Shown: positions 1 through 64,000 of the stretch, piece by piece | Numbering within the stretch: position 1 is the stretch's first letter | How the letters are laid out: every line of letters starts with the position of its first letter | IMG/VR virus record: IMGVR_UViG_3300031576_000005 | Location: 95,143 to 159,142 of that record | Reading direction: 5' to 3' (one strand) | Source: a virus | Length of the DNA stretch: 64,000 nt | Translations under genes and position numbers: made by a program | The notes under the pieces: model-generated | The model's input: the letters and a program-made list of their open reading frames with translations, nothing else | What the model was told of the DNA's origin: nothing | Database searches by the model: none

Positions 1-70
1 TCTAAGACGGCAACCAAAGATTCTAAGATATCCTGTTCAATTAAATATCCAGAAATTGTTCTGATTAGGT

Positions 71-814
71 TCATGATAGAATATCTAAGATATATTTTTC
101 GAATTGCTTGAATTGCGATGGGGTGTTATTCTTAATTCCGAAAATCATATGAAAAAGAATATGAAGGTCTTTGGAAATTGTGATTCCGTTATTCATATCA
201 AAGCGAAGCTCTGGATAATTCGCATAATTGTACAAGTGATGAGCTACAAGTTCGCCGCCTTTTCGTCCGGTGATTTGGTCAATATAGTCGTCTCGTTTAA
301 AAACTTTATTTCTCCATTCTAATGTCTTAGGATTATAATTTCTGTTTTTATTGTTTTCCCTTTCTTGTTGTGTTAAATCATCTCGCCACATAGGGTTTTT
401 ATTTCCTAAGTGAGATAATCTAATTTTTTCCAGATGCTCTTTGGTGTGGTGTTTTCCATAAAATCCGGCGTCTTTACCATATCTACCGAACATAGCATTC
501 TTTTCTCCGCTTCGTGCTTCGCTCATTTTTTTACGAGTTTCTTCAGAGGCTTTCTTCCCATAATTATTACCTTTACCTCCCTTTTGAGCTTCGCTAATTT
601 TCTTACATCTTTCCAAAGAATAATGTTTACCATAGTTATAGGATTTTTCTCCCTTCGTGCAACAAGAAGCACAAAAACTAACTCCAACCCCTCGCTTTGC
701 AGAGCCTTTTCTAATAATTCTTTCTTTTCCACAATCATCACACCGAACCAGACTTTTTATAATAGTTCTTTTTCCATCTTCATATGTATTCAAAAAGTCT
801 AAACAAACTATCAT
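71..814 (-). CDS. Free-standing HNH homing endonuclease with NUMOD3-like repeats (family copy 1)
   Basis: CDDC..CASC Zn motif, NUMOD3-like KASEETRKKMSEA repeats, EWRNKVFKRD, LVAHHLYN..NNGIT..HILFH; start moved to ATG 814 (MIVCLDF) by comparison with paralogs. Confidence 0.85.
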   Translation of the reverse strand: MIVCLDFLNTYEDGKRTIIKSLVRCDDCGKERIIRKGSAKRGVGVSFCASCCTKGEKSYNYGKHYSLERCKKISEAQKGGKGNNYGKKASEETRKKMSEARSGEKNAMFGRYGKDAGFYGKHHTKEHLEKIRLSHLGNKNPMWRDDLTQQERENNKNRNYNPKTLEWRNKVFKRDDYIDQITGRKGGELVAHHLYNYANYPELRFDMNNGITISKDLHILFHMIFGIKNNTPSQFKQFEKYILDILS

Positions 815-815
815 A

Positions 816-1739
816 TTATTTGACAATTATTTCTTTGTTATTGTTTTTTAATGATTCATCACATTTTTCAAGAATTTTAATTATATCACACGAAAGGCCA
901 ATATCAATTTGTAGTTTATCTTCTAATGCGTCTATGAACGAAGAAATTACTTTTGTTAATGGTTTTTCATTACTAACAGTAATTGTTTTGCAAGAATCAC
1001 CACGAATTTGAAATAATTCCTGGTCAAACATTGTCATTTTAAGAAAATTAGATTCGGCAGTGAATCCTCGATACTTGCTTGAGGACAAATTGTCTACATC
1101 GATTGAGGCTACTAGATGTTTGAATTTTACATCAACATGCAATTGTCCGGAATTATCGTAGTTTGGATGGCTTATTAGGTTAGCTTTAACAGATATTGGA
1201 GTTTCTTTTAAAAGTCTTATCATCATAGATAAATCGTGTCCACACCAATCCCAGAGTATACCGATGTCCTTCCTAAATGGCCCGAAACTAGCACTCTTAG
1301 AAACTATTGATTTTATTGGGTCATTTTTAAATGTTTTAACCAATTCTATAAATGCCGGATTAAATAATTGCGTGTTATCTATGAGGCAAGGAATTTGTTG
1401 TTTTTGTGCCAAATTTTTAATCTCTTGCGAGTCGTAAGAATTTAAGCATATCGGCTTTTCACAAATGAAAGGAAGAAGGTGATAAAAGCACCCACAAATA
1501 ATCTCAAAATGCGTATGTGGAGGTGTCGCAATAATACAGAAATCAAGCTTTTTATCAAGAAGCAATTCTATATAATTATCTGTGATTTTAACTTTATTTT
1601 TGAATAGCGATGAATTAGCTGGGTTTGAAGTATATAAATGGGTGATTTCTACGTTTTCCATTTGTTGGATGGTTCGAATGTAATTTTTACCGAATCTTCC
1701 GCAACCTATTAGTCCACATTTATATACTTTGTCAGACAT
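816..1739 (-). CDS. Gfo/Idh/MocA family oxidoreductase
   Basis: GLIGCGRFG Rossmann motif, IATPPHTH, CEKP, WDWCGHDL. Confidence 0.9.
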   Translation of the reverse strand: MSDKVYKCGLIGCGRFGKNYIRTIQQMENVEITHLYTSNPANSSLFKNKVKITDNYIELLLDKKLDFCIIATPPHTHFEIICGCFYHLLPFICEKPICLNSYDSQEIKNLAQKQQIPCLIDNTQLFNPAFIELVKTFKNDPIKSIVSKSASFGPFRKDIGILWDWCGHDLSMMIRLLKETPISVKANLISHPNYDNSGQLHVDVKFKHLVASIDVDNLSSSKYRGFTAESNFLKMTMFDQELFQIRGDSCKTITVSNEKPLTKVISSFIDALEDKLQIDIGLSCDIIKILEKCDESLKNNNKEIIVK

Positions 1740-1747
1740 ATATAAAT

Positions 1748-1778
1748 TTACACTATCATGACTTTAAATAAAAATCAA
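1748..1778 (-). promoter_or_regulatory. AGTGTAA motif (1748-1754) nested in TTGATT-17-TAGTGT
   Basis: 8 nt upstream of ATG 1739. Confidence 0.55.
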
Positions 1779-1781
1779 GAC

Positions 1782-2846
1782 TTAAGAATTTAAAGTTTTT
1801 GCCCATTCAAAATATCTCCTTACACCCTCTTCCAATGATACTTTTGGAGAATAGCCAATTGCTTCACGAACTTTTGAAAGGTCTGGAGCGCGTCTTTTAG
1901 GCTGTTTTTTATAAACTGATATCGGTTCCAAAAATTCTACTTTTACCTTTGGATTGCCAACTATTTTACAGACTAGATTTGCTAAATCGACCATAGATAT
2001 TTCGCCAGTATTATCGGCGCCCAAATTAAATATTTGGCCATTATATTCGCTTAGCGATAGTTTAATTAATCCGGTTAAGAAATCGGTCACATACACAAAG
2101 GTTCTAGTCTCTTGGCCAAGGCCATAAACAGGCAATAACTCACTATTTAATGCTTTACTTATAAAGGACGGCAAAACGCGGCCATCTTTAATATTCATTC
2201 CAGCCCCGAAACAATTAAATGGCCTGATTGTTTTTATCGGCACATTATATAATCGATAAAAAATATCCCCTAGAGTCTCTAACACTTTCTTGGATTGGTC
2301 ATAACACGCCCTCTCTCCCACAGAAGATACATTCCCGTTATATTCTTCTTTAGTAGGAACATTGGCTTCATCGGGGTCTCCATAAACCTCGCTTGAACTC
2401 ATTAAAACCACGGACTTTGCTTGTTTTTGATATGCTAAATTTAATATATTTTTAGTTCCAGCATATCCTATATCTAAAGTCACCAAAGGCATCTTTTTGT
2501 AAAAAATAGGCGATGCCACCGAAGCCATATTCCAAATATAATCTATCTTATCATTTGGTCCTAATTTGGTATCAAAGGGAAGGCAAATATCGTGGTTTAA
2601 AGCCGTAAAGTTTTTATCTGTATAAATTAACGGAGTGTTTCCAATAAGATAAGTATCGGAACCTACAACTTTTACGGGATTATTAGCTAAAATAGTTTCA
2701 TTTAATCTTAGAAGATAGTTTGTAAGACACTTTCCGAGAAAACCCGCGATACCCACAAGAAGTATCGTTTTTCCCGCAAATTGAAAATTATTCTCACCTA
2801 AATTATCAATAATTTCTTGGGCGTCTGATTGTTCTATAGAATGCAT
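1782..2846 (-). CDS. NAD-dependent epimerase/dehydratase, UDP-glucuronate decarboxylase-like
   Basis: GIAGFLG, ASVASP, SSSEVYGDP, RACYDQSK (YxxxK), DGRV, QETRTFVYV, RRAPD. Confidence 0.88.
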   Translation of the reverse strand: MHSIEQSDAQEIIDNLGENNFQFAGKTILLVGIAGFLGKCLTNYLLRLNETILANNPVKVVGSDTYLIGNTPLIYTDKNFTALNHDICLPFDTKLGPNDKIDYIWNMASVASPIFYKKMPLVTLDIGYAGTKNILNLAYQKQAKSVVLMSSSEVYGDPDEANVPTKEEYNGNVSSVGERACYDQSKKVLETLGDIFYRLYNVPIKTIRPFNCFGAGMNIKDGRVLPSFISKALNSELLPVYGLGQETRTFVYVTDFLTGLIKLSLSEYNGQIFNLGADNTGEISMVDLANLVCKIVGNPKVKVEFLEPISVYKKQPKRRAPDLSKVREAIGYSPKVSLEEGVRRYFEWAKTLNS

Positions 2847-2852
2847 ATTAAT

Positions 2853-3584
2853 TTATATTTTTTTATTATTGACTATTAACTGACACCAATTTAAAAATTC
2901 ATCTTCTTGAAAAGCTTGTTTCATCCTATTAACATCTTTGTGTACCCACTGAATATTGTCCGGAATATATCCTTTCCTTGAATCTATTCTATCTAATGAA
3001 GCCGTGGTTTTTGAGCATTCTTTTCTTAACTTATAAAATAATAATAAAACCCCGGATAAAGCACATTTTCTATCTTGCTGAATAAATTTATCCCAAGCTT
3101 GCTCTATACTAATACTGCATTCGAAACCCCTTTCAATCGCCCCTTTGTTTATTCTTGTCCATAATGAACCAGTTATTTCCTCATATCCATTACTTTTGAA
3201 TTTTTTAGTAATTTCCCTTCCACATAAATAACAATTAATTTTGCCGCACTTTACGTGGTTAAAAGTTCTCAAAAAAACATTTCCACACTTACATTTCCAT
3301 TGAGTTTTCTTCATTACCGAATTTTGCATTGGACCTATATATTTTATATTTTTTTCTTTGGCTATTTTATGGTAATCTTCTTCTGTTTTGGGTATATTGG
3401 TATTTGAACATATACGACATATTGCGCGATGATTTAGATTATTATATGATTTCCATGTTTTATGATTGTTTGGACAAATCCACCAAGTATTGTGATGGCT
3501 GCTTTGTGGAATAGGTCCTATAAAAATATAACCAAATTTTTGAGCCAAATCATTGTACTGCTGTTCTGTATACTTTATTGGCAT
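2853..3584 (-). CDS. His-Me finger (HNH-like) endonuclease with Zn-ribbon repeats
   Basis: WWICPNNH/CRIC and WKCKCG repeats; KCALSG..TASLDRIDSRKGYIPDNIQWVHKDVNRMK. Confidence 0.8.
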   Translation of the reverse strand: MPIKYTEQQYNDLAQKFGYIFIGPIPQSSHHNTWWICPNNHKTWKSYNNLNHRAICRICSNTNIPKTEEDYHKIAKEKNIKYIGPMQNSVMKKTQWKCKCGNVFLRTFNHVKCGKINCYLCGREITKKFKSNGYEEITGSLWTRINKGAIERGFECSISIEQAWDKFIQQDRKCALSGVLLLFYKLRKECSKTTASLDRIDSRKGYIPDNIQWVHKDVNRMKQAFQEDEFLNWCQLIVNNKKI

Positions 3585-4816
3585 GATATAAAATCAATAT
3601 TTGGCAATATTTTAATCCAAATCCCTTTATAGTCGGGATTATTTTTAATAATGCTATCTGCAAAATTCCATGCGGTTAATATGCAATAATCTGGATTTTT
3701 ATTTAAAAGCTCTTCTTTAGGCTTAATTTCTATATGCTTGCCAGGAACGAACTTCCTCCATTTTAAAAAGGAATCATCTATTACAAAATCTATTATCGAA
3801 TTATCAATATTAAAAAAATGAAGCAATGTTACAAGTTTTGCTGGTGCTCCATATGCCGATATAGATTTCCCTTGAAGTTTTAGATTTTTTAAAATTTCTT
3901 TTATTTTAACTTTATGATTATTGAGATTATTTATAAATAATTTATATGCCTCATCCCTATATAAACCCGCTTCTTCTTCCAATATAATACATTTTTCGAC
4001 GCTAGACCAATTCGTAAAACAATGGTGAGTGTGTTTGACGAACGCGCGAAAACTTCCTCCTTGATTTGAATTTCGTTCTACCCTGACAATTTCTAAATCA
4101 AATTGTCTAAAAAATCTTTTAAGTGGTTTGATGCTATGAAAAAATAAATGTTCATGATACACTTGGTCAAAATATAAACCATTAATGGTATCGAGTAAAT
4201 ATGCATTCTCCATAATAAACACACCATCTGGGGCTAACAATAATTTTATTCCTTTAACAATTGATTCCAAATTGGGAACATGTGCCATAACATTGTTGGC
4301 GGTGATAACCTTAGCCCGTCCGACTTCATTAACCATTTTTTTTGCCAGTTCTTCATTAAAGAATTCATTATATACCTTAATACTATCGCCCTTAGTCTGT
4401 TCAACTATGTTCGTAGCCGGTTCTATCCCTACCACATTCATACCCAACAACTTAAACGGTTTGAGCAATATATTGTCATTGCTGGCCACTTCTATGACCA
4501 AATCCCCCTGTTTTAATCCCCACTGCTTAACAACACTCTCGGCATAATCTGCAAAATGTTGTCGTAATTTAGCCGAAGTACTTGATGCATATAAATAGTT
4601 TTTAAATAGAATTTCGGGATTAACTGTATGTTTTAACCCGACGCTTCCGCATTCTTTACATCGATAAACTTGAAGTGGAGCTTCAAATTCTGGTTGGTTA
4701 AGGCTTTCTTTGGAAACGAGAGAATTAGCTAGGGGGGTGTTGCCAAAGTCTAGAACCGTGGTAATATTTTGACTTTTACAAAGCCTGCATTCGTGAATTT
4801 CTTGGCATTTATCCAT
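3575..4816 (-). CDS. NDP-sugar C-methyltransferase (SAM-dependent, Zn-binding N-terminus)
   Basis: CRLC..CKEC, EVASND, GIEP, NNVMAH, FDQVYHEH, GGSFR, YGAPAK, LTAWNF. Confidence 0.9.
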   Translation of the reverse strand: MDKCQEIHECRLCKSQNITTVLDFGNTPLANSLVSKESLNQPEFEAPLQVYRCKECGSVGLKHTVNPEILFKNYLYASSTSAKLRQHFADYAESVVKQWGLKQGDLVIEVASNDNILLKPFKLLGMNVVGIEPATNIVEQTKGDSIKVYNEFFNEELAKKMVNEVGRAKVITANNVMAHVPNLESIVKGIKLLLAPDGVFIMENAYLLDTINGLYFDQVYHEHLFFHSIKPLKRFFRQFDLEIVRVERNSNQGGSFRAFVKHTHHCFTNWSSVEKCIILEEEAGLYRDEAYKLFINNLNNHKVKIKEILKNLKLQGKSISAYGAPAKLVTLLHFFNIDNSIIDFVIDDSFLKWRKFVPGKHIEIKPKEELLNKNPDYCILTAWNFADSIIKNNPDYKGIWIKILPNIDFISCQ

Positions 4817-4841
4817 ATAAAACTTCTAAAATTTTTCAATG

Positions 4842-5237
4842 TCAAATCTTTGATAAATAAAAGCCTAACCTAACCAAATCATGCTCATATTCATTTTGGT
4901 CTCGGCAACCAGTGGAAAGACAGATAAATGATGAGTCAACCGGAAAATACATTTCATGTTCAATCATTGAGCCGGTCCAGAATGAATCTCCGGCTTTTAA
5001 TTTATATAACGTTGGCTTTTGGGTTGAACCAACTGGGCGCTCATAGTAATGAATCTCTCCCAGTGTGACATAGCAATTATGTCCGGATTTTAAATGGTAG
5101 TGTAGGGCGCGGTGGCTTCCAGCCATGCTTCGTATAAAAATTATGTCTCCATTAAAATTTCTATCTACATTCTCAATAACCCCGCGTTTATCTTCAAACA
5201 CAGGTAGTTTGTCTTGTATTACTTTTGTTATATCCAT
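4842..5237 (-). CDS. Cupin, NDP-sugar epimerase/isomerase-like
   Basis: FEDKRG, RALHYH, IEHEM cupin motifs; adjacent to C-methyltransferase. Confidence 0.75.
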   Translation of the reverse strand: MDITKVIQDKLPVFEDKRGVIENVDRNFNGDIIFIRSMAGSHRALHYHLKSGHNCYVTLGEIHYYERPVGSTQKPTLYKLKAGDSFWTGSMIEHEMYFPVDSSFICLSTGCRDQNEYEHDLVRLGFYLSKI

Positions 5238-5249
5238 AAATTTAATATT

Positions 5250-5558
5250 TTATTGATTTTCGTATTTTTCTTCAACTATATGATTGGCAAGCAAATAAGT
5301 GAGATAAAACAGATTTTCTAAATCTCTAAATTCATTTCCTTCAGTACGCATAGCTTTGATGTTATCTACAGCTTCATTCAAAACTTCTTCTTTGTGTTCG
5401 TCGCTATTTAAAAACTTGGATTCAGGTACTTCTATAAAGATTTTTCCATCTTTTCGATATACTTTAATATCTTTTGATAATGAGGTTGGTTCAGAGACAC
5501 GAGGCTCGTCATCACAGAAACCACCGCAGTAATCGCCACAGTAATAACATTGTTGCAT
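5250..5558 (-). CDS. Hypothetical protein with Cys-rich N-terminus
   Basis: Co-oriented, tightly packed ORF; CYYCGDYCGGFC. Confidence 0.55.
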   Translation of the reverse strand: MQQCYYCGDYCGGFCDDEPRVSEPTSLSKDIKVYRKDGKIFIEVPESKFLNSDEHKEEVLNEAVDNIKAMRTEGNEFRDLENLFYLTYLLANHIVEEKYENQ

Positions 5559-5577
5559 ATTTTGTCCTTATTTAATA

Positions 5578-5829
5578 TTATTTTGGTTTAGGTATTTCGT
5601 CTTCATAACACCAATAGTCAAATACATCCGTATTAGTCCATTCATGCCCTTCATAAGCCCCAAATATGTTTACCTCTAAGTCGGTTACTCCATAATCTTG
5701 GGTAACCATTCCAAATTCTAATACATCCTCTTTACTAGAATATAATAACAAAATACTAGATTCTTTCCGAATCTTATACTCGTCCCAAGATAAGATTGGT
5801 AACATTTCTGTAAATTTATGCCAATTCAT
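5578..5829 (-). CDS. Hypothetical phage protein
   Basis: MNWHK..LP..DYW pattern typical of small phage proteins; ATGA overlap with neighbour. Confidence 0.6.
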   Translation of the reverse strand: MNWHKFTEMLPILSWDEYKIRKESSILLLYSSKEDVLEFGMVTQDYGVTDLEVNIFGAYEGHEWTNTDVFDYWCYEDEIPKPK

Positions 5830-6140
5830 ATTTCCGAATCACTTTCTCCTAATTCAAAAACTAAATAAAATTCCTTGTTTTTGTAAGTCGCTACAAATCC
5901 TCCGCTCGAAGCAGAGAAAAATCCTCCGCTCAGAGTAGATTGACTTTTAGCGGTGTCTTTTAAAAGTCTATACGCCGTATTATATAAATCATCAACAGTT
6001 GGAATGCTAGTACAGTCTCCATCCGGATTCCCCGTTGAGTATTTCCACCCCACGGCTTCCATTGCTTTTTGTACTTTGTCAAAATCAAAGCGAGATAAAG
6101 TTAAAGCGATTTTTAATTCTTGTTCTTTTGAGAGTTTCAT
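5826..6140 (-). CDS. Hypothetical phage protein
   Basis: FDFDKVQKAMEAVGWKY..SSGGF; ATGA overlaps on both sides. Confidence 0.7.
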   Translation of the reverse strand: MKLSKEQELKIALTLSRFDFDKVQKAMEAVGWKYSTGNPDGDCTSIPTVDDLYNTAYRLLKDTAKSQSTLSGGFFSASSGGFVATYKNKEFYLVFELGESDSEI

Positions 6141-7048
6141 ATATTTCTTGTAAAATTTTCAGTTTTCCATACTGGGCTTCCAACGAAAGTTTGTCCCTCA
6201 ACCATTCCTGGAACATTTCCATTCACCCCACCTATGCAGAGATGTTGTCCGATTGACGCATCACAAATATCTAGCCACGGAAAATTTTTAGTTAAATCTA
6301 AACTATTTTTCTTTGCCCATTCATACCAATACCATGTTAGGGCGCATGTCATAATAGCGTCGTTAGCCATTTTTTTATTGTTAATTTCATCTTTGGTAAA
6401 TGCAATCTTCATCCATTGCCAATATTCTGACACGACATCTCTTGTTTGGTCGTTTAAATCTTCTAAAATTTTGTTAAATCTATGGTAAGCCAAAAAACAC
6501 GAGCCACAAGAATTGCTTCCACCCTGCACTAATATTTTGCCTCGTTTTGTATCAATTTCAAATGGTTTATACATATATTCTCGGTTAATAATATCTTTAC
6601 GAAATTGTTGTATCATTAATTTTGGAAAGAAATTATCAGTTTTTTCTTTATTATAAAAATCTGGATGGGAGGTGAGTGGAATTGCCACAACATTCGGATT
6701 TGATTCGATAACAGCCATACAATCTTCCATGTATTCCCGTCTGAAAACGTAATCAGATTCTACCATGAATATAAATTCTGGATTCAAAACCCTCATTAAA
6801 TTATACGCAGACTCAAATTGGCGACCAATACCTAAATTACAACCATTTAATATCAAATGAATAGGCATCTCTATTGAGCTATTTTCTTTTGCAAATTTAA
6901 ACAAAGAAGATTGAATATTTAAATCCGAACAATCATCTAATATATATATTTCGTTTGGAAAAATTTTAGTATTAGATAAAGTTGTCCTTAGACAATCTGC
7001 AAGTACTTTTGGACGGTTATAAGTAAAATATATATATAATAATTTCAT
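6137..7048 (-). CDS. GT-A fold (GT2-like) glycosyltransferase
   Basis: FTYNRP..L..CL, ILDDCS, NLGIG, MVESDY (DxD-like); paralog of 7045-7917. Confidence 0.8.
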   Translation of the reverse strand: MKLLYIYFTYNRPKVLADCLRTTLSNTKIFPNEIYILDDCSDLNIQSSLFKFAKENSSIEMPIHLILNGCNLGIGRQFESAYNLMRVLNPEFIFMVESDYVFRREYMEDCMAVIESNPNVVAIPLTSHPDFYNKEKTDNFFPKLMIQQFRKDIINREYMYKPFEIDTKRGKILVQGGSNSCGSCFLAYHRFNKILEDLNDQTRDVVSEYWQWMKIAFTKDEINNKKMANDAIMTCALTWYWYEWAKKNSLDLTKNFPWLDICDASIGQHLCIGGVNGNVPGMVEGQTFVGSPVWKTENFTRNI

Positions 7049-7917
7049 TGTGAGAACGAAGGCGAGCCAACAAAAGTTTGCCCTTCTTGAATACCAGGAA
7101 TATTACCATTAATTCCTAGGGCATTAATATGGTTAGAAACTGACGGAACAATATTTAGTAAAGGAAAATATTTGCTGGTATCCCATCCTTGCTCCTTTGC
7201 GTAAAGCGACCAATAATAACTTAATCCGTGTGATAATGGACCGTCTGCTAAAAGTTTTCTATTACCCCCTGGTTGTTTATTAGCCAAACGTTCCCACCAC
7301 GTTGTTTTCATTTCTGGATATTTTTTCATTAATTCCATTGTAAAACGCCATTTTAAATAAATTGTTCCACAAGAATTAGAGATTCCACTCAATTTTAGAG
7401 TTTTGTTTCCCAATGTACAATCGAATAGTTTAAACATATTGGTTCTATTGACTGGGTCAGAACCGTAATCTTCTTTTATAATATTTCTATACATTTTATC
7501 ATATCTTTCAGGCGTATAAAAATCTGGGTGGTCATATCCCGATATGCCAATTGATTTTTTCCCGATTTCACTTTCAAATACCTCTAAAATATCTTCTGCC
7601 CAATTTTTTCTAAATATGTAATCACTTTCAACAAAAAAAACATATTCTGGATTATATACTCGTGCTACAGACAATCCAAATTCAAAATTCGTGCCATATC
7701 CTATATTTTCATTAAATGAAAGCATATCAATCGGCATTTCTTTCGTAGAATTTTCCAAACAAAATTGCCATAACCCGACTTTTGTTGATTTTTCACTTGC
7801 ATCATCTAAAATCACAACTCTATGTGGTTTAACGTTTGTATTGGAGAATAATGTGGCCAAACACTCTTTTAGAATTATTGGACGATTATGAGTGTATATA
7901 ATATATAGAAGTTTCAT
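7045..7917 (-). CDS. GT-A fold (GT2-like) glycosyltransferase
   Basis: YTHNRP, ILDDAS, NIGYG, FVESDY; shares C-terminal EGQTFVGSP with 6137-7048. Confidence 0.8.
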   Translation of the reverse strand: MKLLYIIYTHNRPIILKECLATLFSNTNVKPHRVVILDDASEKSTKVGLWQFCLENSTKEMPIDMLSFNENIGYGTNFEFGLSVARVYNPEYVFFVESDYIFRKNWAEDILEVFESEIGKKSIGISGYDHPDFYTPERYDKMYRNIIKEDYGSDPVNRTNMFKLFDCTLGNKTLKLSGISNSCGTIYLKWRFTMELMKKYPEMKTTWWERLANKQPGGNRKLLADGPLSHGLSYYWSLYAKEQGWDTSKYFPLLNIVPSVSNHINALGINGNIPGIQEGQTFVGSPSFSQ

Positions 7918-8114
7918 ATTTTAAATTTTGCTATAAAATCACTACAAATTCCTGAGATTTTAACTTTTGGTAATCCATAAATTTTAAAATGTTCATCTTT
8001 AGCTATAGAGTATTTAGAGCCTACTTCAGAAATAGCTTCGTTTAATGAAAAAAAATGAATTTCTTTAGTGCTTGCTAGAACCCCGTCTAAATCAAAAATT
8101 ATCAATTTAATCAT
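7914..8114 (-). pseudogene. Truncated HAD phosphatase N-terminus fused to an unrelated C-terminal tail (probable deletion scar)
   Basis: IIFDLDGVL HAD motif I but only 66 aa; motifs II-IV absent; ends GICSDFIAKF. Confidence 0.65.
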
Positions 8115-8136
8115 ACCAATCTTTAAGAGTATAAAT

Positions 8137-9120
8137 TTATTCTCTATAAATATCGTTTAATGCCGAAAGTACGCTTTCCACCATTTTATCTTCAGAAAAT
8201 TGTAAAGCTTCATTATAACAGTTAATCTGCTTTATGTCATCAAGTTTATTCCAGGAATTACAAAAATCCATATCGCTAAAAATAAAGAAGCCATTAACGC
8301 CATCTTTAATAAAATTTTTATATCCACCCATTTTAGTTGCGAAGATTGTACAACCATAACTAGCCGCTTCTTTAGCGGCCAAAGTTACCGAAATATTATA
8401 ATCCTGAAACTGAGTATTTACCTTTGCTCGCTTCATGAAATCTTCTTTTGTTTTCTGGTCGATAACGCCCAAATAATAAGTAATTTTATTATTAATAAAG
8501 TTTAATAGAGGATAATCTTTATCAATTGGTCCCGCAAAAACCGTCGTAATTTCATGTTTTAATGCATAATAAGCAACCTCTATAGAGTGATATGCTCTAC
8601 AATGTCTGGAACATTGAAAAATCATGTCTTCCTTTGGATATTCCTGAAATACTGGAAATTTCGGGCCAATAACAATATTATAAACTTTATGATTGCTAGT
8701 TAGTTGTGGTTCTTGGTTTTTAATATCAAATAATAATACATGTTTGTGATATGGATGAACAATTTCGCGCCAACCAACCGGCCAAACGACTTGTTTTTGG
8801 CTACGGCATCCTTGTAAATTAAGATATGTGGCCGCGAAATGATGAAAGAAAATATCGTATTCGTCGGAGTTTGGAATATAATTTTTAAGGGGTGCTCCGT
8901 TTTTAATAGCCTGCCTTTCACGTTCGCATAAAAAATGGCCTTGTTTTCTTTTTTCTATAGGAATACCATCAAAACATTTTTCATCGCCATAAATATGAAA
9001 ATCATCTAATTGATTTAATAAAGCTGCGGCAATTATTCGGCCTCCCCCATATTTTTTGGGAGCAACATGATAGTCCTCTATACAATCCGATTCATTAACA
9101 TCTATATATGCTATTTTCAT
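8137..9120 (-). CDS. GT-B fold (GT4-like) glycosyltransferase
   Basis: YGGG, FAGPI, YLGVI, EAASYGCTIFAT..GG..FIKDGVNGF. Confidence 0.8.
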   Translation of the reverse strand: MKIAYIDVNESDCIEDYHVAPKKYGGGRIIAAALLNQLDDFHIYGDEKCFDGIPIEKRKQGHFLCERERQAIKNGAPLKNYIPNSDEYDIFFHHFAATYLNLQGCRSQKQVVWPVGWREIVHPYHKHVLLFDIKNQEPQLTSNHKVYNIVIGPKFPVFQEYPKEDMIFQCSRHCRAYHSIEVAYYALKHEITTVFAGPIDKDYPLLNFINNKITYYLGVIDQKTKEDFMKRAKVNTQFQDYNISVTLAAKEAASYGCTIFATKMGGYKNFIKDGVNGFFIFSDMDFCNSWNKLDDIKQINCYNEALQFSEDKMVESVLSALNDIYRE

Positions 9121-9770
9121 TTGGGTTTCGCAATATAATCGGGATGATTTTCTTTAACGAGGCTCATTGTATACCCCATATCTTCAAATAGTTTACAAAA
9201 ATCTTCAACGCTTTTGGGGCTAAAATTTTCGTATTCAAATATAACTATAGGTCGACATCGCATAATTGTTTCTCTCGCCCCCTCTATAACATAGTAATCT
9301 GTTCCTTGGGCGTCTATTTTTATAAGATTTACATCTAAATTTAAACTATCCAAGGCCAACATTTTAATTTGTGTGGGTTGTGTTGACTCCCCACATCTAG
9401 TATCCCCAAGGTTGCTTCCCGTTGGGGTATTAATAGTAGCATATCCATTGTATTTCCAACAGGTATAATTATATGAAGTAACATTATCACATTCGTTTAT
9501 ACAAAAATTACCGCACATTTGATTAAAACGCCTAATTTGTGGTTCAAAAGCATGGATATGTTTTACTTTTTTAGCTAAATGAATTATCTGTTCCCCAATA
9601 TAAGAACCAACATCAATAATTACTGATTGATTATTTATATATTTTTCAATTTCTTGTATAACTTCTTCGTCCCATAATTTGTTCTCAAATTTAACGTAAT
9701 TCTCAATAAGGTCTCCGCCATCAGATAGCAATAATTTGCCATAGGGCTTTTTATAAATTGAATATTCCAT
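9117..9770 (-). CDS. FkbM family methyltransferase
   Basis: IDVGSYIG, HAFEP, IKIDAQG, RPIVIFE. Confidence 0.88.
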   Translation of the reverse strand: MEYSIYKKPYGKLLLSDGGDLIENYVKFENKLWDEEVIQEIEKYINNQSVIIDVGSYIGEQIIHLAKKVKHIHAFEPQIRRFNQMCGNFCINECDNVTSYNYTCWKYNGYATINTPTGSNLGDTRCGESTQPTQIKMLALDSLNLDVNLIKIDAQGTDYYVIEGARETIMRCRPIVIFEYENFSPKSVEDFCKLFEDMGYTMSLVKENHPDYIAKPK

Positions 9771-9771
9771 A

Positions 9772-10404
9772 TTATTTGACTCTTTTAGCTAAGTCTATAA
9801 TAATATCATTTGGATTCATTTCTTTATAATAAAGATTTTCTATATCTTTGATTTTAAATTCATTATAATATTTGGGATTAATAAACCAATCTTCTAAATA
9901 TTTTTTGCCAGCGAATGAAAGTCCAACATTTTCAACAATCATTTTATATGGTTTATCTTTCATAAAAGAACTTAATTTTTCTTTTTGAAATTGTCCATGC
10001 GGGTTATATAAATCGTGCTCTATTGTTAATATTTTAAAATCATATTCTTCAAATGGAAATTTTGATAAAACATTAACGCACGGGTCTTCAATGTATCCGT
10101 TTGGGTCTATATCAATTGTAAGATAATCGATAGCTTTTGGAACTTTAAAATGGTCAAATAATTTTTTGTAATCCAGGTGAAATGCGTCGGCCTGAATAAC
10201 TGTAGATTTTGGCCTGAATTTAGCCGCTTCTTCACAATATCTAGGAAGATATTCTATGAGCAAACCAGTCCAACCGAGTTCCTCTAACCAAGCTGTATTT
10301 GATGCACATGGCTCGCCTTCTCCATTGCCAGCGCCAATATCAACATAATATCCTGAATTTCCCAATAGTAATTGAACAAACAAATCTTGTTGTGATAAAC
10401 TCAT
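9772..10404 (-). CDS. FkbM-like methyltransferase
   Basis: QQDLFV, YVDIGAG, SNT..LE..GWTGLLIE, IDYLTIDID, TIEH, EDWF. Confidence 0.82.
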   Translation of the reverse strand: MSLSQQDLFVQLLLGNSGYYVDIGAGNGEGEPCASNTAWLEELGWTGLLIEYLPRYCEEAAKFRPKSTVIQADAFHLDYKKLFDHFKVPKAIDYLTIDIDPNGYIEDPCVNVLSKFPFEEYDFKILTIEHDLYNPHGQFQKEKLSSFMKDKPYKMIVENVGLSFAGKKYLEDWFINPKYYNEFKIKDIENLYYKEMNPNDIIIDLAKRVK

Positions 10405-10424
10405 ATAGTTATATATTTAATTTT

Positions 10425-12021
10425 TTATTTTTCGTAAATTTTTCCATTTATTACCATAATATCAACCGGCGTATTTTTAAAGAAATTATTTGCGTCTTCT
10501 TGAGTTTCTAGTATTGGCTCACCATTTCCATTTAAACTCGTGTTTATTATCATAGGTATATTGGTTTGGCTATAAAAAGATTCAATAAGTTTATAATAAT
10601 TAGGATTTGTTTCCTTGGTAACAGTCTGCATTCTAGCAGAACCATCAATATGTGTGATTGAGGGAATTTCTTTTGGATTTTTCACTTGAGCCGTAAATAA
10701 CATAAAAGGACTTTTTGTAGGAAAATCAAACCATTCTTGGGTTTTTTCTTCTAAAACTGATGGTGCAAACGGCCTGAACCATTCCCTCTTTTTAATTAAA
10801 AAATTTAATAACTCTCTATTATGGAAATTACGTGGGTCTGCTAAAATAGAGCGATGTCCAAGCGCTCTTGGTCCGTGTTCCGATTTTCCATCAAACCATC
10901 CAATAATTTTTCCTTTCGATATTTGTTTTGCTAAAAAATCATATTCAAGCTCTCTCTCTCTCTTCGCCTCCACCCAGATAGCAAATCTCATTATCTGTAT
11001 ATTTGTAACGTGGTTCATTAAACAAATTATGAGTAACGTAAAGTGCCGAACCAACCGCTATTCCATCATCACCACAACCAGGAAATAAGTGAACATTTTT
11101 AAATTTAGATTCTTTCAAAATTCTGGTATTAACATTGCAATTGAGCATTGAACCACCACTTAAACATATATTTTTATTTCCTTGATTATCAATATTTTGT
11201 ATACATTTTAAAATCGCTTCCTCGAATATATATTGAAGAGATGCGGCGATATTCATCGCTGTTTTACTATCTTTAAAAGAAGAATCAAAAGCTTTATCTG
11301 TCCTAGAAATTTCTTTCCAAAATTTACAAAATTCCTCCTCAAATACTAACTCTTTGTTAAAAAAGCATCTCTCAACATATGAATTAATATTTTTAATTAT
11401 AAAATCTAACGGCATCCCATAAGATGCTAGACCCATCGTTGAACCAGCTTTATGTAAAGGGTCTCCTAGCCCCAAATTATATGTAAATTTTGTATAAAGA
11501 TTCCCAACCATTAAACCCGGGCAATTAATAGCCAGTATCTTATTATTTTCTCCATAGGCAACTAAAGAATTCCACGCCATCATTCCGGTACTAGAATCCA
11601 AACTGAAACAAAAAGAAGATTGAAATGGACTAGTATAAAAAGATGACGCACAATGCGCCATATGGTGTGGAATTGCTATTGCCGGAATTCTTTTGCCTCT
11701 TATTTCAAAAAATATATTATCTTTTATTATTTGATTACCCACCACACCCTGCGTAAATATTCCGCATTCTTGATTATTTATAAAAAGTTTACATGTTCCG
11801 TTCGCATATTCAGGAAAATAATCGGTAAATGAAATAACGTCAACTTCATTTAATGAAATATTAGATAGTTTTAATCCGTAATCTAATACCTCATTTGTTA
11901 TTCCGTAAGATTTTTTAATTCTAGTAACTCTTTCCGATGAAATTGCCGAAATTAATTTGTTACCTTTTACTACAGCCATTCCCCCGTCGTGTCCTAAATG
12001 AAGCCCTAATATATTAGCCAT
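10425..12021 (-). CDS. NodU/CmcH/TobZ-family carbamoyltransferase, frameshifted at an (AG)7 repeat
   Basis: N-half 10945-12021: GHD, SERVTRIK, HHMAH, MGLASYG, GGSMLNC, GDDGIAVG, YLG. C-half in another frame: SEHGPRALGHRSILADPR, KKREWFRPFAPS, HIDGSARMQTV, NTSLN..GEPI. Confidence 0.9.
10950..10963. repeat. (CT)7 on + / (AG)7 on coding strand, at the frameshift junction
   Basis: Coding strand GGC GA[AGAGAGAGAGAGAG]CTTGA; 8 or 5 units would restore the frame. Confidence 0.95.
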
Positions 12022-12024
12022 ATT

Positions 12025-12717
12025 TTATTTTTTTATAGGTTGAAGTAATAAGTCATGTACGTGTTTAGTATCAAAATCTTCTCTACAAACTTTTTCCATA
12101 GTATCTGGATTTAATGGATTATAGCCTATAAAATCAATTGCGTCAAACAAATTATCATTTTTACTTTTATGAAACCACCACTCGGTATAGATTAGTGGTT
12201 TATACATGTCAAGAATTGGTTTAATATTTTTTAATACAACCGGCTCCCAACCTTCTATATCCATTTTTATAAATTTAAGATTGTTCAAATCATGTTTTAA
12301 CAAAAATTGAGCGGTATTAATACAAGGTAATTCCACTAACTGGCAATGCCCACGTTCTTCTTCGATTGAAAATCCATCCATAATACCTCCGTTAGACCTC
12401 CCGCCACCAAAAGTTTTATATTCATCCCTATCCGAACAACCAGTATTATAAGCTGTACAATTTTTTATTTGATTTAATTCTAAATTTTTAATCAAAAAAC
12501 TATATACCTCTGGGTTAATTTCGAAACTCATTACCCCCCCCACAGTCGCCCCCGCTAATATTGACATAGCAATACTAGAAGTTCCTAAATTAGCCCCAAT
12601 ATCCAAACATAAACAGCCCTTTTCTATAAAAGGGGGCAACACCTTCATAAACATATCAAATTCGGCGGGTAAACTCACACCTCTTGGAACATCGATTTGT
12701 GGATATTCAAAAATCAT
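12025..12717 (-). CDS. FkbM family methyltransferase
   Basis: LDIGANLG, MSFE, IKMDIEGWE, KPLIYTE. Confidence 0.88.
   Translation of the reverse strand: MIFEYPQIDVPRGVSLPAEFDMFMKVLPPFIEKGCLCLDIGANLGTSSIAMSILAGATVGGVMSFEINPEVYSFLIKNLELNQIKNCTAYNTGCSDRDEYKTFGGGRSNGGIMDGFSIEEERGHCQLVELPCINTAQFLLKHDLNNLKFIKMDIEGWEPVVLKNIKPILDMYKPLIYTEWWFHKSKNDNLFDAIDFIGYNPLNPDTMEKVCREDFDTKHVHDLLLQPIKK
12534..12541. repeat. C8 (+) / G8 (coding strand) homopolymer inside FkbM gene, currently in frame
   Basis: GTG GGG GGG GTA (V-G-G-V); longest G/C run I noticed in the window. Confidence 0.85.
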
Positions 12718-13955
12718 ACTATTTCTATTTTTGGTAAAGGGAAAATAAATTTTCCACCATTTTTTCTAAATTCAGTTTCTCTTTCCAGAATTTCTGCCTT
12801 AAAATGATAGGGGCCAATAAAATAATAATCTGGTTTCATGTTGCGGCTTTCTTCCTCAGAAATCAACTTAATTCCACTAATTGTAGTAGCTCCAACTTTT
12901 TCTGGGCTGCGTTCTGCTGCGTATTGAATTAAATCTGTTCCAATTTCGCAATATCCAAGAATAGTGTTTAATTTTGTAGACGAACCATAAATATGAATGG
13001 TTTTACCTTCTAACCTAATCTGTTTTAGCAATTTATTCAATTCGGTTTTATGGGCGAGAACTCGACTCCTAAAAATCTCATATGTTGATTCATCATCAAG
13101 AGCGGCATTGAATTCTCCTAAGCGAATTTCCGATAGTCTTTTTCTAGAATTTTCACTATCATAATTGTGACAGTCATCATGTGTTATATAGCACATAATA
13201 CTACCACCATTAGTATCGGTTAATTCTGCGTCAAAAACTTTTAATCCACAGGCTTTCATCATAATTTCAATTGGAGCTAAGTGATAATGAATTATATGCT
13301 CGTTTACGCAAGAATCATAAGATAGATTTTTTAGCATAGAAGGCCAATATGCAACTTCAAAAATCCAAATACCTTTTTTATGTAAAATTTTTTTAATTTC
13401 TTGTGCAAATTCACAAGGATTTTCAACATCATAATAACACGCAATTGAAGTAATAATATTAATGTCTTTTTCTTCGAGGAGTTTGGTCGGGAATAAATCA
13501 TTTATAATTTTAATATCTTTATCTTTCTGACGGGAAGTAATATCACATGGGTCAATCCCAATTTTTTTAAAATTTTCACTATAATTTCTCAAAAGCGTTC
13601 CGTCGTTCATAGCAATATCTAGTACTGTTCCATCATATAAATTGGTAATCCCAGTGGTTTTCCAAACAATTCTTTGCAAATGTTCTCTCATCGTGTTACT
13701 AATACCAGACTGATACCAGTAATTTGTATATAAAATCCTTGGTGGAATTGTATGGCGGGTTTGAACCAAACCACAAGCATTCTCCCATTTTGAAGTATCG
13801 CAACGAACTATTTGGTTTGGGGTTTTGCGAGTGGGGGGATTTGGCACTCCTTCTTTAATAAAAGAACCCTGAAAATATTGATACCCCAAATCCAATACAT
13901 CGGTCAAATGAGGATTACCACAAATTCGGCAGGTTTGACGATACTTAATATTCAT
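12714..13955 (-). CDS. NDP-sugar C-methyltransferase (second paralog)
   Basis: CRICG..CGLVQ, YWYQSG, LDIAMNDG, GIDP, NEH, NGGSI, YGSSTK. Confidence 0.9.
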   Translation of the reverse strand: MNIKYRQTCRICGNPHLTDVLDLGYQYFQGSFIKEGVPNPPTRKTPNQIVRCDTSKWENACGLVQTRHTIPPRILYTNYWYQSGISNTMREHLQRIVWKTTGITNLYDGTVLDIAMNDGTLLRNYSENFKKIGIDPCDITSRQKDKDIKIINDLFPTKLLEEKDINIITSIACYYDVENPCEFAQEIKKILHKKGIWIFEVAYWPSMLKNLSYDSCVNEHIIHYHLAPIEIMMKACGLKVFDAELTDTNGGSIMCYITHDDCHNYDSENSRKRLSEIRLGEFNAALDDESTYEIFRSRVLAHKTELNKLLKQIRLEGKTIHIYGSSTKLNTILGYCEIGTDLIQYAAERSPEKVGATTISGIKLISEEESRNMKPDYYFIGPYHFKAEILERETEFRKNGGKFIFPLPKIEIV

Positions 13956-14143
13956 TATTTTAAAAGATGCTCGAAACTCATATCGTCTGGCAAATTTTTT
14001 GGTTCAGAAAATTCAAGTTTGACAATATGTTTTTCACCTTCATCTCTTGGTTTTGCTAAAACCGGGCCTGTAAATGCCCCGGTAGAACCATCAGATAATG
14101 TTATATAAACTATCTGATATTGTTGTTTATTTTTCTTTTTCAT
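13955..14143 (-). CDS. Hypothetical protein
   Basis: Stop/start overlap with downstream gene. Confidence 0.55.
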   Translation of the reverse strand: MKKKNKQQYQIVYITLSDGSTGAFTGPVLAKPRDEGEKHIVKLEFSEPKNLPDDMSFEHLLK

Positions 14144-14271
14144 TTTTCCTCTTCTTTAATATCATATCATCAAACTTGACGACTTTCAAGTTCTTTTTGT
14201 ATTTTGTCTTAATTTTATATCCACAAGCCTCAAATAATGTCTTAACCATCCAATATTGATTATTTGTCATA

Positions 14272-14598
14272 TTATTCTACCACAACTTTAGCCGCATATT
14301 CTTGTTCAAACATTTCAAGCCAAAGTTCTGGTTTTAATCCTTTTTGAGAACCATGAACCCAATAGGGAGAAATAACTCTAACGCTAAAGTCTAAATCAAT
14401 CACCCCTTCGTATTTTACCATTTTATCCTTGCTCCAAGCTGTCAATTTATCTCCACTTTTTAAGACATATAAACCCTCATAACCATGCTGCTTTGGGCAG
14501 GTCTTTGATTTTGTTTCATATATACACCAAATAATACCTTCGGTACCAGTTTCAAAAAATGCTTCTAAAAATCCCTTAATATTTTTTTGTTTTTTCAT
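14272..14598 (-). CDS. Hypothetical phage protein
   Basis: FFETGTEGIIW..WVHG; ATGA overlap. Confidence 0.65.
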   Translation of the reverse strand: MKKQKNIKGFLEAFFETGTEGIIWCIYETKSKTCPKQHGYEGLYVLKSGDKLTAWSKDKMVKYEGVIDLDFSVRVISPYWVHGSQKGLKPELWLEMFEQEYAAKVVVE

Positions 14599-15383
14599 GA
14601 ATCTTTATATACCATAGGTATCATTTGTCCCATCATTTGATAGTAATGTTCGCTGAAGTATAATTTCTTTGTTTCTTCGTCCCATTTATAAGAGCAAGCT
14701 CCATAATGTTTATTTTGAAAGTCACATTTTCTCTTTAGATATCCATCTATATTCGAAACCCAACTATAATGTTTTGGCGAACTAATCTCAAATGGAATTG
14801 TCTTTCCAAGACATTCTTTATATTTGAGGCCATTTTTAAAAGTTAATTCATCATCAAAATGAAATCCCAAAATACCTTCGTTTTTATCATTTCTCCACCA
14901 CCTTGGAACAATAAAAGTTTTTACATAAGAATTAAAATCAAAGACATAATTCTTAAAATGTGTATTAAACCAACTTATATCTGGATTTTCCGAAATAAAA
15001 TTTAAAGACCGTTCTATTTCTTCTAGCTCCCATACTTCGTCCATATTGAGCATAAATAATAAGTCAATATTTTTAGAGAATAGAAAATCCAAATTGGAAT
15101 TCCAAAACTGATATTCAAATTTGTTGTGGTCAAAAACATTCAGATAATCTATAACTCCTTCTTTATGAAGCTTTTGGAATTTTTCAATCGTACCATCGGT
15201 TGAGTAAAGAGGGAATCCAATTGCCGCCGTTTCATTAAAACAACCATGGGCTGTTCCAATATGAACTTCCTCAATAACATTGCTCAACGCCCCTTGTTTA
15301 ACTTTTCGCCACGGGGCAAAAACTTTATCTAAATGTTCAATACATTGATAGCCTAGCGAGGTAATTCCAATTTTATATTTCAT
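14595..15383 (-). CDS. Divergent GT-A fold glycosyltransferase
   Basis: STDGT, FMLNMDEVW (DxD-like), KHYSW. Confidence 0.6.
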   Translation of the reverse strand: MKYKIGITSLGYQCIEHLDKVFAPWRKVKQGALSNVIEEVHIGTAHGCFNETAAIGFPLYSTDGTIEKFQKLHKEGVIDYLNVFDHNKFEYQFWNSNLDFLFSKNIDLLFMLNMDEVWELEEIERSLNFISENPDISWFNTHFKNYVFDFNSYVKTFIVPRWWRNDKNEGILGFHFDDELTFKNGLKYKECLGKTIPFEISSPKHYSWVSNIDGYLKRKCDFQNKHYGACSYKWDEETKKLYFSEHYYQMMGQMIPMVYKDS

Positions 15384-16285
15384 AGGTAAGAAATTGGTAC
15401 ATCGCGTTTTCCAACGTGTATTTCATGAAAGTACAACATTATTCCTTCTACAATAGTTTCTATATTGTCACAAAATTCAAAATTGAAATTAGTAGAAAAT
15501 TTATTGGAATTAATAGTAAAATCATAATTACTCCGTCCTTCTCCTACGGTTAATTTTACGTCTAGTATTTGACTTACCTTTTCCCCAATATCTTTAACAG
15601 TTGCATTGAATGATGCAAGATTATAGATGCCTCGTAATTTTCTATCATTGGTTTCAATAATTCTAGTTACAGCACTACATAAATCTAAGATTCCGAGGAT
15701 TGGCCTAGAAATTTCTGGCGAACTAACAAAAATCTCTTTTTGTCTAAGTCCATTGGTGGCCATTGAGTTTATCATAATATCGGAGCGGAAATTTGGGGCT
15801 TGGCCATTTACAGTCCCAAATCTCAATCCATAAAAGTGTAAACCACAAAGCTTGGCGTGGTTATCAATTTCTGATTTACTTAAATCGTAAGAGTTCTCTG
15901 GTATAAAGATATCGCATCTTTCGGTAGCTTGGTTAACCCTGACATTTCCATAAACGCTAGAACTACTAGCATAAATGAAGATTGTGTCTTTATTCAATTT
16001 GGGCAAAAGATTTACGAAATTCCTTACGTTGTTGTTGAAACAAGAAACATTGTTTCCTTCTGACATTTGAACCGAGGAATGCCCTGCTAACAAAATGATT
16101 GCTTGATATTTATTATAAAACTCTGGCGTCAGATAAGCAAAGTCTAGGTTAATATTATTGGGGTTAGTATAATTACCAAACCATTCTAAATCGACGGTAT
16201 CTACTTGATAATCCGGGCGGTTATTGAGGAATTGATATAAAGCCCCGCCAATATAGCCCGTTCCACCTAGTATTAAAATTTTCAT
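15380..16285 (-). CDS. NAD-dependent epimerase/dehydratase (extended SDR)
   Basis: LGGTGYIG, YASSSSVYG, YDLSK, LRFGTVNG. Confidence 0.9.
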   Translation of the reverse strand: MKILILGGTGYIGGALYQFLNNRPDYQVDTVDLEWFGNYTNPNNINLDFAYLTPEFYNKYQAIILLAGHSSVQMSEGNNVSCFNNNVRNFVNLLPKLNKDTIFIYASSSSVYGNVRVNQATERCDIFIPENSYDLSKSEIDNHAKLCGLHFYGLRFGTVNGQAPNFRSDIMINSMATNGLRQKEIFVSSPEISRPILGILDLCSAVTRIIETNDRKLRGIYNLASFNATVKDIGEKVSQILDVKLTVGEGRSNYDFTINSNKFSTNFNFEFCDNIETIVEGIMLYFHEIHVGKRDVPISYL

Positions 16286-16287
16286 TT

Positions 16288-16923
16288 TTATTGTAGAGAA
16301 ACTAAGGGAATATGGGGCGTCATAATAGGTTCAAAAGCTCTATAAAGCATGTTAAAAAATACAGGAAAATCTACGTCTTTCTTGCTTGGAAAAGCGTTTG
16401 TAAATCCTTCTTGTACTAACCTGAAAGCTAATGTATTCTTCATGCCCTGGCGTAATAAATCCAAATTAAGAGTAAAGGGTGGCAATAATATAAATGCAGA
16501 CCTTAATATTTTTCCTTGAAATTCAGTAGTTCTTGAAAAATCATATACTTCGTTGCTAGATTTAGAATTGCCAATAGCCAAACATGGTTTTGTGGCCAAA
16601 TAATCTAAATTAAATTCAAAATCTACAAATTCGTTTCCTTCTTGGTAGCAAATTGCATCAACATTTTCATTATTCATAGCCGCAGTAAGTGATTCTAGCA
16701 AAACTTTGCCAGATGGAACAGCATTATTATATTCAAAAAGCTGATAATTATGACGCCCAATCCTACTACTGTCCATTATATTTCTAATTATTTTAGTCAT
16801 TCCTTTATCGAGACCATTATTAATTAAATAAATTAAGCCCCCCTCTTCTAGCTTGATATATTTGGGAGAATCGATATCCCCATTTTTTAAATTATAAATG
16901 TATAGAGTTTTCATTTTATTCAT
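16288..16923 (-). CDS. Hypothetical protein
   Basis: 211-aa co-oriented ORF, no motif recognised. Confidence 0.65.
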   Translation of the reverse strand: MNKMKTLYIYNLKNGDIDSPKYIKLEEGGLIYLINNGLDKGMTKIIRNIMDSSRIGRHNYQLFEYNNAVPSGKVLLESLTAAMNNENVDAICYQEGNEFVDFEFNLDYLATKPCLAIGNSKSSNEVYDFSRTTEFQGKILRSAFILLPPFTLNLDLLRQGMKNTLAFRLVQEGFTNAFPSKKDVDFPVFFNMLYRAFEPIMTPHIPLVSLQ

Positions 16924-17077
16924 ATTTAATATAACCTAGTAAATGTTTAGAGGTTAGTAGACAAAGTAGGGCTAATACAATTTTCCAGCCGCCAAGCCAA
17001 ATGATTAACCCATAAGCACAGACAACAAAGATTAATGAGAGGACTGCTAATAGTTGGTTTTTAGTTTCTTTATTCAT
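16916..17077 (-). CDS. Small membrane protein (53 aa, not in the ORF track)
   Basis: Hand translation MNKETKNQLLAVLSLIFVVCAYGLIIWLGGWKIVLALLCLLTSK...; overlaps both neighbours. Confidence 0.6.
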   Translation of the reverse strand: MNKETKNQLLAVLSLIFVVCAYGLIIWLGGWKIVLALLCLLTSKHLLGYIKYE

Positions 17078-17445
17078 ATTTCCTTCATATCGTTTCCATA
17101 TTCTAAATATATCATTTTAAGAAAAATCTTAAATATTCCTTCTGGATTACCATTTCTTATAGCCGTCATGCCATTAATATTTATTATATATTTATTTTGT
17201 TGTATGGCCGCAAGATGAGTTTTAATTTCTATAATTTTATTATCTTGCGTATTTTTAAGAATGATACTCCCACATTCTTTATAAATTTCTATGTAATTTG
17301 GTAGTTTGTAGATTGCTTGAAATGAGTTAAATAATTCTAATATTGGCCTAAATTCTATTTTGCAAGCCAATGAAATAGCGTCTTTAGCCTTTTGTTCGCT
17401 CTCTATCTCAATTCTAACATTCGCAACCATTTCTTGAATGTTCAC
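17074..17445 (-). CDS. Hypothetical protein
   Basis: Coupled ORF. Confidence 0.55.
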   Translation of the reverse strand: MNIQEMVANVRIEIESEQKAKDAISLACKIEFRPILELFNSFQAIYKLPNYIEIYKECGSIILKNTQDNKIIEIKTHLAAIQQNKYIININGMTAIRNGNPEGIFKIFLKMIYLEYGNDMKEI

Positions 17446-17708
17446 AAATCCTTCGTAAAATTGAATTTAGTTTGGGCTTTTTCTAGTTCTTCTTTGTTTT
17501 TTGTTTTTAAATATAAAGCAATGAATTGCTGATTTGCTAAAATCCATTGTTCGACCATATAGTCAAAATTTGTTTGGTCGTCTTCAATATGTTTGCCAGT
17601 TTCTGAATCTATAGTATAATTTGGACTAAATTCTTTATAATATTGATTAGGCGTCAATGATGCTCGATTCCAACACCTTATGAATAATCCTGAAGGTTTC
17701 TTACTCAT
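17442..17708 (-). CDS. Hypothetical protein
   Basis: ATG lies 6 nt after a -10 box. Confidence 0.6.
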   Translation of the reverse strand: MSKKPSGLFIRCWNRASLTPNQYYKEFSPNYTIDSETGKHIEDDQTNFDYMVEQWILANQQFIALYLKTKNKEELEKAQTKFNFTKDL

Positions 17709-17714
17709 TAGTAA

Positions 17715-17743
17715 AATATAGCAGTTTCGTTAAGAATAATCAA
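17715..17743 (-). promoter_or_regulatory. sigma70-like promoter TTGATT-17-TATATT
   Basis: Intergenic, exact 17-nt spacer, ATG 6 nt downstream. Confidence 0.65.
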
Positions 17744-18651
17744 GTAAAATCTTTCTTGATTAGCAGATTTCTCATATCGGCCTGATAGGGGATTTGTACG
17801 TAGGCCGGAATAGCAGATGTGAGAGGTTCGGTCAAATTGAGCATTACTCTGTTGAAAATCGACTCAAGAGGCGATTCTAGGGGCATGTCGTCCTCACATG
17901 TCTCGTGGTAACGAATTATATGGTATGGCGTCTGGTAGCGTTGCTGGAGCACTATACGCGGGATTTGGAGATGAAATGAAATATGTGCGTATGCGGAATC
18001 TATTCCGATGAAATAATCACACTTATTTAATATATTTATCGTCTCCTCTAATGGGCGGTCTACTAAATCTATATAATTACCTTGGCAGAAAAAGGGTAGC
18101 GGACTTCCTTTCCATTGTGAGGTTCTTGCAATAATTATATTATAACCTACTTTATTAAATAAATTTACTAATGCTTGCAGTTTTGGCAACGGATAATTCT
18201 TTTCCATTGTTATCGACGTAACATGTATAAAAATATTCTTAGTATTTGGCTTGATTGCCTCATGTTTGAAGTTTTCATTTGCTTTTAATGAGACTTTCGT
18301 TTGCATGAAGGCTTTATACGTTCGCACATAATCTTTCCATGGAAAGGCGTGCCATGCTAGGGTAAGACTGTCTGGCCAGCATGAATAAACCGCATCATAT
18401 TCATTAATTAAATTATCTAGGAACGTCTTTGGCAAATTAAGGGGGTTTTCTGGGTCTTTATACTCATTCGTTCTTGACGGACACTGAAAAACATTGAAGT
18501 AGGTGCATTTCTTTATGAAATCCAATATTTCTATATGGGAATTTACATATATGTCTGCCTTTCGATTATGTTCGGCTTCAAATAATGTGGCCGCCGAAAG
18601 CGCCTGGCAAACATCCCCAATACCGCCACATGTTATAATTGCACAGCTCAT
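17740..18651 (-). CDS. GT9 (heptosyltransferase-like) glycosyltransferase
   Basis: GGIGDV, KNYP, IDLVD, FIGIDSAYAHIS..L.IP. Confidence 0.8.
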   Translation of the reverse strand: MSCAIITCGGIGDVCQALSAATLFEAEHNRKADIYVNSHIEILDFIKKCTYFNVFQCPSRTNEYKDPENPLNLPKTFLDNLINEYDAVYSCWPDSLTLAWHAFPWKDYVRTYKAFMQTKVSLKANENFKHEAIKPNTKNIFIHVTSITMEKNYPLPKLQALVNLFNKVGYNIIIARTSQWKGSPLPFFCQGNYIDLVDRPLEETINILNKCDYFIGIDSAYAHISFHLQIPRIVLQQRYQTPYHIIRYHETCEDDMPLESPLESIFNRVMLNLTEPLTSAIPAYVQIPYQADMRNLLIKKDFT

Positions 18652-19446
18652 TTGTTTATATTTAAGGCTTCTTTCATGTATTTTGTGAATTGTTTAAATT
18701 GTTGTGGTGTATTATAGCGATTTCCGAAAATTTTATGAAATAGAATATGAAATTCTTTTAAAATTGTGACGCCATTTACAACATCAAATCGTTTTCTGGA
18801 TAATCAGCCCAATTATAGAGATGGTGAGCGGCGAGCTTTCCCCCTGTAATTTTAAGGATTTCATCTGTATAATCATCCTTCTCAAACACTTTTTTCGCCA
18901 TTCTCGAAGCTCTGGATTAAGACTTCTATTTTTACTATTTTCTCTTTCTTCTTGGGTTAAATCATGTCTCCAATTAAAGCTTTTTTCACCCCTTTTAGAT
19001 AAACCTATTTTTAAACGAGATTCATCGGAGTGATGTTTACCAAAGTGAGATAAACTCATTTTTGTTAGGGTTTCATTCGAAGGACAATAATCAAACTTTG
19101 GATGTTCTTTTCCGCATTTTCCAAATAAATAACTTTTTTCTCCTTTATGAGATAAACTCAACTTTTGCTTCGTTTCTTCAGAATGATGCTTTCCATAAAA
19201 AGGATTTTTCTTTCCCTTTAAAGCCAAACTCATTTTTTTAATAGATTCTCTATTATGCTTTTTCCCATACATTGGGTGTCTGTCTCCCTTTTGACGACAG
19301 GATTTACAATATTTTACCCCCTTAGATTTAAGTGCATTATTTTTATTAATTATTCTTTCTTTTCCACAATCATCGCAGCGAACCAAACTTTTAATTCGAC
19401 TTTTCTTTCCATTATAAGTGTTACAAAAATCTAAACAAATTATCAT
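18648..19446 (-). pseudogene. HNH/NUMOD3 endonuclease (family copy 2) with two single-base frameshifts
   Basis: MIICLDF start; adding one A at 18890-18895 and one at 18792-18795 yields WRKKVFEKDDY..AAHHLYNW..PEKRFDVVNGVT..HILFH..NTPQQF, ending at TGA overlapping the next ATG. Confidence 0.85.
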
Positions 19447-19447
19447 A

Positions 19448-20665
19448 TCATTTATTAAACCATTCTCCAAATATTCTTATTATATAATTTAAATCTTCTT
19501 TTGTTAAAAAAGAATGACATCCTATATAAAATCCTCGTTCAAGAATTTCCCACGACATTGGAAAGTTAGTCCTAAAATTTATTTTAGTACCAAAATATTT
19601 TTCAGTTATGGGGGTATAAAGCGGCAAAATTTCTCTCGTCTCTATGCCATTCTTTTCTAAAAAATGTATTAATTCCCATTTTTCTCCATGCGGCGAACGA
19701 ATTGGAAGCATCATATGCCTAGCCTCTTCTTCTCTGGAAAATTTAGGCAAAATTAATGGAAATTGGCTTAGTTCTTTGATTAAATATTCTGAATTTTCTT
19801 TCCTCTTTTGTAATTGTCCTAAAAAGTCATCTTCCAGCATTGATAATGCAAATGCCGATTCGGTTTCCCCCAGTCTAAAATTCAGTCCCGGTTGGACGAA
19901 TTTGAATCTCTTACTTGTTATATCTCTTAAAATAGCTCCTTCTACATCGTCATCGTCTATACAGGTATATTCAGGGCTTCTACCATGATTAACGTAGCTC
20001 CTTGCATGGATTATCAAACGTTCGTCATTTGTTCCGATAAAACCACCGCACCCACCAGCAACAAGTAGATGGGAAATATATGTACTCCATGCGGTAAAAT
20101 GAGCAAAGCTTTCTGGATACTGAGAATTGAACCTACTACAAATGTTCTCGCATGAATCCAAAATAAAGAAAATATCTTTATCGTATAAATCAATTATCTC
20201 TTTAATCCTTAGTCCATCAACCGGTCTCCCCATTAATGAAGATGGCATAACCGCGAATATATCTCTAGAATGCTCTTTTAATTTACTCTCTAAATCTGTA
20301 TAACAAATATTATAATTTGCACCGACATCGACAAATAATGGTTCAAATCCGTTGGAAGTAATTACATTGCAGTCACTTATAAAAGTTGTTGCCGGTAAAA
20401 CAATATATTTACGTTTGGCCGCTGCTTCTGGATACAAATTTTTTAAAACTCCAATAGAAGCGTAGAGCGCCGCCGTTCCGCTAGAACAGAAAACAGCATA
20501 TTTCACCCCATTCATCTCAGCAAATAATTTCTCAAGTTTTTGGGAAATCGGACCATATGTTAATCGTCTGGACTTAATAATCTGCTTTAGGTATTTATCA
20601 AGCCCCTTAGCTGGATACCAATCGCCGAATCCTATAGATTTAACAGGCTTTTTTACTTCACTCAT
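19448..20665 (-). CDS. DegT/DnrJ-fold PLP/PMP enzyme, ColD/RfbH (sugar 3-dehydratase)-like
   Basis: SSGTAAL, PATTF, LDSCE, STYISHLL (His at the usual Schiff-base Lys position), FKFVQPGLNFR, GIETR. Confidence 0.85.
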   Translation of the reverse strand: MSEVKKPVKSIGFGDWYPAKGLDKYLKQIIKSRRLTYGPISQKLEKLFAEMNGVKYAVFCSSGTAALYASIGVLKNLYPEAAAKRKYIVLPATTFISDCNVITSNGFEPLFVDVGANYNICYTDLESKLKEHSRDIFAVMPSSLMGRPVDGLRIKEIIDLYDKDIFFILDSCENICSRFNSQYPESFAHFTAWSTYISHLLVAGGCGGFIGTNDERLIIHARSYVNHGRSPEYTCIDDDDVEGAILRDITSKRFKFVQPGLNFRLGETESAFALSMLEDDFLGQLQKRKENSEYLIKELSQFPLILPKFSREEEARHMMLPIRSPHGEKWELIHFLEKNGIETREILPLYTPITEKYFGTKINFRTNFPMSWEILERGFYIGCHSFLTKEDLNYIIRIFGEWFNK

Positions 20666-21270
20666 AAATAATATTTTTCTTTCATTTTATTAAATATATG
20701 AAATGTCATGGTAGTATCTTCTATCGCTCCGTGAATTCCACTATCTCGTAAATTTTCAACATTATAAGTTTTAACTAAAAAATTCAAATTAAACTTTATG
20801 CCCCGCGCCATAATATTCTTTATCCTAGTAGAATATTTAAAATACATTTCCTCTTGATTATAAAGATTCCCCAAGGCTAGTCCCTTATGCAAGGTTCCAA
20901 CATCAAGCCAATTTTCTATCTTTGGTCGAGGCAAGCCATATCGATTACATTCTTTTTCTAGCAGAGGAAAATCATACGCGACATTATTGAGACCGGCAAC
21001 TATATCATCTCCCAGAAAATTAATTACTTGTTCGCACGCCAGCTTTGGGTCTATTCCTTCCTTCTCGCACATTTCTGTGGTGATTCCGTTAATTTCGCTA
21101 GCCCCATATGGAACTTCCATTTTTTGATTTACCAAAGTCCTATAACTATCTACAATTTTATTGTCTCGAATTCTTAAACAACCATGTTCGACAATTCTAG
21201 CCTCGGTCAAATCAAGCCCCGTCGTCTCGCTATCATACAGGGTGTATGAGGTTACTTCTTTAATTTTCAT
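20662..21270 (-). CDS. DEDDh 3'-5' exonuclease (DNA Pol III epsilon-like)
   Basis: YDSETTGL, INGIT, NNVAYD, HGAIED. Confidence 0.9.
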   Translation of the reverse strand: MKIKEVTSYTLYDSETTGLDLTEARIVEHGCLRIRDNKIVDSYRTLVNQKMEVPYGASEINGITTEMCEKEGIDPKLACEQVINFLGDDIVAGLNNVAYDFPLLEKECNRYGLPRPKIENWLDVGTLHKGLALGNLYNQEEMYFKYSTRIKNIMARGIKFNLNFLVKTYNVENLRDSGIHGAIEDTTMTFHIFNKMKEKYYL

Positions 21271-21461
21271 GATTTTTCCTTAGCTTTATATAAATTACAT
21301 TCCCAACAAATGGGTTGATTTAAAAAAATTCCCTTGGCCTCACACCAAAATTCCGTCATCTTTTGGCTCCTTCCACAGCAAATTGGAATATCTTTTGTGA
21401 CCTGTTCAACGCTTCTAAATATACAGGTCGAATGTTTTCTATTTTGTTCTTCTATATCCAT
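21267..21461 (-). CDS. Small Cys-rich hypothetical protein
   Basis: ICCG..WC..CWEC. Confidence 0.55.
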   Translation of the reverse strand: MDIEEQNRKHSTCIFRSVEQVTKDIPICCGRSQKMTEFWCEAKGIFLNQPICWECNLYKAKEKS

Positions 21462-21468
21462 AATGCTC

Positions 21469-21816
21469 CTATGTTGAAACTAAAATATCATCGAGGCTAA
21501 ATAAAGTTCTTGGAATCAATATTTCAGTGCCTTTTCTTAGAGTTTTTTCTATTACTTTATATTTTTTCTGAGATAGACTTAAAATAATATCACCCACTTT
21601 AACATCTTTTATAGAAATATTCAATGCTTTTTTATCTTTTTGCCCAATAAATAAATGATATCGCTTAGATAAAGAGATTTTTTTATCGTTATTTAGACAA
21701 ATCTCATATATGTCGCTATCTTTACCAACCGAAATTACCATCCTATCAACTTCAGCGTTTATAAGGCCACCAAGTACATAATTATGCTGATTAAGTATGA
21801 ATATATTATTGTTCAT
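21469..21816 (-). CDS. Stand-alone degenerate HINT (intein-like) domain protein
   Basis: IYEICLNNDKKISLS..HLF, IKDVKVGDII and C-terminal FSLDDILVST resemble HINT blocks B and G; catalytic residues missing. Confidence 0.5.
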   Translation of the reverse strand: MNNNIFILNQHNYVLGGLINAEVDRMVISVGKDSDIYEICLNNDKKISLSKRYHLFIGQKDKKALNISIKDVKVGDIILSLSQKKYKVIEKTLRKGTEILIPRTLFSLDDILVST

Positions 21817-22082
21817 TGATTGTTATCTAGACAAACCGTTATTCCAAGGCTTCTAACAGTATAATAAACTTTATTTTTCCCCTTCGTAACTATTAATTTA
21901 GAGCCTGTATCTTGTGCTAAATCTAATAATTCGGCATAAATTTTTTCATTTCTTGCCCTAAGTTTATACAATCCTTTATCTGATTGTTTAAGTTGGGCGG
22001 AGGTTTGCATGAAAACAGGGGGTATTTCAAATAGGTCTAACTTTGTTGTCTTCCAATTTCTGGTAATTTTTTTAGAGTACAT
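21813..22082 (-). CDS. Hypothetical protein
   Basis: Coupled to recA. Confidence 0.55.
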   Translation of the reverse strand: MYSKKITRNWKTTKLDLFEIPPVFMQTSAQLKQSDKGLYKLRARNEKIYAELLDLAQDTGSKLIVTKGKNKVYYTVRSLGITVCLDNNQ

Positions 22083-22083
22083 A

Positions 22084-23166
22084 TTAAATTCCTACCATTT
22101 TTTTTATTTCTTTTTCTAATCTTTCGGCAATATCCTTGTTAGATTTAAGATACTCTATTAGCTTATTATAGCCCTGTGCTATATTTTTATCATCAAGAGC
22201 ATACCAAGCGCCTTTTTTCTGAATTAAACCATAACCATCGGCTAATGTTGCTATTTCTCTTTCGTGGTCAATACCATGGTCATAAATGAACGGAACGGAC
22301 GCTTTACTATGAACATTTCCCGAATTACTTACTTTTTCAAGCTTCATACTCATTATATGTCCAATTACTTTTGAATGATTGTCGCTTGGATTTTCTCGAA
22401 TATATAAATCTGTCCAAAGTTTTTCTAAACCAAGTCTAAGATTACTATAATGGTCAATGGCGTGTCCTCCAGCTTTTTGTTTTCCAACTCCACTTACATG
22501 GCTCATGCCACCCTGATTAATTTTATCACGTACTTGATGAGTAAAAGCAACAATATGGCCATAGTGATTGGCATATGCTGATGCTTCTTTTAAAAATCTT
22601 GTTAATAATGTTGCAGTAGATGCTGTTTTTTCGGCATCAGAAAATGTTTTATTATCATTAACCTCGCTTTGAATTCCATCAATTGAATCTATAATATGAA
22701 AAAATTTTACCTTGTCTTGTTTTAATGTTTTTAAAATCCCGTTAAATAATTTTTCTCCACTTTTTGGTCTACTCATACGAAAGATTGGAGCTGGAATAAT
22801 TTTACCTTTTTCATCTTGAGTCAAATCCTCTTCGCTTTCTGTAACCATTTTTAAATTTGGAGCCATTTTTTCTAACTTTCGATTAATTCTTCCTTCGGTT
22901 GCATGTAAATAAACCCTAACAAATTTATAATTATAGAATTTTTGAAATTCACCGCCCATTATTAGAAGCAATGTAGTTTTCCCAATTCCATCTGGCCCCC
23001 AAAGTTGAACAACTCCACTACCTATTCCGCCGGTTAAAATATCTAACCCCAACGAACCAGTTGATATAGTTTTATTTTCTATTGGGTCCGTCCCATCAAT
23101 AACATACATTCCCTCACTATCGAATTCTAACTCTTTAATTTCTAGATTTTCTTTTGATTTTGCCAT
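22084..23166 (-). CDS. recA: RecA/UvsX-like recombinase
   Basis: ISTGSLGLDI, GPDGIGKTT Walker A, IIDSI, HQVRDKI, GGHA, IQKKGAWY, IAQG. Confidence 0.93.
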   Translation of the reverse strand: MAKSKENLEIKELEFDSEGMYVIDGTDPIENKTISTGSLGLDILTGGIGSGVVQLWGPDGIGKTTLLLIMGGEFQKFYNYKFVRVYLHATEGRINRKLEKMAPNLKMVTESEEDLTQDEKGKIIPAPIFRMSRPKSGEKLFNGILKTLKQDKVKFFHIIDSIDGIQSEVNDNKTFSDAEKTASTATLLTRFLKEASAYANHYGHIVAFTHQVRDKINQGGMSHVSGVGKQKAGGHAIDHYSNLRLGLEKLWTDLYIRENPSDNHSKVIGHIMSMKLEKVSNSGNVHSKASVPFIYDHGIDHEREIATLADGYGLIQKKGAWYALDDKNIAQGYNKLIEYLKSNKDIAERLEKEIKKMVGI

Positions 23167-23175
23167 ATATTTGAA

Positions 23176-23478
23176 TTATTTTGGGTTTATAAAAATTGCT
23201 GTAACATTTGCTTTGATAGCTTCCTCTAATAAAATTACTTCGTTTATATTTATATAATTAGTAAAACAAATTATTGTAATTAACTCCTCCTCTTTACCAA
23301 TATTTCCAAGTAATTTAAAAGGAATATTTAATAATTTTATCATCTTATTAAATTCGTCGCTATAACTTTCTTTCGGTATGTATAAAATTAAATCTTCGGG
23401 GTCTGTAAATTTCGATATGGCATCAGTATATTGCTCAGCGGTAGCGCGACCAATAATTCCTACATTGTTCTTGTTCAT
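23176..23478 (-). CDS. Hypothetical protein
   Basis: Start moved to ATG 23478, which overlaps the upstream stop. Confidence 0.55.
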   Translation of the reverse strand: MNKNNVGIIGRATAEQYTDAISKFTDPEDLILYIPKESYSDEFNKMIKLLNIPFKLLGNIGKEEELITIICFTNYININEVILLEEAIKANVTAIFINPK

Positions 23479-24035
23479 TTTTTTACTAGTGGAAGCACTT
23501 TTTCTACAATTTGCTCTTCTAATTCTTGTAAATTGCTGGCTACGATACATACATCAGCACGGGCTTTTATAATGGGATAGTTTTTGGCTTCGGATTCATT
23601 CGCGGGTTGGACTAGGGAACCGTCGGGGAGAATACGGTCAATATTTATTAAAATTCCCTCTAATTCATTCTGAATATAATCGGCTTCGTCGTTCCCATTA
23701 TTAATAGCAAACCTTACATCGGTGATAACTGGAATGTACTTTGCATCTATGGCTTCCTTTACCCGTGGTGTTATTTTATCAATCCAAATTCTATGATTTT
23801 GATTTCTAGCGGCATTTCCAAATGCCACTAAGATAGGTCGAATAATTTCTTTTTCTTTGGGATTATTAGTAGTTGCTTCGATATTTAAATATTGTTTAGT
23901 CAATGGGCTTACTGCTTGTTTGAGAGAATCTGCAAAAGCCATTCTTTTAACAGAAAGATATTTTGTTAATATATTAAAAAAACTGTCTTTGCCTACTAAA
24001 GCTATGCAACCCAGTCCAATAACTTTATTTTTCAT
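23475..24035 (-). CDS. Deoxynucleoside monophosphate kinase
   Basis: VIGLG..GKDS, FADSLK, RPILVAFG, VITDVRF..EA; start at ATG 24035. Confidence 0.85.
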   Translation of the reverse strand: MKNKVIGLGCIALVGKDSFFNILTKYLSVKRMAFADSLKQAVSPLTKQYLNIEATTNNPKEKEIIRPILVAFGNAARNQNHRIWIDKITPRVKEAIDAKYIPVITDVRFAINNGNDEADYIQNELEGILINIDRILPDGSLVQPANESEAKNYPIIKARADVCIVASNLQELEEQIVEKVLPLVKK

Positions 24036-24043
24036 ATAAAAAT

Positions 24044-24580
24044 TTATCTTAAATCTTCGGTAAAAAGTTTCCATCGATTAGAATCTAATTCTACTTTGCC
24101 AGAATCTATATCTTTTATCATTCCAACAAGTTTATCCCACGTCCGATATACATAAGAAGCTTTTAACATACCTAAAACCCAATAACATGGTTTGTCAGAG
24201 TCCCATAAAACAAAACAGGGGGCTTTTCGCCTGTTCATTGTAGTTAGTTCTTCAATTGTTCCGACTGTATAAATTTCTGGATTTAGATAAAAAATGCCGA
24301 ATGTTGCTCTATCACATACGGCTAGGTCGCTATTTCTAACCCTATGCATTTTTTCGGCTATTAAATCTAATTTTCCCTCTTTTGCCCAATTATCCATTTG
24401 TATTTGGTCTTCTTTTCCTTCTAAATATTTTGGGTCGAGAAAAGGTTTGCATAAAGGGTTGAAAATTTTAATTCCGAGAGGATGAAGTTCTTGTGTCACC
24501 ATATCCCTCCAACTTTCGCTATCTTTTGTAAATTGGATTGGTCCAGCCAAATAAACCGATGTCTTATTTAATATTCCCAT
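24044..24580 (-). CDS. Nucleoside 2-deoxyribosyltransferase-like protein
   Basis: VYLAGPI, WR, FNP, DL..CD, GTIEEL. Confidence 0.8.
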   Translation of the reverse strand: MGILNKTSVYLAGPIQFTKDSESWRDMVTQELHPLGIKIFNPLCKPFLDPKYLEGKEDQIQMDNWAKEGKLDLIAEKMHRVRNSDLAVCDRATFGIFYLNPEIYTVGTIEELTTMNRRKAPCFVLWDSDKPCYWVLGMLKASYVYRTWDKLVGMIKDIDSGKVELDSNRWKLFTEDLR

Positions 24581-24588
24581 ATTTGTTT

Positions 24589-25338
24589 TTATTTATTATT
24601 TTTTTGAAAATTGGTAATTACTTCACACATTATGATAAAATCTCCCTGTTTATAGTCTTATTTCATATAATTCGCGTCTCTGTGAACCCATTGAACATTG
24701 TCGGCTAAATACCCCTTAGAAGAATCTATTCTATCTAAAGAGGCGGTTTGTTTTTCGGAATAACAAGAAAAATTGATATCAAGACCAGATAAAGCGCATT
24801 TTCTTTTCTGTTGTATATATAGATTCCATAAAAATTCATTAGTAATATTAAATTCTCGCCCTCTCTTTAAAGCACTAGATTTTATGGTAGTTATATATGT
24901 TTGGCCAATTTCTCCACATCCTTTCCAATTTGTGGGGCGTTTCCCGTTTTTCTTTAATTCTCTCATGTATTTCGATAATCTTCCGGTGGCTAGGGAATTT
25001 CTAAAACATCCACAACTGACAATTTTACCCATTTTCAAATCATTAGACCTAGCAAAATGAGTTTTACCACATTCACAAACACATTTCCACATAGTTTTTC
25101 TATTAGAAATATCGTCGTTAGCAAGTTGCACAACTTTTAACATTCCAAAGACTTGCCCCAATAAATTTTTCCTCGCATGCCTTATTTCTATTTCATTTTG
25201 TAATAGAATTTTCCTAACGGTTTTTATGTTTATTTTTACTTTTTTTGCAATATTTCTAATTGTCTGGCCGTTTTGATAAGAAGATATAACGATTGGAATA
25301 ATTTTAGAAATTTTATCAGAAAACCAGGTTCTTTTCAT
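24589..25338 (-). pseudogene. HTH + His-Me finger endonuclease with premature TAA at 24658-24660
   Basis: LGQVFGML, WKCVCECG, SCGC, TASLDRIDSSKGY..NYMK*DYKQGDFIIMCEVI; paralog 2853-3584 has MKQAFQEDEFLNWC. Confidence 0.75.
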
Positions 25339-25339
25339 A

Positions 25340-25732
25340 TTATTTTTCCATTTCTAGCAAATATCTATTTAATTCTTCTGCGGTCTGAACTTCTATAAAT
25401 TGAAAACTATTGGTTTCGGCGAATTTTTTCTTTTTTTCATCTCTAGCTTTACTTGCGACAAAGTTAAATATATTTTTATTATGAAAATGTTTGTTAAATT
25501 TGTAATGTTGCCCGCCGTTACATTCTACCACTATTTTCTTAGAAAAATTAACAAAATCAAAATGCATTTTAGATGATGGCACGTTCTGTTCTTCTGCTAC
25601 TATATCATTTCCCCAGAAATTTGCAAGCACAGATTTACAATCTTTTTGGAGCTTAGATAGAGACTTACCATTCCAATCAATGCCTTTCGGCTTCCAAAAA
25701 TAAGTCTTACCGTTAAATCCTATCACTTTCAT
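25340..25732 (-). CDS. Restriction-endonuclease-like (Vsr/DUF559-like) nuclease
   Basis: EQ..MHFDF..VVECNGGQHY..RD..KK. Confidence 0.7.
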   Translation of the reverse strand: MKVIGFNGKTYFWKPKGIDWNGKSLSKLQKDCKSVLANFWGNDIVAEEQNVPSSKMHFDFVNFSKKIVVECNGGQHYKFNKHFHNKNIFNFVASKARDEKKKKFAETNSFQFIEVQTAEELNRYLLEMEK

Positions 25733-25845
25733 TCTTTTTATTCTTTTTGTTTTTTCTACGATATTCTTCTTGTTCTTCTATGCAGAACTTACAATCTATA
25801 TCACACTCCCCCTTAACATGCAAGCTATAATCGTCGTCTTCTATA

Positions 25846-26298
25846 TTAAGATTCTTTATGTTCATCGTCGCGCTTTAGAAAATCCATAACTGTTTGCCTC
25901 GGAGGGGAAAAAATTTTATTGGGTCTGAAATCTTTACCATAAAATATTTCGTCTAATGGCTTTTCCTTCATTTCCAGGAGTGGTAGAATATCTCTAATTA
26001 GTTTACATTTTTCCCATAGTAATATGGCGAAACTATTATATTTTCTACCCTGCGTCTTGTAATATATCCAAGCTCCATATATTTGTTCTTGCGTATATCC
26101 TAATTCCATTATCTTTCTTATGATAAATGATTCTTTTTTAAAAAGTTGATTATTATTTTTTTCGTCAATTAAGGATATTAATCCAGAAAATTTTGTTCTA
26201 AACTTTATTATTACTTTTTCAGGTTCGTCGAATTTCAACGTCAATTGATTGGGATTGTTTTGTATCTTTGTATTTCTTCCCTTTGCGTTTTTTTGCAT
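25846..26298 (-). CDS. Hypothetical protein
   Basis: Co-oriented ORF; start uncertain. Confidence 0.55.
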   Translation of the reverse strand: MQKNAKGRNTKIQNNPNQLTLKFDEPEKVIIKFRTKFSGLISLIDEKNNNQLFKKESFIIRKIMELGYTQEQIYGAWIYYKTQGRKYNSFAILLWEKCKLIRDILPLLEMKEKPLDEIFYGKDFRPNKIFSPPRQTVMDFLKRDDEHKES

Positions 26299-26605
26299 AA
26301 TCTTCTAATGCTTTTTTCTTGATTGGGTCTTCTTTGCCTAAAATTTGTTCGCGTTGTTGAGAGGCTTCCGCCGCCATATCCCACAGCGAACCTATAGTGC
26401 CACCTTTCATTTGTCCAGTTTTCTTAGTCATCGCATCTAAATCAAATGGGCTAATTTTAGCGTCGATTGACATAGTTGGAACCGTCCAAACTCTTTTGCC
26501 TCGGCCTTGACAGTTTGGGCATGGAGAGGTTTTATCGGCGTCCATATGGAAATACATATCCCATTGGTTACAGCAGTCTTGACATTCTAAGCTATATACT
26601 GGCAT
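26219..26605 (-). CDS. FmdB-like zinc-ribbon protein
   Basis: MPVYSLECQDC...CPNC..KRV. Confidence 0.75.
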   Translation of the reverse strand: MPVYSLECQDCCNQWDMYFHMDADKTSPCPNCQGRGKRVWTVPTMSIDAKISPFDLDAMTKKTGQMKGGTIGSLWDMAAEASQQREQILGKEDPIKKKALEDYAKKRKGKKYKDTKQSQSIDVEIRRT

Positions 26606-26606
26606 A

Positions 26607-27092
26607 CTATTTATTGAGGTTCAATAGAAAGTTATTAATTTCTTCCCCGCCTCGAACCATAACTAAATCCGGTGGACATTCTTGAAAAATCTTTTCTTCT
26701 GGAATAATCCACGCGGTTGTCGCATGTTTATCGCCAACCATCCTCGTATAACCACACCCACAGTTTAATAAATATCTTTTTAATTTCTCCATTTTCCAAA
26801 GTAAATATCTCTCGGTTCTAAAATGAATCCAAATATTAGCTTTCGTTCTAAGAACGCCGGTGCTTTTTGCCCCCGGCCCCAAATATTCAAAAGCTAAGTT
26901 TTTACTTGGATATAAGTCAACTTTTACTTCCATTCTTATTTCTTTTTGTTTTTTAAACTTAGGAATGACAAGGTCGAAGAAATCTTGTTCAGATTCTTCC
27001 ACTTTTTTTGCATGAGGAAATGATTTTTGAAGCGTGGCCAATATTTCATTTTCATAAACTTCGCTAATTTCTAAATCTTCTTTAAAGCTCAT
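26607..27092 (-). CDS. PD-(D/E)xK fold protein
   Basis: FDL..MEVKVD..NLAFEY..STGV..TKA..W. Confidence 0.65.
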   Translation of the reverse strand: MSFKEDLEISEVYENEILATLQKSFPHAKKVEESEQDFFDLVIPKFKKQKEIRMEVKVDLYPSKNLAFEYLGPGAKSTGVLRTKANIWIHFRTERYLLWKMEKLKRYLLNCGCGYTRMVGDKHATTAWIIPEEKIFQECPPDLVMVRGGEEINNFLLNLNK

Positions 27093-27093
27093 A

Positions 27094-28200
27094 TTATTTA
27101 TATTTATTCCAAATATCGATTATATTGTTTGCTGTATTTTCCCAAGTGTATTTCTTAGCGGTTTCGATACCATTAGTATTTACACTTCGGCCACGTTTGT
27201 AAGTTTCAATTAATGCAATTGCAATAGCGTTTCCATTAATATTTGACCATTGTCCCGTATTAGTAATTCCATCATTTCTAAAAAATGTGTTGTCTTGGGC
27301 TACGACAGTTCCTTCACTTTTTACTTCAATGCTATTGCTAGAACTTGCATAATCTCTATGTGCGTGGTCAAAATTTGTAATAACATTAATCCCGCAACTC
27401 ATTGCCTGCAACAAAGGCAAATTAAAACTTTCTCCTCTCGATGGAGCGACCAAACAATCGGCGTGAGACAAGAAGTCTGCATAATGCGATTCGGTAGGAA
27501 GCCAGTCAATAAATTCTACATTATTTACTTTTTGCCCACGGAATATTTGCTGGGTTATTAGTTCGTGAACACTTCGCATATCTACAAACTTATTAGTAAT
27601 ACAACACCGCAGCTTTACGTCTGGATTATTTCCAAAAACATTAAGAAATGCTTGTAGAATTTCTATATGTAATTTTCTGACCTCGAATTTTCCAGCCATA
27701 ATGAAAATAAATGGTCCGGATTTTTTCTTATATTTTTCTAGCGGATAAAATATATTTCTATCTACCCCCAATGGAACAACATGCACTGGTGGCTTTACCC
27801 CATTTGATTGGAAGACTTCCTTATTATAATTACATGGCACTATAATAGATTCTTGTTGGTTGAGACAGTTAGTTTCAATTTTCGTTAATCTATCTACTTC
27901 GTGAAAAGTATAAAGCACCTGTTTTTTACTTATTCTTTCCATCGACGCAAAATGATGCCATAGCCTTACAGAAGTATTATTTATATCGTGAGAGGCTAAT
28001 CCAGAAAGAGTCGCCTTCTGGATTTTCTCTTTTAATTCATTAGAACATGGCTCAAATCCATTAACATCCACGCCACCCCCAATGGGGAATAGACTATATT
28101 CTTCTTTGATATTCCGAAGAATATGAAAGGCCGACGCCCCAAGGGATGTGGAATTTATAGGGAAGTTTAATGGAATCATATCAGAATGGAATCTCGACAT
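27094..28200 (-). CDS. GT4 family glycosyltransferase
   Basis: VVPLGVD, GKFEVRK, APSRGESFNLPLLQAMSCG, YTWEN. Confidence 0.9.
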   Translation of the reverse strand: MSRFHSDMIPLNFPINSTSLGASAFHILRNIKEEYSLFPIGGGVDVNGFEPCSNELKEKIQKATLSGLASHDINNTSVRLWHHFASMERISKKQVLYTFHEVDRLTKIETNCLNQQESIIVPCNYNKEVFQSNGVKPPVHVVPLGVDRNIFYPLEKYKKKSGPFIFIMAGKFEVRKLHIEILQAFLNVFGNNPDVKLRCCITNKFVDMRSVHELITQQIFRGQKVNNVEFIDWLPTESHYADFLSHADCLVAPSRGESFNLPLLQAMSCGINVITNFDHAHRDYASSSNSIEVKSEGTVVAQDNTFFRNDGITNTGQWSNINGNAIAIALIETYKRGRSVNTNGIETAKKYTWENTANNIIDIWNKYK

Positions 28201-28582
28201 CTTCTTCTTCGGAATGAGCTGGCGTTGCTTTTACAGCCACGTCTTTAACAGCATCACCTTCTGCTACTACTTTCGGGGAATAAATGTCAAACCTATTTAC
28301 AACTAGTTCAATCGTAGTAATAGTCTTCCCATCTTTTTCATAACTATTAGGGGTTAATTGTCCTTGAACGCCAACGTTTGTTCCCTTCTTAAGTCCTGTT
28401 AGTAATCCCCATACTTTTTCACTATGCTGCTTTGAGAAGCATACACAATTTAAGAATAGAGACTTCTTATTCTCTCCCCACCCCGTATTAAGTGCTAAGG
28501 TAAATTTAGCCACCGTATTTTTAAAAACCTGGACATCTTTTGTTAAGTTGCCAGCCAATGCTACTATTTGATAATTAACCAT
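28181..28582 (-). CDS. ssb: Single-stranded DNA-binding protein
   Basis: GNLTKD, FTLA, LKKG..VGVQGQL..YEKDG, acidic tail EEEDVEIPF. Confidence 0.93.
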   Translation of the reverse strand: MVNYQIVALAGNLTKDVQVFKNTVAKFTLALNTGWGENKKSLFLNCVCFSKQHSEKVWGLLTGLKKGTNVGVQGQLTPNSYEKDGKTITTIELVVNRFDIYSPKVVAEGDAVKDVAVKATPAHSEEEDVEIPF

Positions 28583-28584
28583 TT

Positions 28585-29238
28585 TTATTTTCTATTTAGT
28601 TTGTTAAGTAATATCTTTTTTATCTTTATAAAAGAACTATTACATTTTAATCTAACCCATTCATGCGAAACATTATATTTTTTGCCCACATTCTTTAAAG
28701 TTGTCTGAGTGAATCCATACTTATAATATATAGCATCTTTCTCTAATTCCGTCAACTCATTTATGCATTCCATCATAATTTTTTTTAGATGTGTATCTTC
28801 TATCTTATCATATACAATTAATTCTGGAATAGACAGTTCTATAATTTTCTTTCCATCTGGGTCTGTTTGCGTATACCATTTACACTTATCATAAGCCTCA
28901 GAAATGCTCATTAATTGATATGGAGATTGTTTTTTAGCTAGAGCTTTAGATATATGCTCAACGGGATGTCTTATCAACCAATCTTTACTCATTTCTCTCT
29001 TTGCTCGCTGTAAGGCACATTTATAAGCAAATCTCTTAAAAGCTCCTTTTGTCTTATCAAAATGCTGAATAGCGGATAATATGCCCAATATAGCCCCATA
29101 TCTTTTTGCACCATCGTCCATATTATTATTTCCAAGTTTATTAACTACTCTATCAATTATATAATTATAATTAAGTAATACTTCATTTCTAGCTTTTGTA
29201 TTACCTTTTTGTGCTTTTGTTATAGTATCAATTATCAT
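28585..29238 (-). CDS. Sigma70-family RNA polymerase sigma factor
   Basis: Region 2-like GILSAIQHFDKTKGAFKRFA; region 4-like LTELEK..YG..TLKNVGKKYNVSHEWVR. Confidence 0.85.
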   Translation of the reverse strand: MIIDTITKAQKGNTKARNEVLLNYNYIIDRVVNKLGNNNMDDGAKRYGAILGILSAIQHFDKTKGAFKRFAYKCALQRAKREMSKDWLIRHPVEHISKALAKKQSPYQLMSISEAYDKCKWYTQTDPDGKKIIELSIPELIVYDKIEDTHLKKIMMECINELTELEKDAIYYKYGFTQTTLKNVGKKYNVSHEWVRLKCNSSFIKIKKILLNKLNRK

Positions 29239-29593
29239 ATTTTTTCTTGAAATCTTTCATAAAATCTTGATTTGATAGGCACAGATATACAAACATACAT
29301 GCATATATTAAATGAGTATCTTTGGTTCCAGAGGATATTAATGTTGCTTTATCTCTTTCTATATATATAGATATAAAATCAGTGAGTGTTGACAAAAAAT
29401 AAGTATTAATATAAAGCTTATTGTCTTTTTCTATGAATATAATGCTTTCGTCTTGATTTCGAAATGCAGTAAATCTTTCATCTAATAAAATATTTTTACA
29501 AGCTGATACTAAAATTCCTTGTGATAAATAGGTTAAATAATTAAAATATATTTCATAGGCTAACTTTTCGTTTATAGAAACATCCTTATTCAT
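29228..29593 (-). CDS. Hypothetical protein
   Basis: Coupled ORF. Confidence 0.55.
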   Translation of the reverse strand: MNKDVSINEKLAYEIYFNYLTYLSQGILVSACKNILLDERFTAFRNQDESIIFIEKDNKLYINTYFLSTLTDFISIYIERDKATLISSGTKDTHLIYACMFVYLCLSNQDFMKDFKKKYDN

Positions 29594-30090
29594 TTGATGC
29601 CCATGTGATTATGTGAAAATAATAGTGGGGCACCATCATACTTTTCTATTTCAAAAGCCGGCTCTCCAGATAAGCCGCCGCGATTTCTAATCTTTTCTAA
29701 CAAATTTTCATCATTCACAGTGGATTTGTATTCGCTATAATAAATTACTTTTTTTACGTTAAAATGAACTAAGAATAAGGCGCATGAAGGACATGGTTTA
29801 AAAGTTATGTATAAAGTCAGCTTTTCTTGGGCGCGACATTTTTCTAATCCAGCAAATAATAGTGCGTTCATTTCGGCGTGAATTATATAGGGTTGTTTTT
29901 TGTCTCCGTCCAATAATTCGTCATTAAAATTTGCTGGAGCGCCATTATATCCCGAATATAATTCGTTCGAATCTGTTTTTAAGACAGCCCCGACTTTAGT
30001 ATTTTTATCCTTTGACCTTACAGATATTAGGAATGCCAATGACATGCAATAACAATCCCATGTGGTGTTAATTGGAAGAATATTATTCAT
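29590..30090 (-). CDS. dCMP deaminase
   Basis: RSKD..TKVGA, GYNG, HAEMNA, PCPSC. Confidence 0.92.
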   Translation of the reverse strand: MNNILPINTTWDCYCMSLAFLISVRSKDKNTKVGAVLKTDSNELYSGYNGAPANFNDELLDGDKKQPYIIHAEMNALLFAGLEKCRAQEKLTLYITFKPCPSCALFLVHFNVKKVIYYSEYKSTVNDENLLEKIRNRGGLSGEPAFEIEKYDGAPLLFSHNHMGIK

Positions 30091-30903
30091 ATAATCTTAT
30101 AAATTCTGCAAATTTCTCTCTTTTCCTTTGAAGAAATATCTTTTCACGACTATATAAAAAAGTCAAGAAAATCTTAACTTGCCTATTTCCGCAGATTCTT
30201 AAATTAAAATTATTTTTATTATCCTTAAATCTTTTATCGATAATGCAGTTAATATTTAGTTTTTCTGTAATAAATTTTTTGAAATATAAACAAATATTTG
30301 AGGTTCCAACAATTACAATTTGACTTCGTATGGTCTTTCTCGGAAAAGACCATGTTAAGCATCCATCTCCATCAAAATAACCTAAGATAAAACTTTTAAT
30401 AAAACTATCTCTATTTAATTTTGGCATTTTTAAAATAAATGTTTTATTCTGCATTATTCCTAATTTTATTAGAGATTTTGCAATATTGATATTATTTATA
30501 TTTAATCTATATTCATTCCTAAGCTTATAATTGCCATTTCTCCCTCTATATTTTACGAAAAGTAATGGTCTGGATGATTGTAAGCATTGATTTATTTTAT
30601 ATAAAATTTCCACATCTTTATCTTGCAAAGATAAGGCAACCGCGTGTTGGTCTTTATTAACATATCCATCTGCCGCTAAAAATCCTAGAATGTATGCCTT
30701 TTCTTTTTATCGATTTTATCAAAATAATGTTCATTGATTTTATACTTCCTATGAGATAGAGTTGGTGGTCTTAGCATTATTTGGTTTTTTATTAAAATAT
30801 CTCTGATGCATGTTTTTGATACGCCAAACATTTTTCCAATCTGTGGACAAGAATATCCATCTTTGTACAAGCTAGTAATTTTTGTCTTAGGAATTAGATT
30901 CAT
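30083..30903 (-). pseudogene. HTH + double-motif LAGLIDADG endonuclease with one frameshift near 30704-30708
   Basis: YFDKID then, in the -1 frame, EKAYILGFLAADG; second motif FILGYFDGDG; adding one A gives a 273-aa ORF. Confidence 0.85.
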
Positions 30904-31061
30904 TTATAGCCTCTACAAGTGCTTTAAGTATAGATTTAACTTGGTCTGAATGGATTTCAAAGCCCCAATCATCAGCAATAAGAAGTTTTTGTTGTTTGGC
31001 CTCATTATATAAAAAGTTGGCTCGATTTGTTATTTTTTGTAGGTCTAGTTTTTTCATATTA

Positions 31062-31286
31062 TTAATCTAATAAATATAAATATTCTTCGCCGCAATGGTC
31101 TAAAATATATTTTTCACATTCTTTTTTATTTTTACGTTCCATAATATAATGAGATTGGGTATACCATCCAGAATCATATAATCTATCTGATAATTTTTTA
31201 AGATATTTCTCAAGAAAAATATCGTCGTAATTATCTTTAAATTCCTTACTAAAACAGGAACGTGGCTTCGAACCTTTGCCGTTCAT
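31062..31286 (-). CDS. Hypothetical phage protein
   Basis: MNGKGSKPR..F..NYDDIF. Confidence 0.6.
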   Translation of the reverse strand: MNGKGSKPRSCFSKEFKDNYDDIFLEKYLKKLSDRLYDSGWYTQSHYIMERKNKKECEKYILDHCGEEYLYLLD

Positions 31287-31567
31287 AAATATCCTTTTGA
31301 TAATTTTCCGCTCTTGGTTAAAACGCCGGCTTTAATTAAAGAATTTACCTTTTGTTTGAGCGTCATATTTTGGAGGTCTTTCAAAGACTAACTTATTAAG
31401 TTGTTTTTGATTCATTTCTTTCATTCTCTATAAATTTTATATAATTTTGGCCATATTTACAATCTTGATGAATACATTCTTTACAAAATCCTTGAAGCCG
31501 ACAAGAGACTCTAACCCCACATTCATCACAGAAAAAACCACTGCTCTTAGGATTTTCGGGATTATGT

Positions 31568-31831
31568 TTAATGTATTTTATCATAATTTTTACTTTTCTT
31601 AGCATGATGTATATTATAAAGACTTAAATCAACTATAACATAATTAAATATCTCTAAATATAAATCAAATCTTGGATTGTGGTCACGATTCTTATTAAAA
31701 TGTAAGTCGGTAGTTAATGTTATTAAATTAATTTCACCTTTGTATTCTCTCCATTGGTGGAACATTGAAAGTTCAAAATGATAATTTTTTCCAATTGGAA
31801 AATTTATACTGCGTCGTCTTAGGGATAACAT
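31568..31831 (-). CDS. Hypothetical protein
   Basis: Co-oriented ORF. Confidence 0.55.
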   Translation of the reverse strand: MLSLRRRSINFPIGKNYHFELSMFHQWREYKGEINLITLTTDLHFNKNRDHNPRFDLYLEIFNYVIVDLSLYNIHHAKKSKNYDKIH

Positions 31832-31846
31832 ATCATTAATATAATT

Positions 31847-32510
31847 CTATAAAATTCCTAAAATCTGCTTCATATATTTTCTAAATATTCGAAATTCTTT
31901 TGGTGTGGTATGTGAACCAAAAATTTTATGAAACAGATAATGATATTCATAACGGATTGTTATAACATTGTCTATATTGTATCTATATTTTGGATAATTA
32001 GCAACATTAAATTTGTGATGAACAGATAAAAGACCGCCCCTAATTCCATCTATCTGACATATCCAATCATCTCTCTTTAAAGCTTTTTTATAATATTTTT
32101 ATCTCTCAAAGTCATTCGTTTGTATAAACGATATTTATTCGTTAGATGCGGATTATAGGCAGGATTTTTATTACCCCTTTTAGATTTTTATATTTTTCTT
32201 TTTGCTTCTTCTGACATATGTTTACCAAAATGCGGATGTTCTTTCCCAAATTTTCCAAAATTTGGTTTTTTTTCTCCTTTATGCGATTCTGATAATTTTA
32301 ATCGAGTTTCCAAAGATAAATTTTCTCTTTTTCTAGAACATGTCAAACAATGCTTTGTTCCACGTCCTTTAATAGCATCTACTCTAAGTATTGCCCTATT
32401 CTTCTTTCCTTTATGTGTATTATATTCGCAACCCACTAAAGAAAACCATTTTAGCTCTCTGTTTTTCCCCTACCAACAAAAAATTTTTTATAATTTAAAT
32501 AAACAATCAT
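31847..32510 (-). pseudogene. Degenerate HNH/NUMOD3 endonuclease (family copy 3)
   Basis: MIVYLNY start, frameshift at 32462-32466, in-frame TAA 32188-32190, second frameshift near 32084-32100, then ALKRDDWICQI..SVHHKFN..DNVIT..HYLFH. Confidence 0.8.
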
Positions 32511-32511
32511 A

Positions 32512-32742
32512 TCAATACAATTCTACCAAATATCTAATGGCCATAGCCGCCACCTGGATTGCTTCTAACTTACCGTGCTTATGCTGATTATGTTTTACAG
32601 TATCCCAAAGCTCGCTGACTTCTTCGGCGAGAATGCAGTATCCCTCATGATGACTGTGAAAGGGACGATGTTTATCGCTAGCCCTCTGGTATTCTTCTAA
32701 AACCTTTTTTAGAACCTTATTTAGTTTTTTATTCTTTTTCAT
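32512..32742 (-). CDS. MazG-like all-alpha NTP pyrophosphatase-fold protein
   Basis: HEGYCILAEEVSEL..EAIQVAAMA. Confidence 0.6.
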   Translation of the reverse strand: MKKNKKLNKVLKKVLEEYQRASDKHRPFHSHHEGYCILAEEVSELWDTVKHNQHKHGKLEAIQVAAMAIRYLVELY

Positions 32743-32753
32743 GACTATTAAAT

Positions 32754-32782
32754 ATCTTACGCTATATTTAAGTTATTGTCAA
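32754..32782 (-). promoter_or_regulatory. sigma70-like promoter TTGACA-17-TAAGAT
   Basis: Perfect -35, fills the intergenic gap. Confidence 0.75.
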
Positions 32783-33901
32783 CTATTCATTGTGTTTTAA
32801 TAAGAAAATCGGATTTATTGCTTTAAACGATAACCTTCCTAATTCTGCGTCTCTCTCTTCGACCAAGGGTCTAAAAACAAAACCCTCATTTGGAACATCG
32901 GCAAGTTTTGAGCGACTATCGGCCAAATCTATTAAAGTATCTACATTAGCAACATTCTCTGCAAGACAAAATGATTCATTAACGATGGGAACTGTTTTAG
33001 CCCCAATTGCTTCAGCGACCCGAATAAAATCTTTAAAATCTAGATATTTTTGATTATCAATATCGAATATATTAAATAGGTAAATATCTTGTCCTTTTAG
33101 TTTATATTTATTTCCTTGCACGCCCTCCCCAATACATTCTCCCTGAACGGCAAAATTTTTACTAGAACTAATATCGGCAATAACATCGGCAATTTTAGTG
33201 AGTTTTTCGTCCCACTTATGGTGTCTAAATACTTTCCATAATGTATTATCTTCTGTTTCTTTTAATTCTAGATTTCGGCTACAAACACCAAATTGTCCAT
33301 CTTTAATGAAAAAGGTGGTTGAGCAGCCATCACATTTTTCTGAAACATAGAAGTATTTATCAATATGTCGTTTTAATACATCTGGAACTGATTGAATTCT
33401 GCATTCGTCGGTACGAGGAATAAAAGACGGAAAACGCCCCTTAGCAACTCCAGACAGACAAGCTGGAACCGGAGGTTCGTATTTTGTAATCCCTAACCAT
33501 TCCGTCACGTCATCCCCTTCTTGCGGGGGGTTGATTTTCCAATTATATCCATCAGATTCTAATATAGTTAGCTTAATACCGACAATGCTGCCGTCATCAT
33601 TATGATGTTCTTTTGTTAATATCGATAAAGGAAAGCAGATGCCCTGACTAATTTGAGACCTAAGACGAATAGTACGAATCCTAATTGGCTTATCTGGATT
33701 ATTCTTGTTTCTTAAAAATTCAGACCATTGAGCAAATGGCAATATAGAATCTACCTCACAATATACAACCATATCTCCGGATTTAAATTGCTCCTTAGGT
33801 ACAACGACCTTCCATCCTAATATCTCAGCAACGGATATTTTATCCGCCCCGTCAATCGGAGAAATATTTTTGATAATTTGTAGACTAGAAAGCTTTCTCA
33901 T
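32783..33901 (-). CDS. RNA ligase, DRB0094-like family
   Basis: N-terminal PIDGADKI..GWKVVV..YCEVDS..SQG; FPSFIPRTD; motif I EKCDG; CSRN; QGE; EGFV; SFKAI. Confidence 0.9.
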   Translation of the reverse strand: MRKLSSLQIIKNISPIDGADKISVAEILGWKVVVPKEQFKSGDMVVYCEVDSILPFAQWSEFLRNKNNPDKPIRIRTIRLRSQISQGICFPLSILTKEHHNDDGSIVGIKLTILESDGYNWKINPPQEGDDVTEWLGITKYEPPVPACLSGVAKGRFPSFIPRTDECRIQSVPDVLKRHIDKYFYVSEKCDGCSTTFFIKDGQFGVCSRNLELKETEDNTLWKVFRHHKWDEKLTKIADVIADISSSKNFAVQGECIGEGVQGNKYKLKGQDIYLFNIFDIDNQKYLDFKDFIRVAEAIGAKTVPIVNESFCLAENVANVDTLIDLADSRSKLADVPNEGFVFRPLVEERDAELGRLSFKAINPIFLLKHNE

Positions 33902-33921
33902 ATTATGTTAAATTTAATTAT

Positions 33922-34596
33922 CTATGTCCAAAGAAAATTTCTATATTTAATCAATCGCTGAAGCATTTCTTCTTGTTCTTTCTCATATTGGGCTTCTAGA
34001 GAAATTAAAACTTTGTATTTCTCGTCGTAAGACAAATCTTTTGGCATATTATGCGCTATATCCTGCGCTTTTTCTATTTGTTTTTCTCTGTATTCTCTCA
34101 ACATCCACCATTGCCTCGCTTCATTAATTTCTTTCCAAAAAGTTTTCTGAGGCTCTTCGTCAAAAGAAACTATTTCCTCTGGTGCTTCGTTAAAATATCT
34201 TTCCAAAACTGCAAATATAGCATGAACCATAACTTCAGAGTTATCTGTCCATGTATTAGGAAGTGTTTTTATTTTAATAACATTATAGGGTCGAAGCCAA
34301 CATTTGAACTTATACCATTTATCTTTAATTCTATGAGCTGGGATGGAGAATAAGTATGGAAATTCCTCTCGAATATAATATTGTAGAGGGCATAATTTCT
34401 TTATTTTTCGCTCCCATTCATCGCTGGTAGGTGTATATGGGTCATATTTTTCCCAAGCGAAATACATTGCCGAGCGATAAAGATGAAAAGGTCCAAATTT
34501 AAATCTCTTCGTTCTCCAGGGTTTACAACAACGAGCGGCTTGGTCTTCTTCTTTTTCGTGTTTATCCATCATTTTTTGAAATTTTTTATTTTTCAT
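33922..34596 (-). CDS. Hypothetical phage protein
   Basis: Long ORF, start moved to ATG 34596. Confidence 0.7.
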   Translation of the reverse strand: MKNKKFQKMMDKHEKEEDQAARCCKPWRTKRFKFGPFHLYRSAMYFAWEKYDPYTPTSDEWERKIKKLCPLQYYIREEFPYLFSIPAHRIKDKWYKFKCWLRPYNVIKIKTLPNTWTDNSEVMVHAIFAVLERYFNEAPEEIVSFDEEPQKTFWKEINEARQWWMLREYREKQIEKAQDIAHNMPKDLSYDEKYKVLISLEAQYEKEQEEMLQRLIKYRNFLWT

Positions 34597-34932
34597 ATAT
34601 TTAACATTCCCCCTAACAAAAGAGTGCAAAATAGCCAAAAAAACCAAAATACCCACCAAAGTAGCGAATATCGCTTGATTTTATTTTTGTCCGCCATTAC
34701 AGCAAAGACAATACCAGAACAAACTCCGATTAAAAAATTTAGAAAAAAACTCATATTATTCAAAAAATGTACTAACTTTTTGCGGCCTTTTCTTGTGTTC
34801 TACATGGGCATTATCTACTCTTTTCCTATGGGTATGAAAATAAACCGCCATACAAGACCTACAACTAAAATTTGGCAACAACAACCCGCTATATTCTGGG
34901 TGCTTTTTGCATTTCGTGGCAAATTTCATAAT

Positions 34933-35421
34933 TTATAGCTTCATTTCTTTAATAGCTCTTACGTATGCTGCTTCAAAAATTTTATCGTACCGAAATCTTT
35001 TGGCATTTGTTTCGATAGAGTATCGAATATTACCATTTTTATGTCTACGTGAAGCGCTTTTCCAATCGCAAAGTAATTCTATTTGGTCGAGGGGACTCAT
35101 GTCTCTCATCCCGTTTTTCCAATATTGTGGATGATGAGCATTATGTTTGTAATGATGAACAAGGGCTGGCTTGATTCCATCTAAAATTTTTTGATATTCG
35201 GGCGTTCCATATTTTACGTTTTTAAGCTTAAAGATATCCCTGGCAAAATAGGGGGCTTCATATTTAGAATATTTGCTCATATCGTGAATTATAGCACGCC
35301 AAAGCAAGCATTTGCAAGCTTTTAATATATAAAACGCAACCCAAAATTTATGGATTGTGGTTTGTAGAAAATTATAGATATAATTAATTTTATTCACAAT
35401 ATATACATTTACAAAGTCCAT
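34933..35421 (-). CDS. HD-domain protein (DUF5662-like)
   Basis: HK..V, IHDMSKY, HHYKHNAHHPQYW, LCDW. Confidence 0.8.
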   Translation of the reverse strand: MDFVNVYIVNKINYIYNFLQTTIHKFWVAFYILKACKCLLWRAIIHDMSKYSKYEAPYFARDIFKLKNVKYGTPEYQKILDGIKPALVHHYKHNAHHPQYWKNGMRDMSPLDQIELLCDWKSASRRHKNGNIRYSIETNAKRFRYDKIFEAAYVRAIKEMKL

Positions 35422-35950
35422 CTTCAGTCAATTTCATATATCCTATTGTTTTAATTTTATGACAAAAATCACATTCTTGACTAATTGAACCTATTTCTAA
35501 AATTGGATTTTTAATAGTTTCTCTCACTATCTCTAAAGCCCTATTCGTAAAATGTTGAGCGTATTCTTCTTTAGTTATTTTCACAATGTTTTTGTAATTT
35601 TCTAAATATTTATTAATATTTTCAACACCCAATGGATTCAGAGAATGAGTTTTCCACTCTGGGAGTTTAAGATTATTTTTTTGGCAGTATCCTACCAACC
35701 ATTTAGCCGCATCGTAGCCGGTTTTTTCACTATATGTTTTATAAGGGATTGGTTCATCTGGATGATGTTTGGCGGCATAATGAAAAACAGAAAGGTCGTG
35801 GTCAAACGCGATAAATTCTGGTAGCCCATGTTCCTCGATATATTGAGTAAAAGCATTATAATTGCGAACTATAATCCAGGAAGCTTTCGGTAATTGTATC
35901 CAAGTCACTTGTTCGGGCGTTCGTTCATCATCTAAAAAGAGATAATACAT
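35390..35950 (-). CDS. Cyclic-phosphate-processing receiver-like domain protein
   Basis: LFLDDERTP, IAFDHDL, TGYDAAKWL, HSLNPLG..NI. Confidence 0.8.
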   Translation of the reverse strand: MYYLFLDDERTPEQVTWIQLPKASWIIVRNYNAFTQYIEEHGLPEFIAFDHDLSVFHYAAKHHPDEPIPYKTYSEKTGYDAAKWLVGYCQKNNLKLPEWKTHSLNPLGVENINKYLENYKNIVKITKEEYAQHFTNRALEIVRETIKNPILEIGSISQECDFCHKIKTIGYMKLTEDGLCKCIYCE

Positions 35951-35951
35951 A

Positions 35952-36182
35952 TTATATGGTTATATCATTGCTTAAAAAAGTATCAACCTGTTCTTGCGTT
36001 GCTTCTATCATCAGCTCTGTAATAATCCAAGAGTTATATATTGTTTTTTCAATTTTCTTAGAATAAGTGTTATAATATATTTTAGTTTTTGCTATCCATT
36101 GCATATCATTGTTTTGAGAACAATCTATGGCATATACAAGTCCCATATACCATTCTTCACCCCCTATAAAATGTCTTTTCAT
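35952..36182 (-). CDS. Hypothetical protein
   Basis: Coupled ORF. Confidence 0.5.
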   Translation of the reverse strand: MKRHFIGGEEWYMGLVYAIDCSQNNDMQWIAKTKIYYNTYSKKIEKTIYNSWIITELMIEATQEQVDTFLSNDITI

Positions 36183-36397
36183 AGTTTTAAAGAAAATCCA
36201 TTCTTTTCTTCAACGCTATCTTTCAATAATTTCAAAACATATTTAGAAAGCCCCCTTTCGGTAACTGTCTTTTTCCCAGTTTGTTGTTTATAGAACTCTA
36301 CAAATGAGTCGTCTACTTCAAAATCCATAGTGGCCGAGCCATCTGGATTGTCTGTTACTTTTAATACGTTAATAATTGGTAGTTTTTTATTTTTCAT
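36179..36397 (-). CDS. Hypothetical protein
   Basis: DNPDGSAT motif; coupled ORF. Confidence 0.55.
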   Translation of the reverse strand: MKNKKLPIINVLKVTDNPDGSATMDFEVDDSFVEFYKQQTGKKTVTERGLSKYVLKLLKDSVEEKNGFSLKL

Positions 36398-36402
36398 TTT
36401 TT

Positions 36403-36690
36403 TTAAGAAATATCATAGCCTTCTATACTCACATCGTCTTTGTCTGATGGTGGGGGTGTAAAATTAACTTTCGCTCTACATCTACGGACGGCCTCGACCA
36501 ATATATCTATAAAGCTCATAACATTGCCATCTTCTCCCTTTTCTTTTACAACGTCTAGAAGGTGGCAAACAAAATCAACCTCTTTCTTTTTCCTTTTAGT
36601 GACATCCAAGGCCACTTGTATTAGATTGCCATATTTTAAATAGCTTACCTTTTTATTTTCATTTAAGAAATCATCTAAATCATTATCCAT
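36403..36690 (-). CDS. Hypothetical protein
   Basis: ATG 6 nt after TTGACA-17-TATTAT promoter. Confidence 0.6.
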   Translation of the reverse strand: MDNDLDDFLNENKKVSYLKYGNLIQVALDVTKRKKKEVDFVCHLLDVVKEKGEDGNVMSFIDILVEAVRRCRAKVNFTPPPSDKDDVSIEGYDIS

Positions 36691-36696
36691 TGTTGT

Positions 36697-36725
36697 ATAA
36701 TATTACAATATTTAAGAATTGTCAA
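36697..36725 (-). promoter_or_regulatory. sigma70-like promoter TTGACA-17-TATTAT
   Basis: Perfect -35 overlapping upstream TGA; ATG 6 nt downstream. Confidence 0.75.
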
Positions 36726-36898
36726 TTCTTTTTATTAAATAATTTAATTTGCTCTAGGGCTTGTTTTAGGGTTACTTTTTTCGGAGAACTACGAACTGCT
36801 TCCATGACTTTCTTTCGAACAGGGGCAAAATGTTTCATCATCTCCGTAATAACTAGACACATTTTCTCCCATTTGGTTAACCTATCTCTTTTTTTCAT
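36722..36898 (-). CDS. Small basic hypothetical protein
   Basis: ATG 36898 directly after the structured element. Confidence 0.5.
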   Translation of the reverse strand: MKKRDRLTKWEKMCLVITEMMKHFAPVRKKVMEAVRSSPKKVTLKQALEQIKLFNKKN

Positions 36899-36907
36899 AT
36901 AAATTAA

Positions 36908-37048
36908 TTCTATCACCACACTCGAATCTTGTCGAGAACATATCCTCTATTATACGTCGAGGAAAACATCACAATTTATTCAGCCTTAGCTTACTAGTAA
37001 GTTTGTGAATAGCTAATAGTAATAGCGTATTTAGTTTTGATGATAGAA
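36908..37048 (-). ncRNA. Candidate structured RNA A (multi-stem junction)
   Basis: 11-bp closing stem 36908-36918/37038-37048 with a G-U pair on minus; inner stems 36921-25/36932-36, 36943-47/36959-63, 36977-82/37006-11, 37012-15/37023-26. Confidence 0.5.
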
Positions 37049-37063
37049 ATTGTTAAATTTTTA

Positions 37064-37291
37064 TTAAAATTTTAAATAATCTTTTAAATAGTTTTGAATA
37101 TCTTCAATGCCAATGACGCCATCCAGTTCGTTTCCAATATAAGCTGTAAATTTTTGCTTCCCATTAATTTTTAAAGATAGACTTCCCCATCTATATCGTA
37201 TATAAATATCTTTGCCACATTCTGTTGTTCCCTCCCATTGGGATGGACAGGCCGAACAAGTTTGCTCTAATTGTTTTACGGTATATTTCAT
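37064..37291 (-). CDS. Hypothetical phage protein
   Basis: TCSACPSQWEG..IYIRYRWG. Confidence 0.75.
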   Translation of the reverse strand: MKYTVKQLEQTCSACPSQWEGTTECGKDIYIRYRWGSLSLKINGKQKFTAYIGNELDGVIGIEDIQNYLKDYLKF

Positions 37292-37294
37292 ATT

Positions 37295-37309
37295 AAACTT
37301 AAGAAGTTT
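37295..37309. promoter_or_regulatory. Palindromic 15-mer AAACTT-aag-AAGTTT, copy 1
   Basis: 3 nt upstream of ATG 37291; identical to 42318-42332. Confidence 0.55.
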
Positions 37310-37321
37310 ATATTAAAAATT

Positions 37322-37416
37322 GCCAATCTGTTTACGTTCGAGATTGATTGGCGGGAATCCCAATGTATGAAGCATCACAAGCAAAATCATAAACATGTGA
37401 TGCAAGGCACGTAAAC
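37322..37416 (-). ncRNA. Candidate structured RNA B (three-way junction with alternative 3' pairing)
   Basis: Perfect 8-bp stems 37330-37/37409-16 and 37372-79/37396-403; 5-bp stem 37347-51/37360-64; competing 7-bp pairing 37322-28/37346-52. Confidence 0.55.
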
Positions 37417-37620
37417 TCACCCAATAGAAAAAGCCCAAAAAAAATCAAATTTTCTCTATATTCCTTACTTTCTTCCTTAATTGTTTGATATTATGCCTAA
37501 TTACATTGGTATCTCTTTTAATATCTATGTCAAAATTTGGAGAATGAGACATTCTCAGAACCCGCCAAAACATTTTCCTTTGTTCGGCTATTTGTTTATA
37601 TAGATTATTGGTGTCTTTTG

Positions 37621-37818
37621 TCATAAAAATTCTAAAAATTTTGCTTTAACAGAAAATACTCCTTCATATCCATTATCTAACTCTATTCGATACCAACATC
37701 TTTTACTATCTTGCCACAATATTTGTTTAATTATTCCTTCTTTGTTATGATAATAATCTAAAATGTCGGAAGATTTTAATATTTTTACTCTTTTATTTAT
37801 ATTTGTTTCTGGCTTCAT
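37621..37818 (-). CDS. Small hypothetical protein (possible SH3-like barrel)
   Basis: RVKI..EGIIKQI..YRIELDNG. Confidence 0.5.
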   Translation of the reverse strand: MKPETNINKRVKILKSSDILDYYHNKEGIIKQILWQDSKRCWYRIELDNGYEGVFSVKAKFLEFL

Positions 37819-38272
37819 CTATATCTATTTTCTTGGTGTTTTTAATATTTTTAACCCTTTTACTTAAATCATCTAACTTTTCTTTAATTTGCCTCTGGTC
37901 GAAGCCAAAAAATGTTATTTCCCATAAAATATAAGCAACCGTATTATCAATATCATACATGCTTTCTACATTCATGGCAAGTATTTTCTTCCATGGTGTG
38001 AATTCCATGGCATAATTTTCTTTGTCGCCTTTCTTCTTGCCTGTTACTTGCCCCTCCCATCCATCATGTTTATCTTCGAATTTTGTGACATGAAGCGTAA
38101 ATTGGCTTCGTTTGCTTGGCGTTAAAGCGTTTAGTTGCTCAATCACTTTATAATATCCTTCTCGCTCACTATCCTCGTCAAATTTATCATACGGATATCG
38201 TTTATGGATACCGATAATACAATCCAAGACTCTATCAAGGTTACTTTTGTCAATATATTCTTTGAAGTTCAT
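37793..38272 (-). CDS. Hypothetical protein
   Basis: YAMEFTPW..ILWEITFFGFD. Confidence 0.7.
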   Translation of the reverse strand: MNFKEYIDKSNLDRVLDCIIGIHKRYPYDKFDEDSEREGYYKVIEQLNALTPSKRSQFTLHVTKFEDKHDGWEGQVTGKKKGDKENYAMEFTPWKKILAMNVESMYDIDNTVAYILWEITFFGFDQRQIKEKLDDLSKRVKNIKNTKKIDIDEARNKYK

Positions 38273-38523
38273 TGGTATTTATAGTAGAGTACAATAACCC
38301 AAGCACATAATATTAAACCAATCGCCTGATTTAAAAACCAATACAAGGGACAAACAGTAAGATAAGAATAAGCAAAGGAAGCTACATATCCCAAGATACT
38401 TAGCCAATATTGGCCAACAGAAATGTCTTTGGCCGATTTTAATTTATATAGTTTAATGATTTGTGGAACATAGCAAAGACAAAAGCCAAAAACCATTAGA
38501 AAACCGAATATATGAATTAACAT
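38269..38523 (-). CDS. SemiSWEET / PQ-loop membrane transporter
   Basis: 84 aa, three hydrophobic helices, YVPQIIKLYKLKSAKDIS signature. Confidence 0.85.
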   Translation of the reverse strand: MLIHIFGFLMVFGFCLCYVPQIIKLYKLKSAKDISVGQYWLSILGYVASFAYSYLTVCPLYWFLNQAIGLILCAWVIVLYYKYQ

Positions 38524-39212
38524 AGGATTTCTTTCATGTATTGTTTGAATTCTTCGAATTGGGTGGGGGTGTTATGTTTTGTTCCATAAATGTTATGAAA
38601 AAGAGTATGGATATCTTTTCTAAGAGTAATGCCATTGGCTATATCGAATCTTTTATCAGGATGAGACCACCAGTTAAAGATATGATGAGCAACTAGATTC
38701 CCACCGCTTAAATCTCCTGTAATTTGACATGTATAATTGTCTCGCTCAAAAATTAATTTTCTCCATTCTCGAAGCTCTGGATTAAGATTTCTATTTTGAT
38801 TATTTTCTCTCTCTTCTTGTGTCAAGTCGTGACGCCAGCGAGGATGTTTTTCTCCTCTTTCAGATTCTGATAATTTTCTTTTAAATTCTTCTGTATGGTG
38901 CGTACCAAACATTGGGTTCTTTTCCCCTAGCTTTGTTAAACTTAATTTCTCCAATGTTTCTTGCGAAAAAATTTTTCCTTTTGCAGATAAACTCATCTTG
39001 CTACGAGTTTTTTTAGAATGATGTCTACCGAAAAGGTATTGTTTTTCCCCTTTTCTACAACAAGAACGACAGAATTTCGACCCAACATTTCTAATGGCAT
39101 TGCCTTTCAAAATAAGTCTTTTCGTTCCGCAATCATCACATTCGACCAAGCTTTTTGTTTTAGTTGGTTTTCCATCTCCATACGTATTTAGAAAATTCAA
39201 ACAAAGTATCAT
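38517..39212 (-). CDS. HNH/NUMOD3 endonuclease (family copy 4, intact)
   Basis: MILCLNF, CDDCG..CRSC, EWRKLIFERDNYTCQ, LVAHHIFNW, NGITL..HTLFH. Confidence 0.87.
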   Translation of the reverse strand: MILCLNFLNTYGDGKPTKTKSLVECDDCGTKRLILKGNAIRNVGSKFCRSCCRKGEKQYLFGRHHSKKTRSKMSLSAKGKIFSQETLEKLSLTKLGEKNPMFGTHHTEEFKRKLSESERGEKHPRWRHDLTQEERENNQNRNLNPELREWRKLIFERDNYTCQITGDLSGGNLVAHHIFNWWSHPDKRFDIANGITLRKDIHTLFHNIYGTKHNTPTQFEEFKQYMKEILC

Positions 39213-39217
39213 GTTAA

Positions 39218-40171
39218 TTAAAACCCCATTTTACCTTCGAATTCATCGCTTGAATGTTTGTCAGTCATTAAGCTGCGTAAATCTTTAATGGATTGTTCAA
39301 ACGTATTACCAAAACATTTCACTAAAACCACAAGTTCCGCCATAGCTGCGAACGAAAAATTATGCGTTTCTTTAACCCATTGTTCAACTTCTTTTTCGTC
39401 AATTTTAAGCTTTTTAATAAAATAGGCTTTTCTTACGGGGGCTGATGGCATACCTATTTTTATTACACGGTCGAAACGTCTGGGTCGGGCGACAATTCTT
39501 TTGTCTAGATTTTCGGGATAATTTGTCGTTGCGATATTAAGACAGTAATTTATTTGTGCTTCGCCATCTAGAACACTCAAAAGAGTTTCATCACCATAAT
39601 TTCGGATTATCGCATCAATATCTTCGTATACGCAAACAACTTGTCGCTCAGGTTCAATTTCTCGAAAAACTGATAATCCCAACGCCGCAACACCAGGATA
39701 TTGGACAAGAAATACTATTCCCTTTCTATCAATAATCTTTTTAATTATTTGCTGTACTAGCGTTGTCTTTCCGGACCCCGCTGGACCATATAATAAAACT
39801 CCACGACGATGAAGGAATCCATATTCTTTAAATATTTCTTTTCTTTTCCAAAATTGTTCAATTTCTTTTAAAATTTTATCACTCTTACTATCGGGGAACT
39901 CCATTAAATCATCTACATTGACCTGTTTTTCAACAAAAATTGGTTCACCGCGACTTTCTCCGATTGAATAAACTCCAGATTTTAATGACGGCTTTGTATC
40001 CCCGGTGGCAATGTGAGTGCCAGTACCAACCAATGCCCATTGTGTCCTAGCCGACTTTTCCTTCTTCTTATCGTCATCTTTTTCATCATTAGAGAATCCT
40101 GGTATTCCCTTCTTATTATCTCTTGGTGGTGGTGGTATTAAATCATCTCCAAAATCATCAATTTCGTTCAT
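39218..40171 (-). CDS. AAA+ ATPase
   Basis: RRGVLLYGPAGSGKT, VYEDID, TTNYPE.LD..RPRRFD. Confidence 0.9.
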   Translation of the reverse strand: MNEIDDFGDDLIPPPPRDNKKGIPGFSNDEKDDDKKKEKSARTQWALVGTGTHIATGDTKPSLKSGVYSIGESRGEPIFVEKQVNVDDLMEFPDSKSDKILKEIEQFWKRKEIFKEYGFLHRRGVLLYGPAGSGKTTLVQQIIKKIIDRKGIVFLVQYPGVAALGLSVFREIEPERQVVCVYEDIDAIIRNYGDETLLSVLDGEAQINYCLNIATTNYPENLDKRIVARPRRFDRVIKIGMPSAPVRKAYFIKKLKIDEKEVEQWVKETHNFSFAAMAELVVLVKCFGNTFEQSIKDLRSLMTDKHSSDEFEGKMGF

Positions 40172-40182
40172 ATTTTATTTAT

Positions 40183-40464
40183 TTAATTGTTTTCTTTGAC
40201 CAATGGAGTGGACCAATCCACCATGACATTCATTTGAAGTTTATTATATTTGTACTTCCCCAAATCGATAATGGCGTGAAATCCAGCTTCGTTTAGCTGT
40301 TTGGCCACTACTTTAACAGCTTCTGGATTATATGGAACCTCGTAAATTTCAGTCGTTTGATATTTGCACTTCTTAATAATATCTTTTTCAATCATTTGCA
40401 ATGTTTCGTCTACATTCAATGGTTGGATTAAATTTTGTTCTCGTGCTTGATTGGCTGTTATCAT
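40183..40464 (-). CDS. Hypothetical phage protein
   Basis: MITANQARE...VDW. Confidence 0.6.
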   Translation of the reverse strand: MITANQAREQNLIQPLNVDETLQMIEKDIIKKCKYQTTEIYEVPYNPEAVKVVAKQLNEAGFHAIIDLGKYKYNKLQMNVMVDWSTPLVKENN

Positions 40465-40482
40465 AACTTAATTATTTTAGAT

Positions 40483-40743
40483 TTATGTTCGGCGTACATT
40501 ATGTACAACGATATTAATTGAAGTTTTTTTAGCGCGTTCAAATCTCTTATCGAGAGTTGATAAGACATCATAAGGACGTTCGTCTGGTTTTTCTCGACCG
40601 CAATAATCATCAATATTAATCCTTAATCCGTTTTGTTCTAAAAATTTTCCAATTTTAAACGCTAAACCGGTTTTTCCAGTTTTGGCATAGCCAGAAATTG
40701 TAATATTAATGTCTGATTTTATATTTGGTTTAAATGTAGCCAT
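40483..40743 (-). CDS. Small protein with an isolated Walker A motif
   Basis: ITISGYAKTGKT; ATG 40743 is 6 nt after a -10 box. Confidence 0.6.
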   Translation of the reverse strand: MATFKPNIKSDINITISGYAKTGKTGLAFKIGKFLEQNGLRINIDDYCGREKPDERPYDVLSTLDKRFERAKKTSINIVVHNVRRT

Positions 40744-40749
40744 ATTTTC

Positions 40750-40778
40750 AATATAACAAATGATTATTTTAAAATCAA
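40750..40778 (-). promoter_or_regulatory. sigma70-like promoter TTGATT-17-TATATT
   Basis: 17-nt spacer; ATG 6 nt downstream. Confidence 0.65.
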
Positions 40779-40781
40779 GCA

Positions 40782-41039
40782 TTATTTTATTTTTTCAAAT
40801 TTAACTCTCGCGCAATCAAACATATGTCCAAATTTCATATGAAAGAATGTACGTCCTAAAATATATCCCATTTGACAACTGGTAGATTCTTCTAATCTAT
40901 TTAAAATATCAATAATATACAGATAGTCTTTTTTAGATAATTCTTTTTGAAGCTCATATCATCTTGCTAATGTTTCTACGACAGTATCTACAATATCTGT
41001 GTGCGAAACGGCTGATTTATATTTTTTAGATTTTCTCAT
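40782..41039 (-). pseudogene. 85-codon ORF interrupted by in-frame TGA (40959-40961)
   Basis: MRKSKK..VETLAR*YELQKELSKKDY..FEKIK* fills the gap exactly. Confidence 0.5.
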
Positions 41040-41042
41040 CTA

Positions 41043-41384
41043 TTAATCGCCCTTAATAATACGGTAGGAATCACTATCCTCATGGTGGGTGGAAAATTCA
41101 AACATTACAGTATCTAATAGACCGGTCATACGATGTCGAAGACCAATAGGAACATGGAATCTATCACCGGGTTTTAATATTATTTTTTCGGCTTTTGTTA
41201 TATCGTCATCATATCCATATTCAACTAAAAGCTCTCCACTCTCCAACCAAAAAGTTTCAGTCTTTAGTAAATGATAATGGAATGAGAGTTTTTTTTCTTT
41301 TAAAAAGAATAGTTTTTTTCCACAATATTTCTCGTTATTTTCTATCCATAATTCCCATCCCCATCCCTTTGGAACAAATTTCAT
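41043..41384 (-). CDS. Cupin, mannose-6-phosphate isomerase type II-like
   Basis: KGWGWE, YCGK, SFHYH..KTET, LRHRM, EFST.H..SDSYR. Confidence 0.8.
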   Translation of the reverse strand: MKFVPKGWGWELWIENNEKYCGKKLFFLKEKKLSFHYHLLKTETFWLESGELLVEYGYDDDITKAEKIILKPGDRFHVPIGLRHRMTGLLDTVMFEFSTHHEDSDSYRIIKGD

Positions 41385-41388
41385 TCGG

Positions 41389-42309
41389 TTAGAATGGCAA
41401 TCGTTGAGGTTCTTTTTCAGATGGTTGCTCTGGAGTATTGGGCAAAGGTTTTCCGTTTGATGAAGAACCATCCCTAGAAGTTACGTTAACATCAGGAGAA
41501 TCATCTAGTTCTTCAATTAATCCGGTTGGCTTAACTGATAGAGTTGGGTCTAAAGCCCATTGTAGCCCAATTTTCTCTGTCCATTCCCTCATTCTACGAA
41601 TTGGGACAATTAAATTCATATTTTGGCCAGCGGCTCTAACTAGCATTCCTACATATCGACCGTCACGAAGGAATGTTCCGCCACCCGAGCTACCGGGAAA
41701 TGCGCTGCAACTTGTCTGGTCGAATGGTATTCCGTTAAACATTCTTCCATATTGACTAATTAAACCAGTAGATAAACTATTTGCCCCCATTTGCCCTAAA
41801 AAGCTACCAACATGATATAATTCAGTTCCAATTGGTACGATATTATTTTCTAAATAAAATACTGTATTTACAGCTTTCATGGTTGTTTGATGTACTTTTA
41901 AAAGAGCTAAGTCGTTTCCTCTGTTGGCATCGCTATATTTAACTACTTCGGCTGTATAAATCGTAACCCCAACTGTTTTTCCACCTTCTTTATTTTCTCT
42001 AACCAAAGCTACTGGTTCAAACCAAACGATAGACCTATTTTGTCCTGTTGTGCTATCTAAAACCGTAGAAACATGGCGAATACTAGCAACAACATGGGCG
42101 GCTGTCCAGCAAAAAACATTCCCGTTTCTAACAATAACAACGCCAGAACCTTGGGATTGGCCAGCGCGAATTGTATAGCTCACATCCTGCATATATTGAA
42201 CGACTGGAGTGGGCTGAAGCGGGCCGAACGATGGTGATTGAACCACTAATGTTTGTTGGCCTGGTGTAAATCCGAAAAATAAGAGAAGCGATAATAATAG
42301 ACTTTTCAT
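41389..42309 (-). CDS. Exported trypsin-like serine protease
   Basis: Signal peptide; GSGV, TAAHV, NDLALL, PGSSGG catalytic triad motifs. Confidence 0.9.
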   Translation of the reverse strand: MKSLLLSLLLFFGFTPGQQTLVVQSPSFGPLQPTPVVQYMQDVSYTIRAGQSQGSGVVIVRNGNVFCWTAAHVVASIRHVSTVLDSTTGQNRSIVWFEPVALVRENKEGGKTVGVTIYTAEVVKYSDANRGNDLALLKVHQTTMKAVNTVFYLENNIVPIGTELYHVGSFLGQMGANSLSTGLISQYGRMFNGIPFDQTSCSAFPGSSGGGTFLRDGRYVGMLVRAAGQNMNLIVPIRRMREWTEKIGLQWALDPTLSVKPTGLIEELDDSPDVNVTSRDGSSSNGKPLPNTPEQPSEKEPQRLPF

Positions 42310-42317
42310 TTTTGATA

Positions 42318-42332
42318 AAACTTAAGAAGTTT
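42318..42332. promoter_or_regulatory. Palindromic 15-mer AAACTT-aag-AAGTTT, copy 2
   Basis: 8 nt upstream of ATG 42309; identical to 37295-37309. Confidence 0.55.
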
Positions 42333-42364
42333 TTGGTTTATTGTTAATTCTTACTGTATAAATA

Positions 42365-42393
42365 ATAATAGCATTATTCTTTATTGATTGCAA
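42365..42393 (-). promoter_or_regulatory. sigma70-like promoter TTGCAA-17-TATTAT
   Basis: Intergenic, extended TGn -10, upstream of the protease. Confidence 0.65.
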
Positions 42394-42402
42394 GAAATAT
42401 TT

Positions 42403-43461
42403 TCATAGTTTGAAATCTTTAAAATCAGCTTCATTTAAATCGTTGGTCTGAGCGGCTATTTTATAGGAAGTTATTTCTTTTTCCTGTGGGGCAACTTGTA
42501 GCTTAGTTTCGTCTAGGTAAGAATCCAACCATCCGCCCATCGGATTGGTTTTTACATTAAATAATTTTTTATATCCTAAAGATTGTAGGCGGTTGTCTGC
42601 TAGCCATTTTATATAAAGAATTAAAATTTCGGGATTTAAACCAATCAATGAGCCTTTACTAAAGAGATAATGTATCCATTCTTCTTCATGTTTTACAGCC
42701 AATCTGTATGATTCATAAATAGCTCCCTCATTATGTTTCAAAATTTCTTGAAAACCTTCGTCCGAATTCTGTTTCCAATATTTAAATATATTTTGTGTTA
42801 TAGCAACATGTAAAGATTCATCCTTTTGAATTAATTTTACTATATCCGCATTCCCAACCATAGTTCCCCTATACCCGAACCAAAAGGCACAAGCGAACGA
42901 AGCATAAAAAGACAACCCCTCAGTAATTTGGGTTGATAAAATAGCGTGAAAAATTTTTTCACGTATATCTGACGGATTTCCTAAAAGTTTGTCGTATGCT
43001 GAAGAAATTTCAGTTGCCCTTTTTACAATTTCTTTATCTTCTAGAATAGAATCAAAAAATTGAGAGGGATTCTTCGTAATATTCTGTAAAATATGAGTGT
43101 AAGATAGTGAATGAATATTTTCAAATCTCGCCCAAGTTGCTAAACAAATTTCTAATTCTGGTAATGAAACATATTCGGAAATTTTATGTATACTTCTTTG
43201 TAGCATGGAGTCCGTCATTGTCTGCCATTTTAAGTTACTCTCAAAAATAAATTTTTCTACATTTCCCAAGCTTTCATAATCCCCCCTGTCTTTAGCGAGC
43301 GATATCTCAAAAGGCATCCACATTTGTTCTTCTTGTTTTAAAAATAATTCGTAAAATTTATTATATTTAAATTTGTCATATCTTTGTATTCCTAAATCCT
43401 TACCCAAAAACATGGGTTGTTTAAGAAAATCATAGTTTTGTTTGTTTAATACGGTTCTCAT
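42403..43461 (-). CDS. nrdB: Ribonucleotide reductase class Ia beta subunit
   Basis: QRYD, W.P.EI, DS.LQR, ENIHSLSY, EGLSFYASF, DESLH, QVAPQE.EITSY. Confidence 0.95.
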   Translation of the reverse strand: MRTVLNKQNYDFLKQPMFLGKDLGIQRYDKFKYNKFYELFLKQEEQMWMPFEISLAKDRGDYESLGNVEKFIFESNLKWQTMTDSMLQRSIHKISEYVSLPELEICLATWARFENIHSLSYTHILQNITKNPSQFFDSILEDKEIVKRATEISSAYDKLLGNPSDIREKIFHAILSTQITEGLSFYASFACAFWFGYRGTMVGNADIVKLIQKDESLHVAITQNIFKYWKQNSDEGFQEILKHNEGAIYESYRLAVKHEEEWIHYLFSKGSLIGLNPEILILYIKWLADNRLQSLGYKKLFNVKTNPMGGWLDSYLDETKLQVAPQEKEITSYKIAAQTNDLNEADFKDFKL

Positions 43462-45710
43462 AATTTACAACTTCCCCCAGAGCAATCGTTAATTTGTCCG
43501 TCCTGTTCTGATGAGGCGTCTTTTTCCCCCTTCGTATTAGTATAATAAATAGCTTTTATTCCATATTTATAACACAAAAGTTGGTCTTTCATTAATTCGG
43601 AAATAAGTATTCGTCCTTCGGGATATTTTGATAAGTCATAATATAAATTAAAACTTTGGCTCATATCTGTATATTTTTGCATGACGGCAGCTAGTTTAAT
43701 AAAATCTTCATTAGAAAAAGAAAATGCTAAGGAATAATTATCCTTTTTATTTATCAGTGGAACTAGAACGGGAACGGTTCTTGCTTTTGAACGCTTGAAA
43801 GTAATATAGCTCCTTGGAGGTTCAATCCCGTTGGTCGAATTTTGGATAAGAGAAGAGCTTTCGCAGGGCATTTGGGAGGAAACCGTGGAATGTCTTAGCC
43901 CGGTTTTCTTAATGCGTTCTCGTAATTCTTCCCAATCCATGAATAATTTACGCGAACAAATATTATCTACTTCTTTTTTATAACTATCAATGGGTAAAAC
44001 ACCCTTAAAATATTTTGTTTTATCAAATTTTTCACAAACGCCTTTTTCTTGAGCCAATTTATTTGATGAATCTAGCAAATACCACTGAAATTTTTCCATT
44101 AATTCATCGGTTGCTTTAATACTTTTTTTATCAGAATAGTTTAAATCATGTTTGACAAGCCACGCTGCATAATTAGTTAATCCAATCGCAAGACTTCGGC
44201 GTTTTGTGGCAAAATTCTTAGCCGCTGGAGAAAAATATTCTTGAATATCAATTATTTCATCTAAAAATCTTACTGTTAAATCACAGGTTTTTTGAAGTTC
44301 TGTGTCCGTATTTATTTCCAGCATGTTAATAGCTGATAAGATGCAAATTCCAATCTCGCCATTTTCATCATCTAGAGATTTTAAAGGAATCAATGGCTGG
44401 CTGACCTCTAAACACAAATTTAAGGTTTTAACACTTTCTTGCCAACTTCCATGCTCATTAACATGGTCAATATGTTGAATATAAATCCTTCCGGTCTCTA
44501 ATCTTTCTTTACATATCAAAGCAAACAATTCTCTAGCATTTATAGTCTTTTTATATTTAATATTTTTATCTTTTTCATATTTTAAATATAATTTGTCAAA
44601 TTCTTCATGACCATATGCTTCATATAAATCTTGTACCTCGTGGGGGCTAAAAAGAATAATTTCTTTGTTTGCCAAAAACCTATCATAAAAAATCTTAGAA
44701 ATAGAAATGCAATAATCTAGCTTCCTTACCCTATTATCTTCCGTGCCGGTATTATTTTTTAGTTGTACAATGTCCTCAATTTCATAGTGCCAAATTGGAA
44801 AATTTACAGTTCCGCCTCCACCCCTCAATCCACCTTGCTGACAGCTTTTTGCTGTTGCTTCAAACACTTTAAGAAAGGGAATAACCCCGGTGTGAGAAAC
44901 TTCTCCATTTCTAATGGGGGTATTGATGGCTCTCATTCTTCCAAGATTTATTCCAATACCATAACGTTTTGATGTAGCGTGACCGATGCAACTGACGGTT
45001 GCAAAAATCGAGTCCATTGTATCATCACAATCTATCAACATGCATGAGGCAAAACTCCTTGTATTAGTACGTAAGCCAGCCATAATTGGTGTTGGCAAAC
45101 TAATTTTATGTTTGGAAAAATAATTATAAGCCTTCTTTACATAATATAGTCGATTTTTATTTTCATATCTATGAAATCCAAACATCGCAATAAGAATATA
45201 GGCAAACTGAGGAGTTTCGAAAATTTGTTTTGTTATTCTATTTTTAATTAAATATTTGTCACATAATTGAATAATACCAGCATAGGTGAATATAAAATCT
45301 CTATCATGGTCAATCCATTCTCCTATTTTATTGATTTCTTCGTCAGTATAATATTTTATAATTTCGGGGTCGTATAAACCTTGATTAATTCCATTTTTAA
45401 TAAAATCAATAAGTCTGGGTGGTGTTTTCCCGCCCCACACATCTTTTCTAAGTTTATAGCTTGCTAAACGAGCTGCAACAAATTGATAGTCTGGGACTTC
45501 AACAGAAATTAGATTAACGGCCGATTCGATTAATACCTCTTGGATATCTGAGGTTGAGACACCATCTTTTATGTTCAAATTGGCGTTCATTTCAATATCT
45601 GAAACTGAAACTCCTTGCAGTCCTTGAGTAGCCCAATTTAAAACTCTATTAATCTTTTCTACATCAAATTTTTCCTTATCACCATTACGTTTGAGAACAA
45701 AAATAGCCAT
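43458..45710 (-). CDS. nrdA: Ribonucleotide reductase class Ia alpha subunit
   Basis: ATP cone VLKRNG, ETPQ, SLPTP, SCML, QGGLRGG, NLCLE, MPCESSS, NGIEP, C-terminal CSGGSCKL. Confidence 0.96.
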   Translation of the reverse strand: MAIFVLKRNGDKEKFDVEKINRVLNWATQGLQGVSVSDIEMNANLNIKDGVSTSDIQEVLIESAVNLISVEVPDYQFVAARLASYKLRKDVWGGKTPPRLIDFIKNGINQGLYDPEIIKYYTDEEINKIGEWIDHDRDFIFTYAGIIQLCDKYLIKNRITKQIFETPQFAYILIAMFGFHRYENKNRLYYVKKAYNYFSKHKISLPTPIMAGLRTNTRSFASCMLIDCDDTMDSIFATVSCIGHATSKRYGIGINLGRMRAINTPIRNGEVSHTGVIPFLKVFEATAKSCQQGGLRGGGGTVNFPIWHYEIEDIVQLKNNTGTEDNRVRKLDYCISISKIFYDRFLANKEIILFSPHEVQDLYEAYGHEEFDKLYLKYEKDKNIKYKKTINARELFALICKERLETGRIYIQHIDHVNEHGSWQESVKTLNLCLEVSQPLIPLKSLDDENGEIGICILSAINMLEINTDTELQKTCDLTVRFLDEIIDIQEYFSPAAKNFATKRRSLAIGLTNYAAWLVKHDLNYSDKKSIKATDELMEKFQWYLLDSSNKLAQEKGVCEKFDKTKYFKGVLPIDSYKKEVDNICSRKLFMDWEELRERIKKTGLRHSTVSSQMPCESSSLIQNSTNGIEPPRSYITFKRSKARTVPVLVPLINKKDNYSLAFSFSNEDFIKLAAVMQKYTDMSQSFNLYYDLSKYPEGRILISELMKDQLLCYKYGIKAIYYTNTKGEKDASSEQDGQINDCSGGSCKL

Positions 45711-45743
45711 AAATTCTTTTAAGATAATCAACCAGACAAAACT

Positions 45744-45750
45744 TTACACT
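45744..45750 (-). promoter_or_regulatory. AGTGTAA motif upstream of nrdA
   Basis: Intergenic, oriented toward the gene. Confidence 0.5.
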
Positions 45751-45771
45751 AAAATCAACCTAATTTAAAAC

Positions 45772-46059
45772 CTAAATAGAAAAATCCAAATACGGCTTTA
45801 TATCCCCATTCGTAGCCACCTTAGAATTTTCATAACTTTCCACGACGCGCCTATAAAATTCAAGTTTTATACCTTCTAACGCTCCGACAATATCATTAAT
45901 TGTCTGATAAGATGGATTATTATTAAAACATTCCCCTACTATATTACTGATAACATAATTCATATCCCCGGCTTTAAATTCTAAAAATTTTAACTTGTCA
46001 ATTAATTTATCTAATTGAAGGTCAAGTACTTCGCGTCTATTTTGTAAAATGTAAGGCAT
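45772..46059 (-). CDS. Conserved-looking phage protein
   Basis: MPYI..GDMNY..GALE..KLEFYRR..YE..K..NGD. Confidence 0.75.
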   Translation of the reverse strand: MPYILQNRREVLDLQLDKLIDKLKFLEFKAGDMNYVISNIVGECFNNNPSYQTINDIVGALEGIKLEFYRRVVESYENSKVATNGDIKPYLDFSI

Positions 46060-46243
46060 CTTAAAATCCTCTAGTATATTTTCGTTTAAGTTCCTTGTAA
46101 GCTCTAAAAAATTTATTTTGAGCTATGAATTGGTCTTGAGCGGTTACAATAATGCTGTATTCTTTCGTTGTTCCTCCTCTACCAACCTTCCAACCTACTT
46201 GTTTTCTAAGTTCTCTAGCTTTTTTATTTCTCATATTTTTTAT

Positions 46244-46990
46244 TTAATTTAATATATTTTGTTTAAATTCTTCAAATTGAGCTTTCGTATTATTTCCTTT
46301 GCCATAAATCTTATGAAATAATTTATGATATGCCTGTGAAATAGTAATTCCATTATTTATATCAAAACGCTGCTTGGGGAATTTATTCCAACCATTAAGA
46401 TGATGGACAACTAAACTTCCACCTTTAATTCCGGTTATTTTACAAGTATGATTATCGCGTTTAAATATTAATTCACGCCATTCGTGCATTTGTGGATTAT
46501 ACATTCTATTTTGGCTATTTTCCCTTTCTTCTATAGTTAAAGCATCGTTCCATCGTGGATGTTTATCTCTGCGTTTACCAAACATACCACTTTTTTCTCC
46601 TTTGTTACCAGCGCCTATTTTTTCGCGAGTTTCTTTTGTGGTCGGATGACCGTTTTGTGCCAAACTCATCTTTTTACGAGTTTCTTGAGAAACAATTTTA
46701 CCTATCTGTCCCAAACTTATTTTCTGCTTGTGTTCTTCTCCTAATTTCTTTCCAAGATGAGCCAGTCTCATTTTTTCACGAATTTCTTTAGATATATGTT
46801 TGCCAAAAAGAGGATGGTTCTTTCCTTTTTTAGCACACGAATTACAATATTTTATACCCTTCCCGATGTCGGCATTGTCTTTCCGTATAACTCTTTTTCC
46901 TTTACAATTATCGCATTCAACTAATGACCCCAAGCGTTGCTTATTTGATTTCCCGAAGGTTATTTTAATAAAATTTAAACAAATAATCAT
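46244..46990 (-). CDS. HNH/NUMOD3 endonuclease (family copy 5, intact)
   Basis: MIICLNF, CDNC..CNSC, several NUMOD3-like repeats, EWRELIFKRD, VHHLNGW, NNGIT..HKLFH. Confidence 0.87.
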   Translation of the reverse strand: MIICLNFIKITFGKSNKQRLGSLVECDNCKGKRVIRKDNADIGKGIKYCNSCAKKGKNHPLFGKHISKEIREKMRLAHLGKKLGEEHKQKISLGQIGKIVSQETRKKMSLAQNGHPTTKETREKIGAGNKGEKSGMFGKRRDKHPRWNDALTIEERENSQNRMYNPQMHEWRELIFKRDNHTCKITGIKGGSLVVHHLNGWNKFPKQRFDINNGITISQAYHKLFHKIYGKGNNTKAQFEEFKQNILN

Positions 46991-47004
46991 ATTTTTCTAT
47001 TAAG

Positions 47005-47033
47005 ACTATATCATTTAATGTTAGAGATTGCAA
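47005..47033 (-). promoter_or_regulatory. sigma70-like promoter TTGCAA-17-TATAGT
   Basis: Intergenic, extended TGn -10. Confidence 0.7.
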
Positions 47034-47702
47034 CTAAAAACTTGATGAAGTTTCTTTATTATGATGGTCGTGTTGAATAATTTGTTTTTTATTCATGATT
47101 TCCATAACTTCGGAAAATGAGATTGGTCGTCCAAAATTATCAATTCCAACATCAAGCCTCTTCCCGTTTATACAATTAGGATTACTTTCTTCATCGGTTC
47201 CGTGCGAATGTCCAGAAAGCAAGATTGCTCCATGTTGCATATAATCCCAAATGCGGTGCGAGAAATGAGAGGCCACGAATGGGGTTTTGTCCACCCACCC
47301 CCACATATATCTTCCACAGAAAGTTAGTTTGTCATTCCATATCCAAGGATAAACCTCAATCCAGTCTTGACTAAAAACTTTAGCTATTGATTCCCTATAT
47401 AGTTGTTTTATACCACTATTGTGATTACCCCAAAGAAAGTAGATATGACCATTCAAAAGGTTTAGATAGTCAGCTACTTGTTCTTTAGTTGAATTGAGGG
47501 CAAAATCTCCGAGATGTAATACATCAGAATCGGGGGTGACTACTTTATTCCACCGAAAAATTAGTTCGGCATCATGCTCTTGAATGGACTTGAAACCACG
47601 TTTTTCATAAACGAACGCCCGATTATGCCCAAAATGTGTGTCCGCCGTAACAAATAATGGCCGTTTATTTGTATTAAATTTAAATTGTTTTAGCATGTAC
47701 AT
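47034..47702 (-). CDS. Calcineurin-like metallophosphoesterase
   Basis: ADTHFGH, HLGD, GNHN, GHSH, DVGID. Confidence 0.9.
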   Translation of the reverse strand: MYMLKQFKFNTNKRPLFVTADTHFGHNRAFVYEKRGFKSIQEHDAELIFRWNKVVTPDSDVLHLGDFALNSTKEQVADYLNLLNGHIYFLWGNHNSGIKQLYRESIAKVFSQDWIEVYPWIWNDKLTFCGRYMWGWVDKTPFVASHFSHRIWDYMQHGAILLSGHSHGTDEESNPNCINGKRLDVGIDNFGRPISFSEVMEIMNKKQIIQHDHHNKETSSSF

Positions 47703-48163
47703 TCCCCTACTATTTCAAGTCTCCAATTTTCATACCCATTCATTTCCTCTTTTCGTGGCATCGTAAAATTTTTATACATTTTTTCTATTACATCTTCGGG
47801 CACTACCTTATCTCGTTTTAAATTTCTTTCTTTCAAAGTTTCTAGCTTCGCCTTAAATATACGGAATCTAATTTCTGCTTCTTCTTCTACAGCAATCTGT
47901 ATAAATTCTCGACGATTAGATTCTCTAACATTTGTAGCGTCTATAATAGCTGATTTTCCATTTCTAAGAAAATATCTTTCCATTATAAACATTGTCAAAA
48001 ATACCTCTCGACTAACACTTTGGTCGGATTCGCTTAATCCGATGGTTCCCCTTAATCCGTCGCTGGAAATATAAACAAATTCAGGGTGTTCTTGGCAAAA
48101 TTGTTGGCTCCAAGTAGTTTTCCCCGACGCTGGAGCGCCCACACATATATAAAGAATAGACAT
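47690..48163 (-). CDS. Polynucleotide-kinase-like P-loop kinase
   Basis: GAPASGKTTW, SSD.LR, IIDATN..R, ERN..R..VP..VI. Confidence 0.87.
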   Translation of the reverse strand: MSILYICVGAPASGKTTWSQQFCQEHPEFVYISSDGLRGTIGLSESDQSVSREVFLTMFIMERYFLRNGKSAIIDATNVRESNRREFIQIAVEEEAEIRFRIFKAKLETLKERNLKRDKVVPEDVIEKMYKNFTMPRKEEMNGYENWRLEIVGECTC

Positions 48164-48176
48164 TGTTTATTTCTTT

Positions 48177-48767
48177 CTAATCTCTACTATATCCACCCTG
48201 ACAAATTGATATCAACCGTTTTAATACTTCAATACTCATTAAAACATCGGTTTTAGCCTCATGTAATTCTCCGACTCTTGGAATTTGGAAATATTCTACC
48301 AGACTCCCCAAACTACCGCTCAATTCTGGTAGCTTCCCACAAACCATAAGAAAACGCGCCACGGAGGATGTACAAAGTGACCTATAGCTAACATACTTAT
48401 CCCAACTTCCTTCAGAAATAACTGTTTTCTTTAAAAACCGACAATCAAAAGCAACTCCATGGCCAGCGGGGATGAATTTCTCTCGCTTTGGATTTAAGAT
48501 ATCGTTGTTGAAGTTGGAATTCAAGAAGTTATATATCTTCGTTCCAGCTTCTTTATAGGTTATGGCCGTCTTATCATGCTCTACAATATCTATTTTATTC
48601 ACCTCAAGTCCTTGGGCTGTAACATGATAGACACCATCGTCCGGCTTCACCCTAATATGAAGTTCGTCTACAATATTAAAGTCTTTACTTAATGCCGCCA
48701 TGAAGACTTCCAAAAGTGTCTTGTCTTCTCCAATTCCGCCCGATTCTACGTCTAGTGCGAGCATCAT
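48177..48767 (-). CDS. DEDDh 3'-5' exonuclease
   Basis: LDVESGG, GHGVAFD, HEAKTD. Confidence 0.85.
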   Translation of the reverse strand: MMLALDVESGGIGEDKTLLEVFMAALSKDFNIVDELHIRVKPDDGVYHVTAQGLEVNKIDIVEHDKTAITYKEAGTKIYNFLNSNFNNDILNPKREKFIPAGHGVAFDCRFLKKTVISEGSWDKYVSYRSLCTSSVARFLMVCGKLPELSGSLGSLVEYFQIPRVGELHEAKTDVLMSIEVLKRLISICQGGYSRD

Positions 48768-49444
48768 ACATTAAATGTCTCGCTAGCCTCAACATCCAAA
48801 TCATCCAATTCTCGTTGAGCGTTTTTAATTGTTTTCTTCAAGTCGATTGTCTTTTTATTTAAGAATCTTTCTTTAGCCATTTTCGACAATTCTTTAAACG
48901 AATGTTTAACATCAGCCCATTTTCCAATTAGATATTTCGACCGTTCGTAAAAGGTTGCGTGTTTGCCATGATTATCTAGAACTTCTTGCCTAGAATTAAA
49001 TTCTTTACCTTTCAAATCTTGATTTGAATCGGTATACCAAGTAGCCTCCGCCCAATATCCGGTTAGTCCCATACAAACAGGGTCTGGCTTCACATCATCA
49101 TACCAAATTTGGATTTCATTAAAATAGTTTTCTTTTCGAGATAAACCAATTAATTTTAAAATTTCTAATGGAATTGGAGTAACACTATAATCTTCAACCC
49201 CGACCTTGAGAGGACACAATTCCGAAAGGATATTTTCTAGACTTCGCTTTAAATGCATAAAAGGAATGGGGCTTTTATCTTTTGAAACAATCGTGTTTTG
49301 ACCTTTGAGTCCAAGTTCTTGAACTTTTTGCTTCCATTCGTCTAGTTTGTCGCCGTCATGAATCAATTCTATAGTTTCCTCGATTAAAAATGTTTCAATG
49401 GTAGTTTTCATTTCTTCGTGGTTATTTTCTGTTAATGTGTTCAT
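48764..49444 (-). CDS. Hypothetical phage protein
   Basis: LCP..PIPLEIL..IW..PDP..YLIGKW; has its own TTGACA-17-TATAGT promoter. Confidence 0.75.
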   Translation of the reverse strand: MNTLTENNHEEMKTTIETFLIEETIELIHDGDKLDEWKQKVQELGLKGQNTIVSKDKSPIPFMHLKRSLENILSELCPLKVGVEDYSVTPIPLEILKLIGLSRKENYFNEIQIWYDDVKPDPVCMGLTGYWAEATWYTDSNQDLKGKEFNSRQEVLDNHGKHATFYERSKYLIGKWADVKHSFKELSKMAKERFLNKKTIDLKKTIKNAQRELDDLDVEASETFNV

Positions 49445-49450
49445 ATTTTT

Positions 49451-49479
49451 ACTATATCTATATATTCAATTATTGTCAA
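49451..49479 (-). promoter_or_regulatory. sigma70-like promoter TTGACA-17-TATAGT
   Basis: Near-consensus; ATG 6 nt downstream. Confidence 0.8.
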
Positions 49480-50260
49480 GGCATTTTCTTAAATTCCCGT
49501 ACATTTCATCACAATGTTCTTCACCAAGACCAGAGCTAGTACCACAATTCGCTTCAATCATAATCCAGCCACCATCAGCTTTTTCGGCAATATCTATAAC
49601 AAAAAAATTAGTATTCTCTGCTATTTTATCGGCAATCATATCGGCAAAATCTAATCCTTCTTGATTAATCGTTCCTCCATGTTCCGCAATCTTCCAGTAA
49701 TAAAAATATGTTAGCCTCGTTTTCTTATAGTAAAAAAATCTCCATTCATTACTAAAGGGTAAATCGTTTATCCCAACTTCTAAAACTTTTAGAGGCACAA
49801 ATTCTCTAATAATAACCCCCTGATTATGAATTAATCCATCTTTAAATAATTCACAAGCAATATCAGCGGCCTTAGAATAGCCTTTTGCAAACATTTTCGT
49901 ATTCCAATCCTCTTTTTTTGATTTAGTCCGACCCTTAACAACAAAACTCATGTTTTCGTCCTTTGGAACATCTTCCAATCGAAACCAAGTCTTTGGGGTA
50001 TGGTCTTTAACGTCTAGATAATACATGAAATCGGCAATATAAGTATATTGTATAAGACTATTGATTAATTTAGAGTTCTGAATTTCTATATCCCATTCTA
50101 ATTCTTTATAAAATGGCCACGCACTGTATCGAGGAATGACGAGTCTATTCGTCAATCCAACTCTAGATTCGACGACATCGAAATATTTCTTTATAATAGA
50201 CAATTCAGGTGGCTGGTATACATTTCTATCAAGACGACGAAATAAGACTATAGAACTCAT
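49466..50260 (-). CDS. ATP-grasp domain protein (R2K-like)
   Basis: TPKTW, FVVKG..KSKK, IIREFVPL, NEWRFF, FFVIDIA..W.MIEAN..SSGL. Confidence 0.78.
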   Translation of the reverse strand: MSSIVLFRRLDRNVYQPPELSIIKKYFDVVESRVGLTNRLVIPRYSAWPFYKELEWDIEIQNSKLINSLIQYTYIADFMYYLDVKDHTPKTWFRLEDVPKDENMSFVVKGRTKSKKEDWNTKMFAKGYSKAADIACELFKDGLIHNQGVIIREFVPLKVLEVGINDLPFSNEWRFFYYKKTRLTYFYYWKIAEHGGTINQEGLDFADMIADKIAENTNFFVIDIAEKADGGWIMIEANCGTSSGLGEEHCDEMYGNLRKCLDNN

Positions 50261-50428
50261 TTAATTATCAATAAATTCTTTTAATGTAACAACGGCTTCC
50301 GCTAAAGTCAATCCAAGTTCTCTCGCTTCTTCTTTGTCTAACATTCCTAAGTCAATTTTAGTACATCCTTATTCTATTTCTATGCTAATAGAGTTTCCAG
50401 TGCAATATTTTTCTATATTAATTTTCAT
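50261..50428 (-). pseudogene. 55-codon ORF interrupted by in-frame TAA (50369-50371)
   Basis: MKINIEKYCTGNSISIEIE*GCTKIDLGMLDKEEARELG..FIDN*; abuts both neighbours with no gap. Confidence 0.55.
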
Positions 50429-51550
50429 TTATTCTTCTTCTAAAGTATGGTTTTTAAATATTCCTAATTCCATTTGTCGCGTGTTCTGTAGTAATATATG
50501 CTTAAGAACCTCGGTTTTGGTCTCTTGATTAGAGAAAAAATTCATCATTATGGTAAATTTCTTAGTTGAACCGTAATTTTTTAACATTTCTATAGCATAT
50601 TCTTTGCGGGATAGGTGTTTATTCGCATGGTATTTGGCCTGTAGAGCGTTTATAATATCTTTATAGACTCCAACGCCATCAAATAGCTTAGAAATGGCTG
50701 CGGAGGCAAATTGAAGGCATTCAAAATCAAAGGTAGACACAAACTTATCACAATATTCTTTATAATTGGGTTGATTCCATAAAAACCACATATCAGCTAG
50801 CTTATCTGTAGTTAAATTAGACTTTAAAGAATGTAATGAAAGATACCAAGCGGATTTCACCTTACGTATTTGTTGGTCATTATTAAAGTACAAGCATAAT
50901 CCCTCTTGTCCTTGAAGTTTTTCAATTGCTTCTAACATTTCTGGAATTGAGCCAAAATTAAATCTTTTTGGCCGTTTTACCCCAAAATATATAGCAAACT
51001 CATCTAATGCTTTCTGAGGATAAAGAGAATAGTTGGAATGACGTATCGCCCCAATTAAATATAAATCTGGTTTGTCTCCATAATTAATTACTATCTTATT
51101 AACTGGAGACACCCACTCAAAAATCCAAGAAACATCACTGTTTTGTTCATCAAAAAGTCTAGAAATACAGGGGTGCTCATTCAAAAGATAGTTAATTTCG
51201 TGGCCATTATCTAATTTTTTAGCATCAAATGTCCCACGGGCGCGAATAATCAGCTCTCCTTTATATTTGGACACGACTAAGGTTGAACCATCAATTTTTT
51301 CAATTAATTCACAGTTTCTTATATCTTTTGGGGTGGGTGACAAATCTGGTCGTTCGCCCCAATTAAAGAATTTCGGAAAAGAAAGACTAACCGGCTCTCC
51401 TTTACTATTCCAAATAGAACTTCTAAATATTAGATTTTCCCGCGTCCACTTTGTACCCGCAAACTGAGGATTTATTAAAAAACAAATTTCTCCAGCTATT
51501 TTGCCTGGTTTAATGATAAAATTCTCAGAATCTGGAAATTCTACCTTCAT
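50429..51550 (-). CDS. T4 Rnl1-like RNA ligase
   Basis: SFPKFFNWGE, motif I EKIDGS, RGTF, FEWVSP.N.IV.Y, EG, KVKS.WY..H. Confidence 0.88.
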   Translation of the reverse strand: MKVEFPDSENFIIKPGKIAGEICFLINPQFAGTKWTRENLIFRSSIWNSKGEPVSLSFPKFFNWGERPDLSPTPKDIRNCELIEKIDGSTLVVSKYKGELIIRARGTFDAKKLDNGHEINYLLNEHPCISRLFDEQNSDVSWIFEWVSPVNKIVINYGDKPDLYLIGAIRHSNYSLYPQKALDEFAIYFGVKRPKRFNFGSIPEMLEAIEKLQGQEGLCLYFNNDQQIRKVKSAWYLSLHSLKSNLTTDKLADMWFLWNQPNYKEYCDKFVSTFDFECLQFASAAISKLFDGVGVYKDIINALQAKYHANKHLSRKEYAIEMLKNYGSTKKFTIMMNFFSNQETKTEVLKHILLQNTRQMELGIFKNHTLEEE

Positions 51551-51940
51551 TTATTGTTGTTTAAATCCTTCTTTGTATACAGCATCATAACACAATTTCT
51601 TTGTAAATACATAATTCTGTTGAAGCTTTCTAATTAATTGTTGTATGGAATCTCCATATTCATATCCTTGAAGAATAATTTCCGAAGAAGCTTCTTTGAT
51701 ATTAGCATAAATTCTTGAATTAAGTTGTGGAAGAGCTAATACAAAATGGTTTTTTCCGTTGCTTTCGAATGATAAAACAAAATAGATAGAATTATCTCTC
51801 TTATTTTGATAAGAATATTGGTTTTTCCAATTAACAGGAATTTGATTAATTATAAATCCCTGTAAAATACTCTCTTTCCAACTCGTCATGTCCTTTACTA
51901 AATATTTTTTACCGACAATCCATTTTATATTAGTTTTCAT
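51551..51940 (-). CDS. Hypothetical protein
   Basis: Coupled ORF, start moved to ATG 51940. Confidence 0.55.
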   Translation of the reverse strand: MKTNIKWIVGKKYLVKDMTSWKESILQGFIINQIPVNWKNQYSYQNKRDNSIYFVLSFESNGKNHFVLALPQLNSRIYANIKEASSEIILQGYEYGDSIQQLIRKLQQNYVFTKKLCYDAVYKEGFKQQ

Positions 51941-52124
51941 AAGTATTTGATTTAGCCCCTTCTTCATATGCATTATTTAAAAGAGTGGCTATATCTAAAG
52001 CCAATCTCATGTTTTGGTCTAAATTCATTAGGGTCGCAACCTTCTCACCATCTATTTTGTCAACACACCAATAATAATGATGACGACCAGAATGTTTAAC
52101 GGCTTTATAAATTATTTGATTCAT
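51930..52124 (-). CDS. Hypothetical protein
   Basis: Coupled ORF. Confidence 0.5.
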   Translation of the reverse strand: MNQIIYKAVKHSGRHHYYWCVDKIDGEKVATLMNLDQNMRLALDIATLLNNAYEEGAKSNTYEN

Positions 52125-52579
52125 TATTTTTGATGTCCATTTTCATCAAAATCATCTGGGAATAAATAAACTTGATAGTCATGGACTCGAACCATAAATT
52201 TTTCCATGAATGTATCCCAAGCATCTCTGGCATCCATGTCTCTTGGTTCGTCAAGAAAATGTTCAAAAACTAAATGTGCAAAGGCACACTCGAAATGGTC
52301 ATTTTTACTCAACTCGGCCTGTGTTGGAAAGCCGCTTTCATCGGCTTCCATTAGTTCTAAAATAGAATGTTCAGTCCAGCACCCCACAGAACCATCGCCA
52401 TTAGGGAGAAATGGAAAGAGATAAAACAATACTTTATTTTTAATTAAAATTTGCCTAGCCTCTTCTACAGCATCAACCTTCTTCTTATCTTCATCTGACA
52501 AAGTATTGTAAAATGATTTGGCGCGTTTATCGGCCTCGGCTTGAGCGGCCTCTAGGTGTTCTTTGTTTTTGGGATACAT
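52124..52579 (-). CDS. Hypothetical acidic protein
   Basis: Start moved to ATG 52579. Confidence 0.6.
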   Translation of the reverse strand: MYPKNKEHLEAAQAEADKRAKSFYNTLSDEDKKKVDAVEEARQILIKNKVLFYLFPFLPNGDGSVGCWTEHSILELMEADESGFPTQAELSKNDHFECAFAHLVFEHFLDEPRDMDARDAWDTFMEKFMVRVHDYQVYLFPDDFDENGHQK

Positions 52580-52584
52580 ATATT

Positions 52585-53394
52585 TTATTTGGTTTTTACA
52601 GGAACGCCAGCACAAATTTTACAAGTGCAAAATTCTGTTCCAGAACTTTTCTCAAATCCATCCTTTCCAGCTTCTTGATAAGTTTTTCCACACTTATGAA
52701 CCCACATTCCCCCACTAACATATGCCCGGCCACCCATACCTCCATTATATGCTTTCCATAACTCCGAAATTTCTCCCGCTTTCCTTTTTCTTTCTTTTGG
52801 AACATAAGTTGATAGCCAAAATTTTAACTCTTCGATATGGTCTTTTAATTCTCTAATTGTGCTTAAAATACATTCGTCTTCAGTTTTAAAGAGATAATTA
52901 TCTTCTATCGTAAATTCCATATAAGGACAACTAAAATCACGTACATGAAATAAATCTTTTTGGGAAAGAAATGAAAGTTCATTGTCTCTTTTTTCAATTT
53001 TTTCGATAATTACTTCTCTCACAGAGGGGCTTCGAAAGCTTTTGCTATACATAACTGATGCGAAAACAATGTTTCCCACAACAAATCCCCTTTTCTTTGT
53101 GTGAAACGGAACTCCTTCGTATCTATTTTCAAGCACAAAGCTAAACGGTTTAACTTCTTTACCCTTATTGAAATCATTTAAAAAATGTAATATTTCATAA
53201 TTTTTTAATGTATAAAAATATGGGGAATTGGTGAATATTTGTAATAATTTTTTCTTAGGATGCAATAAGAATTTATCTTTAATTTTCGAACAAAGAGCTA
53301 AAACAATTGGATTGTCAGTTTTTGATTGTTTTTTTCCAGCTTTAATGTATTCTTCGGTTACTTCAATCATTATATTATTTTTAATTATATTCAT
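52585..53394 (-). CDS. Hypothetical protein (C-terminal frame uncertain)
   Basis: IEVTEEYIKAG..NPIVLAL N-terminal module; overlapping alternative frame at 52596-52805. Confidence 0.55.
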   Translation of the reverse strand: MNIIKNNIMIEVTEEYIKAGKKQSKTDNPIVLALCSKIKDKFLLHPKKKLLQIFTNSPYFYTLKNYEILHFLNDFNKGKEVKPFSFVLENRYEGVPFHTKKRGFVVGNIVFASVMYSKSFRSPSVREVIIEKIEKRDNELSFLSQKDLFHVRDFSCPYMEFTIEDNYLFKTEDECILSTIRELKDHIEELKFWLSTYVPKERKRKAGEISELWKAYNGGMGGRAYVSGGMWVHKCGKTYQEAGKDGFEKSSGTEFCTCKICAGVPVKTK

Positions 53395-53562
53395 ATTTTT
53401 ATTATTTTATCCTTTCAATCCAAAATCTATATTGATTCGCAACCAATCCTTTAATAATTCTCTGAGCATACCATTTAACAAGCCGGGCTAATAAATGAGA
53501 ACGATAATTGCCTATTGTAATTTTCTTTTTATTTCTTCTATCGTAATAGCGTACTCTATATT

Positions 53563-54390
53563 TCATGTCAATATTTTTGATATTCTATTATTAAAATAAA
53601 GACATTCTGTTCTTATACCTTTCCTAGCGAATCCACTCACATCATGAGAACAGGTAGCCCTAACCTCTTTTGTAATTTTCTTCCATTTATTTTTTAACAA
53701 ATCATCATAAATTGAATGTCCATATCCAGAAAGAATAATCATTGCTTTAGAATCCACTATTTTGTCTACAAGCTCTTCATGATTTTCGGGTGACATTTCG
53801 TTTGGATAAAATCCGTCTATCCTTGTTGCCGGAATGTATGGCGGGTCTAAATATATTAAAAAATCTTTCGAATTACACAAATTAAAACATTTCTTCCAGT
53901 CTCTATTTAAAATTTGAACATTACGAATTCTATTATATAATAATTCCAAATTATCGATTGAAGACAAATACATCTGAATTGTGGCGGGGACGCTAGATGC
54001 TTGAGATTCTAAAGCAAAGCGTGGTCCTTTGCTCCAAATACCACTAAACGAAAGTTGGGCAACATAATACCATTGAAAAGCTTTCTCAACATCATTTTGT
54101 TGATTCTTCCACCCGTCTTTAAATAAATGAAAGTCTCTTTCGTTATAAGGGGTTAGTAATAATTTCTTTTTCAATATCTTTGTTTTAGTATTATCTCGAA
54201 CAACACTAAAGAAATTTGTTATTCCGTTATTAATGTCATTGAATATTTCAATTTTTGAAGGTGGCTTCCTCAACAAAACCGAGCCAGTCCCGCCAAATAG
54301 TTCTGCGTACCCCTCGTGATTGGGCATTAGATTAATTATCCATTTTGAAAGTCGGGCTTTACTTCCGAACCATGGGAAGGGATTATTCAT
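53563..54390 (-). CDS. DNA N6-adenine methyltransferase (Dam/D12 class)
   Basis: WFGSK, ELFGGTGSV, NDIN, YLDPPY, ILSGY. Confidence 0.92.
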   Translation of the reverse strand: MNNPFPWFGSKARLSKWIINLMPNHEGYAELFGGTGSVLLRKPPSKIEIFNDINNGITNFFSVVRDNTKTKILKKKLLLTPYNERDFHLFKDGWKNQQNDVEKAFQWYYVAQLSFSGIWSKGPRFALESQASSVPATIQMYLSSIDNLELLYNRIRNVQILNRDWKKCFNLCNSKDFLIYLDPPYIPATRIDGFYPNEMSPENHEELVDKIVDSKAMIILSGYGHSIYDDLLKNKWKKITKEVRATCSHDVSGFARKGIRTECLYFNNRISKILT

Positions 54391-54662
54391 ATAGATTTTT
54401 TAACCAATATCATTTCAATTAAATGTAAAAAATAAGACATTATTGCGACAATAAGTGCAATCATAAATCCATAAATTCCATGCCCACGTAATAACAAAAC
54501 CATCCAAGCAATATGAAAAGATAAACAATAACTACATTTATACAATTCTGATGTAATTTTATTTTTATCTAACAAATCTCGTAACCCCTTTGTCAGAGTG
54601 GGGTAATTCATGACCCAATAAATCGAGTAACAGAAAAACGAGAGTAAAATTATGTCGTGCAT
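54387..54662 (-). CDS. Small membrane protein with a CxxC motif (DUF1360-like)
   Basis: ELYKCSYCLSFHIAW plus hydrophobic helices. Confidence 0.6.
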   Translation of the reverse strand: MHDIILLSFFCYSIYWVMNYPTLTKGLRDLLDKNKITSELYKCSYCLSFHIAWMVLLLRGHGIYGFMIALIVAIMSYFLHLIEMILVKKSI

Positions 54663-54663
54663 A

Positions 54664-54945
54664 TTATAAAAATACAACTTTATTGTGCTTAACAAAAGAA
54701 CTATAATCTAATGGTTCGTTGTTTGAAGTTTTACTTTTTTTTAAGAAATGATTGGTATATATAGCGACGTTTTTAATACTAGAATATTTGGTATAAAAAT
54801 TCTTGTAATAATGTAGTTCAGCGGTGCAGCTATATTCCCAATATTCTTTAGAATTAAAATTTGGCCGATTCCACCAAAGTTTTATTTTTTCAAATAACGT
54901 ATATTTCTGGCTTTTCACATTTTCATCATTAATATTTTTGTTCAC
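54664..54945 (-). CDS. Hypothetical protein
   Basis: Tightly packed ORF. Confidence 0.45.
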   Translation of the reverse strand: MNKNINDENVKSQKYTLFEKIKLWWNRPNFNSKEYWEYSCTAELHYYKNFYTKYSSIKNVAIYTNHFLKKSKTSNNEPLDYSSFVKHNKVVFL

Positions 54946-54946
54946 A

Positions 54947-55312
54947 TTAATCTTTCTTTACTAAATTTAAAACTTCCTTAGCCTCTTCTTCGGCGGCTAG
55001 TCGGGCTTTTTCGGTATCTTTTTCCGCTAGTGATACAGCTTCTTCAAATATTTCCTTCACATGATTATTTAAAGCTTTAACAAAATAGTCTGCTGTAATC
55101 ACGTCCATCGCGGTATAGGCACTTGAACTTCCATAAAATCCATAGCGAGCATGTAGATAAAGTTCAATATCACTATCCCAAATACGACCCATTCTAATCT
55201 CAGCATGATGCTTATCATTATTCGGGCTATCTAATCCAAACGCATATTTATAATTACTTTTAACGCGATTTGCCGTTTCTTTTACTTTTTTATATTCTTC
55301 GATTTTGTTCAT
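54947..55312 (-). CDS. Hypothetical phage protein
   Basis: YGFYGSSS; helical C-terminus. Confidence 0.65.
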   Translation of the reverse strand: MNKIEEYKKVKETANRVKSNYKYAFGLDSPNNDKHHAEIRMGRIWDSDIELYLHARYGFYGSSSAYTAMDVITADYFVKALNNHVKEIFEEAVSLAEKDTEKARLAAEEEAKEVLNLVKKD

Positions 55313-55326
55313 AATTATAATATAGT

Positions 55327-55641
55327 TTATGGAATGTATCTACCTTCTCCGTGGCATTGCCAGCATTCACTATCACTTGAACGAGTACCACCATACGTTA
55401 TAATCCGTCCTTTACCATTACATTTTTCGCAATGCACTTTTTCTCGCTCTTTCTTAAGTGCCAAAGAGAGTTTGTTGTTTTCTTCTTGGAGCGGATTTGG
55501 GATGCAATCATATCCGTGAGCCATCCCATAATTGTCGTGAGCACCCTCAACCCAATTAGTCACGGTTAAAATCTGCTCAGGAGTAGCTGATATCCCAGCG
55601 TCTTCAAACGCTTCAGATATACATTCTTTCCAGTAATTCAT
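55327..55641 (-). CDS. Protein with DnaJ-type CxxCxGxG zinc finger
   Basis: CEKCNGKG and CWQCHGEG. Confidence 0.7.
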   Translation of the reverse strand: MNYWKECISEAFEDAGISATPEQILTVTNWVEGAHDNYGMAHGYDCIPNPLQEENNKLSLALKKEREKVHCEKCNGKGRIITYGGTRSSDSECWQCHGEGRYIP

Positions 55642-55901
55642 ACTATTTTTAAATATTTATTAATCAATTTAATAGGATGATACCATAGTGCTATCATCAA
55701 AGTCAAGTCTAGAATCCAATCACACGGATAAGTTCTAACAATACTAAATATTGTTCCTCTTAAAATAAACGCTGGAGAAACAAACATATACATAGTCATA
55801 TAAAAAGAATAATATATATTACGGCTATCAATATAAAAGTCTAGCCATTGGTTAAAAACAGCAAAAACTACACATAAAAGAGTGATTTTAAATATTTTCA
55901 T
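55638..55901 (-). CDS. Small membrane protein
   Basis: Three hydrophobic stretches; follows the lipoprotein gene. Confidence 0.5.
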   Translation of the reverse strand: MKIFKITLLCVVFAVFNQWLDFYIDSRNIYYSFYMTMYMFVSPAFILRGTIFSIVRTYPCDWILDLTLMIALWYHPIKLINKYLKIV

Positions 55902-55902
55902 A

Positions 55903-56352
55903 TTATTTTTCAAAAGACCATGTAACCTCTCCCTTCCAAGGGTATTGCAAACCAAGTTCTTCGGCTAGTGCTAAAGAAATATCAATACCTGATTTATTCG
56001 TAACTTTTTTATGTTTGTTAGAGATTCCTGATTCGGATTTTGGCCTGGTTCCGTGATTCCAATAATCATCGTTTGTGCTCCAGCTTCCCACGTCTTTAAT
56101 CGGAATATTATTTATAGTTTTATTGGTCTGTGGGCAAAAAACAGTTATACGTCTACCCAAAGCCTTTCTGGAAGGAAGGGCTGCAAATACCTCGGTATTA
56201 GCATAATTTTTTTCTCCATTAGCCAACATTTTACCAGAAGCATTTGTCATAATAGTAGCTTCAACAGTAAATTTGGTGATGTGATTCGTAGAATTATTGA
56301 CGGTTGTGCAACCAAGCAACATCCAGGCGAAAGATATTAATATTATTCTCAT
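55903..56352 (-). CDS. Lipoprotein with RlpA-like double-psi beta-barrel (putative lytic transglycosylase)
   Basis: Lipobox LLGC; ANGE, AALP..GRRITV, IKDVG, IDISLALAEELG. Confidence 0.65.
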   Translation of the reverse strand: MRIILISFAWMLLGCTTVNNSTNHITKFTVEATIMTNASGKMLANGEKNYANTEVFAALPSRKALGRRITVFCPQTNKTINNIPIKDVGSWSTNDDYWNHGTRPKSESGISNKHKKVTNKSGIDISLALAEELGLQYPWKGEVTWSFEK

Positions 56353-56359
56353 TCCCTTA

Positions 56360-56388
56360 AGAATATAATAAATCTAGAAATATATCAA
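56360..56388 (-). promoter_or_regulatory. sigma70-like promoter TTGATA-17-TATTCT
   Basis: -35 overlaps upstream TGA; ATG 7 nt downstream. Confidence 0.6.
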
Positions 56389-57476
56389 GGAAAATTTAAT
56401 TTATTTTTATCAATACCTAATTCTTTAGCCTTTTTATCAGCGGTGATTGCCGCGTCTTTTTCTGTTAAAAAAATACCAAGATAATAACTTTTCTTTTGAA
56501 AATAGACCTTAGCAGTCCAATTATTATTCTCTCTATGCACCCATCTATATTTTGATGCCTGATTTTCCCAATAGTCAGTCCATCCATTTAATAATTTTGT
56601 AGCCCCGTCGTCTATTTCTTGTTTTGATAAAGATTGAATATAGTCTGGAAAATTTAATTCATTCGAATCTTTATATAAAAAATAATATACTAAATCTCTA
56701 ATTTTTGCGGCTTCTTCTTCAGAAGAATAATCTCCTAAGCAAATCCTTTTATTTTTAATGTTTATTTGTGCTCTATATTTTTGGTTTTCTTTTCTTATTT
56801 TGATACCCCTATATTTTGATGATGCTTCTTTCTTTTTCGTAAACCAACTAAAATAATCTTGTAAATCATATTTTAAATAAATATCTTTTTTGTCTGGAAA
56901 ATTTATAATCGCATCGTTTTTATAAAGAAATAGCGCTAGCTTATCATAAGCTTCGGCGGCCATTACTTCAGAACCAAATCTCTTTTTGTATGATTTACCT
57001 AAGAAATTTATGTGACAATACCAGGTTTTCCCTATTCCACAGCGCGGAATAGAAATAGCTACACCACGATATTGATTAATTTTCCTTTTAATATTTCTTT
57101 GGTGTCGATTTATTGCTTTTTCAATTTTTGTTCGAGCTATAGCTTTTTCTTTAGAACAATCAACATAAAGAAGATTATATCCTATCTTATTATCGAGAGA
57201 ATTTAATGTTTTTATCCAAAAATTTTCTCTTATTTTTAATTCTCTTTTAGAAAAACATTCTTCTATTATTTCTATTTTAAAATTTTCTTTCCCATATTTA
57301 TAAATTGCTCTATTAATTGGAAATTTTCTACTATTTTTATCATATGCTGTTTCACAATGGTCACACCAACGAATTTGTATAGTTCTTGTGGTTTTTCCGA
57401 CATAAATTTTACCACTAATTAAATTAGTTATTTTATAAACTAAATATTTTCTAATATTATGATATTCTTCAAACAT
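56385..57476 (-). CDS. GIY-YIG endonuclease with three AP2-like DNA-binding domains
   Basis: VYKITNL.SGKIYVGKT..RW..H, AIYKYGKENF; YRGV..AAEAYD, SKYRGI..EEEAA, SKYRWV..DAA..LNFP. Confidence 0.87.
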   Translation of the reverse strand: MFEEYHNIRKYLVYKITNLISGKIYVGKTTRTIQIRWCDHCETAYDKNSRKFPINRAIYKYGKENFKIEIIEECFSKRELKIRENFWIKTLNSLDNKIGYNLLYVDCSKEKAIARTKIEKAINRHQRNIKRKINQYRGVAISIPRCGIGKTWYCHINFLGKSYKKRFGSEVMAAEAYDKLALFLYKNDAIINFPDKKDIYLKYDLQDYFSWFTKKKEASSKYRGIKIRKENQKYRAQINIKNKRICLGDYSSEEEAAKIRDLVYYFLYKDSNELNFPDYIQSLSKQEIDDGATKLLNGWTDYWENQASKYRWVHRENNNWTAKVYFQKKSYYLGIFLTEKDAAITADKKAKELGIDKNKLNFP

Positions 57477-57486
57477 TCTAATATAT

Positions 57487-58275
57487 TTACTTTTTATCAG
57501 ACTTTGACGATGGCGACCAATCAATCCCCTTGCTTTGTTCCAAAAGCCGCAGTTTAGTCATAATAAAACGAACAAATGAAGAGCGTAAAACATCTTCGAG
57601 TTCTTTAAACTCAAAGGTAAATATACCGTTATCTTTAGAGTCTTGGTCACTAAAGATATTAAAAATCTCTTTAAAGCCACTCTTCTCGCCAATTGTATTC
57701 TGAAAAAAAGTATCACCTATGACAAACATTTTAGAATGCTCCCCCATTCTTGATAGAACCATTAAAATTTCCTCTTTGGTCATTGACACGGCTTCGTCTA
57801 CTATAATAGCGGTAGCATTGAATGTATAGCCTTGAACGTATCCAATTGGCAAACACTCAATCTTTCCTTCATTAATCAGATAATCTATTTGTGGTTTTGT
57901 TAGGAATTCGTAGAGTTTCGCGGTGAACGGTTGCATATATGGCCCTAATTTTTCATTGATATCGCCTTTAATAAAACCCATTTTGCCACTTTTAGTAAAT
58001 TCGCAAGGATTTCTAATATAAAGGATTTTAGAAACTTTCTTTTCCTTTAAAAGCATTAAAGAACAATAAACGGATAAAAAAGTTTTACTACTACCCCAAA
58101 TTCCATCTAACAAGCACATTTTTGTGTCTTTGTTAAGGGCTATCTTAATAAAATCCTGTTGTTTGGGTTTAAAGACATAATCTCTAATATTCAACTCTAT
58201 TTTAATTTTTGGTGCTTGTTCGACGTGTATACTTTTATCCTCTTTGTGCTCTTTATGCTCTTTATGTTTTGCCAT
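57487..58275 (-). CDS. phoH: PhoH-like ATPase
   Basis: GIWGSSKT (atypical Walker A), MGFIKGDINEKLGPY, GYTF, IVDEA, SRMGE.SK..IGD..Q, DVLRS. Confidence 0.9.
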   Translation of the reverse strand: MAKHKEHKEHKEDKSIHVEQAPKIKIELNIRDYVFKPKQQDFIKIALNKDTKMCLLDGIWGSSKTFLSVYCSLMLLKEKKVSKILYIRNPCEFTKSGKMGFIKGDINEKLGPYMQPFTAKLYEFLTKPQIDYLINEGKIECLPIGYVQGYTFNATAIIVDEAVSMTKEEILMVLSRMGEHSKMFVIGDTFFQNTIGEKSGFKEIFNIFSDQDSKDNGIFTFEFKELEDVLRSSFVRFIMTKLRLLEQSKGIDWSPSSKSDKK

Positions 58276-58313
58276 ATTAAATATAATAATAAGGTTGAAT
58301 ATCTCTAATATAT

Positions 58314-58320
58314 TTACACT
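58314..58320 (-). promoter_or_regulatory. AGTGTAA motif upstream of phoH
   Basis: Intergenic, oriented toward the gene. Confidence 0.5.
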
Positions 58321-58325
58321 TAATG

Positions 58326-58775
58326 CTATCTTTTCCCACGCCTTACAGACTTATCTGGATAGCATATCCACATTAATTCTATTGGATAATTTAAGAAAAT
58401 CTCAGATGGATTCATATCTTCAAAAGGGCTTCCGCCATGATAAACCTTTCCTTTATAGGCACAACTCCATGTAGACATTTTTTTGTCTATAGCCATGACT
58501 AATATAAGAAGATGGTTTGGAGAAAATACGTGGTTAAAACCCCTTCTCCTAAGATAGAAATCATTGGGTATTAGTTTTAAATTATAACCAGACAATTTTA
58601 AAAAACTCTCCATAAATTCATGTCTCCAGTCGTCGTTCTTTGGGTGAATATTATGAATGTGTTTTAATGAAATCCCTGTCACCAGGGATAGAATATGCCC
58701 GCCACAACTACAAATCGGGCTATTTATCTCCTTGAGATATGGTTTAAACCTTGAAAAAGTATATTTCTTAAACAT
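58326..58775 (-). CDS. Hypothetical protein
   Basis: Own sigma70-like promoter; start moved to ATG 58775. Confidence 0.6.
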   Translation of the reverse strand: MFKKYTFSRFKPYLKEINSPICSCGGHILSLVTGISLKHIHNIHPKNDDWRHEFMESFLKLSGYNLKLIPNDFYLRRRGFNHVFSPNHLLILVMAIDKKMSTWSCAYKGKVYHGGSPFEDMNPSEIFLNYPIELMWICYPDKSVRRGKR

Positions 58776-58786
58776 CTCTATATAAT

Positions 58787-58839
58787 AGAATAGCATTATT
58801 TATTATAAAAATCAATAAAAAAATCAAAAATTAGTGTAA
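58787..58839. promoter_or_regulatory. Divergent promoter region: leftward TTGATT-17-TATTCT and rightward AGTGTAA
   Basis: -35 58810-58815, -10 58787-58792 on minus; AGTGTAA 58833-58839 on plus. Confidence 0.6.
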
Positions 58840-58849
58840 AATCTAATTA

Positions 58850-59335
58850 GTGAAAGAAACTTCTCTTGTTCAGCAGCTTTTTGATGGAAAACAAGCCTCT
58901 GCTATAAAAAATCTTTGGAAAGATGAGGATAATCATTTTTTGATTCAGAAAGAGATAGGAAAAGAACTAATTAGTCAAGAGAAAATTATAGTAAATAATA
59001 GTTTAAATCAATTTTGCTGTATTACGGCTTTGGCGTCGTTTTCTGAAAGCGAAGAAGAAAGTATTTCGGTCGCGGTCATGTTAATGTATTGTTTAAAAAA
59101 TCAAGATATTTTGCCATCACTTGAAAATCATAGGGGAAAAGCGTTTGCGAGTAGGGCGCTCGTGTGTTTGGGGCTTTTTCCGCAAGCCCTACAGAAACGT
59201 TATGAGAGGCTTGGAGCACCGAAGCCAGGATATTATAGAAACGTGGCCAAGACATGGTTTGAAATAGAAAATATGAAGAGTATTTCGTCCCACTTTATCC
59301 AATGGGAATGTTTTCTGAATGAAATGTTTCCCTAA
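58850..59335 (+). CDS. Hypothetical protein (one of few + strand genes)
   Basis: 161-aa ORF in a gap with no minus-strand gene; AGTGTAA 10 nt upstream. Confidence 0.75.
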   Translation: MKETSLVQQLFDGKQASAIKNLWKDEDNHFLIQKEIGKELISQEKIIVNNSLNQFCCITALASFSESEEESISVAVMLMYCLKNQDILPSLENHRGKAFASRALVCLGLFPQALQKRYERLGAPKPGYYRNVAKTWFEIENMKSISSHFIQWECFLNEMFP

Positions 59336-59880
59336 TTTTCCTTGTCTGATTTTTCTTTTGCCAACCATTCATCGATTTTCTTTTTATTTTCTTCGTCTAT
59401 TGCGCCAGGAACAACATAATTTAATACATACAAATCAAGCTCATCAGATGGCACACTAATTCTTTTCTCAATAGCATCTAAAATTTGAACCCGTCTTTTT
59501 TCTAATTCCAGATGTTCAAACGTAAGTTTTTTTAGTCCCTCTATAAGTTCAATCATATTTTTATGTATTTTTTGGAAGATTGTCTTCCTAATTATATAAT
59601 TCTCAACATTGATGTCTGGAAATTCAAGAATATTATTCTTTAAAACTGCTAATAATTCGTCTCTTTCTAGCTGTCTTAGCTTTTCTTTTGCAAAATTTTC
59701 TATTTCTTGAGATGACGGTGTTGTGACACTCCCATATTGGGTTGGAAGTAAAAGCAAAGAATATCTTTCTACTAGTTCTAGAATAGCTAACTTTCTTTCT
59801 TTGGAAAGTCCCGCCCAAACTTGGGTGGTTAAAAAATTCTCTAGGGCTTTACATAGAGATTTTTCTATCAAATAGTTCAC
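59332..59880 (-). CDS. Hypothetical helical protein
   Basis: 182-aa ORF. Confidence 0.6.
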   Translation of the reverse strand: MNYLIEKSLCKALENFLTTQVWAGLSKERKLAILELVERYSLLLLPTQYGSVTTPSSQEIENFAKEKLRQLERDELLAVLKNNILEFPDINVENYIIRKTIFQKIHKNMIELIEGLKKLTFEHLELEKRRVQILDAIEKRISVPSDELDLYVLNYVVPGAIDEENKKKIDEWLAKEKSDKEN

Positions 59881-59881
59881 A

Positions 59882-60148
59882 TTATTGCATATTCTCTAAA
59901 TCTTCTAGAGAACCGTAACTAAGTAATCTCATTATTTGTTGACCGAATTGAATTTCATAGGTATAAACTATAAAAATATCATCTTTGTCCATGTTTTCCC
60001 TAATATAATCAGCTACTTCTTTTAGTTCGGAAAATCCAAACTTCTCGTGAGAAATCTTATGTCCTTTAGAAACTTTTTTAGTAGGGTCGGCCTCGGCTTT
60101 ATCAGACGTAATATAAACTCCAATGTTATCGCTTTTGATATCAGTCAT
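59882..60148 (-). CDS. Hypothetical protein
   Basis: Co-oriented ORF. Confidence 0.6.
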   Translation of the reverse strand: MTDIKSDNIGVYITSDKAEADPTKKVSKGHKISHEKFGFSELKEVADYIRENMDKDDIFIVYTYEIQFGQQIMRLLSYGSLEDLENMQ

Positions 60149-60194
60149 ATAATGCCTTTCTTTATCTATATTTCCATAAGATTCATACTCTATT

Positions 60195-60201
60195 TTACAC
60201 T
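60195..60201 (-). promoter_or_regulatory. AGTGTAA motif upstream of 59882-60148
   Basis: Intergenic, oriented toward the gene. Confidence 0.5.
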
Positions 60202-60217
60202 GTATTGTCCTTTCAAA

Positions 60218-60448
60218 TTATTTTATCATTCTATAATAAAAAGCAATTTCTTCGGCAGCCCAACGGAATAATCTAGCATCACAAAGATGATGAGTATATG
60301 GATAATATGCCAAGGGAAAATGGTCATAAACTAATGTCCATAAACCTCCAATAGAAGTTAATCCTTCGTTAACATTGTGAATAAGAACAAAGCCCCGCTT
60401 ATGTTCATACCCATTTTCGGTTTTTGTCCAATATTTTGTTTTTACCAT
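60218..60448 (-). CDS. Hypothetical protein
   Basis: Coupled ORF. Confidence 0.5.
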   Translation of the reverse strand: MVKTKYWTKTENGYEHKRGFVLIHNVNEGLTSIGGLWTLVYDHFPLAYYPYTHHLCDARLFRWAAEEIAFYYRMIK

Positions 60449-60624
60449 TTTTTCTTTTTATTTAATAATTCAATTTCACACCCTGGATTAAAGATAGCAA
60501 ATCCCACGCCATCTTCCATTTCTGCTTTAAAAATTCCAACTTTTTTCCATGTTCTTTTTTCATATAAAAAAAATTGATTAATTTTTACTTCACCAAATGT
60601 TAAACATTTACATTTTCGGGACAT
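60442..60624 (-). CDS. Hypothetical protein
   Basis: ATG 6 nt after -10 box. Confidence 0.5.
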   Translation of the reverse strand: MSRKCKCLTFGEVKINQFFLYEKRTWKKVGIFKAEMEDGVGFAIFNPGCEIELLNKKKKW

Positions 60625-60630
60625 ATTATA

Positions 60631-60676
60631 TGTATATCATTAATTTGCTTATTTTGCAACAGATATTTTAGTGTAA
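60631..60676. promoter_or_regulatory. Divergent promoter region: leftward TTGCAA-17-TATACA and rightward AGTGTAA
   Basis: -35 60654-60659, -10 60631-60636 on minus; AGTGTAA 60670-60676 on plus. Confidence 0.6.
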
Positions 60677-60684
60677 TATAAAAT

Positions 60685-61639
60685 ATGACGGGGAGTGAAA
60701 ATTATTATTCTAGGCGTGGGTATAAACCCATTGGAAAAAAAATATGTGAATGTTGTGGTATTGAAATGATTATTTATTTACAAAGAGATTTATTACGTAA
60801 GAGATTTTGTTCTAGGAAGTGTTTCGGAATAGTTAATTGTAAAGAAAATAATTTAAGACCACCAATACCAAAAAGTACAAAAGTAAAAGAAATTAAAATA
60901 ATTTGTAAAAAAATAAAGAAAAATATTATTAAAAAGCCCCCCTCGCATAATCGAGAAATATTTTTGTAAATTATGTGGTAAACAAATATGTAAAAATGGT
61001 AAAACCGGTTTATGTCTTATATGTTTCGATAAGGGAAGAACTAAGAATATTGATTTTAAATGTGAGTTTTGTAATAAGGATGCAAAATTAAAACCAAGCT
61101 ATTTTAAAGATAGAAAATATCGTTTTTGTTCTAAGCCGTGTTATCTTAAGATTCTAGAATTATCAAGTAAGTCTCGAATAAAATTTAATTGTGAATTTTG
61201 TAATAAGGAAATTATTCGATATAAAAGTCTGCTAAATGGGAAAAGAAAATTTTGTTCATATAAATGTTGTTGTGAATTTTATAAAAAAACGGGTAAAGAA
61301 AGTCAATTTTATATAGATGGAAGAACTCCATTGAGAAAATTAATTAAAAATTGTGAAAAATATAAACAATGGCAACGTTCTTGTTTCACAAGAGATAATT
61401 GGATGTGTGTTAAATGTAAAAATAAAAATAAATTACATGTACATCATCTTAGAAGATTCTCAATAATATATAATGATTTTTTATTAAAATATTCTCATCT
61501 TTCTCCAGAAAAAGACAAAGAAGAGCTTAATATGTTATCCAGAGAATATAATGATTTTTGGGATATTTCTAATGGTCAAACCTTATGTTATTTATGCCAT
61601 CAGAAAGAACATCCGGAAATAAATTTAACTTTAAAATAA
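60685..61639 (+). pseudogene. Multi-zinc-finger HNH endonuclease with one +1 frameshift (within 60917-60966, C6 run at 60937-60942)
   Basis: CECCG..FCSRKC, then in the next frame CKLCG, CEFC..FCSKPC, CEFC..FCSYKC, YKQW..RDNWMCVKC..HVHH..NGQTLCYLCH. Confidence 0.8.
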
Positions 61640-61661
61640 AACTATAAAAATAAGGAATAAT

Positions 61662-61865
61662 ATGCCGTTAGTAAAACCAACGGAAGGCGAAAAAGAGCAG
61701 GAATTCATCTCTAGATGTATGGAAAATAAAGAATCTAATAAAAAATTTCCAAACCAAAAGCAGCGAGCCGGAGTCTGTTTTTCACTTTGGAAGAAATCTA
61801 AAAAGAAAAAATCAAAAGCTTCCGAGGATTCCATAGAAGATATTGATATAATTATTTTAGATTAA
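61662..61865 (+). CDS. Small conserved-looking phage protein
   Basis: MP..KP..GE..EFISRCM..QRAGVCFSLW. Confidence 0.75.
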   Translation: MPLVKPTEGEKEQEFISRCMENKESNKKFPNQKQRAGVCFSLWKKSKKKKSKASEDSIEDIDIIILD

Positions 61866-61934
61866 TAGCCACCCTGGTTTGCCAGGTTCTCAGCCCCCAG
61901 AGGACTGCGTCTTAATACATTAAACTAGTGGCTA
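61866..61934 (-). tRNA. Non-canonical tRNA-Gln(CUG)-like cloverleaf
   Basis: TAGCCAC TA GTTT-AATGTATTA-AGAC G CAGTC-CTCTGGG-GGCTG AGAA CCTGG-CAAA-CCAGG GTGGCTA: 7/4/5/5-bp stems, U8, A14, U33, U1-A72; no D-loop GG, 4-nt T-loop, no encoded CCA. Confidence 0.7.
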
Positions 61935-61938
61935 AACA

Positions 61939-62202
61939 TTAATCTGTAGTTACCGTGGTAGTCGGTACGACTACAGCGGGTGTAACTACGACACTCCTTC
62001 GTCCGAGGCGATTTGGGGGGACTCCCAAGCGTTTGCGAAGATGTAATATAGTCAATGGAGAAACTTTTAATTCTTTACCATTAACTAAAATTCGTTTTTC
62101 TGTGATTGAGGTGGCAATAGCCTTATTTGATTGTGTCCAATCAACAACAACTCCTTCTGGCACTACGAATGCCTTACGACCGCGTTTTGTATTAGTACTC
62201 AT
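61939..62202 (-). CDS. Small basic putative DNA-binding protein
   Basis: KRGRK, HTH-like SNKAIA..VSPLTILHLRKRLG, Val/Thr-rich tail. Confidence 0.6.
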   Translation of the reverse strand: MSTNTKRGRKAFVVPEGVVVDWTQSNKAIATSITEKRILVNGKELKVSPLTILHLRKRLGVPPNRLGRRSVVVTPAVVVPTTTVTTD

Positions 62203-62222
62203 TTTCTTCTTTCTTTTTTTGG

Positions 62223-62555
62223 TTAAAATTCTTCGGCTTGTTTCCTATATTTAGAAATTAAAAGCCTTTCATATGTGTTATAACAATTTATAGCATTGTT
62301 TAGCTTCTTTGACAAGATATATTTGTTTAATATGTCAAAAATTATTAAAGATAAATGAAAAGTTAGTCCCAAAGATACAATTAAAAAATTTCCAGATATT
62401 ACCGCCATAATTAGTCCAAGCAGAGTTAATATATATAAAGTATTTATTCCTAGCCTATTAGGTACTCTATCAGTTTCTAAATCACGTATTGTCCTTAAAT
62501 GATACAGTCTGCTTTTTTCATCGAACGATAAGAGTCTTTGGATGTTTGGTGGCAT
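62223..62555 (-). CDS. Two-TM membrane protein
   Basis: Two hydrophobic helices. Confidence 0.6.
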   Translation of the reverse strand: MPPNIQRLLSFDEKSRLYHLRTIRDLETDRVPNRLGINTLYILTLLGLIMAVISGNFLIVSLGLTFHLSLIIFDILNKYILSKKLNNAINCYNTYERLLISKYRKQAEEF

Positions 62556-62556
62556 A

Positions 62557-63048
62557 TTATTCCATTAATTTAACTTCATATCTTCTTTGTATTTCTTCTG
62601 GAATCCAAACTTGTTTGGGGACTAATTCAACCCATTGTGTATCAAGCTCATATGTTCTAATAGTAAATTGTCGTTGTTCTTTATGGAGAGAAACTACACT
62701 TTTATCAGCCACGTTACAGAAGAATCGATATTCTTCGGTTTTGGTTTGGCCGCCAAAAAACTCATTATATTCTTCAATGGCTTGATTTAATTCATCTAAA
62801 AAATTCTTTTCTATCATAAACCATTGATTGTCTTTAGTTTTGTCTGCTCCACGAACATAAATATTATATCTGTCTTCAAATTCTGGTACTGTATCACTGA
62901 CTAGGCATATATCACAAGATGAACTAAAAATTTCCCCGGTTTTTCCAAATTGTTTGCCACGATGTGTCTGCTTTATAATCCTAACAGCATATTGTTCTCC
63001 TCCATCGAGAACAACTGATTGTATTTCTAATTGTTTAAATTCATTCAT
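62557..63048 (-). CDS. Hypothetical protein
   Basis: 163-aa ORF. Confidence 0.6.
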   Translation of the reverse strand: MNEFKQLEIQSVVLDGGEQYAVRIIKQTHRGKQFGKTGEIFSSSCDICLVSDTVPEFEDRYNIYVRGADKTKDNQWFMIEKNFLDELNQAIEEYNEFFGGQTKTEEYRFFCNVADKSVVSLHKEQRQFTIRTYELDTQWVELVPKQVWIPEEIQRRYEVKLME

Positions 63049-63053
63049 AATTT

Positions 63054-63293
63054 TTATAAAATTTTTACCCTATATTCAAGGAGAACGGCGGTTTTTGGAC
63101 ATTCTGGAGTTGTAGGAAATTCTGAATATTCTATTTCTAATGTTATTTTTTTATTTTCTTTACAAATATTATGGGCGTTAGAACGATTTATTGCACCTGC
63201 TAAAGTTCTAGAAAGTATTAAATCTTTAATTTCTTCATCTAAAACGTGGAAGTTATCTTCATAAAGAGACGCGGAATATATTGTGTTATACAT
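63054..63293 (-). CDS. Hypothetical protein
   Basis: Co-oriented ORF. Confidence 0.5.
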   Translation of the reverse strand: MYNTIYSASLYEDNFHVLDEEIKDLILSRTLAGAINRSNAHNICKENKKITLEIEYSEFPTTPECPKTAVLLEYRVKIL

Positions 63294-63299
63294 AATGAT

Positions 63300-63680
63300 T
63301 CATTGTTGTTCGCTGTATATTTTATCGAGATACATGGCCATTGTCACGAAGGGAATTACTTGTTTAGCCACCAAAAGAGGATTATAAACCGTTTCTTTTT
63401 TTATATCAAAAGAGCCACGTTTATCATAGGCGTAGAAATTGCCGTTATTGTCGTTATAAATTACCATCACATGGCAAACTAATTTATTATTTTTATAATA
63501 TTCGGCTATAAGCAATCTACTCCAACGTTTTGGATTTTTACTTAATTCATTATCTGCAATTATCGCATCTTGAAAGGCTACAGCTTCCACCATACACCCT
63601 CCAACAATTTTAGTTCTTGATGCTCTTGTTATTTCGCAAGAGGTCAAAAATAATGTCAGGATTATAAAATATTTTTTCAT
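63300..63680 (-). CDS. Lipoprotein, possible papain/transglutaminase-like Cys-His-Asp domain
   Basis: Lipobox LTSC; GCMVEA..CHVMVIY..YAYD. Confidence 0.5.
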   Translation of the reverse strand: MKKYFIILTLFLTSCEITRASRTKIVGGCMVEAVAFQDAIIADNELSKNPKRWSRLLIAEYYKNNKLVCHVMVIYNDNNGNFYAYDKRGSFDIKKETVYNPLLVAKQVIPFVTMAMYLDKIYSEQQ

Positions 63681-63835
63681 AATCAAATTATCTCTATTTC
63701 ATCTCCATGTTTTGTGATACATTCTCCTCCGTCGTCTGGAACAATAATACAATTTGCCCCGACAATTAAAATAATAGTACCAGTTCTTTCAATTTCATTT
63801 TCTGTCCATTTGGCATTCATCTTTTAGGGAAAATT

Positions 63836-64000
63836 TTACCTACCAATTTTTTTTATTAACATTATACATTGCGTATATTCTTCAATTTCTTCTTTAGAAT
63901 ATTCATTTTCTTTTGCGAATGCCTCACCCGTTGGGCTGAGCCATTCGTCAACCGTCATGATTTTACAACCAATTGCGACCTCACCATAAGCACAGTTAGT
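63836..64000 (-). CDS. 3' end of a gene running off the window
   Basis: Open frame VAIGCK..EW..EIEEY..GR*. Confidence 0.55.
   Translation of the reverse strand, partial: TNCAYGEVAIGCKIMTVDEWLSPTGEAFAKENEYSKEEIEEYTQCIMLIKKIGR

Follow-up and report, generated by a model that had tools for sequence, protein, structure and literature searches.

A gene whose two halves lie in different reading frames on either side of a short tandem repeat may be a decayed gene, an intact gene with an assembly error, a pair of genes, a recoded gene, or a gene that is turned on and off by changes in the length of the repeat. This question is raised by a NodU/TobZ-type carbamoyltransferase gene at positions 10425-12021 (minus strand) of the window, the stretch of DNA analysed here, which corresponds to the last 64 kb of a 159,142-bp viral contig from IMG/VR. 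In this gene, the Kae1-like half and the YrdC-like half are in different frames. The contig is linear, with a CheckV completeness of 92% and a GC content of 32%, and the minus strand carries almost all of the ORFs of at least 100 aa. Its gene content is that of a phage and includes NrdA/B, two RNA ligases, a PhoH-like protein and a RecA/UvsX-like recombinase. Since the recombinase (window 22084-23166, minus strand) showed at most 27% identity to any of 50,697 isolated phage records, the lineage is one without a cultured close relative, and the phage is, judging from its sequence, large, deep-branching and uncultured.

The N-terminal (Kae1/ASKHA-like) half of the gene is a 358-aa ORF (10945-12021, minus strand) that matches Pfam PF02543 (Carbam_trans_N) with an E-value of 8e-47 and is 75% identical to P0002, a homolog in which the two domains are fused. 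Its nearest solved chains are GdmN, NovN and TobZ, and it keeps the invariant residues H118 and H122 (in HHMAH, the HxxxH metal motif) and the GCGDDG motif. The C-terminal (YrdC-like) half (10425-10952, minus strand) is in the +1 frame relative to the N half. Its match to PF16861 (Carbam_trans_C; E-value of 6e-66) covers the whole profile (1-170 of 170 positions) and begins directly after the repeat, and its matches to NovN, GdmN and TobZ are at 1e-34 to 1e-41; the ORF called for this half (P0129, 188 aa) has its ATG 13 codons upstream of the homologous part. At the frame junction is a perfect (AG)7 microsatellite (10950-10963, minus strand; (CT)7 on the plus strand), which the upstream frame reads as E-R-E-R, and the N-half ORF ends with ...YLGGGEERERA followed by a stop, one codon past the tract. 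The original prediction had placed the junction at this tract and had assigned the gene to the NodU/TobZ type; the coordinates were confirmed, with the Pfam N and C halves in frames offset by +1, and the two Pfam matches support the family assignment.

As assembled, the two carbamoyltransferase domains are not on one polypeptide, and (AG)8 would join both. When the tract length was changed in silico, (AG)5, (AG)8 and (AG)11 gave continuous ORFs of 530, 532 and 534 aa, respectively, in agreement with the ORF of about 530 aa that had been expected at (AG)8 or (AG)5, whereas the remaining lengths between 3 and 10 units all resulted in truncation at 356-364 aa. With (AG)8, nine residues separate YLG from [DE]Y, exactly the spacing seen in P0002 (75% identity, 531 aa) and P0003 (64% identity, 529 aa), two relatives with fused domains. 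Similar to TobZ, NovN, GdmN and NodU (PDB 3VEN, 9S2T and 7VZQ), the phage gene encodes Kae1-like and YrdC-like domains, and the HxxxH, GPRALGxRS and NTS(L/F)N motifs are present, although the identity to these proteins is only about 25-45% and the phage gene, as assembled, is in two frames.

The remainder of the gene showed no sign of damage. A tblastn search with P0002, the 75% relative, gave one HSP for each half with no additional frame change or stop, and all of the 94 columns that are highly conserved (at least 95% in 88 full-length homologs) were retained (N half, 46/46; C half, 48/48). The claim that neither half has another lesion was thus borne out. The dN/dS ratio (NG86 method), calculated for each half against the related loci L002 and L003, was 0.08-0.18 in both halves, which was above neither that of the intact pair L002-L003 (0.19-0.20) nor that of the neighbouring genes (0.10-0.29). 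In addition, the lineage of the window had no excess of dN when L003 was used as the reference. Because dS was saturated (1.3 or more), this test is blind to a recent loss of function and shows long-term constraint. As evidence that would speak against it, the original prediction had named homologs without the repeat together with relaxed selection in both halves; the repeat was indeed absent from the homologs (see below), whereas dN/dS was low in both halves, at a saturated dS. We conclude, from the sequence, that the gene is a genuine two-domain O-carbamoyltransferase gene that is otherwise intact, with a product predicted to move a carbamoyl group, using carbamoyl phosphate and ATP, onto a hydroxyl of a sugar or natural product.

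The surroundings of the carbamoyltransferase gene are those of a phage glycan-tailoring cluster. The sugar-tailoring genes in this area encode an NDP-sugar C-methyltransferase, FkbM methyltransferases, GT2 and GT1-like glycosyltransferases and an SDR epimerase. Part of the cluster is a syntenic block (8137-13955, minus strand) with the order NDP-sugar C-methyltransferase, FkbM, carbamoyltransferase, 210-aa protein, FkbM and GT1-like protein, and this order matches that of the closest relative, L002. A 66-aa ORF near the block (window 7914-8114, minus strand) matches just positions 1-47 of the 178-position HAD_2 profile; since there is no space for the remaining part of HAD_2 before the next gene, this ORF is probably the remnant of a truncated phosphatase gene in the glycan island.

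To see how a change in repeat length would affect the protein, the site of the tract was compared with structures and homologs. In the AF2 model of P0002 (pLDDT 88, pTM 0.90), the tract site is an 11-residue coil (residues 349-359) that joins the last Kae1-like element to the first YrdC-like helix, and the pLDDT of this coil (77-82) is below that of the flanks. The columns at the tract site vary in both sequence and length among the 88 homologs, and the solved relatives (GdmN, NovN and TobZ) align to the N half until approximately residue 367 and to the C half from approximately residues 397-418. The AF2 coil and the length-variable columns agree with the position in a variable inter-domain linker that had been proposed for the tract. 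Direct reading of AG repeats gives Glu and Arg in all three frames without a stop codon, so that the gain or loss of a unit should be tolerated in the linker. The number of such tracts expected by chance was obtained from analytic word counts using Markov models (orders 1-5) fitted to the 159-kb genome; 0.0006-0.004 words of the (AG)7 type and about 1e-5 (AG)9 words are expected per genome. Moreover, GAG, which recurs in the (AG)7 tract, is the minor Glu codon (20%). These expectations, together with the use of a minor codon, indicate that neither composition nor codon use accounts for the repeats.

A census of simple sequence repeats in the whole genome identified only two dinucleotide repeats of at least six units, both of which are AG on the coding strand. 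The one other than the carbamoyltransferase tract is (AG)9 at genome positions 14372-14389 (L004 6373-6390), about 92 kb from the carbamoyltransferase tract and about 81 kb before the window, and it splits a gene for an FkbM-family methyltransferase (PF05050). This tract is also at a +1 frame junction; an ORF of 122 aa (L004 6029-6397) ends two codons past the tract, and the frame after the tract goes on with ...VDRLYIDAEGLD... as a second FkbM piece of about 89 aa. Homologs of the 122-aa piece are FkbM methyltransferases of 189-195 aa, which are continuous across the break and align to both pieces, and relative to these homologs the Glu/Arg run at the tract is a loop insertion. In silico, (AG)10 gave an FkbM protein of 211 aa and (AG)7 one of 209 aa; (AG)9 is one unit short.

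A mononucleotide repeat is in the FkbM-family methyltransferase gene directly upstream of the carbamoyltransferase gene (12025-12717, minus strand; PF05050, E-value of 7e-9), which is in frame and syntenic with L002 and L003. Its G8 tract (12534-12541, minus strand; C8 on the plus strand) reads GTG GGG GGG GTA without disturbing the frame; L002 and L003 have one codon fewer at this place, and GGG, a rare codon that makes up only 14% of the Gly codons, occurs twice in the tract. This tract is a possible third switch, which would currently be ON. The three repeats, (AG)7 in the carbamoyltransferase gene, G8 in its FkbM neighbour and (AG)9 in the distant FkbM gene, thus fall into one functional class. 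The sole other G/C run of seven or more bases in the genome, a G7 at genome positions 60665-60671 (plus strand), is in frame about 24 codons into a Ser/Thr-rich ORF (...SLGGTGGNPSF...).

We also inspected the sequences upstream of the two split genes. The late-promoter-like motif AGTGTAA was not enriched in the window (10 observed against 7 expected) and was absent ahead of the carbamoyltransferase gene; a copy was found 8 nt upstream of the start codon of the (AG)9 FkbM gene. The leaders of both genes (window 12022-12045 and L004 6000-6031) are A/T-rich and without a Shine-Dalgarno-like purine run. These two start codons hint that translation initiation in the host may do without a strong Shine-Dalgarno sequence.

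Carbamoyltransferase genes occur in many viral contigs (more than 600 matches in IMG/VR), and such genes have already been listed in T4-like cyanophages (PMC3037559). No relative above 75% identity was present in any of the collections searched. A search of 5.8 billion protein clusters at 90% identity or more returned the window's own products alone, and the genotype thus occurs once; no close relatives were detected when isolated phages were searched by blastn or when IMG/VR and the JGI metagenome contigs were scanned from protein seeds; and patterns made of the two flanks separated by a gap of variable length, applied for both AG tracts to IMG/VR and the JGI metagenome contigs, gave no match. 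Among the more distant homologs, the site was free of both repeat and break in L002, L003, P0004-P0008 and 80 carbamoyltransferase loci from IMG/VR, and the 11-14 kb examined of L002 and L003 contained no dinucleotide repeat of at least five units. The absence of the repeat from all relatives suggests that the AG tracts are young and lineage-specific, which would fit a recently evolved switch and, equally, an accidental repeat expansion.

Short homologs with the N domain only (P0018, P0032 and P0062) were rejected as cases of breaks at a simple sequence repeat, two of them having an in-frame TAA and one being on a contig with several frameshifts. Two carbamoyltransferase homologs from different JGI samples (L006:2720-2740 and L007:1815-1830) have an in-frame TAA at the same column, which is a conserved Tyr in other homologs, nine residues before YLG, and the homologous frame resumes after the stop. 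Possible explanations for this TAA are a nonsense mutation common to the two, a gene that is naturally split, or a stop that is recoded.

The frame breaks might not exist in the phage itself. If the true genome has (AG)8 and (AG)10 and the consensus has lost one unit from each tract, both genes would be ordinary and intact. Both tracts are exactly one unit below a frame-restoring length, the frame-restoring (AG)8 also equals the linker length of the homologs, and no second, independent copy of the genome backs up the one metagenomic assembly. However, the indel quality of the assembly is good: none of the 35 long homopolymers (A/T runs of at least 8 and G/C runs of at least 7) breaks a gene, although such runs usually attract more errors than 14 bases of a dinucleotide repeat, and 90% of the genome is within ORFs of at least 80 codons. 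Homopolymers near the ends of ORFs are at ordinary gene boundaries, as in the case of A8 at genome position 78188, which was considered as a gene break and rejected, and the other overlapping same-strand ORF pairs were rejected as extra frameshifts, as they encode unrelated proteins. Repeat-linked frame breaks are therefore found at the two AG tracts only, which makes a generally indel-prone assembly unlikely, and it would be unusual for errors to remove one unit from each of two separate tracts while sparing the rest of the genome; we regard an error in both tract lengths as unlikely. Alternatively, the breaks may be real and meaningless, if repeats that had expanded by chance slipped once and left both genes as dispensable pseudogenes with no adaptive switching. 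The restriction of the tracts to this lineage, with none in relatives, is what would be seen in this case, the truncated HAD remnant shows that decay happens in this island, and the selection test is powerless for recent events. Against such decay, no second lesion has appeared across 532 and 211 codons, both long dinucleotide repeats in 159 kb are in tailoring enzymes, at length-tolerant coils and against the codon bias, and any tract of this kind stays mechanically reversible. Plain decay therefore seems improbable to us.

The (AG)7 genome might also produce a working enzyme without any change in its sequence. Natural two-gene carbamoyltransferases make an enzyme of two chains conceivable, in which the C domain would be translated apart, for example from the ATG of the 188-aa ORF, and would associate with the N domain. 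In L025, the N- and C-domain genes are split at the same linker (6850-6900), where a GGAG-type site is present and an ATG overlaps the stop codon; in L088 (2501-4171) and L089 (1091-2761), the two genes have changed places, a C-domain gene of 209 aa preceding an N-domain gene of 322 aa, and this arrangement is found in several samples; and stand-alone C domains are present on long contigs. In the present gene, however, the only in-frame ATG is 63 nt inside the N-half ORF, with no recognisable ribosome-binding signal, and starting from it would add 13 out-of-frame residues. The nearest relatives are all fused, and the break in the FkbM gene falls inside a single domain, which could not be rescued by separate chains. 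A two-chain enzyme is, in our judgement, very unlikely. Recoding would be another route to a full-length product, as a -2 slip of the ribosome or a stutter of the RNA polymerase on the AG run would give both truncated and full-length proteins from the (AG)7 genome. By codon-anticodon reasoning, a -2 slip on AGA-GAG would re-pair the P-site and A-site tRNAs perfectly and give the (AG)8 product, and both AG loci require precisely this shift. Yet the site is conserved in none of the relatives, which are fused and repeat-free, and the predicted downstream RNA structure is not stable at the carbamoyltransferase tract (z of +0.3) and weak at the FkbM tract (z of -1.7). We know of no precedent for recoding on a dinucleotide run in phages. 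Such recoding appears highly improbable, and it is no less improbable that (AG)7 and (AG)9 are the normal genomic state, each giving a set ratio of truncated to full-length product in this way; if it did occur, it would be a new class of slippery site, common to two unrelated tailoring genes of one phage.

The reading that we prefer, and to which we give about an even chance of being correct, is a repeat-gated ON/OFF contingency locus that operates by slipped-strand mispairing and is presently OFF. With the (AG)7 allele, the main frame would yield the 358-aa N domain only, so that carbamoylation would be off; in TobZ, it is the YrdC-like domain that makes carbamoyl-adenylate. Slipped-strand mispairing during replication of the phage DNA would produce (AG)8 and with it the full 532-aa enzyme, and (AG)5 or (AG)11 would likewise restore the frame. 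The FkbM gene with (AG)9 in a loop would be in an equivalent state, one unit short of its ON length. The idea of a contingency locus is strengthened because (AG)9 breaks this gene one unit out of frame and because a G8 tract is in the adjacent FkbM gene. Taken together, (AG)7, (AG)9 and the in-frame G8 suggest that a few glycan-tailoring genes of this phage are gated by repeats, with two of the loci OFF and one ON in the consensus that was sequenced. We infer that the tract lengths vary in the phage population, that switching is rapid and reversible, and that it has an adaptive value in bet-hedging. The length of seven units, which is short for a dinucleotide switch, counts against this reading, and the OFF state of both AG loci, with the same shift needed in each, is also what recoding, or a consistent loss of one unit during sequencing or assembly, would produce.

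Helicobacter pylori uses CT/AG dinucleotide repeats for the phase variation of surface-glycan genes. Phase variation of this kind is also found in Campylobacter, where polyG tracts are in capsule and LOS genes (PMC8437040, PMC6321876). The present loci resemble these bacterial systems in that an intragenic repeat toggles the frame of glycan-modifying enzymes and several loci lead to combinatorial glycoforms; the bacterial repeats differ in being in cellular genomes, in having a documented length polymorphism, and in being usually near the 5' end of the gene and not in an inter-domain linker. Among phages, the A-runs in agt (DNA glucosyltransferase) of T2 and in rIIA of T4 behave as contingency loci (Gomez, Barrick and Waters 2025, bioRxiv 10.1101/2025.10.21.683753). 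The likeness to our case is considerable, as these are also large virulent phages with a simple repeat in a sugar-transfer or decoration gene, in which frameshifts by slippage are reversible and bet-hedging has been proposed. However, the T-even repeats are homopolymers (A runs of at least 6), the survey in that preprint covering homopolymers only, they gate DNA glucosylation, and their reversion, about 1000-fold faster than that of a point mutant, has been shown experimentally, whereas the phage described here has dinucleotide runs, as candidate switches, in the linkers or loops of predicted glycan-tailoring genes. In Fletchervirus, a group of Campylobacter phages, genes for receptor-binding proteins carry polyG tracts (Sorensen et al. 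2021, Cell Rep 35:109214, as cited in bioRxiv 10.1101/2025.10.21.683753). According to that citation, hypermutable repeats in phage genes create subpopulations there also, although the tracts it describes are homopolymers of 7-11 G in genes for receptor-binding proteins and not in genes that tailor glycans. The contingency loci demonstrated in phages to date are thus all homopolymers, found in DNA-glucosylation and rII genes of coliphages and in the receptor-binding protein genes of Campylobacter phages.

The novelty of the present case is modest, namely the dinucleotide tracts in linkers or loops, and the occurrence of two or three tracts in the glycan-tailoring genes of one environmental phage. 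The two AG tracts provide two precise sites for a direct, read-level test of bet-hedging in a phage, and they are a warning for annotation that split genes of this kind should be neither dropped as pseudogenes nor silently repaired. If the tracts vary, the progeny of the phage could differ in how carbamoyl and methyl groups are combined on a glycan of the phage's own making. If the proposed switch is true, the contingency loci of phages would extend to dinucleotide repeats, to environmental phages and to the multi-step tailoring of glycans.

What the first reader, a model, noticed from the sequence alone, without database searches (positions are those of the whole stretch)
61866..61934. Elbow-less tRNA-Gln(CUG)-like RNA with intact stems
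Seen: all four cloverleaf stems pair fully (7/4/5/5 bp, two G-U pairs that only work on minus), with U8, A9, A14, C32, U33, a CUG anticodon and U1-A72. Both halves of the elbow are gone: the D-loop AATGTATTA has no GG and the T-loop is only CAAA. G37 and G38 could pair with U33 and C32 to leave a 3-nt loop. No CCA is encoded. Known: U1-A72 is typical of bacterial tRNA-Gln, and the D/T-loop elbow is read by RNase P, the ribosome and T-boxes. Inference: intact stems with coordinated loop loss argue against random decay. It may be a decoy for host anticodon nucleases or synthetases, a processing signal, or a mitochondrial-style minimal tRNA that standard scanners would probably miss.
Basis: partly seen in the sequence, partly recalled or inferred. 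Interest (0 to 1): 0.7.

Follow-up and report, generated by a model that had tools for sequence, protein, structure and literature searches.

The report
Elbow-less tRNA-derived cloverleaf RNA in phages
The tRNA-shaped sequence is real and is kept by selection in at least eight related T4-like phages, but it has no conserved anticodon, so it is a tRNA-derived structural RNA attached to a small gene's message and not a working glutamine tRNA.

Summary
The minus strand of 61866-61934 folds as a perfect 7/4/5/5 cloverleaf, and ARAGORN and Rfam do not call it. Pairing alone is not significant: simulated genomes give 0.32 perfect cloverleaves each.

Conservation decides the case. The same element lies 4-6 nt after the stop codon of a small helix-turn-helix gene, on the same strand, in 7 of 8 uncultured T4-like phage contigs (about 103 nt in the eighth). 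In these contigs 92% of cells pair, 13 of 16 pairs have changes on both sides, and slid controls pair at 33-55%.

Conserved features:
- U8, A14, A21 and Y11-R24
- the AGAA junction
- G52G53/C61C62
- a 4-nt T-loop (7 of 8)
- D-loops without GG

Features that are not conserved:
- the "anticodon arm", a hairpin of 10-28 nt with loops of 3-11 nt
- the pairs 1-72 and 2-71

The family model cross-hits a genuine phage tRNA-Ile, which points to tRNA ancestry.

My best reading (about 0.45) is a cis-acting element at the 3' end of a message or between cistrons. It most likely acts as an exonuclease-resistant cap. Function is inferred, not shown.

The scan has noted analogous tRNA-like punctuation elements on other DNA, but no sequence look-alike of this one.

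The parts
61859..61945 (-). Whole element: cloverleaf plus outer closing helix
   Evidence: RNAfold of the element with 16-nt flanks; family model R1 scores 73 bits here and finds no other copy in the genome
61939..61945 (-). Outer helix, 5' strand; includes the stop codon (61939-61941) of the helix-turn-helix gene
   Evidence: Summed outer-helix length over 7 members is 41 against 29.5 in shuffles, with 6 of 2000 shuffles as high. Not universal.
61935..61938 (-). U-rich 4-nt bulge between the outer helix and the acceptor-like stem
   Evidence: U-rich 2-4 nt bulges occur at the same place in other members
61928..61934 (-). Acceptor-like stem, 5' strand (pairs with 61866-61872)
   Evidence: The inner four pairs form in all 8 members and pair 3-70 in 7 of 8, with compensatory changes. 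The outer two pairs form in only 3-4 of 8.
61926..61927 (-). U8 (invariant) and A9
   Evidence: Alignments A4 and A8
61909..61925 (-). D-like arm: 4-bp stem (61922-61925 with 61909-61912) and 9-nt A/U-rich loop without GG; A14 and A21 invariant
   Evidence: 100% of cells paired, and 4 of 4 pairs have changes on both sides. G-U cells occur only on this strand.
61908..61908 (-). Purine at position 26
   Evidence: A or G in 7 of 8 members, absent in L086
61891..61907 (-). Hypervariable hairpin in the place of the anticodon arm (17 nt here; folds as 7 bp with a 3-nt loop)
   Evidence: Length is 10-28 nt and loops 3-11 nt across the family. No conserved loop sequence.
61887..61890 (-). Conserved 4-nt junction AGAA (variable-loop position)
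   Evidence: AGAA in 7 of 8 members, AGAU in one
61873..61886 (-). T-like arm: 5-bp stem with invariant G52G53/C61C62 and a 4-nt loop (61878-61881)
   Evidence: 100% of cells paired, and 3 of 5 pairs have changes on both sides. The loop is 4 nt in 7 of 8 members.
61866..61872 (-). Acceptor-like stem, 3' strand; no CCA follows
61859..61865 (-). Outer helix, 3' strand; on the plus strand this is the last codons and the stop of the convergent 67-aa gene
61939..62202 (-). Small helix-turn-helix protein gene (87 aa) whose stop codon directly precedes the element
   Evidence: Family alignments A3 and A6. The same domain occurs as tandem HTH repeats in longer proteins that match Pfam HTH families.
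61662..61865 (+). Convergent 67-aa gene of unknown function; partner on the far side of the element in 6 of 8 phages
61331..61639 (+). HNH homing endonuclease gene, an insertion specific to this phage (context only)
   Evidence: Pfam HNH and PHROG HNH families; absent at this place in L003

Best explanation
The element is a tRNA-derived cloverleaf RNA that no longer decodes. It is transcribed as the tail of the mRNA of a small helix-turn-helix gene in a clade of uncultured T4-like phages.

It keeps the tRNA core:
- the 2/1/4/0 junction
- U8, A14, A21 and Y11-R24
- the D stem
- the acceptor/T coaxial stack with G53-C61

It has lost the D-loop/T-loop elbow and any fixed anticodon. In most members it is sealed by extra pairing between its 5' leader, which contains the stop codon, and its 3' trailer.

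I propose that it acts in cis as a compact, nuclease-resistant structure. It would define and protect the 3' end of the upstream message, or separate cistrons where the next gene runs the same way. Loss of the elbow, the absence of a free 3' end and the outer helix would keep the tRNA-processing enzymes from cutting it off.

Shown here: the structure, its conservation, its position, its strand and its likeness to a tRNA. Inferred: transcription as RNA, the barrier function and resistance to RNase P and RNase Z.
For: Structure and selection:
- Eight members were found behind the same gene family.
- On a sequence-only MAFFT alignment, 92.2% of cells pair and 13 of 16 pairs have changes on both sides. 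0 of 500 shuffles reach the observed percentage paired, the number of pairs with changes on both sides or the covariation score; slid controls pair at 33-55% (7-sequence version).
- RNAalifold finds the same three helices on its own.
- An eighth member that was not used for training scores 46.9 bits.

Strand: the only non-Watson-Crick cells in the conserved part of the stems (D stem, T stem and acceptor pairs 4-7) are G-U on the strand of the HTH gene, four cells in the D stem.

tRNA ancestry:
- The family model's only hit at E <= 0.1 in four other T4-like phage genomes is a genuine tRNA-Ile(UAU), at 25.7 bits and E = 6.8e-4.
- That tRNA shares its D arm almost base for base, and its T stem, with member L003.
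- In that phage, tRNAs alternate with small ORFs.

Not a decoding tRNA.

Cis position: the element begins 4-6 nt after the stop codon in 7 of 8 members, and it is single-copy in the genome.

Barrier rather than cleavage signal:
- The outer helix is supported in aggregate (6 of 2000 shuffles) and is absent from real phage tRNAs.
- The TψC motif that defines plant t-elements is missing (PMC1920247).
- In relative L004 the same slot holds a simple 12-bp hairpin that contains a CUUCGG motif instead. That is the very stable hairpin type first found in T4 mRNA (PMC4371310).
Against: - There are no expression data, so transcription and the RNA ends are unknown.
- A mere exonuclease barrier does not obviously need a weak A/U-rich 4-bp D stem, U8/A14/A21 or the AGAA junction. 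These are nevertheless the best-conserved parts, which hints at recognition by a factor that reads the tRNA core.
- The outer helix is weak or absent in L085 and L086.
- The sense and antisense strands fold about equally well, and only 4 of 118 paired cells are G-U. Function of the complementary transcript, or of the DNA, is not excluded.
- The family has only eight members. Four are Logan assemblies of runs SRR216864xx (L003, L081, L083, L085, L086 give five of the eight by that prefix).
Confidence: 0.45

Rival explanations
1. Processing signal of the t-element type. The element recruits RNase P and/or RNase Z, which cut the polycistronic early transcript at its borders, as genuine tRNAs do where they alternate with ORFs in related phages.
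For: - The tRNA core and the acceptor/T stack are conserved.
- An ORF-tRNA-ORF arrangement occurs in a related T4-like phage.
- The element lies between co-directional genes in L083 and L090.
- The phage's own tRNA has no encoded CCA, so it needs 3' processing and CCA addition by host enzymes.
Against: - The T-loop/D-loop elbow, which these enzymes use, is absent in all members (known biochemistry of bacterial RNase P, RNase Z and the CCA-adding enzyme; my knowledge).
- Plant t-elements keep a perfect TψC arm (PMC1920247).
- Leader-trailer pairing buries both would-be cleavage sites.
Confidence: 0.18
2. Trans-acting mimic of the tRNA core. A stable small RNA is released from the message and binds or titrates a host or phage protein that reads the tRNA body, not the anticodon or the elbow. 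Candidates are a modification or repair enzyme, or a defence factor that targets tRNA.
For: - The conserved single-stranded nucleotides are exactly those of the tRNA core (U8, A14, A21, purine 26, the AGAA junction), while the loops that other machines read are dispensable.
- Position 9 varies together with pair 12-23. A9 goes with U12-A/G23 and C9 with C12-G23, the latter in 2 of 2 cases.
Against: - No promoter or terminator of its own.
- No evidence of excision.
- Relative L004 manages with a plain hairpin in this slot.
- Anticodon-nuclease decoys are excluded by the hypervariable arm.
Confidence: 0.17
3. Binding site for the neighbouring helix-turn-helix protein, or another cis-regulatory switch around its stop codon. 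This would give autoregulation of the gene it follows.
For: - Gene and element are strictly linked, 4-6 nt apart in 7 of 8 members.
- The stop codon lies inside the outer helix.
- The protein is very basic.
Against: - The domain is an ordinary DNA-binding HTH.
- L004 has the gene without the element.
- A regulatory site behind the stop codon is unusual.
Confidence: 0.08
4. Plain transcription terminator or convergent-transcription buffer whose cloverleaf shape has no significance, or a DNA-level structure that marks a recombination boundary.
For: - It sits between convergent genes in 6 of 8 phages.
- Gene content beyond it varies: an HNH insertion here, and different genes in L083 and L090.
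- Pairing is almost entirely Watson-Crick, so both strands can fold.
Against: - No U-tract on either strand.
- It is retained between co-directional genes, with only 6 nt to the next start codon in L090.
- Compensatory changes keep a weak D stem that adds little stability.
- The G-U cells are strand-specific.
Confidence: 0.08
5. A working minimal tRNA-Gln(CUG) that standard scanners miss.
For: In this one phage the arm can be drawn as 5 bp with a 7-nt loop, U33 and CUG, together with U1-A72. ARAGORN in mitochondrial mode calls it Gln(ctg).
Against: - Arm length and loop are not conserved in relatives.
- Pairs 1-72 and 2-71 are not conserved.
- No CCA and no free 3' end.
- No Rfam tRNA match was listed at E <= 10 (family-corrected) for any of seven members, or at E <= 1 in a search of the whole genome.
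- No elbow for the ribosome or RNase P.
Confidence: 0.02

Closest known systems
Canonical bacterial and phage tRNA (Rfam RF00005), for example the tRNA-Ile(UAU) of a T4-like IMG/VR phage at L089 1501-1572
   Same: Four-way junction with 2/1/4/0 linkers; U8, A14, A21, Y11-R24 and G53-C61; a 4-bp D stem and a 5-bp T stem. D-arm sequence and T stem are nearly identical to member L003.
   Different: No 7-nt anticodon loop and no conserved anticodon. T-loop of 4 nt without TψC. No G18G19. Only 4-5 conserved acceptor pairs. No CCA or free 3' end. Not detected by ARAGORN or RF00005.
Plant mitochondrial t-elements (tRNA-like processing signals at mRNA ends; PMC1920247)
   Same: Non-decoding tRNA-like folds located directly at the ends of protein-coding messages. 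Probably derived from tRNA genes.
   Different: t-elements are defined by a perfectly conserved TψC arm motif, and are cut by RNase P and RNase Z with C or CCA added. Here that motif is missing and the ends are base-paired.
Very stable CUUCGG-type hairpins of T4 mRNA (PMC4371310) and intercistronic or 3' stabiliser hairpins in general
   Same: Position at the end of a cistron in a T4-like phage. In relative L004 a hairpin with this motif occupies the same slot.
   Different: Those are simple hairpins. This is a four-arm fold with conserved tRNA-core nucleotides.
tRNA-like modules of other non-coding RNAs: tmRNA, bacterial Y RNAs (YrlA; PMC4201824, title only), and mascRNA of MALAT1 (my knowledge)
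   Same: A tRNA-shaped part without a decoding anticodon, used for something other than translation.
   Different: Those modules keep a canonical T-loop/elbow and are recognised by tRNA enzymes. No Rfam family matches here.
Metazoan mitochondrial tRNAs with reduced D- and T-loops (my knowledge)
   Same: Weak or absent elbow interaction with all stems intact.
   Different: They keep a strict 7-nt anticodon loop and are aminoacylated. This family does not keep the loop.

Membership tests
Decoding tRNA (RF00005) | Cloverleaf with acceptor, D, anticodon and T stems and 2/1/4-5/0 junctions | tested here: met
   The conserved acceptor is only 4-5 bp.
Decoding tRNA (RF00005) | 5-bp anticodon stem, 7-nt loop with U33 and an anticodon conserved among orthologues | tested here: not met
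   The arm is 10-28 nt and the loops 3-11 nt, with unrelated sequences.
Decoding tRNA (RF00005) | 7-nt T-loop (T54 ψ55 C56 ... A58) and G18G19 in the D-loop, forming the elbow | tested here: not met
   The T-loop is 4 nt in 7 of 8 members and 6 nt in one. No D-loop has GG.
Decoding tRNA (RF00005) | Core tertiary nucleotides U8, A14, A21, Y11-R24, G53-C61 | tested here: met
   Invariant or class-invariant in 8 of 8 members.
Decoding tRNA (RF00005) | Score at or above the family threshold, or a call by ARAGORN | tested here: not met
   Only the permissive mitochondrial mode calls it.
Decoding tRNA (RF00005) | Single-stranded discriminator plus CCA (encoded or added), and aminoacylation | not testable with these tools
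   CCA is not encoded and the trailer pairs with the leader. Addition of CCA and charging need experiments.
Plant-mitochondrial-type t-element | Conserved TψC arm motif (GGTTCRANYCC) | tested here: not met
   The definition is in PMC1920247. The T-loops here are 4 nt.
Plant-mitochondrial-type t-element | Borders coincide with mRNA ends made by RNase P or RNase Z | not testable with these tools
   No transcript data for these uncultured phages.
Intrinsic (Rho-independent) terminator | G+C-rich hairpin followed directly by a U-tract | tested here: not met
   No site at the element in the scan. The downstream sequences of 6 members printed lack a U-run.
Any curated RNA family (Rfam 15) | Match to a covariance model | tested here: not met
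   No match at gathering scores in the window, and only chance-level snoRNA or miRNA hits at E <= 10.

The most novel reading that the evidence does not exclude
A new class of phage non-coding RNA: a tRNA stripped of everything that the translation and processing machines read (anticodon loop, elbow, free CCA end), but kept as a tRNA core. It would be released from the message and bound by a host or phage factor that recognises the tRNA body. It might, for example, titrate a tRNA-directed defence or modification enzyme.
Probability: 0.17. Interest if true: 0.8.

Novelty: new variant of a known kind. Interest (0 to 1): 0.6.

Why it matters
The family shows that a tRNA gene in a virus of bacteria can be converted into a structural RNA that keeps only the core of the L-shape. 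Known tRNA mimics such as tmRNA, Y RNAs, t-elements and mascRNA do the opposite: they keep the acceptor/T-loop 'top half' and elbow. This family therefore offers a natural experiment on what the tRNA core alone is good for, and on which enzymes need the elbow. It is also a new, easily modelled RNA motif that tRNA finders and Rfam both miss. If it stabilises or punctuates early messages, it adds a mechanism to T4-type post-transcriptional control.

Tried and rejected
Searches that found no relatives:
- blastn of the region against GenBank phages: no match.
- Exact DNA patterns of the element in IMG/VR: no match.
- The degenerate T-arm pattern in JGI metagenomes: 22 hits, all chance matches in G+C-rich coding DNA.
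- The search for related loci with the 87-aa, the 163-aa and the HTH-family profile in IMG/VR: nothing.
- A first word-based protein search with the 87-aa protein found only itself. A profile of four members was needed.
- 49 IMG/VR loci with homologues of the 67-aa gene carry no copy of the element.

Other dead ends:
- A loose home-made cloverleaf scan was uninformative, with far too many hits.
- MAFFT misaligned a first three-sequence set.
- The AlphaFold2 model of the HTH protein was poor (pLDDT 58), so no fold search was run.
- No canonical terminator or promoter lies at the element.

Readings rejected:
- Decoding tRNA-Gln and anticodon-nuclease decoy, because the arm is hypervariable.
- Known ribozyme or riboswitch families, because Rfam gives no hit.
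- A repeat family, because the element is single-copy.

Full report
**What is there.** The window is the right-hand 64 kb of a 159-kb uncultured virus record. It is 32% G+C, almost all genes lie on the minus strand, and it is T4-like. Its NrdA is 52% identical to that of cyanomyoviruses and lies next to a gp61-type primase. Relatives carry rIIB and PhoH nearby.

The finding lies in a 73-nt gap between two stop codons. On the minus strand an 87-aa gene ends at 61939. On the plus strand a 67-aa gene ends at 61865, preceded by an HNH homing endonuclease gene.

RNAfold returns the cloverleaf as the minimum-energy structure, with the 'anticodon' hairpin zipped to a 3-nt loop. The plus strand folds less well.

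**Is it more than chance?** Taken alone, no.
- ARAGORN and Rfam see no tRNA or any other family here. ARAGORN's mitochondrial mode calls it Gln(ctg), but among 33 mostly spurious calls.
- My scan finds it to be the only perfect 7/4/5/5 cloverleaf in the genome. Markov-1 genomes of the same size give 0.32 per genome, and 42 of 150 have at least one.

**Relatives.** DNA searches and the first protein searches found nothing. The 67-aa neighbour has homologues in Logan assemblies. Two of their contigs, L003 and L005, carry the same cloverleaf in the same gap.

The 87-aa neighbour is also syntenic. A profile of it found five more members, whose contigs gave three more full copies and one copy cut by a contig end. 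A final look-up from an exhaustive profile search gave an eighth full copy, L090. It was not used to train the model and scores 46.9 bits.

In seven of the eight contigs the element begins 4-6 nt after the stop codon of the small gene, on the same strand; in L085 about 103 nt intervene.

**Covariation.** These counts are on a MAFFT alignment that was not fitted to any structure.
- 92.2% of cells form standard pairs.
- 13 of 16 pairs have changes on both sides.
- 0 of 500 column shuffles reach the observed percentage paired, number of pairs with changes on both sides or covariation score.
- Sliding the partners by 1-3 columns drops pairing to 33-55% (seven-sequence version).
- RNAalifold independently predicts the same acceptor, D and T helices.

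The D and T stems pair in every cell. The inner four acceptor pairs form in all members and pair 3-70 in 7 of 8. Pairs 1-72 and 2-71 form in only 4 and 3 of 8.

The only non-Watson-Crick cells in the conserved part of the stems (D stem, T stem and acceptor pairs 4-7) are four G-U cells, on the strand of the small gene.

**What is and is not conserved.**
- Conserved: U8, A14, A21, Y11-R24, a purine at 26, the junction AGAA (AGAU once), G52G53/C61C62, a 4-nt T-loop in 7 of 8 members (6 nt in L086), and D-loops of 5-9 nt that never contain GG.
- Not conserved: the arm at the anticodon position. It is 10, 13, 14, 16, 17, 18, 20 or 28 nt long, with loops of 3-11 nt and unrelated sequences.

So the CUG, U33 and C32 of this window are accidents of one member.

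Position 9 tracks pair 12-23. A9 goes with U12-A/G23 and C9 with C12-G23. With eight sequences this is only suggestive.

**tRNA ancestry.** A covariance model of the family (R1) finds a single copy in this genome. It finds none in 49 IMG/VR loci that carry homologues of the 67-aa gene.

In four large T4-like IMG/VR genomes its only hit at E <= 0.1 is a genuine tRNA-Ile(UAU) inside a tRNA/ORF array, at 25.7 bits and E = 6.8e-4. That tRNA and member L003 share the D arm almost base for base and an identical T stem.

The converse does not hold. No Rfam tRNA match was listed at E <= 10 for seven members; L090 was not searched.

I conclude that the family descends from a phage tRNA gene. It lost the elbow and the anticodon and has since evolved under selection for the rest of the fold.

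**Extra anatomy.** With flanks included, most members extend the closing stem by an outer helix of 5-9 bp, separated by a U-rich 2-4-nt bulge on the 5' side. Its 5' strand contains the stop codon of the small gene. Summed over seven members it exceeds shuffled flanks (41 against 29.5; 6 of 2000 shuffles as high). It is weak in L085 and L086. Real tRNAs of these phages show no such pairing.

**Context.** The small gene encodes a basic helix-turn-helix domain. The same domain occurs 4-10 times in tandem in longer proteins that match Pfam HTH families.

Beyond the element:
- Six phages have the convergent 67-aa gene.
- L083/L084 and L090 have a co-directional gene. In L090 its start codon lies 6 nt after the element.
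- No U-tract follows the element on either strand.
- Relative L004 has both genes with no gap and no cloverleaf. Instead, a 12-bp hairpin containing a CUUCGG motif lies in the last codons of the HTH gene.

**Mechanism.** The facts fit a cis-acting RNA structure at the end of the HTH gene's message.

Three observations favour a stable 3' cap or intercistronic stabiliser:
- the plain hairpin that takes its place in L004
- the sealed ends
- the missing elbow, which bacterial RNase P, RNase Z and the CCA-adding enzyme use (my knowledge), and which plant t-elements keep as a perfect TψC arm (PMC1920247)

Such a structure would resist tRNA-processing enzymes and would not be cut out by them.

The conserved tRNA-core nucleotides and the carefully maintained weak D stem are not explained by stability alone. 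They keep two rivals alive: cleavage by tRNA enzymes, and a released RNA that is read by a factor recognising the tRNA body.

None of this can be settled without transcript mapping.

**Comparison and novelty.** The closest known things are tRNAs themselves, plant mitochondrial t-elements, the tRNA-like modules of tmRNA, Y RNA and mascRNA, and T4's stable hairpins. The family fails the defining tests of each (see the membership table).

The papers I could search describe phage tRNA-like candidates only in general terms (PMC10690425). None describes this element.

Earlier notes of this scan report other tRNA-like punctuation elements and tRNA-shaped modules with unconserved decoding loops in other phages. 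They are analogous in idea but different in anatomy. A look-up by sequence found no look-alike.

**Verdict.** A real, conserved, tRNA-derived RNA motif: a new variant of the tRNA-like structure theme. Its function is unproven.

Noticed in passing
Outside the window: genome C1:375-445 minus strand (L001 375-445): The phage's only standard tRNA has a UCA anticodon (opal-suppressor type; ARAGORN labels it SeC; RF00005 37.9 bits). Yet the genome uses the standard code, and TGA ends 42 of 156 long ORFs. If the contig ends join, it lies about 2.4 kb upstream of the element on the same strand.
   Followed up: partly
window 61331-61639 (+): An HNH homing endonuclease gene lies in the small plus-strand block. 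It is absent at this place in the syntenic relative L003, so it is a recent insertion next to the cassette.
   Followed up: partly
window 61662-61865 (+) and loci L010-L058: The 67-aa protein belongs to a widespread phage family of unknown function, with two invariant cysteines, an FP.Q.QR motif and a lysine run. 49 IMG/VR loci carry it, with no Pfam or PHROG match.
   Followed up: partly
window 61939-62202 (-); proteins P0016-P0019, P0022: The small HTH domain of the upstream gene recurs as 4-10 tandem copies in proteins of 200-900 aa elsewhere in metagenomes. The window's copy has a 12-aa insertion inside the HTH region.
   Followed up: partly
L085 2786-2888: In this relative about 100 nt of strongly folding sequence lie between the stop codon and the cloverleaf (RNAfold -48.6 kcal/mol for the 188-nt stretch). 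It may be a former coding tail or a second RNA.
   Followed up: no
window 61665-61683 (-): The only terminator-like site near the element (8-bp stem plus a T-rich tail) lies about 180 nt downstream on the minus strand, antisense to the start of the 67-aa gene. Shuffles give 0.5 such sites, so it may be chance.
   Followed up: no
window 61944-61950 and 61970-61976: A 7-bp inverted repeat lies in a locally G+C-rich stretch, inside the part of the HTH gene that encodes its Thr/Val-rich tail.
   Followed up: no
L082 1468-1483: This Logan contig ends in an Illumina adapter sequence, which cuts the element there. It is an assembly artefact.
   Followed up: no
L089 1162-2128: A T4-like IMG/VR phage has a tRNA array (Gln, Ile, His, Gly) interleaved with 59-86-aa ORFs. 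This is the kind of arrangement from which the element could have arisen.
   Followed up: partly
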